Below, piece after piece: positions 1-64,000 of a DNA stretch of 64,000 bases; position 1 is the first letter of the stretch; each line of letters begins with the position of its first letter. Position numbers and translations under genes: made by a program. Origin of the DNA: Callorhinchus milii. Its lineage: Eukaryota. The DNA lies in the NCBI RefSeq assembly GCF_018977255.1, contig NW_024704743.1, positions 14,386,001 to 14,450,000 of the forward strand, written 5' to 3'. Under the pieces are notes generated by a model. The model was given only the letters and a program-made list of their open reading frames with translations. It ran no database searches and was not told the origin of the DNA.

Positions 1-128
1 AGTTTGCAGGGATATGGAGAGAGAGCGGGGAATGGGATTGAATTGGATAGCTCTTTTCAAAGAGCCAGCACAGATACGATAGGCTGAATGGCTTCCTTCT
101 GTGTTATATAATTCTATAATTCTATGAT
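1..128 (+). mobile_element. CR1 LINE 3' UTR and tail
   Basis: Ends in ATTCTATAATTCTATGAT repeats; matches the reverse complement of the CR1 3' ends at 44913 and 51078. Confidence 0.85.
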
Positions 129-607
129 AACATGTCTTCGTAGCAACAAGGGATCAGGCCATACTCAACTTAGTTATGATTATGAGTAAAGAGTCAGAAA
201 TAGCTACAAATCTGGTGGTACGGGAACATCTTGGGAACAGTGACCATAATATGACCGAATTTAATGTCAGGTTTGAAGGGGAGAAAGGAGGATCACAAAA
301 TAAAGTTTTGGACTTAAACAAGGGCAACTTTGAAGAAGTGAGGAGAAACCAATTAGCCAGAATAAGGTGGTAGAAGTTGTTAATTGGCAAATCAACTGGC
401 AAACAATGGATAAGATGCTAAGAAGTAATTCGTACCTATTTGTATTTACCCTTGAAAGGCGAAGGCTGCACTTCTGGGATGATGCAACTATGGTCAAATA
501 AGCTGCTTAAGCAAAAAGATGAAACAGTAAAGGACATTGGCAAGATTGTAGCCCAGAAGGAATATAGATAGTAGCAAAAGGGGACCAAGAAGATAATACA
601 AGGCTGA

Positions 608-920
608 ATAATAATAATAATCCTTGCATTTGATATAGCGCTTTTCATGTCTTCTAGATGTCTCAAAGCACCTCACAGAATATGCTGTAAAGTGAATTGA
701 CTGTACATTTGTGGGCGAAACGCGGCAGCCAATTGCGCACAGCAGTGTCCCACAAACAGTCGTGGATTGAAAATGACCAATTTATTATTGTTTTATTTTG
801 GACGGATTACATTAGGTGTGTGGAGTAAGGAAACTTGCCCAAAGTTTCGCCCTGCCTGGAATTGAACTCGGGTGTCTCGCTTGCAAGGCGAGTGCTCTAA
901 CCACTGAACTACAGGACTCC
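608..920 (-). mobile_element. tRNA-Ala-headed SINE with L2-type tail, full length (short subfamily)
   Basis: Minus strand begins GGAGTCCTGTAGTTCAGTGGTTAGAGC with A/B boxes and TGC anticodon, has a Deu-like core GTGGGACACTGCTGTGCGCAATTGGCTGCC and ends in (ATT)n. Confidence 0.9.
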
Positions 921-952
921 ACGGATTGGAATATGAGACAAAAATTGCAGAT

Positions 953-1695
953 TACATAGAATTACATAGAATATACAGCACAGAAAAGGCCATTCAGCTC
1001 AACTGGTCTATGCTGGCATTTATGCTCCACATAAACACTCTACATGAGCCTCCTCCTGTCCTTTCTCAACTAAGCCTATCAGCATAACCTTCTATTCCTT
1101 TCTCCCTCATGTACTTATCTAGTTTCCCCTTAAATGCATCTATGCTATTCGCCTCAACTATTCTTTGTGGTAGCAAGATCCACATTCCTACCTCTCTCCT
1201 GGTAAAGAAGTTTCTTCTGATTTCACTATTTGATTTATTGGTGACTATTTTATATTTACGGCCCCTGGTTTTGGGCTTCCCCACAAGTGGAAATTTCTTC
1301 TCTATGTCTACCCTATCAAAACCTTTCATAATTTTAACAACCTCTATTAGGTCACCCTTCACCCTTCTCTTTTCAAGAGAAAAAAGTCCAAGCTTGTTCA
1401 GCCTTTCCTGATAGGTATAATCTCGCAGTTCCAGTGCCATCCTTGTAAATCTCCTTTACACCTTCTCCAGTACCTCTATATCTTTTCTATAATATGGTAA
1501 CCAGAACTGTACACAGTACTTCAAATGTGGTCTAACCAAGGTTTGATATACGTTTAGCATAACTTCCCTGCTTTTCATTTCTATCCCTCGGGAAATTAAG
1601 CCCAACACTTGGTTAGCTTTTTTTATGGCCTTATTAACCTGTGTCGCTACTTTTAGCGATTGTACCCCTAGATCCCTTTGCTCCTCTACCCCCAA
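953..1695 (-). mobile_element. CR1 LINE, 5'-truncated (RT C-terminus plus 3' UTR)
   Basis: ORFs 1456-1722 and 1066-1440 give RDLGV, LVRPHLKYCVQFW, YQERLNKLGLFSLEKRR..GDLIEV and RRNFFTRR; tail of TTCTATG repeats. Confidence 0.92.
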
Positions 1696-1911
1696 ATGAT
1701 ATGAGGAGTAACAGCAAAGCATTTTATAAATATATCAAGAGAAAGAGGGTGGTGAAGGAGGGTATAGGTCCAGATACAAGTGTCACATGGGCAGAGGATA
1801 AGGACAAGGCATGGATAATAAATATTTTGTTTTCCTCTACATAGTGGAAGGAGGATGAAATAGCAAATGTTCAAAGAAAGCTAGAGTTTAAAGTAGGGTA
1901 GAAACTTAAAG

Positions 1912-2063
1912 ATTTGTGGAACACTGCTGTGCACAATTGGCTGCCACGTTTTGCCCACAAAATACACAGTCAATTCACTTTACAGTATATTCTATGAAGC
2001 GCTTTGAGTCGTCTCAACGACATGATGAGGCTCTATATCAAATACAAAGATTATTATTGTTAT
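1912..2063 (+). mobile_element. SINE 3' fragment
   Basis: Deu-like core plus tail ending in (ATT)n. Confidence 0.8.
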
Positions 2064-3237
2064 TAAGTTCAATAGATTCAGAAATTGTACTGGAAAATTG
2101 GAGGACTCTAAATGTAATTCCATTATTCAAGAAGGGAAGAAGGAACAAACAACTATAGGTCTATGCATTTAAACATAGTGGTGGGCAAATTACTGGAATC
2201 TATCATGAAAGACATAATAAATGAACCAACAAAATCTATTTTTTTTGTTGTTTGACAAAACTACAGTGGTGATAGATAAAGGGTAATCAATGGATATGAT
2301 TTATATGGATTTTCAGAAAGCACATAAAAGACTTTTAGCTAAAAATAAGAGATAGGAGGTGGAGAGCTGGTGTAAAAGGAATGTTTCCTGATTGAAAGGC
2401 AGGATAAGTGCTGGCCCCATGCTCCACCCTATGTACCAACGATACTGCAATAGATATTTCTAAGATTGTGGATGACATTAAGATAGGAGGTGGTATACAT
2501 TGTGAAGAGGCAGACCAAAAAACGTAAAAAGACGTAGACACAATAAAAGAACGGCCAGAACTGTTGTAAATGGAGTTTAACATTGATAAATGTGATGTAA
2601 AAGAGGAACAGTTGGGTGCATGTCATAAATGGACAGGTGTTGGGGGTGGGAAGGGAGGGGGGTAGAGAGCACAGAGATCTAGGGGTTCACTGTAAATCAG
2701 TAAAAACTGTTAAAAAATGCAGAAAGAGGACATTAAGGCAAATTGAATGCAGACATTTATTCTAAGAGGTTTGGATTATAAAAGTGAGAAGGTACTTTTT
2801 CTGTTATATAAAGCACTGATCAGACCTCATTTGGAGTACAGTGTTCAGTTTTGGGCACCCAATTTTAGGAAAAAAAATCCTAGCCTTGGTCCAGTGACAG
2901 TTCAATAGATTAATACCTGACCTGAAGCATGATGAAAGCTTGGGTAGACTGGGTTATATTCCTTACAGCAGATATCTGCATTTATTTTTGCTAATAAAGT
3001 CATGGAGAAAAATATTCATGGGAACACTATTATTTGGCTGTGATGAAAATGGTAAGTAAAACTTACAAAGCCATGAAATTAATACTTAGGAAGGTAAGAA
3101 AGTATGGAATTAGATAAGACTTGTCTCATCAATTCTTCACAGTAATCATCATAGACCATGTACAATTTGCCTGACTGCCAATGTTTGGCGTCTTCATTCC
3201 TTTAAAGATCTACTTAAACAGACAGTTTTCCAGAGAA

Positions 3238-3345
3238 ATAATCCTTGCATTTGATATAGCGCCTTATCGCATTGTTGAGAAGTCTCAAAACACTTCACAG
3301 GATTTTCTGTAATATTCAAGTAAGTGTCCATTTGTAGGTGAAAGT
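3238..3345 (-). mobile_element. SINE 3' fragment
   Basis: ATAATCCTTGCATTTGATATAGCGCC tail signature. Confidence 0.75.
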
Positions 3346-3361
3346 TTGCTAAGAAAATTCC

Positions 3362-4409
3362 TTCAACTTTCAAAATGGAAATTTTTGGGGGGTCTGCTGT
3401 GTATCTGACCCATCCCCATGCTTAAGAAATCCAAACCAAACTGGGATTTCCATACATCTACACAGGGAAATCCCAGATATAGATTGTTGGAATGGAATGC
3501 GCACTCTCTCCCTGAAGAGACTTATCCTGCTTACCTAATTCTGGGAAGTATTAGGCACAGTTTGGCAAGAAATAAGGCTTGGGGACCTCAGAATGTGTGT
3601 TGGGGAAATGCTGGAATCTAACCAGCTAAAACTGTATTGCTTGTCACTGATATGTCTGTCTGGCAAGTTTCCCACTGCTTGTCCAACTAGGACCACCCAA
3701 CCCATTTGGTGTGCAGTGGGAAACTTGCTGAGTGGGATAACTCCTGCCCCCAGTGACCTGGTCTGCTCTTCCAAGTCGTACCTATGCTGTCATCAGCGGT
3801 GCCCTGGAATACTGTGGACACCACAGAGGGCTGGCTCGATTCTGCCATTCCATTGCCAAGCATCTCACCCTGGAGCCAGTTCAGCTCCAAGGAGACCTGC
3901 TTACCTCCTTCCCAAGGAGAATAGTCACTAGTTGGTCGCTCAACATCCAACAAGCACAGGTTGGAGCCCTCATTCAGTGGATGGTAAGTACAAGGAACTC
4001 CCTGCGAGTTTCCCGGTGGGCAACACATCTCAGCATGAAATGCGTGAGAGGATTGCCACCATCTTCCTACCCGCATCTCGGGCACACATCCCTATCCCAT
4101 TGAGCAATGGTTCCACCAGTTGGAGGTGCGGAGTTCAAGCAGCAGCTGCTTGCCTCTCTGCAGGCCAATTAAGGTGGATTCCAGGCCCTGAATGTGTTCG
4201 CGAACTCGGACTCCAGGTAACACCCTCCTGCGGCTGTCGCCCCAAGCCTCAGAGCTTCTTCATCAGCTATCTGGCAGGCATCTACCTTTAGCATGGTGGG
4301 CGGGCCTTTACAGGACAGTTTGCGACGTGCTAGCCATCTTGATGTTCTCGAGCTCCAAGTTCCAAGTTCAATGCTACGTACCAGGCTAATGGAATTTTGA
4401 GAGGTGGAA
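3362..4409. mobile_element. Unclassified ~1.05 kb interspersed element, probable non-autonomous DNA transposon (copy 1, most complete)
   Basis: Homologous to 15017-15735, 28812-29500 and 38810-39745; imperfect terminal inverted repeat TTCAACTTTTCAAAAT (3362-3377) / ATTTTGAGAGGTGGAA (4394-4409), 13/16 match. Confidence 0.6.
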
Positions 4410-4439
4410 CAAAGCAGAAAGATAACCAGATTTTATCCA

Positions 4440-4760
4440 ATAATAAAAATCCTTGCAATTGATACAGCATCTTATCGTCCTTGAGACGTCTCAAAGCGCT
4501 GCACAGGATATACGATAAAGTGGATTGACTGTATTTTGAGGACAAAACACGACAGCCAATTGCACACATCAGTGTCCCATAAATAGCCATGGAGTGAGTG
4601 ACCAATTTTATTTTAGGGGATTTTTATTTATTTATTTTTCGGTTTTAGTGTCTCATCTAAAGGACGGCCTCTCCAGCAATGCAACACACCCCCATTGCTT
4701 GTATAGAGTGTCAGCTTGGACTATGTGATTCCAAGTCCCGATGTGGGGCTTGAACCAAAT
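4440..4760 (-). mobile_element. Deu-domain SINE fragments
   Basis: Tail and core at 4440-4610; older DeuSINE head and middle at 4635-4760 (GTGGGGCTTGAACC). Confidence 0.7.
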
Positions 4761-5139
4761 AGATTGGATTCCACAAAAGGACAGAAAAATATGAAAATGG
4801 ATTTGGAAAGTTTCCTTGTAATCTTACAGAATGCAGGAATAGTTCTTTTATAAACAGATAATCTCAAGCAACATCTCCTGAATTAAATGGGATTGTCTGC
4901 AGTTATTTAAAGTGGTAGATTTATAACGGTAGATTAATAACGGTAATCCCACTAGTGTCACAGTGCCTGAGTTGAAAGTATACAGAATTAGTCAGCTCAC
5001 AGAGGCAGATGTTTGAAGCTAATTTGTATACTGCAAAGTCCTACAAAGAGTTATGAAGTGAATACTTAATTATTTGAAATATTTGTTGGCCTTAACACTC
5101 TCGGTTGAAGAGACTGGTCTTAAAGCGACATTATGTCAG

Positions 5140-5465
5140 GTATCAGCCTGGCAGAATAGGTAGCAGTCTCCCTTCTGAGTCAAAAAGTCGTGAATTCAAG
5201 CCTGACATCAGGACTTTGAGCTCATAATTAGTCTAATACTCCAGGCCAGTTTTGGGAAAGTGCTGCATTGTCAGAGATGCTGTCCTTCAGATGACATAAA
5301 ACCTCTCTGTCTGTTCAGGTGAATGTTAAATATCCCATGGCACTATTTGAAAAGAATGATATCTCCCACTACTATGTTCAAATTGGCGGCCCCATTTGCC
5401 TACAAAATACAGTCGCTACACTTAACATTGCTTAGGCTCTATATCAAATGTAAGCATTATTACTT
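5140..5465 (+). mobile_element. Older Deu-domain SINE (SacSINE1/AmnSINE-like)
   Basis: tRNA-like head CTGAGTCA..TTCAAGCC, then GTGCTGCATTGTCAGAG..CAGGTG..TCCCATGGCACTATTTGAA..AAATTGGC. Confidence 0.75.
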
Positions 5466-7944
5466 ATAAGTATTTGCTTTGCAATTAAACAGTACGTTTC
5501 AATGAAGTAGGGAAAGCAAAAACTCTTTATTGGAGTTTAATTCAGCAAGTTTATTATATCAAGCACTGACCGGTTAATGAATCAATGGACAATTCTGGGT
5601 TAATTGAAATCTTGGGAGAGAGCATTGCTCTCTTCCTCCATTCCACAAGCACTGCCCTCGTGTCAGCATGAAGCTCAGGGACTGCTGGTAATTACACAAA
5701 TGTCTGTGAAGGATCATAGGTTCAATGGAATCTGACAGTCACACTCCGTTTTGTTTCTGAGAACTGAAGCCCCAGCTCCAGCCAAGTGAGCAAGGAGTGT
5801 AATTGTAGAGATGTACATACAGGGTGAGAGGAAAATGAAATGAGTATCGTGCACAGTGCTACTTACTAAGAAATGAAGTACTGTATCTGCCTCTAATGAT
5901 GCAGTTGATGCTACATTCCTTCAGATTGGAAAATGGAGACTTTATTCCTCCGCATTTGTCTCTTTAAAACAATGTGTAAGAAAAAAAAATGACCTCTCAT
6001 TTTCCAACAATTCTGTAGGGTTCACTGTACTCAACTTCCCCCCCGTCCCTCACCCTTCTTAACTCTCCACCCTCCTCCCCAGTTTAGGTTTCCAGTCAGC
6101 TGTGTGGAACACTTTGAGATGTCCTTATGACATGAAAGGCGCTATATATAGGTCAATTCTTGTCTATTAATCTAGTGATTAATTAGTATTTATAAAGAAG
6201 TTCAATACTCAGTAATGTTTCAGACATTGAACACTCGGTTGAAAATTCATGAATATCATGTGTATTAGCTATGCTACATGTAATAAAAAATCTGGTCACT
6301 CAGATACTCTAGGTCCAATTTTCTGAATGTCACTCCTCTTCAAGTCCCTGCCTTGTTTTATGCCTTTCTGGATGGATTTCTTGGAATATTACACAACAAC
6401 AACTAGCATTTATATAGCCCCTTTAACATGGGGAGTACCTTGGAGTGCTGACCCAATGACGGATGTAGCTATTGAATTAGACTGTCAATCATTAGCTAAT
6501 AAAGCAAATACCTGCTATCAGCAACATTGATATAATCAGCAGCTGAATTCAGCAGTTCCGGCTATCTCGACTAGTTAGAGCAGAGTAAGGAGTCGGTAGC
6601 TAGGAGCCAGGCTCTCGCACGAGTTGTGCCGTCTCAATCATCCTTTATGTTGCATGACATACAGAGCAAACGTGGAATGTACCAGTTCAGTGTGAATGTG
6701 AAAGCCTAATATAAGCTTTTTTGTAGATCCTAACAAATGGTGTCCTAAATATTAATAATTCCTCTGTTTGAAATGCCAATTCAGAGGGATTCAGTGATCC
6801 CTGAGAATAGCTCATGTGCTTTGTAAGCACAATTCTTGAGATTTTGTTTATGTAGACCATATTAGGGGTAATATGCTGATAAATGTATTCACTTTGACTA
6901 TTGAAATTCCATTTGAAGTGCATGTCATCAAAATTTAGTGAACATAACGACACACGGAATATTAAGTGCTAAATAAGAAAGTGTTTCACGTTCTCTGTTT
7001 ATTAGACCAAATATCCATTATTATCTTATTATCTTATAATGAATTGATTCAGAAATGTTAACAAAATCTACGTTATCCACTTATCAGGCACCATAAAGGA
7101 AGAATCCTACTTATTCTCTTTAACTGAGCTAACAGTAAGATAGATGTAACCCCTGCCTGACTTTGCCTCTTGGTGGGTGCTTGAGGTTTTATGACTTCAA
7201 TAAGAAAATACCCATGACAAAAAGATTATTTTTGTCTATAATTAAAGTATGCGAAGGATGAACACTCCATTTATTTACGTTTTCTACATTTGTTTACGGA
7301 ATTCCCAGGATAAACCATTCAAGACAGTAATTGTTTAAGAGATGTTTACCCTGTGAGAGTCAATATTGTGTGTCAGCCAAGATCTATAAACAACAAAAAA
7401 TGACATTTGTATTGCGCCTTTCACGTTGGGAAGATGTCCCAAGTCCCAAGTGATCTCGTCACATCAATAATATATGTAGCATCTCTTAACACATTGTGAA
7501 ATTCACTCGAAGTGCATGTTTGGTGATAGACTTCTGTGATGGACTAATGATCGATCACAAGCCAACAAGTGTGTTAGAAACAATGAAACAAAGGTTCATC
7601 ACGCTGTGGACATGTCACTGATGGTCATCGAAACAACTTGAAAACTCGAACAGAATTGATAGAATCTTCATTTGTTCTTTTGAATATTCATACAATACAA
7701 TTTACATTTCACATTGACATTTTACATAGTAATACAGTAATATAGGAGAAACGTTTACACCATTTTGTAACTATAGTATCACTGGAATTGATATTGAAAT
7801 ACGTTGCCGATGTTTATTGTTAAACACTAAGCGATCACTACCAGGCAGTACCTCTCCCACAGGGTGGTCTTTACTCACAGAAGCTTTTGGGAGATCAATC
7901 AGCCCCATCTTGGAAAAAATGGCAGGTGAGTTGATCTATCCACA

Positions 7945-8845
7945 GTCCTCTCCTTTTCATCATCTACATGCTCCTTCTTGGTGACATCATCTGTAGGTAT
8001 AGTTCCACTTCTACATCGACGCAAATGACAAGCAACCACACCAGACTCCAGGATCACTGCTGTACTGATAGACACCAAGTCCTAGATGTGCCACGACTTC
8101 CTCAATTCAACAAGGATAGTATTGATGCTTTATCCTGTTCAACTCCTCCTCACCTCAGCCTCTGACCATATCGACATCCCAGTTTGCTCACTCCAACTAA
8201 TAGAGCTTGTGGAGCCTTAGCATTTCATTCAACCTCAACTCTCCATCAAACCTTTTATCCAGGTTCTGACAAAGTTTGTCTTCCTTCATCTCCTCGACAT
8301 CACCCATCTTCACCGCTACCTCAACTTCAACACAATCAAAACCCTCATCTACACCTTTGTCACTTCCAGAGCCAACTTTTCCAAAGCTCTGTTGTCCAGC
8401 TCCACCTCCATCACTTTCGAACCATACAGAACTCTACAGCCTGCGTCCCCTCCACCACCAGACTCTGTGAGCCATCACATCGATTCTTACCAGCTCCATA
8501 TTAGCTCCCCATCCCACAGCGGATCAACTTTAACATCTTCTTCCTCACCTATAAATGCCTCCAAGATCTTGCACAACTCCCCTAGTCAGACTCTCCACTC
8601 CACCAACTCCAGCCTGCTTCATGCACCTTGCTTGCTTTGCCCCACAATCGATGGGTGAGCTTTCAACTACTTTGCCACCTTCCTCTTAAAAGTCTCCCTT
8701 GAAATATGCCTGGCTCGCTCTCTATTCGAAATCCTGCCTGAAGACCCACCATTTTTTCTATGCTTTTGGCCACCTCACCCCCTAGCTTTCTCCCAGCTCG
8801 GGCTCCCCCTCATTCCAAAATGAAAGACACTATAGAAGTGCAAAT
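7945..8845 (+). mobile_element. Old L2 LINE 3' portion
   Basis: Decayed RT C-terminus (LLLGDIICRY, IQNSTACV) and tail remnant GAAAGACACTATAGAAGTGCAA. Confidence 0.75.
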
Positions 8846-9153
8846 GAGACAGTGCATTTCCACCCCTTTGGGTGATAAAATAACATATGGCATCTTTGCT
8901 GCTTGTTTCAATTTCTTGACCAGTTGGAATTGTTACCATTAGAAGAATTAAGAGCTAATTGAAAGGCAAAATAGCAACAAAATAACCTTCAGTCACAATT
9001 TCCAGACCAAGCAGTCAATCCCAGCAGCACATAACGTGAACCTCTAGGCTGCCAGATCACAAGGAGTGATTCTCTCGCTGAGTTATAATTCCACCCTTAA
9101 TTGAAAATCCTTTCAACAAAACAAATCGACAACAACAACTTGCATTTATGTCG

Positions 9154-9295
9154 TAATAATAGTAATCCTTGCATTTGATATAGCGCTTTTCACGTCGGAA
9201 GGACGTCCCAAAGCGCTTCACAGAACACTACTGTAAAGTGAATTGACTGTAAATTTGTGGGCGAACGCGGCAGCCAATTGCGCACAGCAATGTCG
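9154..9295 (-). mobile_element. Young SINE 3' fragment
   Basis: Near-identical to 62109-62260; L2-like tail hairpin. Confidence 0.88.
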
Positions 9296-9799
9296 TACAT
9301 TTTATGCAGGATAGCATCTTGGAGGGATTTGCACAGTTGCATCATCAATCCAAGTTGCTCACACAGTAAACTCCAGCAGATGAAATGCTGAACCCAGGAA
9401 AAAGAAGTACCAATTTTTGATGCCGCCATGAAAGTGTCTGGGTGTTGTTGGTTATTCCCCAGGGAAGTATGGACGTAATTGTGCAATAAATGGACATTTG
9501 ACTGTTCTGATGGATGTCCTTTTTGTGACTTCACCAGACAGCCTTGCTTTGCTATTTGTTCCTTCAAGGTAGTTTCTCCTGATTTAACAGGTATCAGTCA
9601 GATCCAAGTTCTACATGTCTATGAGCAATGCTAATTAGGATCATGGACTCTGAAAGTGAAAGAACTACATATCACAGAGTGCCTCAGAGTCTGGAACTTG
9701 TATAATGAATGGAGAAAAAGTTCTCTGGCCACTACATATAGGAAAGTCTCCTTTCCTGTTAGGTGATTTGTGCTAGGCTAGGATTCTAGGATACACTCC

Positions 9800-10745
9800 T
9801 GTAGCATTCCCCAGTGAGCGTTCTTCATGTATGAGCTCAAACACAGAATGATGGCAGATTATTCCATTTTGACACTTTACACATTCTCAGTTCATACATG
9901 CAAACTTTCCAATATTCGCACTTAGCTGAGATGAGGATTAGGAACTCTGGCTAATTTGTTCCCTCCCTAATCCAGGGATGAAAAGACCAATTATAGGATC
10001 ATTATCTGCAATAACAGATACAACAACTTGCATTTATATACCATCCCTCACACAGGTAATGTCTCAGAGAGTTTAACAGTGGTGGAGCTTGATGCTGAGC
10101 CAAGGAGAGAGGGTAGGTGACCGTAGACTGTAGGTTGAAGAGGTCCAAGACAACGACAACAATTTGCATTTCTATAGCGCCCTTCATGTCGGGTAGTGTC
10201 CTAGAGCGCTTCATAGTGGCGGAGTCTGATTCCGAGACAGGGGCAGAGGGAGGGGAAGGTGACACAAGCACGATCAAAAAGGAAAGTCTTTAGACCAGAT
10301 TTGAAAGTGGGGAAGGAGGGAGCAAGGCAAAGGGATTGGGGGAAAGAGTTCCAGAGCTTCGAGGCATAGTGACTGAAAGCACAGCTGCCAATAGAGGAGT
10401 GGAGGGGTTGAGCGACAAACAGGAGGCAGGAGCTGGCTGAGCGGAGGCAGCGGGTGGTGGGGTGGGGGATGAGCAAGTCAGGGCAGGTGTGAGGGCATGA
10501 TGGAATTTGAAAACGAGAGAGAGGGTCTTGAAATTGATCTGTTCGGAAATTGGGAGCCAGTGCAACCTAGCAAGGACATTACCAGCGTGAAGGATGCCAA
10601 GGAGGGTGTTGGAAAAATCGAGGTGGGATGTGACAAATGCATTAGTCAGGGTCTAGCTGAACTGAGATCAAGCTGGCTGAGATCAGTTACTCAATGCAAA
10701 ACGGCGAACCAATTTGGGCCATTCCTGCTCTGTGTGGCTCACTTT
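9800..10745 (-). mobile_element. Ancient unclassified repeat (probable SINE), split by L2 insertions
   Basis: 9800-10010 and 10660-10745 resemble the reverse complement of 44785-44910 and 63110-63240 (GGGAGGG..AAAT(C/T)AGCCAG..TTCCT motif). Confidence 0.5.
10018..10650 (-). mobile_element. L2 LINE 3' ends (two stacked tails)
   Basis: HWLPISEQINFK and LWNSFPQSL..FKSGLKTFLF; tails at about 10018 and 10149. Confidence 0.85.
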
Positions 10746-12254
10746 CACATTGGGCAGGGAGTTTACCAGCTGAGCTATTGGGCAAGTCTGGGAGACACCC
10801 ATTATTCTTGTCAGCATTATTAATATTTCTGAAGTGTACAGAGAACCCTGAAAGAATGCTCCCAGGTTGAACATATATTTGTTTAGAGGTATGACAAGCT
10901 ACCTTCCCATACTAAAAAAATTACTGACCTCTAGATCATGTCATGTGCAGGAACTGGCACTAATGTAACTTCCTGTGTGCTGTGCATGGAAAGTACAACT
11001 GATGCCAAATATGACTTTGCTCAGTTTGAGCACTCCGAGATGCTATCCTGCTTCAAGGGAGCTATATAAATACAAGTTGTTGTTGTACTTCATCCACCAG
11101 GAAATCTACTTTCGATTTTTACATTGTCCCCTCAATATTTCAGAGCATACCACCATCGGACATTTTGCAGACTCATTGCTGAAAAGTCAAATGACCCATT
11201 TTCAGGACATAAAGCTGATTTACATACCTCATTGCTGTTAGTATTTCATTAGACAGCTTGCTTTAACACAAGTGGATTTTTTGCTATTACTGAAAGGAAA
11301 AGGTACTTTAGTGCTAAATTAATAAGAAAAAAACCTCCAGGGCTTGTGTTCTGGTCTTTTACTGGGTTCAGTGAAACCCTTTCTGTTTAAATAATCAACT
11401 GACTCTGGAGAAAACTTTAAAGTCTGTGTAGAACTAACCAAAACTTCTAGCTATAAATGAACAATGCCTCTGACCATTGTTTGCTTTGTAGTATATTACA
11501 AACTGGCCACTATTAATTTTGATATGGCCATTACATTGATGATAAATTGTAAGGTCAGGGTGTTGAGGATTAAGGCAAAAAAGTGGGGAAATGGTAGTAA
11601 AAGATCTGCCATAAGCAAAAAGCAATGGTGGAAACTTTCAATGGGAGGAATAGTTCTCTCCCGTTCCTATGTTCTAATGGCAAAGTTTTGTTTTCAACTA
11701 CAGGAATCAAAATTATGAATCAAACGTCAGATATTATTAAAAAGCAATACTTAGAAACCAATTGGGTTGTGCGCTTGAATCAGCTGCCTGCATTCAATCT
11801 CCGAGCTAGTGCTGTGCATAGGGTGTGTGTGTAGGGGGATACTGATTAATTACTGACCCAGTAACAGACGAGAGCTGGGTTGACTCAGATGAGATGACAG
11901 GTCATACAGTACACAAACCACTCAGTGTCTAATGTTTTAATAATGAGTGGAAAATTCAGTAAATGAAGCATTGTAATGAATTATTCAGGCAATAATCACT
12001 GAGAAGGAGTACATTTATCACAGAATTGTTTTAACAAAGGCTGAAGCCAAATGCTGGAGCAGAGCCTGTTGCACTAAAGCCAGATAAACATGCTTGTGTA
12101 AGGTGAACTCCGGCCTCAGATTGTGCCAGCGCATCATTTTGTAACACTTTATTTGAGCTTATTTTCAGTCATTTCCCGTGATTCCCTCACACTCATGGCA
12201 ACACCTTCTAACAATTCAGAAATATTCTAAATGTTTTCTGAAATATGTGTGTTC

Positions 12255-12562
12255 AACAAGGAGAATAGAGAAAGGCTATTTTCACTGTTCACTGAGTCAG
12301 TAACAAGAGAACATAAATTGAGGTTTATCAAAAGAAGAAAAACGTGGATAGTTAAAAGAAATATTTCATTCAGAAAGTTGTTATAATGTGGAATGCTTTT
12401 CCACTAGTAACTCTTTAAAAGAGAATGCAAGATGCAAAATTATATAGGATAAGGGGACGGAGCAGAAGGATAGGATTTTGGTAGGTAGTTCCAGTGGAAC
12501 TGGCACAGATATAATGGAATTAATTACCTTTTTCAGAGCTGCACACTTTCCAGGATTCTATG
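12255..12562 (+). mobile_element. CR1 LINE 3' end, old
   Basis: NKENRERLFSL..ESVTREHKL..FIQKVVIMWNA followed by CR1 3' UTR and ATTCTATG. Confidence 0.75.
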
Positions 12563-24560: not shown

Positions 24561-27500
24561 TTTTATAATTAAACCCTACATCTGTGCCATGGCCCAATTC
24601 TGCCTTCCCTCACCTCTGCAACTTTGCTTGCCACCACCACTACCTCTCTCCTCAGGACCCTCATCCATGTCTTAATTGTGTCCCGTCTTGACTGTTAATT
24701 CTCTACTCCCCAGACATCCCAACTCTTCCCTCCAAGTTATTCAGATTCGGAACTCTGCAGCTCATGTCTTCTTCTGCACTCAGCTCTTTGAGCGAATCAC
24801 CCAGAAGATCAAGTTCAAGATTCTTGCCCTCACTTTTAAAGCCCTCCATGGTCTTGCTCCTGCCTACCTCTGTAACCTACTAAAATGTTATCAACCTGTC
24901 TGCTCCCTCCGCTTGGCGGGCTCTGGCTTGCTCCATGTCCCCCACCCTGCCTGCTCCACCATCAGTGGTCAGGCCTTCAACCTTCCTGCCCCCACTCTCT
25001 GGAACCTCATCCCGGAATCCCTTTGCCTCGCCCCCTCCCTTGCCTCCTTCAAGGCCTATCTCAAGACTTTCCTTTTTGATCAGGCCTTCAGTCATCCTTC
25101 CACTTTCACCTCCTTGCCCTCCACCCCTCTTGATTCCAACGCCCAGCTCAAGTTCAAATACTTTACTGTCCAGTGCCTTGGGACGTCCTCCCTGCATGAA
25201 AGGTACTATATGAATGCAATTTGTTGTTATCATATACCTACTGCATCCCATAATTTATAGATATTAATTACTATGAAGAATATTTCATATTATGACTTAC
25301 TGGAATGAGTATGAGAATAAGATGCAGGTTCACTGTAGACGTGAATAACTACTGCCTGGACCTCAGAACAATTCTTCCACTCATATGTATCCTGAGCCCA
25401 AACAGTTGCGAGCTCTGATGCATTTGTTGGTTATTATAATTTAAACATGGATATAAATCACGCTACTCAAATCGTGACTCATTTTCCAAGAAGCAAAATA
25501 TTTGAAAAAAGGCAATCCATTATTAATGTATTGCTTTATATTATTAAATGCTGTTTCCAAAGGTAATTAATTTTCAAGTAAGTCCAAAGACAGTCAAATA
25601 CTCTTAAGTCAAATTGGCAACCAAGTCATTTAGTTGTTGTGATTGAGATATTATCACAGATTCTTATTTCTGTGTCTTCTGTGAGTTTGATACAGCTGAC
25701 AATAGAGATACTGGGCAGTAGTTATTCATAATAATCCTTGTGTTTGATATAGCGCCTTTCACATCGGAGGATGTCTCAAATCGGTTCACAGGATTTACAG
25801 TAAAGCATAACAACTGTGTATTTGTAGGCAAATTCATATTTTAGGACAGGTGGACAGACTTTATGTACAGTATTGAGCAAAGCCAAATGGAAAGTTAATT
25901 CCCCAAACCTGAAGCCAAGCTGATCTCATAGTAGGGGATCTTACTGTTGCCTCATTCTGCACAGTTTGATTTTAAAAAATTCAAAGTAATGCTGCCAAGT
26001 AATGTCTATCATTTTTACTGCCACTTGAACCAATTTAGGGGAAAATAGGCGTGAAATCCATGACAATCCAGAATATCCACAAGAAACTCATTATAAAAGG
26101 CCACAAATGTCACCATATACAGTAGTCTTTCCTGTGTGATTAACAAATGATACTATCGAGTGGCTGTTGATCATAGACACATTCAGGTTTGTGCTTTTGG
26201 CATTGTCTAAATGCCAACAAAAACAGATTTTCTTGTCATAACCCTGTGGGGCATCGGTACGAACAAGAGCAATGAAGGTCTGAAAGGTTTTAAGGTTTCC
26301 ATACCAATCCATCAGCAATTAGGAAAGCAGCTGTATGAAGTGAAGGAGACCAGGAGGCTGCTTCTTCTCAAAGGAATAATTAACAGGCTGGCAAAGAGCA
26401 GCTTCTCTCGTTCTATTCAGGGCTTCTCTTACATTGTTGAAAAAGGATTAATTTTGCATGCTGCATATGATGGTATAGGCAAATGTAAGACCAAACTGCC
26501 ATTTCCGCAAGTGTTCATGAATTTTCAAAGAGCCGTTTCTTAATTAAACGATAAAGATGTCCGCTATTTAGGCATAATACTTTTCGATTATACTGCTTTA
26601 TCAATCTGCGCTAACTGCCAGAGTCTATTTACATGCAAATACATTGCAGCTACAGAGAGCACTAGTAACATAAACACTCAATTTTCTGTGTCATTCTGAA
26701 GTTAACCCATTAAAAATCTACAGGATAAAAAGGAAGAAAGGAACAAACATCTACAGACATGGATTCGCATAATAAATAATTGGTTAGTAAGATAACATTA
26801 TTAATGTAATCATTTATTTCATAGTTAATTGTCCTTTTCAAATCTTTTACCTCCTGGAAAAATGAGTCATTATTTCATTTATAACCATGTTTAATTTATA
26901 ATAACCAACATATATATCACAGCTCACAGCTGTTTGAACACATGATACAAATCAATATGAGTATTGTTCATAAGTCTGCCGGTGTCCTGCTACTTCAATG
27001 ATACAGTATTGCCTATTGTCCAAATACTTAATACTAGTACAAAAGTAACAAGTGCAAGAGAAATAAATTATTTTATATACAATACAATTTACTTTTATGT
27101 AGCACCTTTCACATCAAGAGGATATCCCAAAGTGGATTTCCAGCTGAGGGTGGGAGCTGAGGGAGTTATGGAGAGGAAAAATGACCGAAAGTGCAGACAA
27201 AGAAGTATGGTACATTACATGGTGAAATGTTCTGCATTTAGAAATTACAGCACAGAAAGAAGCTATTCGGCTCAAAGAGCCTCTGGTGGTGCCATCTCCT
27301 TCACTGTAACTAACTACTTTAATTCCAATCTCCTGGTGTTAGCTCATATCCTTTTACATTTGTTCCTCTTCAAATATTTACAAGCTTTTATGGTCAGCTT
27401 CAATAACCGCTTGTTGCAAAATATTGCATGTTTTAATAACTCACTGTGCCAAAAAGTTCTGACCTTCTCCCCAATTCTTCTGGTAATGATCCTGACTTGC

Positions 27501-27856
27501 CCTCATGTTCTTACCAATTTATCAGCAAGAACAATCTTTCACTTTCTATTATCTCATTTGATGTTGTGATTCCTAATGTTATGTAACTGTCTCACTTTGG
27601 TCTGCTTGACATTTTCTTTGAATTGTCTAAGCTCTTCAGAGATTTGGCATGCATAAATGTTTAAAGTTTGATTTACAGTATCACACATTGAAAACAAAAT
27701 GTTTCCTAATGTGGCCAGGGATAATTTATGTTAAAAGAAAGTGGTTAAAAATGTACTGACAGTATTGGAACTGAAAATCTTTCCCTCTGACTTTGGGAGA
27801 GTGGTTTCTCACTTCAGGTCTTTCAGAATTGAAATGCAGGATTTTTGATTCTCACA

Positions 27857-27990
27857 TGGAGTCTTGTAGCATGTCGGTTAGAGCATTCGCCTCGCAAGTG
27901 AGAGGACCTGGGTTCAAGTCCCCGGTAGAGCAAAACATTAGGCAAGTTTCCTACTCCAGATGGCTCTGTTTACCTAGCAGTAAGTAGGAA
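27857..27990 (+). mobile_element. tRNA-Ala SINE 5' part (long subfamily)
   Basis: GGAGTCTTGTAGC..GGTTCAAGTCCC..GGCAAGTTTCC..CTCTGTTTACCTAGCAGTAAGTAGG. Confidence 0.8.
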
Positions 27991-28159
27991 GAGGTCGAAT
28001 TTGATCATTCATAATGGCGAGGATCACTTATTAATTTTTAAAATTTACTTGTTCAATTATATTTATGCTAATGTATCTGTCGCCTGATTAAAGGCTTTCT
28101 AAATGTGTTGAACTAGCTCCAAGGTGACATGCTTGGCAAAGGAATGTAAAAATCAAGTC

Positions 28160-28812
28160 AATTTTCTGTGCTCCGCCACAGACTCACACCACAGGCCACC
28201 GAAACCCTCATTCATGCATTCATAACATCCAAGTTTGACTATGCAAACTCCTTGCTTGTCAGCCTCCCCAACCCCTCCCTCCATAGGCTGCAGATCATCC
28301 AGAACTCTGTAGCCCGTGTTCTCTCCCGTACCAGGCGCCATGACCCTATCACCTCCATCCTCGTCCAACTCCACTGGCTTCCCATCACACAGAGAATACA
28401 GTTCAAGATCCTGGTCCTCACCTTCAAAGCCCTCCATGTCCTTGCTCCCCTACCTCTGTGACCTTCTAACCACCTACCAACCTTCCCGCTCCCTCTGCTC
28501 AGCAGGCTCCAGCCTGCTTCGCCTTCCCCACCTCGCCTGCATCACCATTAGTGGACGGGCCTTCAGCCCCTCTACCCCCACCCTCTGGAACTCCATCCTG
28601 CAGTCCCTCCACCTCGCCCTTTCCCTCCTTCAAGACCTGTCTCAAGACCTTCCTCTTCAACCGTGTCTACGATCACCCTCCTTCCCCCACACCTGCCCTC
28701 CACCCTCCCCGATCCCAACCCCCAGCTCGGGTCCAAAACACCGATTGTCCAGCACCTCGGGACATCCTCCTGATGTGAAAGGCAATATACAAACGTAATT
28801 TTGTTGTTGTTG
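28160..28812 (+). mobile_element. L2 LINE 3' end
   Basis: LTPQATETLIHAFITSKFDYANSLL..LHWLPITQRIQFK; (TTG)n tail. Confidence 0.92.
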
Positions 28813-29500
28813 TCGGTAGTCCACTTCCTGAGCCAGACCAATCTGCACCTACGCCAATAATATAATAATAATAATAATAATTCTTGCATTTGATATAGCG
28901 CTTTTCACATCGGGAGGACGTCCCAAAGCGCTTCACAGAACACACTGTAAAGTGAATTGACTGTATATTTGTGGGCGAACGCGGCAGCCAATTGCGCACA
29001 GCAATGTCCCACAAACAGTCGTAGATTGAAAATGACCAATTTATTATTGTTTTTGGTGGGATTATTATTAGGCTGTCTCTCATCCTCACCTACAAGGCCA
29101 TTCACGGCCTTGCTCCCTCCTACCTCTCCGACCTACTATCCACCTACCTACTTGCCCATACCCTCCGTTCCTCTGGCTCCGGTCTGCTATGCCAAGGCAC
29201 TGCTGATGACAGCGCAGCAGCAGAATTCAGAGAATCAGACTGGATATTGGGGGGTAGGGATTCTTCCCACACGGCTCATGTTAACTCTCCAGGCCAAAGT
29301 GCTAATGGGTTGGGTGATCCTGGTTGGACAAATATGGGTTGGAAGTGCACTCAAGTAGTACTCTTAATAGCAAGCTATATGGTTTTACTAGATTGACTCC
29401 AGCAATACCCCAAGCCTTGGCAAAGTGTGCTCCTCCAGGGAGAGAGTGCACATTCTTTTCCAGGGACACAAAAATATCCATGTGGAGGCAGCACACATAT
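28812..29500 (-). mobile_element. Unclassified family copy 3, interrupted by a SINE/L2 chimera
   Basis: Reverse complement shares AATGTGCACTCTCTCCCTG, CCAAGGCTTGGGG and GCTGTCATCAGCAGTGCC with the other copies. Confidence 0.7.
28858..29188 (-). mobile_element. Young SINE (5'-truncated, minus strand) fused to a 110 bp L2 fragment in the opposite orientation
   Basis: SINE 28862-29073; L2 29079-29188 is nearly identical to 17244-17353; flanked by CTACGCCAA / CTATGCCAA. Confidence 0.85.
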
Positions 29501-32305
29501 GTGAAACTTTCAGTCTGACTGGATACTCTGAAGTATGAGTTTCCATATGTTTCAAACGGCAGCTGATCAAACAAAAATATAACAAAGACAGGGGTATCTT
29601 ATGGAAATGTAAATCCTTGCAATCCGTGCGCCTCATAACATCTTTGAATCATCTCAAAGCATTTCACAGAATATACTGTAAAGTGAATTGACTATGGGTG
29701 AACCCATAAAATTATATTTATAAATAAGAATTGAACTATGCTTATGAAGCGTGAGTAGAAAAATGTACTCACAGGAAAGTTACTTTTATCCTGTTTTCTT
29801 GATTGATTCTTGCTTTCCCTTCTTACGTTACGTGGCATCTAGTAATGGCAGAGGATCCACAAGACCTGAAAGAGCTCATCTCCTGGAGGAGCAGATGATG
29901 AATGTCATTTGGATGATATTGAATCAAGGTCCCAGCTGCCGTTTGTCAGGTGGACATTAAAGATCCTATTCAAAAAGAGATGAGAATTTCTCCCTGTGTG
30001 CTGGCCAACAATGCTCCAGATAAATCTGTCATTCATGGCTGTTTGTGCAATCTCGCTGGTGTTTGCCTATGACAATTTGACAGTAATTACTTATAAAAAT
30101 GCTTTGTAATTGGACCATGCTTGATTGACAAATGATTTCCATCTCCAGATCTCCCTTCTGCTCTGTAAAGACTATTCATTATGTCAGCTGTTGAAAAGTA
30201 ATGTAACTTTAAGACTTTATTGCAAGAGGATTTTATTGGGATCTAAGATTTATTCATAATGCAATTCATGTGGAATTGTATTTACATTCATAAATACAGA
30301 GTAAACACAGGCTCATTTGAATGACTTGTTACATCCTAAGCTTCTGTTTAACTACTTTCCTCATTATCATCCTATAATGACATTGGAAATTAATATGTTT
30401 GATATCAAGCACAAGATATATTTAATGTTAATTTGTCATTCTTCCAGGATGGAACAGCTAAAAATTATTTTGTATGTAACGCAGTTCTGAGATCTCAATA
30501 GTCGTTGAAAAAAATCCAACAATTCAAATCTTTACAAGGCTATAGACTGATCTTAATAACATAATGGTTAAAACAAGGAAAATGGTCAATTCAGATCTCC
30601 AATACATGTGGGCTAACAGCCCAATGGTGAACCATGTTCAAACAAAAGTAGGTGCCCTTAATTTCATAATCAACCACCAATAACAGGATTATAATAGATC
30701 CTCTAACCAATTTGACATAGTTGTTATGTTCTCAGCAGACAATGTGTAGAGGAAAAAGAACACTCTTTTATTTTAACTCACAAGTTTCAAATACAAAACA
30801 GTCCAACCAAAAACCTCTCTACTCAATATTCCCTGCTTGCTACTTTTCTACCTCCTGATCCCCTTCCATTGGCTCTAATCAATTGGTCCTTATTGTCTTA
30901 ATGAGTATCCAACAATAGTAATAATAGTTATCCTTGCATTTGAAATAGCGCCTTTCAAATTGACAAGATGTCTCAAAGTGCTTTACAGGATAGACTGCAT
31001 TGCGCAGTCACTGCGTATTTTATAGGCAAATTTAAGCATCTGTGAGATGGTTAACTCATGGGCAATTAGCTCACCTATACGTCAGCTCCCATTGTCTAAG
31101 ATGACCGGTGTACAGAGTGAGGGTCAAATCATATAGGTGTCAGAGCAACAGAATGTATAGAGGCTAATCTCACAGGAGAAGCAGGAACATGGCTGGGCCA
31201 CCTGACAGGATGATAAGCACAGTGCTTCAAATGAGTTCACAGCTTTGCGCCTGGTACTTAAAGTGACAATGGTATGAGGCTTGTATGGCACAGGTTCATT
31301 TCAGGCAGTAACAATGAAATCTCATACGGAAATCAATTATCTGTGCCACATTGCATTAACCAAATATTGGAGGCACTAAACAGGGAATTCAGTGAATGAA
31401 AATGGAGTGAACTGTTTAATTTATTTTAATGTGGGTGGGATATAGAACATTCAACTCACAGCAGGTATGTAGCCAGACATATCCCTACCTTTGTTACAGT
31501 GGTTTCCTGAAACACAACCACTGTGCAGATGGTGTGTGTCCATTTGGGAAAGATTATGCACATCAATGCCCTATTTGTTGGTGCAGCACATTGTTCTTTT
31601 ATTTGAAGGCAGAGTCTGTAGTGGTAATAAGGAGGCTGGTGTTGAGGAGTCATCAGCTATGAACATTCCATGGGAGATGAGAAGACAAGTTTAACAGTGT
31701 CTATTTCAAAAATATTTTGCCAAACGAGTGACATTATGGAAGATTATCTCTGTATGAATTGTGTAGCTGTGAGGTTAACTGAGTTTCTGGATTCACAGGC
31801 ATGGAAAAGGATTACAATATGATGTAAACTCCTTATGTACCTTTTTTGGAATTAAAATCGTTGACAATTTGCCATTCAAAGCACCGGTTATTAATAACTA
31901 CAGAAAAGCTGGAAATCCACAATGGGTCAGTCACCCTCTAAAAGAGGAAAATTACTCATGACATGTTAACCCATTTTTCTCTTTCAGATGCTGTTTTGAT
32001 TTCAGGTTTCCAACATCTGAAGTTTTTGTTATTCTTTCTGCTAATAATTAATGTTGTATATACTTTGGGTGTGCTGTATGTGTAATGCACTTCTCCTGTG
32101 TTGCTGTGCTACTATATACTCTCGTTGCAGCTGCTCAATGAGCAGTGTCAAGCGCTTTGTGACGTCCTCCCAATGTGAAAGGTGCTATATAAATATAACT
32201 TGATTTGTAAAAATTGTATTCTACCACTGTGAGCTCTAGAGTTAAAAGGAGTGTAGAAGTGATGCTACATATATGTCTTGACTGAGCCTGAGGGCTTATC
32301 AATAA

Positions 32306-32612
32306 GTCCTGTAGCTCAGTGGTTAGAGCACTCGCTTTGCAAGCGAGAGACCTGGGTTTGATTCCTGGCAGGGTGAAACTTTGGACAATTTTCCTTACTC
32401 CACACACCTGATAATAATCCCACAAAAAAATCAATAATAAATTGGTCATTTCAATCCATGACTGTTTGTGGGACACTGCTGTGTGTAATTCGCTGCTGCA
32501 TTTCGCCCACAAATATACAGTCAATTCACTTTACAGTCTATTCTGTGAAACACTTTGAGATGTCCAGAAGACGTGAAAAGCGCTATAACAAATGCAAGGA
32601 TTAGTATTATTT
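32306..32612 (+). mobile_element. tRNA-Ala SINE, full length (short subfamily)
   Basis: GTCCTGTAGCTCAGTGGTTAGAGCACTCGCTTTGCAAGCGAG head, core and tail. Confidence 0.9.
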
Positions 32613-32719
32613 TTATTATAAATGCTAATAGTCTCTTGTGCTACCGTCACTAGACACAAACACTTGCTAACACAAAAGGTATCAACCAACAGTATTTTCA
32701 GATCAATTGATGCCATCTA

Positions 32720-33030
32720 TCAGTGGGAAGGTTGTGAATCAAGACCCATGTCATCTTTTTGAGCTCATAGTCTAGGCTGATACTTCAATACAACGCTGAA
32801 TTGTTAGAGATGCTGTACTTTGGATGAGATGTTAAACCGACTCCCCAATGTCCTGTTCATGGGGACATTAAAGATCTAAAAGAGAAGAAAGAAAGTTTCT
32901 CTTGGTGTTCTGGCCAATAATTGTTGGTGAGATAATATTATGCATGAATTAGCTGCTGTGTTGACCTACAAATACAGTCGCCAGATTTTACACTTTCAGA
33001 AGTGATAAGGTGCTGTAGGATGCAGAGAAT
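32720..33030 (+). mobile_element. Older DeuSINE
   Basis: TCTAGGCTGATACTTCA..GGATGAGATGTTAAACCGA..GGACATTAAAGATC. Confidence 0.7.
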
Positions 33031-33147
33031 ATTGAACTTTACGCATTGAATAGGTATGCATACAATAGATATTGCTCACACCATCTACAGTAATAATTGA
33101 ATTCAATGGATAAGGTTCACTCCCAAATCTGTTGATAAGGTTGTTGT

Positions 33148-33498
33148 GGATTCCTGTAGCTCAGTGGTTAGAGCACTTGCCTTGCAAGCGAGAGACCTGG
33201 GTTCGATTCCCGGCAGGGTGAAATGTTAGGCAAGTTTCCTTACTCCACACCCCTCTGTTTACCTAGCATAAAGTAGGATTGGCAGATCGTTTTTCCGGGG
33301 GTAATAATTCCTTCAAAAAAATAATAATAATAAATAGATGAATTGGTTACTCAATCCACGACTGTTTGTGGGGCGCTGCTGCTGTGTTTCACCCACAAAA
33401 TATACAGTTAATTCACTTTGCAGTATATTCTGTGAAGCATTTTGAGACATCTCGAAGATGTGATAAAGCGTTATATAAAATACAAGGATTATTATTAT
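33148..33498 (+). mobile_element. tRNA-Ala SINE, full length (long subfamily)
   Basis: Head with GGTTCGATTCCC B-box, CTCTGTTTACCTAGC segment, core and (ATT)n tail. Confidence 0.9.
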
Positions 33499-33567
33499 AA
33501 GGACAGGATTTAATTACATGTTTGCTAGTTTTTGAATCAAGGAACAGAAGAGGAGAAATTTCACCAG

Positions 33568-33752
33568 GGTCTAAATTTACTCTATTTTCTTAGGAACTTG
33601 GCAAATTCTTAAAATCAACCTTAAGTTTCAAGCTGATCTTCTGAAAGTTTCTTTTATGAACTTTAGAAGATAGGCTTTAATGTTAAGACTGAGTTCAATA
33701 ATTTGTCAAATTGTGAATACTGAAATGGTAAGAAATAGAGTAAATCTAGATC
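33568..33752. mobile_element. MITE, PIF/Harbinger-like
   Basis: About 25 bp imperfect TIR (GGTCTAAATTTACTCTATTT / AAATAGAGTAAATCTAGATC), CAG duplicated on both sides; related copy at about 38184-38373. Confidence 0.65.
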
Positions 33753-34530
33753 CAGGTAGGATTTACAGCCCCCCACTCCACCACCACACTCCACCACCAC
33801 ACCATCCCCCCACCCCCACCCGCCCTCCCACCCCCTCCCAGAGTGCGCTTAGGATTGCTACAGCTTTCACCCATTAGGAGGATAATCCTCTAAAATTCTA
33901 ATTGTTCATATATATCTCTGTCAACTGAAGGGAATTATTGCTGGAGTACCATGGTGTTACTATGTGCTGAAATGCATTAATCTCAAAGGCATCGCAAATT
34001 TAATTTTACTTATAGCGGCATTAAAGTTTTGAACTAATTGTAAGGGTCGTACATAAATTTAAAGACAAACCTCATATATTTATCCTCTCTTATTTATCCA
34101 GATTTTACAGTACTCTAAAAGCATCCCAGTAAAGCTTTGACATGCACTTACATAAATACATTGGGTCACAATTTTCCCAAGAAGGGTTCTAAATGATATA
34201 TTGACTGACAGCAACGTCAGTAGTAAGTCTGCTACCACACAAGGATGGAATTTTCCCTTCCTGGGCAGTGCAAAAGAAATGTAAATATTTTAAAATCTGC
34301 TCAGCTGAATTCATGAGCTGAACTAGTTATTTTGAGCCATCAATGGCAACTAACAGGCATTAATCTAAACTATGCAATAGGTTTGCCATGTTTTAATTGT
34401 CATTCATTTTTTGTTAAAAAAAATAAGCATTTCCTGTGGGCTAGCTATTGTAGGATTTTATTCTATTTCTTGTCCATATCTAAAAACAAACATAGTGTCA
34501 TCTGAAGATCTAGCAAAAAAGATTTAGTAC

Positions 34531-34683
34531 AACTGTTTGTGGGACGTTGTTGTGCGCAATTGGCTGTCACATTTTGCCACAAAATACACAGTCAGTTCAC
34601 TTTACAGTGTCTTCTGTGAAGAGCTTTGAGATGTCTCCACAATGTGATAAGGCACTATATCAAATGCAAGGATTATTATTATT
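34531..34683 (+). mobile_element. SINE 3' fragment
   Basis: Core plus ATGCAAGG(ATT)n tail. Confidence 0.85.
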
Positions 34684-35059
34684 AAGATCATATCTGGTAT
34701 CCTCTTCCTTCTGATCATTATCACAAGATGGGTTTGATTAAAGAAGGTCATTTGGCAATTTGATTTTATCCATCCAGAATACCAACTTACTCTACATCTT
34801 CAAGCTGTTTCATGGAATTATATAAATATATGGAAACAAACAATCTAAAAGTGTGCATGAAAAGGGAAGGGAATTCTGATTAGGGTAGATAGCTCCATTG
34901 CAGAAGCTAGCACCAGTTTAGGGTCTATTGGTCAAATCACCTCCTTCTGTGCTGTGCTGTCTATGAGTTTAAACAGGAACACTCGATTGAGTCACTGGGG
35001 AAAATATAGGAAAAGGTTTACCTGCGAAACATTAAGTTGAATGTTATTGGTTCAAACTA

Positions 35060-35410
35060 CACATCAGGAGTTTAAACTTTAGCCTGACACTCTAATGAAG
35101 TGCTGCATTGTTGGAGGTGCAGGCCTTTAAATGAAAAGCTGAACTGAACTGTTTGTTCAGATGTATATCAAAGATCCCATGGCACTGTTCAAGAACAGAA
35201 GGGATTTTCGCTCAGTGTCTAGACCAAAAATGCCCAGATAAAATAATGGTCATTCACCTCATGCTGTTTATGGGATACTGCTGTGTGCATATTGGCTGCC
35301 TCATTCAACTATAATTACACAGTCACTTCACTTACAGTATAAAAAACCCTTGTAGTGCATTTGAGAGGTTTCAAAGATTTGATATGATGTCATATGAAAT
35401 TCAAGGATTA
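35060..35410 (+). mobile_element. Older DeuSINE
   Basis: CTGACACTC..GTGCTGCATTGTTGGAGG..AAAGATCCCATGGCACT..ATTGGCTGCC. Confidence 0.75.
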
Positions 35411-35464
35411 TTTTTCCTTTAATTGTTTTGTATACTATGCATGCTAAAATTTGGCCATGTATAT

Positions 35465-35852
35465 AATAATAATAATCATAATCCTTGCATTTGATATAGA
35501 GTCTTATCATGTCAACGAGATCAAAGCACTTCACAGAATACACTGTAAAGTGAATTGATTGTATATTTGTGGGCGAAACATGGCAGCCAATTGCGCACAG
35601 CAGTGTCCCACAAACAGTCATGGATTGTGTGACCAAGTTATTAGAATTTTTTTCAAATTTAATTTTAAGGGCCTGTTAACCCCAGAAAAGCAATCCGCCA
35701 ATCGATTAACAACCGGGTTCTTACTTACTGCTAGATAAACAGAGGCATGTGGAGTAAGGAAACTGGCCTAAAGTTTCGCCCTGCCCGGGAATCGAATCCA
35801 GGTCCCCTTGCTTGCGAGGTGAGTGCTCTAAGTACTGAGCTGCAGGATTCCA
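35465..35852 (-). mobile_element. tRNA-Ala SINE, full length (long subfamily)
   Basis: Complete head, long central segment, core and tail on the minus strand. Confidence 0.9.
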
Positions 35853-37296
35853 CTTAATATTCCAATTATTATTTTAAACTATGGAATGACAGTGAAAAAT
35901 GACCATATAGACAAGGCTGTTTTTGTGAGTTAAAAGTGTCTTTTTTTTGTAAATGATATTAGGAAAAATCTGGGTTATAGCGCCTGCTTTTTCTGCTGTT
36001 GCTTTCCTTTCTGTTTCTGTGCATTTACTTGAACCTGAACAAAGATGATTGTAAGCACTTTGAGTTCTTTGTTCTGTGCACAGACACAGGCAAGCTGGGT
36101 GGGTAATAGATTCCAGTTCTTCAACCTTTCTACCTCTATACAGCTGCTTAAATTTGAATAAAGGTTATTGTCATATTCTGAGTTCCTTATTATGTATAAA
36201 GAAGAAGCTTCATTTTATTTCACTTGAGTTGCAGAATTATTCTGAATCCCATTATCTCCTACATGTATTGATGGATTAGTCTGTTTCAATGGCTGTTATT
36301 TTTCTCGGTGTGAAATTGCATCATAATAATAATAAAGTTGTTGAGACGTCTCAAAGTGCTTCACAGAATATATCGTCAAGTGAATTCACTGGATATTTGG
36401 ACTGTATTGCATTGTAAATACTATACTAAAGCATTTCAATGTGATAAGGCACTATAAAAATGCATGTCCTCTTTCGCTCCCTCATCCATACCTAATTCCT
36501 TGGAACTGAACACTGAGAGCACAATTACACTCAAACATTCCTTCCACTACCTCCAGGCAGCTGTCTGCATTTGTATTACTGTCTTTAGCCTCCTCCCAGG
36601 TTAGATGAAGTCTTTACTATCTCCTATTCATCATCCCAAAAGGTTTTCCTTTCCTTGTAAATCTTCCTTTTGTTCTTCATTTTCCTTTCATTTTCTTGGA
36701 GCAGGTTTGTTAATTTGAAATTTAATTGCGAGTTTGTACTGTCTTCCAAGTCAGACTGAATGGTATTGTGTTGTCTTCTCATGTGATTCATCTATAGATA
36801 AAGGAAGCGCTAAGAAAAAAAATATTACAATCCAAATTTACTTTTATTAATGCCTTTCATATCAAGAGGACATCCCACGTTGGCTGGACAGTCCTGTTCT
36901 TGACACCTGAGCTGACAGTTGCCCTCAACAAGTGGAACAATATTCCATTGCTCTTGGCTGAGACATGTATATTGTTTCTGTTGCATACTGTACATATCTT
37001 TATAGCCAGTTTACTTTAATGCTGACTTGGTAATGATAGCAGTCATCATTATGCTGCAGTCAGTTTGAATATGCCCACTGCAAAATTTTATAACAAACAA
37101 GAGTCAAATATGATAATGAGTCCTGAAATATTAATTGCTTCCAGCTCAAAAACTGAATAAAATTATATATTTCATAATATTTACTGAAGATCAAATTTCA
37201 CTTCATTTCAGATTCAGACTGTACTGAATCTCCTGCAGTGAGTCAGAATCTCTTTCATTTGTCCTAATTAAGTTTTTATAGCTTATTTTCTTTGCT

Positions 37297-37590
37297 CAAC
37301 AACAACAGCAAATTACATTTGTACAGAGTCTTTCACATCAGGAGGACGTCCCAAGGTGCTGGTCAGTCAGAGATCCGCACCCGAGCTAGTGCTTGGGATC
37401 AGGAGGGATGGTTAGCGGTGAGAGGGTAACCAAGGCACGGTCGAAGAGGAGGGTCTTGAGATGGTTCTTGAAGGAGGCGAGGGAGGTGATGAGGCGGAGG
37501 GGCTGTGGGTTGGAGTTCCAGAGGATGCGGGCAGAGAGGCTGAAAGCCAAATGGTGGGGTGGGCGACATGAGGGATGTGAAGCCGGATTA
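37297..37590 (-). mobile_element. L2 3' end
   Basis: LWNSNPQPLRL..FKNHLKTLLFDRA and tail hairpin. Confidence 0.85.
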
Positions 37591-37829
37591 CAAGAGAGAT
37601 TTTGATGAAGAAGGTCTTTTGACCTATTTGATCTTGTGCTTTCAGAATACCAACCCTCCCATCCTCCTATCACAGAATCAAACTGTTTATAAATGAGTCC
37701 AGTGTCCTGTGCTCAACCCACTTTCCTGGTAACCAGTCATTAATTCTAAAGTGCTTTGAGACGTTCAACCTATGTGAAAATTCTTCTATAAGTGTAATTG
37801 CTGAAGCTGTTGTTATTGAATGATTTATT

Positions 37830-38000
37830 ATTGATAATAATAATCCTTGCATCTGATATTGCTCCTTATCATGTCGTCAAGTCGTTTCAAAGCACCAAGA
37901 TATACTGTAAATACTATGTATTTTGTGAGCAAACCGTAGGAGCCAGTTTGTGCACAGCAATGTCCCAAAAATAGCAATGAAGTGAGTGACCAATTATTTG
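37830..38000 (-). mobile_element. SINE 3' fragment
   Basis: ATAATAATCCTTGCATCTGATAT tail and core remnant. Confidence 0.7.
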
Positions 38001-38183
38001 GGAAACTTGTTGGTCAGGACTCTGGAATTTAAGCAGCATTAAGGAAATTTTATTATTCTAGTCAGGTTTGATAGTTCTGAGCAATTCATTTTACTCTACA
38101 CATGTTGTTATTTCTTAGCACTTACTCTCCATTGTATTCATTATGATCCTATACTGCAGTTAGTTGGGGGTAGACATTCGACC

Positions 38184-38373
38184 TGGTTCTTAATTCATCT
38201 ATTTTCTTAGCATTGGAGAGAGAGAATTTGACAACTCCTTAAATATGTTTTGAAGCTTTTTTTGTAATTTTATTCAATAACTATATAGGACTGCTTGAAA
38301 CTAAAGACTGTGTTCAACAATTTGCCAAATTCTGAAAGCTCTGAAATGCTAAGAAAACAGAACACATCTAGAC
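38184..38373. mobile_element. Second, more diverged copy of the 33568-33752 MITE
   Basis: TCTATTTTCTTAG at the left and ATTTG(C/T)CAAATT..CTGAAATG(C/G)TAAGAAA..ATCTAGA at the right are shared with 33568-33752. Confidence 0.55.
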
Positions 38374-38599
38374 TTAAGTGGAATTTCTCCCCATTGGGCA
38401 AGGCTATAAAATACTTGTATTTTCCGGATGTTTTTCAATAGAACATTTAATGAAAATTGCACTCTCTTCTATTTGCCTTTTTTCAATGTAATTTTCAGTT
38501 TACTGCATAGGGAAAAGGCATAAACATTGCTTTTTACACAATACCTTAATGGTGGATAAATTGAACTGACTGCCGAGTGGATGCTTGTATTCCCAGCAA

Positions 38600-38716
38600 T
38601 TTCGCCCACAAATATATGGTCAATTCACTTTGCAGTCTTATTCTGTGAAGCGCTTTGAGACATCGAGAAGATGTGAAAGGGTTATATCAATTGCGAGGAT
38701 TATTATTATATTATTA
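38600..38716 (+). mobile_element. SINE 3' fragment
   Basis: TTTCGCCCACAAATAT..GCGCTTTGAGACATCGAGAAGATGTG. Confidence 0.8.
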
Positions 38717-38809
38717 TTCCCAGCAGTTTTCAACTTCGTGGAGATGGAAGATGCAGTGAAAAATGCAGGGTTTGTTTTTTCCACCTAAGATAATTTTAAA
38801 TTGCCCTAA

Positions 38810-39745
38810 TTTCCACCTGAAAAGAATAATTTCCATAAAAAAGAAATGGCTGAATTTGGATAGATTTTGTTTTGATCACCCAGGTGTTTGACATGTGTGG
38901 AAACCCATCAACATGCTCACGAATATCCAAACCACACTGAAAATTCCATGCATCCCACCTACATATAGAAATCCCAGAGACAGATTGTTGGAATGGAATG
39001 TGCACTCTCTCCCTGGAAGGCCTCAGCCTACTTGTCTAATTCTGAAAAATATTGGACGCATCTTGGCAAGAGCCAAGGCTTGGGGACGCCAGAGAGTGTG
39101 TTGGGATACTGCTGGAGTCTAACTTGCTGAAACCACATAGCTTGCCATTGAGAGTGCTGTCTGGCAAACTTTCGCTGCTTATCCAGCTAGGACCACCCTA
39201 TCCATTGGGGCTTTGGCTTGCAAGGTTAACGGAAGCTGAGTGGACAGAGTCCCAGCCCCAGTGACTGGTCTGCCCTTCCAAGTGATGAGCCAGGCTGGCT
39301 GTGCTGTCAACAGCAGTGCCTGGAATACTGCGGACCTGCCTGGCTCAGAAACTGAATTACTGAGACACCAACGAGGGTGGGCTTGACTCTGACATTCCAT
39401 TGCCAAGCATGTCACATTGTAGCCAGTTAATAATAATAATAATAATAATCCTTGCATTTGATATAGCGCTTTTCACGTCGGGAGGACGTCCCAAAGCGCT
39501 TCACAGAACACACTGTAAAGTGAATTGACTGTATATTTGTGGGCGAACGCGGCAGCCAATTGCACACAGCAATGTCCCACAAGCAGTCTTAGATTGAAAA
39601 TGACCAATTTATTATTGTTTTTGTTTTGGAGGGATTATTATTAGGCGTGTGGAGTAAGGAAACTTGCCCAAGGTTTCGCCCTGCCAGTTCAGCTTCAAGG
39701 AAATCCTCTTTACCTCTCCTGCCCGCAGGAGTAAAGTAGTTGGTT
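38810..39745 (+). mobile_element. Unclassified family copy 4, interrupted by a SINE
   Basis: Colinear with about 3362-3930 (AAATCCCAGA..GATTGTTGGAATGGAATG..CATTCCATTGCCAAGCAT..GCCAGTTCAGCT). Confidence 0.8.
39429..39685 (-). mobile_element. Young SINE, 5'-truncated
   Basis: TSD GCCAGTT at 39422-39428 and 39683-39689; CTCCC-loop tail. Confidence 0.92.
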
Positions 39746-40917
39746 AGAAAGACACCTATTTGATACATGAGAATGCTCGTAAAACTGAACCAACTTTCTA
39801 TTTGTAGGCAAAAAACAGAGAGGAGTAGGCAAGAGAATTAACTTTGTCCGGCATTGGTAAGATAAAAGGAAACAGATGTTAAATTTAGCCCGTGATGTTG
39901 CTCAGAATTAATGAAAGAGTATATTGCGGGGAATCTCTGAATAATGTCCGTTCACATGAATATGCAGATTCAGAGTAGTCTCTCACATTGACTCGGACTG
40001 CTCTTATTTATAATTTCAATTATAAACCCACTGGAATTCCATGATTAGCCAGGCACACTGTCTAGTTCTTTTTTTATTTTTGCATAAACCATTAATATGT
40101 CTGGGTCAGAGAAAGGCTTGCTTGAATGATTAATCAGTCAGAAAAGTAGAATGCATTCCCTGCCAGACAGCTTAATTGGGGGAAGTAGAAAAAAAAGCAT
40201 GAAACCAGTTTCTGAATCATTGCACATCCGATCAATATCTTCATCACTGTTTTGAGAAAGTGAGAGAGAGTGACAAATAATTTAATTTTCACAGCAACAC
40301 CATGATGTGCAGACTGGAAAGGACCACGGTAGTCCATCTGGCTGGTCCACATTGGCGGCTCTGATCTTCATTTACCATCTCACCTATTCCCTAACCTTTA
40401 CACCATCAAGAATATTTTCAATTTCCTATTGAAGTATTTATTCTACATTGCTCTATGTGATATTAGAAGGACTGAGTATTCTAAAAGGAGGAGATCAGAT
40501 GAGCCATCTGAATCAATCTTTTGATCTTATGAATATTAATAATGGGTTCTATACTTAAACATCCTCAAAGGTTGGTTGATATTTCTGTTGCTGTTGTGTT
40601 TGTGAATAAGCAGTTCCACTGAATTACTGAGTCTTACTGCAGTGTTGTTAATACATTTCCTCACCCCTTAGGATGTGGTATTTTGTCAATGGAGTAGAGG
40701 ATTATCTGGTTCTGCAAACAGAAGATGGGTTAGATTTTTTTAAAAAAACAGCTTGATGCTCTAATGGGGGTGGGGGGTGGGGCATTTGTGTGGGGGGTTT
40801 GGGTGGGGGGAATAGGATGAGTGTTCTAGATGAATGAGATTGGATGGGCTGAAGATCCTTCTTCATCCAAACTGATCTTATGATCACGTAATCTGCCTGA
40901 TTTGAACGGCTTCAATG

Positions 40918-41660
40918 ATAGTCTTGCAAGTGAGAGGACCCGTGTTCGATTCCCGGGCGGGGAAAATGTTAGGGAAGTTTCCTTACTCGACACGTCCCTG
41001 TTTAACTAGCAGCTGTTAGTCGAGTCTGCTTAATATATTCTTTTGGACTAGATAGAATTATAACATTGTACGTACTATAACAATAAGAGAACTTCTTTTA
41101 TAAACACTTGTGAACACTTACGCTGTTACATGGAGTCTATAGCCCAGTGGTTAGAGCACTCACTTTGCAAGCTAGAGACCTGGGTTTAATTCCCAGCAGG
41201 GCGAAAGGTTGGGCAAGTTTCCTTACTCCACACGCCCCTGTTTACCAAGCAGTAGGTGGGAACCCGGTTTTTAGTCAATTGGTGGATTTAAGGCAGGGGT
41301 AATTCCTTCAAAAAAAATATTAAATTGGTCACTTCAATCCACAACTGTTTGTGGGACACTGCTGTGCGCAATTGACTGCCACATTTCGCTCACAAAATAT
41401 ACAGTCAATTCACTTTACAGTGTAATCTGTGATTAGTATTAGATTAGCAGATTGCTTTCCAGGGGTAATAATTCCTTNAAAAAAATGTGTTCACTCAATC
41501 CACGGCTGTTTATGGAACACTGCTGTATGCAATTGGCTGCCATGTTTTGCCCAAAAATACAAGGTCCATCCACTTTACAATATATTCTGTAAAGTGATTT
41601 GAGACGTCTCAATGGTGTGATAAGGCACAATATCAAATGTAAGGATTATTATTGTTATTA
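40918..41660 (+). mobile_element. Tandem cluster of SINE pieces (long subfamily)
   Basis: Head fragment 40918-41015, near-full copy 41131-41430, 3' half 41455-41660; one ambiguous base (n) at 41478. Confidence 0.82.
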
Positions 41661-43774
41661 GAGGGAATGGAAGAACTCAGGAGATGCTTCCTGAGGCAGA
41701 ATATTCACTGCAGTTTCTATTCCCATTAGATCAATTCGGAACTTATTGCCAGTTAAGGATCAGAGTCTTCTCACAATGGATCTGCAATGCATTCTAAAGC
41801 TCAACAACAACAACAAGATTGCATTTATAGAACAGACTCCATACTGACAAAAGGCAACAAATAATCTGGGATAACCACTGAAAATCATTGTGAAATTAAT
41901 TTGAAAATTTGTTTCCCATAAAATAGAAGTAAACTATGGATTGCAAATCACAATGTTTCATAATTTTCATATCAAATCTGTAATGAAATGCTACATTTTT
42001 CACTCCACCATACAGAAATAAATAGAAAAGCTTACAATGAATTTGTAGTCTGTAAAACAAAAAATTGCCAAATGAATGGAACCCATATATTACGTGTATT
42101 TTTTCATATGAGTGAAGTTAACTGTGAAGTTAATGTGTTATGAACTCTTTGCCTGCTACAATGTCCATTTTCATAAATCGAGGGACAGTGAGTTTGGTAT
42201 TATTACAATTCTCAACAGAACACACCATACTTTCAAATTTACATGTATTCTCCTTGTTGCCCTCCTTCCTCCACATTCGTTTTCTCATTATCCCTTCTAA
42301 AGAAGTCTGTCAAGTAGTTGCCATTTAATGGAGAATCTAACATGCACCACAGGACTGAAGGAGCTAAATCTATCCCAATGGAAATCAATCTTTAAGCTAT
42401 CCCAGAATTCTGGGTTGTCTTAAATTGACCAAAGAAAACCGAAACATGGACTTGTTTACTTCATAAAGGCCAAGGGCAATGGTAGTTGAGTGAAAGAATG
42501 TTTACAGAACAAAGTGCTTCTGCAACATCTTGAAAGGTAAGGTTGTCCTTGGTCAGCAGCTGTTGTGTTTAACAACATGATGAGCAAATGTGACCTGAGA
42601 GGCATCAAGGTACAGAGATTTGGGGGGAAATTGGAAGACCTTAGTTTTAGGAACTATTTCCCTCTCAAGTTGAAGTCCATGGAATAAACAGAGCTTCATT
42701 GCACACCCAATTTGACTTCATGGGTATTTCTGATACTGCAACCAATTTTGAGGAAAGAAGGATAAACCACAATCAACATGGATCAACGCATGTTAACAAG
42801 TCGATTCCTCAATCCAAGCTACTGTATCAATCTGATCAACCCATTGCAGTGAACCTTACTAACTGTCTAAAGCATTAATTTGATTATATGATATGTAAAA
42901 CCTTGATATGTATAACCTTGCTAATATTTATTAAAAAATTACTAATTAAAGCAAATTTAGAGTTTGTGTCAGTTCATACTTTAAGGAAATCATACAGATC
43001 CATTTCGATTGTACTGTTTATTATGAAAAATCACAAGAGGAAACTTCAGAATACAGAACTCTCGGATGTGATTACTTACTAACTTGCCAATTAAGTCTCA
43101 GGTTTGATATGTTCTTCCTCTGAAACAAGCTAAGTGGCAATTAGTAATGGAGCATTAAGCAGGCATTGGTGAGCACCTGAAATTAGTTTTGTGTTAGATT
43201 TTAGGCATCTCTACTTCTGAAAATAATTTGAGCCTTTCAAAAGGTTCAGGTCAATGAAACCTGGGATGTCCTGCAGTGTAAATTCACTTTAGGTCCTCTT
43301 GCTAGTTCAATAGGAAGCAGATGAAGTAATCAGTTCACCTATAGGAACAGCAAACTGAAAGAAACACATTTGACATTGTTTATTGACTGATGGTTGCGGC
43401 AATATACAAGCAGGACAGAAATTTTGTATTGCGGTGCCACACAGCTCAGCTAATGAAGCTTATTTCACTGTCACTCCAAATAATCTTGGATTTCCTTGGA
43501 CAGAATCTACTGAAAACAACTTAAAGAACAATAACAGTAAACATCAGTCTGTGAAATTCAACTCTGTAGATCTATGGATCTGTCTGTTGCAGAATTAATG
43601 AATTTTTGTGAACAGTAGTTTCTACTATTTTCAAACCGTGAAAGCTTGCTTCAAGGGTGGTTGTTATTGTTGGTGTGTTTAAACCAGCATTAAATGTATG
43701 GAAAGTGTGATCGAATTTGAGTAAAAATTCCGTGGAGTATTACACACAAGAACTTTGGTGATGTCGACCCTTGA

Positions 43775-43841
43775 CCCAGCGCTTTGGGACATCCTCCCGA
43801 CGTGAAGGGCACTCTATAAATGTAATTTTGTTGTTGTTGTT
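43775..43841 (+). mobile_element. Tail-only L2 insertion (67 bp)
   Basis: Hairpin plus (TTG)n only; TSD CTTGA at 43770-43774 and 43842-43846. Confidence 0.8.
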
Positions 43842-44912
43842 CTTGATGGCAATTCCTGTTTTATACAAATTTACCAAAAATAAAAACAGAAAATGGCCAT
43901 AGACTACAGGTCAATCAAAATTTGTTGAATATTTCAGGCAGGACCAGTTCATTGAATTCTATGTTATATAATGCACAATTTCATTACTGATTTCCAGATT
44001 ATCACCCCATTCGTTGGTAGTGTAGTTAATTTCAGGTTCCCTTGTCTTGTGAATCAGGTGGAAGTGAAAGGGCCTTTTCTATTTCAAAGAAACTTGGCAT
44101 CTTTCTCCCAGTTATACTGGTTTATATCCTTTCCAAATTTTCTCTCAAATTCAAATTGATTGATTACCCATCTCTTTTTGTTTATTGAATGTTGCTGGTA
44201 CACATGACCAAGTTTTCCCATATAACAAAATTCATTTCATTTGTAATATTTGGTTTGAGATTTTTAGTTTTCACATGAAAGGAACTATGTGAATATATGT
44301 TATTTCCATTAAATCGAATAAAAACTTGTGAAGAGCAGTATGGATATTGAAAGCATAGGAATATTTCTGGATAGTTCTGGACTTTATAGTTCTGAAATAG
44401 TTCTAGACTTTATAGCAAACTTGAATATTATATAGTTTAACAAACACCATGCTTTTTAAGTGCATATAAGTATCTACAATCTATTCAGTTTGACATTGCC
44501 ATAGGTTTTCTCTAAGCATCCTCATTAACGAGTCAATGAAAGCATGAGAAACTCTCTTTAGAGAAACATAAATATTCAAGGCACAAAAGAACTAAGAAAA
44601 TAAAGTCATTTATCAGCTTTAGGCCTAATCGTCCAAGCTTTACCGCAAATGGCCTCAAGGCTCACTAATATTGCCTGAATGAAAACTCATATATAAATCT
44701 TTAGAACATTGGTTAGATTATATGTTCTTAATACTGATTTATATATATAGTGCATATGAACCAACTTGGGAACACTAAAACTGTCTTCAGTATTCCTGAG
44801 CTACAGAGAGGAAAAATCAGCCAGGGTTTTTGCTCCTGACTGGTATCAAATGCTGAGAGGTACTTGTGTGTGGAAGTCTGGTGAACACAGCGTTCGATTG
44901 ACTTTGATGGAT

Positions 44913-45586
44913 TATAGAATTATATAGCACAGAAGGAGGCTATTCGGCCCATCGTGTCTGTGCCAGCTCTTTGAAAAGAACTATCCAAATCAATCCCACT
45001 CCCCGCTCTCTCCCGATAGTCCTGCAAACGTATCCTCCCCAAATAATTATCTGCTTCTTTCTTAAAAGTTGTTATCGAATCGGCTTCCATCACTCTTTCA
45101 GGTAATGCATTCCAGATCCGAACAACTCGCTGCGTGAAAAAATTTCTCCTCACCTCCCCCTCTGTTTCTTTTAAAAACTATTTTAAATCTGTGCTCTCGG
45201 GTTACCGACCCACCCGCCAGTGGAAATGGTTTCTCCTTGTTCACCCTATTGAATCCCCTCATAATTTTGAAAACTTCTATTAAGTCTCCTCTTAATCTTC
45301 TCTGCTCCAAGGAGAATAATCCTAGCTTCTCTAGCCTCTCCTGATAACTGAAGTCCCTCATTCCTGGTACCATCCTGGTAAATCTCCTTGGTACCCTCTC
45401 AAATGCCTTGATATCCTTCCTAAAGTGTGGTGCCCAGAACTGAACACAGTCTCTAGCTGAGGCCTAACCAGTGTTTTATAAAGATTCATCACAACTTCCT
45501 GAGTTTTGTATTCTATGCCCCTATTTACAAAGCCTAGTATCCCATGTACTTTTTTAAACAGCTTTATCTACCTGTCCTGCCACCTT
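44913..45586 (-). mobile_element. Young CR1 LINE 3' end
   Basis: MVPGMRDFSYQERLEKLGLFSLEQRRLRGDLIEVFKIM and RRNFFTQRVVRIWNALP; CR1 3' UTR. Confidence 0.95.
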
Positions 45587-45860
45587 CAACAACAACAACA
45601 AGATTACATTTGTAAAGCACCTTTCACGTTGGAAGGACGTCCCAAGGCGCTGGATAGTGTGCAGCATTTGAGACCCGAGCTGAAGGCTCTCCCGCGAATG
45701 GTGGAGCGGATGGGTTGGGGGACGTGGAGCAGGCCGGAGCCGGCTGAGCGGAGGGACCGGGCAAGTTGGTAGGGGGTTGGGAGGTCACAGAAGTAGGGTG
45801 GGGCGAAGCCATCGAGGGCTTTGTAGGTGAGGACCAGGATCTTGAACTGGATCCTCTGAA
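45587..45860 (-). mobile_element. L2 3' end with internal deletion
   Basis: QRIQFKILVLTYKAL..GRAFS joins directly to the terminal segment. Confidence 0.88.
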
Positions 45861-46339
45861 GGATAGAGTGTTCAAAGAGTTTCATTTATAAAAAGGTAGA
45901 GATTATATATAGGATGAAAAATGTAGCATTAATTAAATGCTGTAACGAAATACTTCAAATTGGATCCCTTTGTTCCTAACTAACAGGGATCCACAATTGG
46001 CCATCACACAAAACTATTTCCTATGGAATAATGATACAGGTCCCCAAATCATATCTCAGACAGTCTATATAGTTTCTTCCCAAATACAACAAGTAGTTGC
46101 TGTCCATTGCTGCAATTACTATGTTGAGAACAAATCGCGAATGGTCCATTATTTACTTCCAGAATATTTTTAAGATTACAAAAACAACAAGAAGATTACA
46201 TTTGTATAGTGCCTTTCACGTCGGGAGGATGTCCCAAGGCACCGGACAGAGTACAGCATTTCAGATTATTAGTCATCAAACAATAAATATCTGGCTATTT
46301 ATTGTTTCAAATCAGTTTCAAATCCACCAGATTAGGGTA

Positions 46340-48310
46340 AGTACACGCAATTATCCTTTTGCTACCATGTCCTCCCATCCTGGTCTCTGGCACCTAAGCC
46401 ATGACCATCAGCCCACCTCTCCCTCGCCCCACCCTGCACTGTCTCCTGTAGCCCGCGGGCTGATGCTGTCCCGCTGATTGCTCGCTCCCAGTCTCTGCGT
46501 GCGCATTTTGCTGTCACCCTGACCCAAGCCGCTCCTCCTGAAAATGCTCCTCCTCCCACGCTCCTCTATCTGCTACTCCCACTCTGTCATTCTCTCCCAC
46601 CGTCCTCCGCTCCTTCCCTCTCTCCTGGACCCCACCATTACCTCCCTCTGCTCCAGACTGGGCATCCTATACCTGGCCCATCGTGGCTCACAGAATTGGT
46701 TGTCCCAGAGCAGCCAACCGAACTGTCCCATCACTCACTCTCTCCATAGCAACTGGCTCCGAAAGGCAACACCCCTTTCCACTCCCTCATCCATACCTTC
46801 ACCAACATTCCCTGCTCCTCAACCTTCATGGTGATTTCTCCCCCATGACCCCAAATACCACTCTCTCCTCTGTCCACCCTCCCACCAGCAAACCCATCCG
46901 TATTTCCCTACAAAATATCCGTTCCCTCTCCAAAGAAGCCCTCACTCTCCATGACCTCATCCTGGATGAGCACATGGATATTCTTGAGCTTACTGAAACC
47001 TGGCTCTCCCCCAGTGACTCCATCCCCCTAGTTGAAGCCTCCCCTCCTGGCTACACTTTCCATCACACCCCCCACCCTAACCAATTTGGCAGCGGGCTGA
47101 CCTCATCTGCCAAGCTTCCCTCAGTCTAACCCTTTATTCCTCTGGCTGCTTCTTCTCATTTGAGCATCTCATCCTCTACCATCCCTCCTCTCGCTCACTC
47201 AAAATTCTCTTGGTTTACCACCCCCAAAACCCCCTTGGTTCTTTCCTCTCTGATATCTCTGCTCTCCTCTCCCTGTCCCTCTGCTCAGAACACCTGCTAA
47301 TAATGGATGACTTCAACCTCCATCTAAGCTCCCCTTGCACAACAGCCTCAGATTTCACTGCCCTCCTCTCCTCCCTAAACCTCACCCTCCACATCAACTC
47401 GCTGACCCACTACTGTGGCCACTCCCTCGACCTCGTCATCACACATGGCCTCGACATTTCCAACCTGTGCATCATGGACAAGATCATCTCAGACCACTTC
47501 CTCATCTCCTTCTCCTCTTGATTCCCTTTCCCCTCCATCAAGACCTCAACCATACTTTTCCGCCCATGGGAAAGGCTTTCCCCGAGATCTTCACAAAAGG
47601 CCCTCATATCCTCAGACCTCCTATCCCTCTGGCCTTCCACCCACAGCGACCCTGAAGCAGCCATCAAGCTGCTCCATGATCACCTCTCCTCCACCTTCAA
47701 CTCCCTCATCACCCTGAAATCCAGGATTGTCTCCAAACCCACCCTTCCCCTTGTACAACAGCCATCTCCACTGCCTAAAATCTCAAACCCGACTGCTCGA
47801 GCACAGGTGGCAGAAAACCAGCCTCACGGTTCACCACCAGCTGTGGCTCAAGCATCTTCACATTTACTGCCGTTCCCTGTCACAGGCAAAAACTGCGCAT
47901 TACTCAAACATCATACTGGAGGCCAACAATAACTCCAATTCCCCACGCCAACCACCTCTTCTGTGCGCTTCCTTAAGAACCCTCAATCATCACGTCTAAC
48001 ACCAAGTGGGAAGAGGTCATGGACTTCCTTACCTCTAAAATTGAAACATCTGCCTGGCTGCTTCATCTCTCTGCCCAGTGTCGCCTGCCACCACCCCCAT
48101 TCCATCTCCCTCACCCACCCCACCCTCAGCTCCTACCACGGCCCCCATCCTACATTCATTTGCCCCCATCTTTCCTTCCTTCCTCTCATCCACAATGAAA
48201 CCAACTGCCTCGACCACCTCCTCACCCAACTGCTAATCACTCAGCTCCCCCTCTTCTGCCCACTGCACAACGTGAAAGACGCTCTATAAATGTAATTTTA
48301 TTGTTGTTGA
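46340..48310 (+). mobile_element. L2 LINE 5' half with APE endonuclease remnant; RT absent; L2 tail at the end
   Basis: ISLQNIRSL..DILELTETWL..PPGYTF, LIMDDFNLH, THYCGHSLDLVIT and ISDHFLISF are APE motifs. Confidence 0.9.
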
Positions 48311-49289
48311 TGCTGGCAGACACTATTAACCAGTCTCTCTCCTCAGGATCAGTACCCCTCAAAACCGTGGATTGACTGAATGGATTGCTCTTTCAAAGAG
48401 CCAGCACAGACATGATGAAGAATGGCCTTCACGTACTCTAAATTGCTACAGTTCTTTCTTTTGTACCCAGTATTGGTCACCATGTTAGGAAAGATATGAA
48501 GGTGATAGAGAGGGTGCACAGGAGACATTCTGTTCGTCTGTTTCTAGGTACCAATTAAGAGACAGTTGCACACACTGACCCTAAACTGTTTGTCAGCTGA
48601 CTTCAATCTTATGGAATATTCAGCTTTCAGCAACATACCAGATTTATCTGGTATTCCATTCCATCCCGCGATGTTTTGTGATTAGAAGTTCAATCTTTTA
48701 GTGTCACTTTGAACCATTTACATATTAACCGTATTAACAAAATAAAAAATTAACCTTTCCAATTGCGTTTCAAAAGATACAAACCTCTGCTATCTCCACC
48801 GACACCCCCGGCTTTTCATTTTCTAAATAATTCAATCATGAACAAACTGAAGTGGACGCCTTCTTATCTTAACACCAGCCTATTGATTCATATCCACCAC
48901 ACACTGCTACCACTTTTGCTTGTGTTTGGAGGAGGAGGGAAGGGAAGCTGATTTTAGGGGTGGGCCTAGCCAGAAGTATATTTTATACAAATTGTTTTTG
49001 CAAATGAACCAAAAATAATTTACAGTGATTAGAAGTGTGCTGATCAAGTTTGCAGCATTAGGTAAAGAGTCCAATATAGTCAACTGAAGTCCAGAACTGA
49101 ACTATTAAATGTACCAAGTCCAGCCATGAGCTACAGAATCAGGTAGAATCTCATCTGCTCTTGGTAAGATCAATAAATATTTTTAGCCATGCTACAATAG
49201 AGGCATAATAAAAGACATAAAACTATATTAACATATAATTACGTTGATATAAATTGTGTTTCCGTGACTCTAAATAATAATATAACGTA

Positions 49290-49627
49290 ATAATCCTTTC
49301 ATTTGATATAGTGCTTTTCACGTCTTCTAGATGTCTCAAAGTGCTTCACAGAATATGCTGTAAAGTAAATTGACTGTATATTTGTGGGCAAAACAATTGC
49401 GCACAGCAGTGTCCCACAAACAGTCGTGGATTGAGTGACCAAATTATTATTTTTTTGAGGGATTATTATCCCGGGAAAAGCGATCAGCCAAACAACTAAC
49501 AACTGGTTACTTACTGCCAGATAAACAGAGGCGTGTGAAGTAAGGAACATACCCAACATTTCGTCCTGTGGTAATAGAACCCAGGTCAGTCGCTTGTGAG
49601 ACAATTGCTCTAACCACTGAGCTACAG
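49290..49627 (-). mobile_element. tRNA SINE, full length (long subfamily)
   Basis: Head CTGTAGCTCAGTGGTTAGAGC on the minus strand, core and tail. Confidence 0.88.
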
Positions 49628-49680
49628 AAATAAATATCTAAATAAATATATCATCAATGGGAAGTGGTCAGATACGTGTA

Positions 49681-49993
49681 GAGTCCTGTAGCTCAGTGGT
49701 TAGAGCACTCACTTTGCAAGCGAGAGACCTGAGTTCAATTCCAGGCAGGGCGAAACCTTGGGCAAGTTTCCTTACTCCACACGCCTAATAATAATCCCTC
49801 CAAAATCAAAAACAATAATAAATTGGTCATTTTCAATCTACGACTGTTTGTGGGACATTGCTGTGTGCAATTGGCTGCCGTGTTCGCCCACAAATATACA
49901 GTCAATTCACTTTACAGTGTTTCTGTGAAGCGCTTTGGGACGTCCTCCCGACGTGAAAAGCGCTATATCAAATGCAAGGATTATTATTATTAT
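49681..49993 (+). mobile_element. Young tRNA-Ala SINE, full length (short subfamily)
   Basis: Near-identical to the reverse complement of 62109-62431. Confidence 0.93.
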
Positions 49994-51077
49994 TAGATAT
50001 AACTCCAACTGTACATTGTCCATGAATTCATAATGAACAGCACAATCGAGATGGATCTTATTTAAGCACATCTTGAATAATTGAATTCTCCAATACATTA
50101 CAACACTTTTCAGACCCTAAATTCATCATAGTCTTAACTCGTAAAAAACATTTAGACTTAATATTTAAGATTGTGGATAAATGTGGAGAATTCTGTATTT
50201 CAGTCTTAATTTGGAAATTGGTTATTTCTAGTTCTTATAAGGGACTGGCATCCAAACAAAGATGGAATTTAATTTTCCATAATTCTGGGTGAACTTCAAT
50301 TTTAAGACAATATGGTCTTTCAGGCTTAGATGAATAGGAATTCTATGCCTTTGAGATGAAACCAGACAGTCTGGCTCAGTGCTTTAGAGCTAGTATCACT
50401 AATAATATCCTGGCCATTGTATATACTTTGATGTTTGGTGTTAACTTTCACTCAATAAATTTATCACAGATGTGAATTATTAGCACCCAAATTCAAAAGT
50501 GCTGATTAAACTGATAATTAAAGCGACAGCATAGTAAATTAAGACAATAAATCCTTTAGCATTGCTTTTTAACTGTTATTTTACCATTATGCTCTATCTG
50601 AAGCAAATCTTAATGTCTCCCCTGTGTAAAAAAAGCATTTGCTCACAACTGCAACATTTATCTTGCGCTACACGGGAAATTGCTGTAATTTCTGGAACTA
50701 TCACAGTTCATAACTAGCAATTAAGGAGGATTCATGGGATATATTAATTACATGGGATATCAAGATTCAAACAGAAAGTGGTAAGATATATTGTATAATG
50801 CATACAAAATTATATTTGTATAGCGCCTTTCATGTCGGGAGGATGTTCCAAGGCGCCACCGATAATGTAAAGTGAAATACAGTAATAACTTACAAGCATT
50901 AGAGGGCTGGTTTGATCCTCATTCTGGCACATTTGCCCTCACAAAGCTTTCAGCTACCATTCTCTCCTGTTTCAATTTTTGGAAAATTTCTTTTCAGTAA
51001 ATCGTTTAATTAGAAGCTGAACTTTTTGATGGTTGAATGGTGGCTTTCTCTAAATTGTGGGGAGCGTGGAGGCATGA

Positions 51078-51690
51078 ATCATGGAATTATACAGCACAGA
51101 AGGAGGCCATTCTGCCCATTGTCTCTGTGCCGGCTCTTTGAAAAGAGCTATTCAAATCAATCCCACTCCCCCGCTCTCTCCCCATAGCCCTGCAAACTTA
51201 TCTACTACAAATAATTATCTACTTCTCTCTTAAAAGTCGCTTCCACTACCCTTTCAGGCAATGCATTCCAGATCCGAACAACTCGCTGTGTGAAAAAATT
51301 TCTTCTCATCTCCCCTCTGTTTCTTTTAACACTATTTTAAATTGGTGTCCTCAGGTTACAAACGAGCCAGTGGATGTAGTTTCTCCTTGTTCACCTTGTT
51401 GAATCCCCTCATAATTTTGAAAACTTCTATTAAGTCTCCTCTTAACCTTCTCTGCTCCAAGGAGAATAATCCTAGCTTCTCTATCTTCTCCTGATAACTG
51501 AAGTCCCTCATTCCTGGTACCATCCTGGTAAATCTCTCCAATGCCTTGACATCCTTCCCAGAACTGAACACAGTCTCTAGCTGAGGCCTAACCGGTGTTT
51601 TATAAAGATTCATCATAACTTTCTGACTTTTGTATTCTATGCCCCTATTTATAAAGCCTAGTATCCCATGTGCTTTTTTTTTAACAGCTT
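51078..51690 (-). mobile_element. CR1 LINE 3' end
   Basis: KKAHGILGFINRGIEYKS..RPQLE..LGLFSLEQRRLRGDLIEVFK; same family as 44913-45586. Confidence 0.93.
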
Positions 51691-51934
51691 TGTAATGATT
51701 ATGTGTGTCTCTGTGTTTGTTAATGCTGGTGGAAATAAAGGGTGGATCATTAACAATGGTTAGGTGAATAATTTCCTGTTTAATTTGAATCATAACAGAG
51801 AGCATTCTATTGATGGATTAATTTCCTGTCGGCAGTAAATTAACTCTTCCGGCACTGCAGATTAATTTGTTTCACTGGTCCCTGAAGATAAACATCAGTA
51901 ATAGAAAAAAACCTTGAGATATCTTTCTGATAAT

Positions 51935-52110
51935 TTGGTCACTCAATCTGCGACTGTTTGTTGAACACTGGAGTGTGCAATTGGTTGCTGTGTTTCGCCC
52001 ACAAAATATACAGTCAATCCACTTTGCAGTATATTCTGTGAAGCGCTTTGAAACATCTCAATGACATGATAGGGTGCTATATCAAATGCAATGATCATTA
52101 TTGTTATTAC
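51935..52110 (+). mobile_element. SINE 3' half
   Basis: Core and tail signatures. Confidence 0.8.
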
Positions 52111-53019
52111 ATCATAGTGCCTCAGCATTTTGTTTCTGGTTATTCTGTCTGGAATCACATCCAAATTCAAATAATTTGGCAATAATAACCTTGCATTTGA
52201 TGTGGCGCCATTCACGTTGGGAGGATGTTCTCTTGAATACATGATTTACTGGGCTCTTCACCACTTTTATAACTTATCTTTTCGACAGTGCTCTCAGTCA
52301 CTTTTCCTCTCTCCTACCTGTTAGGTTGTTCGGTCAACCTCGTAAAACATTTGAGACGTCTTCCTAACGTAAAAGGTGCAAATTTAAATTGTTGATGTTC
52401 TATATGGCTCAACTACTGATTGGAAAGACTTGCTGAGGAAGCCCTTGAAAAATCTGCATGTGATTATTCAAAGAATAAGCCTATTCTAGCGAGCTCTGGA
52501 AGCACAGACTTCCTGCACACAGCAATGTTGGCCACAACCTAACCAAGTGTGGATATAAGCAAAATAAGTGCCTCGAGGTACATGACATCACCACATTGAA
52601 TGATTTGCAGAATCTGTGGAGAATATTCTTTTAAGGCTGTCCAGAGTGGAGTCAAATCTGAATTAAGGGGGCTAAGTTTTGTCCACAAAATACAGTCACT
52701 CCACTTTACAGTATATTCTATGAAGTGCTTTGAGATGACTCAGCAATGTGGTAAGGCACTAAATCAAATGCAAGGATTAATATTATTGTTATTTCCTAAA
52801 ATAAATATTGACGTACAGTCGAGAGCCTGTTATTCGCATGAATTAGGACTGGCTCCATTGTGAATAAATGTGGATAATTGGTCAACATCAGAATACAATT
52901 CGTTAGGAGACTACAATAAAAAAAACTTTTATCAGCAGTTGTACTATTACTATAGTATTATTCTATGGCACTATACTGTAATTGTGCCAGCCCGTCACTC
53001 CATCTGTCCATCCGTCTGT

Positions 53020-53275
53020 TTCTCGAATGTTCTCTCTCATTCTTTCTCCAAGTCTCTTTCTCTCTCTAAATTAGCATCTTTCCCTGACTCTGATTCTTTT
53101 TTCTCTCTGATTTTTCCACCTTTCTCTCCCTGTAACTGTTTCTGCTTCTCTTTGCCTCTCCAATTCTAACCTTCTATCTTCCTCCATTTCCCTTTCTGTC
53201 TTTCTCTGCCTTGCTGTGAAAGTCAGAAAAGTCTGTCTCTCTTTCTTTTTAACTTTGATTATCTTCCTATCCTTA
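53020..53275 (+). repeat. CT-rich low-complexity polypyrimidine tract
   Basis: About 250 bp strongly pyrimidine-biased on the plus strand. Confidence 0.7.
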
Positions 53276-53639
53276 ACTCTATTGCTGAAAAAACATACTT
53301 ATCCAGTGTTACTTTACACTGCATGGGAAAAATTACATTCCTGGGAACCTTGGATGTATTTGCACAGCTAAAGTTTTCTTTTTACCAACATGACACTTCT
53401 GTATTGGAACCTGATTAATATAAGTTGACACGTGAAGTCTGTGTGCAGGTATGTGGTTGTCATGCTGTATCGCTACATTAAGCCCATATAGGGAGAATAT
53501 AAAATGCTGCTGTGTTGAAAATATTGTGGTAAAAGCTGCCGATAATTAAAAAAGAAAGGGGAGTCCAAAATAAATAATTGGTCATTTGTTAGAACATATT
53601 CAAGGCAGATTCAGTGAACAGATAACCGTGTGCTCACAT

Positions 53640-54370
53640 CTGCTCAAGAGCCAAACTAGAGGAAGGGCAGATATGCTCAAAGCTGTACAGTGCTCTAGTC
53701 AAGCAGGTTCTGGTCATCACAATGTAATTGGCTGTCCAGGCACGTAAGACAACTCAGACAACAGCAGCAAGGCTGATCCAGAGAATTAGGGGAATGAGTT
53801 ACCTAGATATGCTAGGGCTCTACGAAAGAAACATCTCACAAGGGAACTCGTAAGGTATAGAGGGGTGGTGGCCAACCTTTATGGTCAGCTAACAAACTAA
53901 TTATTGAGATTGAATATGCCATAAATCAAGAAATAATCAACCAAGAAAAAAACAAAAACACATGATAGACTCGTGCTAATGTTTGAGGGCCACTTCTTGC
54001 CAGCAGCCCTGGCCACTTCTGGCACAAGGGCCACAGGTTGGCCACCACTCGTATATAGAGGATGTTTGATTGGCTAGAAGAAAGTAAACAAAGTATCCCA
54101 TCTAATACTCTCAGAAACACCAAGGCAGCAGGACAAGAGGGAACAAGTTCAAGTTTGTGAAGAAAAAGTTTAGAACAGACACGGGAAGTTTTTTACACAG
54201 AGGATAGTTAATAGCTGGAATAGGTTATTACAAGGCCAGGATACTAGGCTCATTTGAGAAATGAGCTTAAGACTGCAATGGGTAAACTGTAAGGTTGATA
54301 AAGTGGGTATTCTGGAAGGATGAGTTCAAATGGGTTGAAGGGCTTCCTTTATTTGATTCTTTTCTTGTGA
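53640..54370 (+). mobile_element. Very old CR1 3' portion
   Basis: MLKLYSALV, RLIQRIRGMSY and TRGTSSSL..FFTQRIVNSWNRL remnants. Confidence 0.65.
53863..54050. mobile_element. hAT (Charlie-like) MITE inserted in CR1
   Basis: Perfect 14 bp inverted repeat GTGGTGGCCAACCT (53865-53878) / AGGTTGGCCACCAC (54035-54048); 8 bp TSD GTATAGAG / GTATATAG (7/8). Confidence 0.8.
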
Positions 54371-54849
54371 TCTTTTGCCATAGAGGTCAGTCAGAGATAG
54401 AACAGCTAGAAAGTATAGGAGACAAGGAGTGTTGGTGATTGAATATAAAAAAAATCTTATATTCTTTAAACATCACAAAGGACGAGAAGCTATAAAATGA
54501 AAAAAATAATAAAGGGAAGGCAGACAGTTATTTATATATGCATATAACAGATGAACGAAAGGTTCTGATAACAGTAATATCTCTCCAGCAACCATATAAA
54601 AAAAATGCCATGTCTGGGCAGCCTCACAATAACATTAAATCAGTTCACTTGATATCCCTAATTCTTTTTGATGTTAAAATGTAATCCTCTTAATCCAAAG
54701 GGTTTCATTTCTCCACAAGAAGGATCTAGCATACTTTCCAAAGCTAATGAAAAAGATTTGGATAAGTAGATTGGAAATGATGGGAATAAATATAGCAAAA
54801 TAATATATACACCTTAATGATTTTAATTCTGTCTGTCAATACTATACAA

Positions 54850-55375
54850 TTTACATTGATATTGCGCCTTTAATGGTCAGAGGATGTCTCAAAGCAACTT
54901 AATGGCTGGGCAGTCGAGGCCACAGGGTTGAGAGGGGAAAAGTAACTGAATGCACAGTCAAAGAGATGCCCCTTAATGGAGATATGCAGGGAGCAAGTTA
55001 GAGGGACCCCAGGATGAAGCACCAGTAAGTGGGGATAGAAAGGCTGAAAAGCTGCCTACCGGGCAAGGGCATTGGGCTGGAAGCAGGCCAGTTTTTGCTG
55101 AGCAGCTAGGTTGGTAGTGTTTGAGGAGATCACAGAGGTTGAAGGTGAGAACAAGGATTCTGAACTCGATCTGCTGGGTGATGGGGAGCCAGTGGAGTCG
55201 AGCAAAGACGTGGGTGATAGGCTCACAAAGCCTGATGCAGGAGAGGACAAAGGCTGCAGAGTTCTGAATAGTCTGCAGCCGGCATAGGGAAGAGTAGGTG
55301 AGTCTGATGAGCAGAGCATTTATGTAGTCATTACTGTGATGAAAGCATGGATGAGGGTCTCGGTGGCCCTTGAGG
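54850..55375 (-). mobile_element. L2 3' end, old
   Basis: ATETLIHAFIT, LQTIQNSAA and tail remnant at about 54850. Confidence 0.78.
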
Positions 55376-55469
55376 AAAAGGGGTGGGGAGGAGGGGGAGA
55401 CGTGACGGACAATGGAAGGGCGCTGTAGAAAGTAGAAAGCACAGAATATCTACAGCACATAAAGAGGCC

Positions 55470-55668
55470 ATTGCTTTTACAGTTGAAAGTCAGCAAGACC
55501 GAGGCCCTACTGATTGGCTCACGCCAACGCCTCCGTACCTCAGGCACTGGCAGCATCAGCATCCACTTCACCAAGTCTTGTTCGACCCTCAACTGTCTTT
55601 TCTCCACATTTGTGCCATGACCCGCTCTGCCTTCCCTCACCTCCGAAACATTGCCTGACTCCGCCACT
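55470..55668 (+). mobile_element. L2 internal fragment, inverted relative to its neighbour
   Basis: [30 protein letters not shown]. Confidence 0.8.
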
Positions 55669-55933
55669 GGAACAATTTGCCTGCAGGTCATAATAACACT
55701 TAGATATTTAATCCCTGATGGGTATAGATTGAACTTCAATGTAAAGTACACATTTCAAGAACTATGTTGTGTGGAGAGTGACCATACTCATGATCTAACA
55801 TTGTTCTAAATAAATCATATGCTTAGAAACACAGCGGTAAAAATGTGAAAAGTTACATAACTATTGGCCATGATAGTTTGGGATTTTTTTCCAGAATGTT
55901 TGGTATGAGTGTGATTACAGTTAAGTAATTGTA

Positions 55934-56290
55934 GAGTCCTGTAGCTCAGTGGTTAGACCACTCCCCTCGCCAGCAAGAGACATGGGATCGATTCCCAGCA
56001 GGGTGAAATGTTGGGTAAGTTTCCTTACTCTACACCCCTCTGTTTACCTAGCAGTAAGAAGGAAACTAGGATTGGTGGATCATTTTTCCAGGGGTAATAA
56101 TTTCTTCAAAAAAATAATAAAAATAGATATATGAATTGATCACTCAATCCACGACTGTTTGTGGGACACTGTTATGTGCAATTGGCTGCTGTGTTTCGCC
56201 CACAAAATATACAGTCAATTCACCTTACAGTATATTCTAAGAGACGTGATAAGGCGCTATATCAAATGCAAGGATTATTATTATAATAAT
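55934..56290 (+). mobile_element. tRNA SINE, full length (long subfamily)
   Basis: Head, CTCTGTTTACCTAGCAGTAAG segment, core and tail. Confidence 0.9.
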
Positions 56291-56309
56291 AGCCACTAGA
56301 TGGCAGCAT
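56291..56309 (+). promoter_or_regulatory. Candidate CTCF binding motif
   Basis: GCCACTAGATGGCAGCA matches the CTCF core consensus CCASYAGRKGGCRS; occupancy is untested. Confidence 0.55.
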
Positions 56310-56504
56310 TCCATCCCAGAGTGGTATCTCCCAATTTCAGATTGGGAATCCGACTCTTGTTTTTTAATCTGATACAGTCCGATGTAAATTAAAGCCACCA
56401 CAGTGTGGCTTGACGTGAATTATTTAGTTTAATATTTGTATTTGTGGCCTGATCGTGTGAATCGTGGCTCTTCTGTCCTGATAATTCAGATTTTACCTAT
56501 CAAA

Positions 56505-56947
56505 GCTGTCCTCTCCTGCACCGGGCTCCATGACCCTATCACCCCCATCCTGGCCCGACTCCACTGGCTTCCCATCACACAGAGGATACTGTTCAAGATC
56601 CTGGTCCTCACCTTCAAAGTCCTCCATGGTCTTGCTCCCCCTCTACCTTTGCTAACCCCCTACCATCCTGCTCGCTCCCTCCACTTAGCGGGCACCGGCC
56701 TGCTTCACGTCCCCATCTCGCTCGCCCCACTCTGCCCCCACCCTCTGGAACTCCATCCCGCAGTCCCTCCGCCTCGCCCCCTCCCTTTCCTCCTTCAAGA
56801 CCCATCTCAAGACCCTCCTCTTCGACCGTGCTTTCGATCTCCCTACTTCCCCCACCCTGCCCTCCCCCACCCTGACCCTCAGCTCGGCTCCGTAACTCTG
56901 TTTATGTGAAGACTGCTGTACAAATGCAATTTTGTTGTTGTTGTTGT
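56505..56947 (+). mobile_element. L2 3' end
   Basis: DPITPILARLHWLPITQRILFKILVLTFK; (TTG)n tail. Confidence 0.9.
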
Positions 56948-57029
56948 TTGGACATAGGCAGACGCTTAATAAAATGTCAAGGTATTATCTCATGAACGTC
57001 AGGAAAGTTTACATTGGTTGTATCCACAA

Positions 57030-57340
57030 AATCAGCTTCTCTCTGATTCAGAAGGATGTGGGCTCAACACCACCATCAGGATGTTAAGATCATAATTCAA
57101 GTTGACATTCCATCATGCTGCTAGAGGAGCTTAACATTGCCAGAGGTGCCATTCTTCATATGAGACATTAAACTGATACCCCATCTGCCTGTTCAAATGG
57201 ACATTAAAGATCTAGTGACACTGTTCGAAACGAGAAAGGAACTTCTCCTGGTGTCCTGGACAAAGTTCCCCCAAATAAAGTTAGTCAATTAGTCATTTTG
57301 ATCATGGCTGTTTGTGGGATATTGCTTTGCACAAATTGGT
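57030..57340 (+). mobile_element. Older DeuSINE
   Basis: GAGGTGCC..ATGAGACATTAAAC..TGGACATTAAAGATC..GGTGTCCTGG. Confidence 0.75.
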
Positions 57341-57359
57341 TATAATAAATAATAATCCT

Positions 57360-57668
57360 GGAGTCCTGTAGCTCAGTGGTTAGAGCACTCACCTCTCAAG
57401 CAACGGACCTGGGTTTGATTCCCTGCAGGGCGAAACCTTGGGGAAGTTTCCTTACTCCACATGCCTCATAATAATCCCTCCAAAACAAATAAATAGGTCA
57501 CTTCAATCCACGACTGTTTGTAGGACACTGCTGTGCGCAATTGGTTGCCGGGTTTCGCCCACAAATATATAGTCAATTCACTTCAGAGCATATTCTGTGA
57601 AGTGCTTTGAGACGTCTAGAAGATGTGAAAAGCGCTATATCAAACCCAAGGATTATTATTGTTATTAT
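57360..57668 (+). mobile_element. tRNA SINE, full length (short subfamily)
   Basis: Head, core, TAGAA-loop tail. Confidence 0.9.
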
Positions 57669-57699
57669 TAATCCTGGGCTCCACCCATCCACCACTTCA

Positions 57700-57812
57700 C
57701 AGAGTGAGAGTAGAGTGTCAGCCTAGATAATATCAGTTCAACGTCTTGACATGGTTTGAACACGCCACCTTCTGACTCAGAGGTGAGAGTGTTGCTAACT
57801 GTCAAGCTGATG
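57700..57812 (-). mobile_element. Older DeuSINE head
   Basis: Reverse complement ACTCTCACCTCTGAGTCAGAAGGTGGCGTGTTCAAACC..TCTAGGCTGACACTC. Confidence 0.7.
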
Positions 57813-58236
57813 CAGTTGGCAAGAAGTGTAGGTGAAAAAAAAACATTTACACAGACCACTGTCTGCGCCACCTCTGTTTGTCATCTTTGTACCTCTCCAC
57901 ATGGTCCAAGATGTGTCAAAGCTTTGGAATTGTATTCAGGATCACTCTACAATTTTAGAATTTTAGAAAATAGATAACAATTTTATATTTATAGAGTGTC
58001 TTTCATTGGGAGGACATCTCAAACTGCTTAGCAGAACTGGCTGAGCACCCAATTTGTTTGCGGGAGCAGATGGGATAGATAGGGGAAAGATGACTAGAAG
58101 CACAGTACGTCTTGAGATGGATCTTGAATGAGGTGAGGGAGGGAATAGGAAGGACTCCAGGATGGAGGTCCAGAGAGTGGGGCATAAAGGCTGAAGGCCA
58201 ACCCGCCAATGTGCCTGCTGTGTCAGGAAAGTCACC

Positions 58237-61200
58237 ACAACAAGAACAACAAAATTACATTTGTAAACCGTCTTTCACATTGGGAGGACATCCCAAGGCC
58301 TGAGCAGCCAGGGATCAAGACCCAAGAATGGGGGGTCACGGTTGGGATGAGGGAGGACAGAGAGGTAGGAGGGCGGCTGAGGGCACGGTTGAAAAGGAGG
58401 GTCTTGAGTCGTGTCTTGAAGGAGGGAAGGGAGGGAGCAAGGCGAAGGGATTGTGGGATGGAGTTCCAAAAGGGGGCAGAGAGGCTGAAGTTCCGACTGC
58501 TAATGGTAGGGCAGGTTGGACAGGAGACATAGAAGAGGCTGGAGCCTGCTGAACAGAGGGAGCAGACAAGTTGACAAGGGGTTAGCAGGTCAGAGGGGTA
58601 GGAGGGGGCAAGGCCATGGAGGGCCTTCAAAGTGAAGATGAGGATTTTGAATTCTACCCTCTGAGGGATGGGGAGCGAGTGGAGCCAGATGAGGGTGGAG
58701 GTGATAGGGTCACAGAGCAGGAGAGGACACGAGGTGCAGAGTTCTGGATGATCTGCAGCTTGTGGAAGGAAAAGTTGGGGAGGACGACAAGGAGTGAATT
58801 TCCATAGTCGAGCCTTGAGGTGATGAATGTGTGTATAAGGGTTTCAGCAGCCTGAGGGTTGAGGCAGTGGCGAAGTTGGGCAATGTTACGGAGGTGGAGG
58901 AAGTCAGAGCAGGTCATGGCATGGATGTTGGGAGAAAGGACAGTTGAGGGGCAAACAAGAAACCCAGGTTCCTGACTGGCTTGGTGAGGTGAAGTGCGCA
59001 TCTGTGGATGCTAAATTTGCCAGTGCCTGATATGCGGAGGCCAATCTGGAGGGCCTCAGTCTTGCTGACATTCAACTGTAGAAAGTTGGCTCTCATCCAA
59101 GACTTGATGTCTGATAGACAGTCTGTCAGTTGTCCTGGAATCGAGGGTGGAGGCAGAGAGTTAGAATTGGGTGTTATCCGTGTACATGTGGAAGTTGAAC
59201 CCATGTCAGCAAATAATGTCACCAAGAGGGAGCATTTAGAAGTTGAAGAGAAGGGGACCAAGGACAGAGCCTGAGGAACACCGCACAAGATTGTGTGGGG
59301 GCTGGAAGAGAAACCATTGGTGGAGGCAAACTGGAGACGGTGTAAGAGATAAGAACTGAACCATTCAAGGACAGAACCTTGAAGGTTGAGGTGAGAGGAG
59401 AGATGGTGGAGGAGGATGAAGTGGTCCATGGTATCGAAGGCACCAGAGAAGTTGAGGAGGATGAGGAGGCAGAGGGAGTCCCGGTCATAGATGGAAGGAT
59501 GTCGTTTGTCACCTTGACAGGAGCAGTTTCTGTGCTGTGAGCAGCATGGAAACCTATTGGAGGGGATCACAAAGGGAGTGGTAGGAGAGGAAAGAGTGAA
59601 GCTGGGAAGTAACGACTCTTTCAAGAACCTTGGAAAGGAAAGGGAGATTGTAGATGGGCCAATAGTTAGCTGGTATTGGTCCAGGGAAGGTTTTTTCAGG
59701 ATGGGGGTGATTGTAGCTGTTTTAAGGGGGATGGGAATGGTGCCAGATGATGGGGAGAGATTGATGGTGCTGGAGAGTAGAGGGCGAGGAGGTGGAGCTG
59801 GGAGGTAAGGAGAGGGATGGGGTCAAGGGAGTTTGACACAAGTGTGTGTCATGCTGGATATCATGGTGATGAGAGAGGAGGCAGAGACAGGTTCAAAGAT
59901 GTGGAGGGAGGGATGGGTAGGAGTTGGAGTGTGGTGGGGAGATGGAGAGGGAGTGGCGGTTGGGAGAGTGGAGGCAGCTGATCAGATCCTCTCGATTTTG
60001 GACTCAAGGAAATCCAGCATCTCCTCACAGTCAGAATTTCAGGAGAGAATGGGTGAGGTGTGGGAGGGTGGATGGAGGAGCTGGTTGTTGGTGGAGAATA
60101 GGAGCCTGGGGTTGTCCTTCGTCTCCAAGATTATCTTGGCGTAGAAGGATGATTTGGTGGAGTGGTACGTTTTGATGTGGTCCAGCCAGATCTGCCAGCG
60201 GACTGTTAGATAAGATTTGAGCCAGGTGCGTTCGGCAAGCACCTGAGCCTTGAAGGAGCGGAGGTGGCTGGTGTACAGGGTGAGGTTTGTGAATAGGAGG
60301 CGGTTCAGGTGGTGAGGGGAGCAAGGCCTTCAAGAGGGTGCAGAGGGAGTTGTGGAGGAGAGTGACCGAGGAGAATAAATCAGTGCGGGAGGTAGGCCAG
60401 AAGAGGAGGAGTTCAGATGACTCCAGGGCAGTGGAGAGCAATTGCAGGGAGATTTTTTTCCAGGGGTGGTAGGAGATGGAAGTGGGTTTGGTGGCAGTGG
60501 GGAGAGGGATTGAGGAGTTAAAGGAGATGAAATGGTGATCTGAGATGGCTTTGTCTGTGATTGTGAGGTCTGAGACACTGAGGCTCCAGTTAATCATCAG
60601 GTCGAGTGGGTAGCCATGACCGTAGGTGCAGAGTGGATGTGGAGGGAGAGGTTGGGAGTGGAGAGGAGAAAGGAGAAGTCCAAGGAAATAGAGCAGGAGG
60701 GGGTGAAGTGAAGGTTGAAGTTGCTGACGATGAGGAGGCGTTCAGAATGGAGGCAGAGGGAAGCTAGGAGGGTGGAGATGTCAGAGATGAAGGTGGGGGA
60801 GGTTTTGATAGGGGCAGTAAATGAGGAGAATTTTGAGGGAAAGATTGGAGGGAATGGTGTGAGGTGCTCAAATGAGGGGAATGAGCCAGAGTAGTAAGGG
60901 GATAGAGCAAGTGAGGTCTTGGCGATGAGGGCCACACCACCGCCATGACATTTGGGACGTGGGGTATGGTGGGAAGTATAGCCGGGTTGTGTGGGACGGT
61001 CAAGTGGGGATAGAAAGCAAGGAGAATGGAGGGAGAGGAGGACAAAGCGGGCGTGTTGAAGGGAAATGAGCATTTTTGGGGGAAGACAGCTTGAATCGGG
61101 GGCGGCAGCCAGGATACGCTCGCCGAGGCTTGAGGCAGGGGGTTAACGTGGCATTGTCATTCCACAGACATGGAGACTGCGGGGGCTCCAGCCAGCACAG

Positions 61201-61290
61201 AGAGTGGAGAGGGAGCAAGGTACTTGTGTTGCTGGCCGGGTTGCTCAACCTGGGAAACAACACCAAGCAGCCTGCAGGGACAGACAGAGG
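58237..61290 (-). mobile_element. Near full-length degenerate L2 LINE (APE plus RT, ~3 kb)
   Basis: APE remnants (GYTSHHTPRPKCHGGGVALI, LIVSNFNLH, AISDHHFISF), RT remnants (LILLNFSGAFDTMDH, CGVPQ, NFLQLNVSKTE, SRLDYGNSLL) and tail at about 58240. Confidence 0.92.
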
Positions 61291-62108
61291 AGGGGGAAGG
61301 ATACTATACTACACCTGGTTTCACAAAGGACCAGTTGTGAGCTGCAATATAATAGGCTCTTTGGAGCTTTAATACTGCCTCTCCAGAACTGCTCCCTTTA
61401 GTGTTGTGGGAATCCAGCATTGGGCTGATCTGAGGAATCTCGCAGCTTCTCTTCGTTCACTCATCAGGCTATTTTTATCTCTCATTTCTCTTTGGATGGT
61501 GAGGCCATTTGACCTATTGAGTGCAATGATTATTATTTATCAAGCCTGCCCTGGTGTCTTTCTCCATGTGAGTCATTTAGTTTAATCCCATTCTATTGTT
61601 TGACTTCCCCGAAAATATTCTCCTTTTTTAACCTTTCGTCTAATTCCCGTTGTTGAAAAGAATCTGGGTGTCAAATCCATGCAGCTCTCTCTCCTGGTAT
61701 GATCTTAAACTAGTGCATTATGAAATGGACAAATGTCAATTATTTCTATGAGGGAAGGAGGATATACAGGCTACTGTTGCTTCCTGCTGCTGGATGCTTA
61801 TTTACCTGCAGTGCTGCCAATGGCTCTTTGTACAATCTGATATATAAAGAACCGCATAAGTCCTTAGTTCAACCTCTGAATTCACAGGCACTTTGATACA
61901 TGCAGCCTTTTTTTTAAAGGCCGAGAGTTGAACCTTTTAAGGAATTTTCTCCACTTCCCTTCCTTACCATGCCAGAGGCCTGCAATTCCATTTAGTCTTA
62001 GCCTGTAGGACCGTTTTGTCTTAAATTAAGAAGAGTGGAAAAGGTGGGGAGAGGGGCGCTCGGAGTGGGTAAAGTGGGGTGGGGGTGAGAACAATCTACT
62101 TCCATCCA

Positions 62109-62431
62109 TATAATAATAATAATAATAATAATCCTTGCATTTGATATAGCGCTTTTCACGTCGGGAGGACGTCCCAAAGCGCTTCACAGAACACACTGTA
62201 AAGTGAATTGACTGTATATTTGTGGGCGAACGCGGCAGCCAATTGCGCACAGCAATGTCCCACAAACAGTCGTAGATTGAAAATGACCAATTTAATTATT
62301 GTTTTTTTTGGAGGGATTATTATTAGGCTCTGTGTGGAGTAAGGAAACTTGCCCAAGGTTTCGCCCTGCCTGGAATTGAACTCAGGTCTCTCACTTGCAA
62401 AGCGAGTGCTCTAACCACTGAGCTACAGGAC
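62109..62431 (-). mobile_element. Young tRNA-Ala SINE, full length (short subfamily)
   Basis: Complete element with a long (ATT)n tail and CTCCC-loop hairpin. Confidence 0.93.
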
Positions 62432-63109
62432 AAATGAGCGTTCAGTGTGATACAGATTGATGAAGTAAAATTTCACCTGTGAGAAATTTCCCAAATTGTG
62501 AGTCTCACATGGTAATAATAAAATTTCACAAAAGATTTGAGGGATTGAACCTAATAAAAGTACAGATTATTAATAAACACAAAGCAAGACAGCCGAAGTA
62601 AAAATTCCCAATGTGTCACTAGATTTATTGAATTAGTCACTTATTCCTGTGCTTCCAGGTTCATTCTATTAATTATTTATCCTACCCAGTCTCTGGAGAT
62701 AGAGAACTGAGTTAGTTTTCTCATTTCCCCCGACACATGCCTGTTCAAAAGAAAATTAGTGAGAATAATTTCAAGTTAAAAACCTCAGCATACACAAGTG
62801 AATCAATCTGCTTCACCAACACGTGTTGAACCTCAACAAAACTGACAATAAGCATACTGAGGGCAAAAAAACAACAATTACATAAAGCACTCTTCATGCA
62901 GGTAGCATCTCAAAGTCAGTGAGCAGTCAGACTGTTCAGCTCCCAATGCACGGATCAAAGGAGATATAAACCTCCCAGATCATAAAATTGTAAGTTCAAA
63001 ATCCCTGCAAATACAGTCATGACACTTTACAGGCCATCCCATGAAGTGATTTGAGACATCCTCTCATTGTGAAGGTACTATATCAAAGGTAAGAATTTAT
63101 TGTTAAATA

Positions 63110-63240
63110 CCCCAGTTTGGCCTGAGTTAGCTGTTCTCAGGCAGAGCAGCAGTTGGTTTCAGTGTCCCTGATCTATAGAAGGGAAATTATTTAGGATTCC
63201 TGCTCCAATCACTAGAAAATTAAGTGAGTGTTTGGGAAGG
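63110..63240 (+). mobile_element. Ancient unclassified repeat fragment
   Basis: GAGTTAGCTG..CTCAG..GGGAAA..TTCCTGCTCC is shared with 44785-44910 and with 9800-10745 (minus). Confidence 0.5.
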
Positions 63241-63489
63241 GTAAGATTATCTAAGTCTTTAACCCAATATACAATCATTGTATTATACAAAAACAATAGT
63301 TTTAGAAACAAAATCTGAATGATAATTGGCAAGTGGTAAAAAATAGACAGATTTCTATAACCATTTATGGTCCAAGAAAAGCCCTTTTAAGAAAAATAAA
63401 TTCATGCTATCACCAAAAAGGATTGAATGAAAAAGGATCTTTCGCCGATTTAATCTTATTCTTTCACAATATCAACCCTACCATCTTCC

Positions 63490-63905
63490 AATTATAGCAT
63501 CAAGCTATTCTTTGAATGAGTCAAAAGTCCTGGACTCTATCACTCTTTCTGATAATCATTCCAGCTATTGATAGCCCTCTGTGTAAAGGAATATGTCCTG
63601 CTGTCTATCCTAAATTTTCTTTTCACAATCTTGAAACCATGACCTGTTGTCCTGTTGTCGTGCCCTATACAAAAGCATTGCTTTGGGTTGATTTCTCTAC
63701 TCCTTTAGTCATCCTGTATTTCTATAAGGACCCCTCAGAAACCTCTTGTCTCATGGCTGAATAGTCCAGGTTCTGCAGTCCTAATACACCAGCCTTTTAA
63801 CACTGGGGACCGTCTTTGTTGCTCTCCTCTGCATTGCCTCTGAGCCCATTATGTTGTGCCAATTAGAACTGCACATGGTTCGCCAGTTGTGCCCTGACCA
63901 GCGGA
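63490..63905 (-). mobile_element. Old CR1 3' portion
   Basis: EAMQRRATKTVPSVKRLVY and following RT C-terminal remnants. Confidence 0.7.
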
Positions 63906-64000
63906 CCATACAGCTTGGTTGGCATTTGTTCAGATCTGATGGATGACCTGTTCTTAGCTCCATACCAATGGAAATTCCATTAGGGCCAACATTGTAATAA

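Follow-up and report, generated by a model that had tools for sequence, protein, structure and literature searches.

A truncated SINE and an inverted L2 piece within one target-site duplication in Callorhinchus milii: a candidate case of twin priming on two templates

The locus studied here raises the question of how a SINE and a tail-less piece of an L2 element, lying in opposite orientations, came to be enclosed by one pair of short direct repeats in the genome of Callorhinchus milii. The stretch of DNA that was analysed comprises 64,000 nt of contig NW_024704743.1 and is referred to as the window; all positions are counted from its first letter. Matches to another place in the window cover 24,207 of its 64,000 bases. 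No credible host-gene exon was found in the window, where three marginal Pfam matches (E about 0.04) were ignored and short exons would escape, and an Rfam search of the window returned tRNA-like SINE heads only. The chimera discussed below is a real, single and dead insertion at one locus, a promoterless copy for which no function is proposed.

The composite insertion (28849-29195) consists of 9-nt direct repeats, alike at eight of nine positions, that enclose a SINE, a 5-nt filler and an inverted 110-bp piece of L2, as the first-pass annotation had described it; this anatomy was borne out. The left copy of the target-site duplication (TSD), CTACGCCAA, occupies 28849-28857 on the plus strand, and its final 2 nt coincide with the (ATT)n tail of the SINE. 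The SINE (28858-29073, minus strand) is a young, CmiSINE-like element of the tRNA-Ala-headed type that is 5'-truncated, so that the head, which is present in full-length sister copies, is gone. Its 3' (ATT)n tail spans 28858-28883 on the minus strand and presumably marks the first priming site, followed on the same strand by the 3' stem-loop common to L2 tails, with the loop CTCCC (28884-28938); in this copy the stem-loop region agrees with the young L2 tail at 44 of 55 positions and with nine older L2 tails at 37-41. The part from 28862 to 29073 is 93-95% identical to window copies at 39430, 49783 and 62088, the (ATT)n tail continuing to 28858, and compared with these three young copies it carries two private substitutions in 188 aligned columns and a 6-nt deletion. 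The 62088 copy can be matched for a further 27 nt past the tail, which was considered as shared flank; this added stretch is loose and gapped and was judged to be chance.

The filler TGTCT (29074-29078, plus strand) leads to an internal piece from the C-terminal part of a young L2 ORF2 (29079-29188, plus strand), which is 110 bp long, lacks the L2 tail and is oriented opposite to the SINE. It matches 17244-17353 at 106 of 110 positions, in keeping with the near-identity noted before. This match lies in a young, 5'-truncated L2 copy inside an older SINE (16767-17710, plus strand), 11.8 kb from the chimera and referred to below as the neighbouring copy. The right TSD copy, CTATGCCAA (29187-29195, plus strand), begins with the 2 nt CT, a microhomology common with the L2 piece. 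In the composite as a whole, the tailed primary element stands at one end and its partner, in the opposite orientation and 3'-truncated, meets the target end with this 2-nt microhomology, for which the chance expectation is 1 in 16. A second copy of the SINE/L2 join was not found in the 64-kb window, where only the SINE of the chimera, one of 47 SINE or tail pieces, adjoins an L2 piece on the opposite strand.

The L2 element shows ORF2 homology to non-LTR reverse transcriptase proteins, a 3' stem-loop and a short tandem repeat tail. We take it to belong to the L2 clade, a label based on the first-pass annotation and the tail likeness described in PMC5499810. A protein search with the young ORF2 (16767-17450) gave 5362 matches, the best listed being Callorhinchus milii proteins (PF00078) with 77% and 69% identity. 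Proteins of the young subfamily itself were not seen, with none above 77% among the best 240 listed in two protein searches, and metagenome and viral contigs gave 0 matches to the young L2.

The host of the insertion is an old, unclassified repeat, whose left part (28814-28857) and right part (29187-29462) adjoin the insert, the right part being about 70% identical to the paralogs at 38903-39428, 3408-3881 and 15015-15734. An older L2 3' end (28170-28813, plus strand) is an earlier insertion in the same host repeat and lies outside the event. The old repeat is at least 530 bp long, has four copies in the window (3408-3881, 15015-15734, 28109-29462 and 38903-39428) and gave no Pfam match in the frames tested. 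L2/SINE insertions interrupt three of the four copies (15117-15536, 28170-28813, 28858-29188 and 39430-39686).

The two 9-mers differ at one of nine positions and are located exactly at both insert boundaries. Among random pairs of positions 338 nt apart, an 8/9 match was obtained 9 times in 20,000, rising to 85/20,000 with a slack of ±2 nt and to 242/20,000 with ±4 nt. A modelled empty site with a single 9-mer aligns to three host paralogs with a 1-nt gap; the paralog at 3480-3900 used in this alignment has a deletion just past the site. The possibility, raised by the first-pass annotation, that the host consensus already contains the 9-mer twice is contradicted by these three paralogs, which lack a second copy, and its contiguous host element is confirmed by the paralog alignment, in which the repeat runs collinearly through the site. 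The boundary repeats, their null expectation and the single 9-mer in the host paralogs together support one event. For comparison, ten other copies were examined for boundary repeats, which were clear (7 nt or more) in three, weak in four and absent in three; the 7-nt TSD of the copy at 39430 occurs once in the host paralog at 3855-3905.

The exact length of the duplication depends on how the boundaries are drawn. Each repeat shares 2 nt with the insert (CT of the L2 piece on the right, TT of the tail on the left), so the strict TSD is 7-9 nt long, and a 5-nt TSD (GCCAA) with two extra bases is a possible alternative reading. The two 9-mers had been described as differing by one CpG-type transition. 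The single mismatch and its position at the boundary stand; however, all three host paralogs have the letter of the right copy at the mismatch site, and CpG decay in the right copy is therefore not the simplest polarity.

Contigs from four of 23 listed sequencing runs were compared at 85% likeness, two from organism A (X15 and X18) and one each from organisms B and D (X5 and X14). The L2/host join is crossed by contigs covering 29160-29679, with 0 differences in X15 and 1 in X18, and 29 letters on the L2 side, which is 2 below the 31-letter rule for spanning. No contig across the SINE/L2 join was present among the rows listed for the four runs, which were flooded by paralogs, and no empty-site joint was present among the 15 joints listed of 1653, in tables likewise flooded and with the left join masked. 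No clear orthologue was seen in organisms B and D, for which paralogs flooded the comparison. Summed contig depth over 29133-29173 was 652k in X15 and 679k in X18, as against 2.9k and 6.4k in X5/X14, depth not being copy number. At 28941, 29004 and 29023, the SINE letters of the window made up 40-49% of the depth in X15 and 9-15% in X5/X14. Both the SINE and the L2 subfamily therefore appear to have expanded in the lineage of organism A, as far as contig depth, which is not copy number, can indicate.

Three of the 110 sites of the L2 piece depart from the majority letter in X15/X18, which the neighbouring copy carries at all three; where the two differ for the fourth time, all seven older copies agree with the L2 piece of the chimera. 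The ages of the SINE, judged by its private substitutions, and of the L2 piece, judged by these three sites, agree. With the published rate of about 1e-3 per site per million years (PMC5499810), a divergence of 1-3% would correspond, as a rough estimate, to about 10-30 million years.

How could a single event have produced this structure? We favour twin priming on two templates, which we regard as the probable origin of the SINE and the inverted tail-less L2 piece in one TSD, although by a modest degree, and we infer that the L2 template was RNA. The geometry argues for it, with a tailed element from one nick and an inverted, tail-less partner, placed on a 2-nt overlap with the target, from the other. 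The agreement in age, the apparent expansion of both subfamilies in organism A and the L2-like tail and loop of the young SINE point the same way. In such an event, the L2 ORF2p would bind the SINE RNA via its 3' stem-loop, nick the target and, starting at the left end, copy some 215 nt of SINE. Another nick, some 9 nt off, would free the other 3' end, which would pair over 2 nt (CT) inside an L2 RNA, at a point about 355 nt upstream from the 3' end of L2, and be extended by 110 nt, after which the two cDNA ends would be joined. The 5-nt filler may have been copied from another site in the same L2 sequence, where GGATGAG would pair over about 7 nt with CTCATCC, or with CTCGTCC including one T-G wobble. 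The first-pass annotation had proposed twin priming on two RNAs; the single event, the one TSD and the geometry hold, whereas for the L2 template DNA is possible as well as RNA, and a read-through chimeric RNA yields the same outer junctions.

Published systems bear on this reading in both directions. In 5'-inverted L1s, an overlap of 2-5 nt with the target is found in about 70% of cases (PMC2912911), and twin priming has been held responsible for inverted snRNA/L1 chimeras (PMC4476161) as well as for inverted tRNA/L1 and 5S/L1 chimeras (bioRxiv 2025.02.02.635956; PMC13174262). TSDs of L2 elements measure 1-8 nt and up to 9 nt (PMC4245944), and the 9-nt TSD of the chimera fits the long end of this range, as the published argument on overhang length requires. 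Against twin priming, the L2 piece is intron-less and the stretch holds no hallmark of an RNA template, and ZfL2-1 showed no 5' inversion in HeLa or DT40 cells, which its authors attribute to an overhang of about 5 nt, too short for second priming (PMC4245944). Furthermore, about 40% of genomic ZfL2-2 5' junctions contain extra nucleotides, which are largely ascribed to template jumps or flanks (PMC4245944; PMC2666801), so that 5' patching is common in the L2 clade, which also counts against twin priming.

The filler offers a further clue. Together with the first 7 nt of the L2 piece (29074-29085), it forms a 12-mer of which 11 letters agree with the reverse complement of 16768-16779: the minus strand at the join reads GGATGAG, AGACA and then SINE, and the L2 sense strand at 16768-16779 is GGACGAGAGACA. 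The matching site forms the first 12 nt of the truncated neighbouring copy, whose host SINE resumes on both sides. With a random breakpoint and a random filler, the tip of this copy would be hit in 17 of 836,608 cases, a post hoc figure for one locus. At the same 11/12 level, 28 of the 1024 possible fillers match somewhere in the 947-nt copy, and a full-length L2 would give several-fold more. The filler may be templated, an option absent from the first-pass annotation; alternatively, it can be read as SINE letters with a 1-nt slip and a duplicated CT.

The mismatched position, 16771, is T in two of three older L2 copies. Its codon, which follows Trp, encodes Met in 178 of the 196 homologues with the motif, the remaining 44 of the 240 listed homologues being without the motif, and Thr, as in the neighbouring copy, in one C. 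milii protein. A truncation hotspot in L2 at this codon would be an alternative source of the filler match. Shared stalling at an RNA helix between 16768-74 and 17244-50 was considered and rejected, as the predicted pairing probability is 0 in the copy as it stands.

The only respect in which the tip of a truncated copy stands out is that it was the free 3' end of the cDNA, which suggests concurrent insertions. As a variant counted within twin priming, and one that we hold to be rather doubtful, the SINE at 28.9 kb and the L2 at 16.8-17.7 kb would have inserted simultaneously, with use of the same L2 RNA, making the neighbouring copy a candidate coupled insertion. The second end at the SINE site would prime inside the shared L2 RNA, and the resulting 110-nt cDNA would pair end-to-end with the first-strand cDNA of the neighbour, at the latter's 3' tip and over about 7 nt, thereby gaining 5 nt. 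Both sites would then close in cis, with no rearrangement.

Of the explanations that compete with twin priming, the one that survives best, although we consider it unlikely, is a templated patch: at the 5' junction of the SINE, a free target or cDNA end would have copied 110 nt and then 5 nt from an integrated L2, by means of a host repair polymerase or a template jump of the reverse transcriptase. The source would most simply be the neighbouring copy, as DNA or local nascent RNA, and both borrowed stretches are indeed present in it, 11.8 kb away; 5' extra nucleotides are also frequent in the L2 clade and often flank-derived (PMC4245944; PMC2666801). However, the L2 subfamily is very abundant, so nearness alone weighs little, and templated insertions beside human L1 typically come from within 15 bp. 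The 96% identity of the neighbouring copy was rejected as a sign that it is the source, because no private variant is common to it and the chimera among the four differences examined. Nor was a credible host-gene exon found that could supply nascent RNA, as only a LINE endonuclease piece scored well among 101 frames, and the coincidence of the filler site with the neighbour's exact 5' end is left unexplained.

That last coincidence is equally unaccounted for by a read-through chimeric RNA, a quite unlikely origin in which a truncated SINE lay antisense in a young L2 elsewhere and a transcript ending at the SINE tail was retroposed by L2. A 5' truncation 110 nt into the antisense L2 would leave the same TSD and the same 2-nt microhomology, and ordinary target-primed reverse transcription would suffice. 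A nested arrangement is not without example, since a truncated older SINE (24439-24544) lies in an older L2 (24229-25091), there on the same strand; the join itself, however, has no second copy in the 64-kb window. Two events, in which a SINE first arrived with its TSD and its 5' end was patched by repair at a later time, are very improbable, as are misjoined repeats in the assembly. The SINE/L2 join and the left join are not among the contig rows listed, and the L2 piece is nominally more diverged (3/110) than the SINE (2/188); but a later patch must strike the junction to the base while sparing the TSD, contigs of two samples cross the L2/host join and reach 29 letters into L2, and the host repeat runs through the site without loss of collinearity.

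The closest known parallels to two-template twin priming come from human L1, of which two-RNA chimeras are described with inverted U5, U1, U2 or U6 (PMC4476161) and with antisense tRNA, 5S, mRNA and, as minority partners, Alu (bioRxiv 2025.02.02.635956; PMC13174262). As in these, the present chimera has one TSD and an opposite, 3'-truncated partner with short complementarity to the target end. In the human chimeras, L1 provides the tailed 3' part and the inverted part is the passenger, whereas here the SINE is tailed and the LINE inverted; moreover, the element belongs to the L2 clade, of the stringent type, and the TSD is shorter. Tumour L1 insertions with “twin priming and 3' switching” (bioRxiv 2024.08.27.596794) are alike in having a short, non-inverted piece of distant LINE RNA at the inversion join, and the synchronous insertions of the same study resemble the coupled variant in that cDNA ends of concurrent insertions pair in trans. 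Those tumour events are somatic, involve L1 only and are usually resolved as translocations or inversions, in contrast to the fixed-looking genomic copy described here, in which both hosts are collinear and the trace amounts to at most 5 nt.

Within the L2 clade, the 5' junctions of ZfL2-1 and ZfL2-2 resemble this one in microhomology, in extra nucleotides at the 5' end and in short TSDs of 1-9 nt (PMC4245944; PMC2666801). With ZfL2-1 no 5' inversion was seen (PMC4245944), while here the “extra” amounts to 115 nt and is an inverted LINE. The literature searched, which was mostly non-subscription and whose supplements may list cases, contained no report of a tailed SINE joined to an inverted piece of LINE in an L2 system.

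A genomic chimera of an L2 system with a 9-nt TSD fits the published short-overhang explanation (PMC4245944) and makes it testable, as this explanation predicts that inverted chimeras are confined to long TSDs. Twin-primed by-products are known from human L1 and would be unusual for L2. If the coupling were true, the LINE RNA would have been physically present at the SINE insertion and two insertions would have come from one particle, which has so far been described for L1 in tumours (bioRxiv 2024.08.27.596794); the locus would then preserve, as a germline fossil, twin priming by a stringent L2, with SINE and LINE coupled in one ribonucleoprotein. If it were false, the chimera would be one more dead by-product of a SINE-L2 partnership that is already known.

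This partnership has been published for Callorhinchus milii (PMC5499810) and is shown better by the shared tail than by the chimeric junction, which adds little; the earlier view of the chimera as a direct footprint linking this SINE to this L2 was accordingly overstated. The young SINE resembles the CmiSINEs SINE2-1_CM and SINE2B-1_CM and their relation to L2-2_CM in its Ala-tRNA head and in the overlapping activity times. The published CmiSINE tail is 78.6% like an L2 tail (PMC5499810), compared with 80-82% here. In the parts of that description compared, junction structures, inversions and a change of loop between SINE subfamilies are absent.

The tail of the young SINE is identical to the young L2 tail at 17646-17700 at 44-45 of 55 positions, as opposed to 36-41 of 55 for nine older L2 tails, and folds into the same hairpin, with a compensatory pair (U-A vs C-G). 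All five young SINE copies caught by the motif (9212, 28927, 39495, 49933 and 62178) have the loop CTCCC or CTTCC, as in L2 tails. Older SINE tails have NAGAA or TCGAA in eight copies (667, 22548, 24495, 32553, 33440, 38653, 49340 and 57605) and other loops in two, and among the L2 tails caught in the 64-kb window none has an NAGAA loop. In zebrafish L2s, the tail loop determines specificity (PMC4176376). The difference between young and older tail loops suggests that the SINE subfamily switched or retuned its LINE partner.

Some further features of the repeats were observed. At the point where the SINE of the chimera is cut, a full-length young SINE has a 3-nt insertion (62325-62335) and an older copy, at 33150, is longer by about 45 bases; this point may be prone to indels or to stalls of the reverse transcriptase. 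In the neighbouring young L2 copy, about 40 nt of the pyrimidine-rich 3' UTR are tandemly duplicated (17520-17625). Finally, a LINE piece at 46542-48310 matches the endonuclease domain PF03372 with an E of 1e-4, which is below the curated cut-off, has an L2-type tail close after this domain (48270-48306), and is possibly an internally deleted L2.
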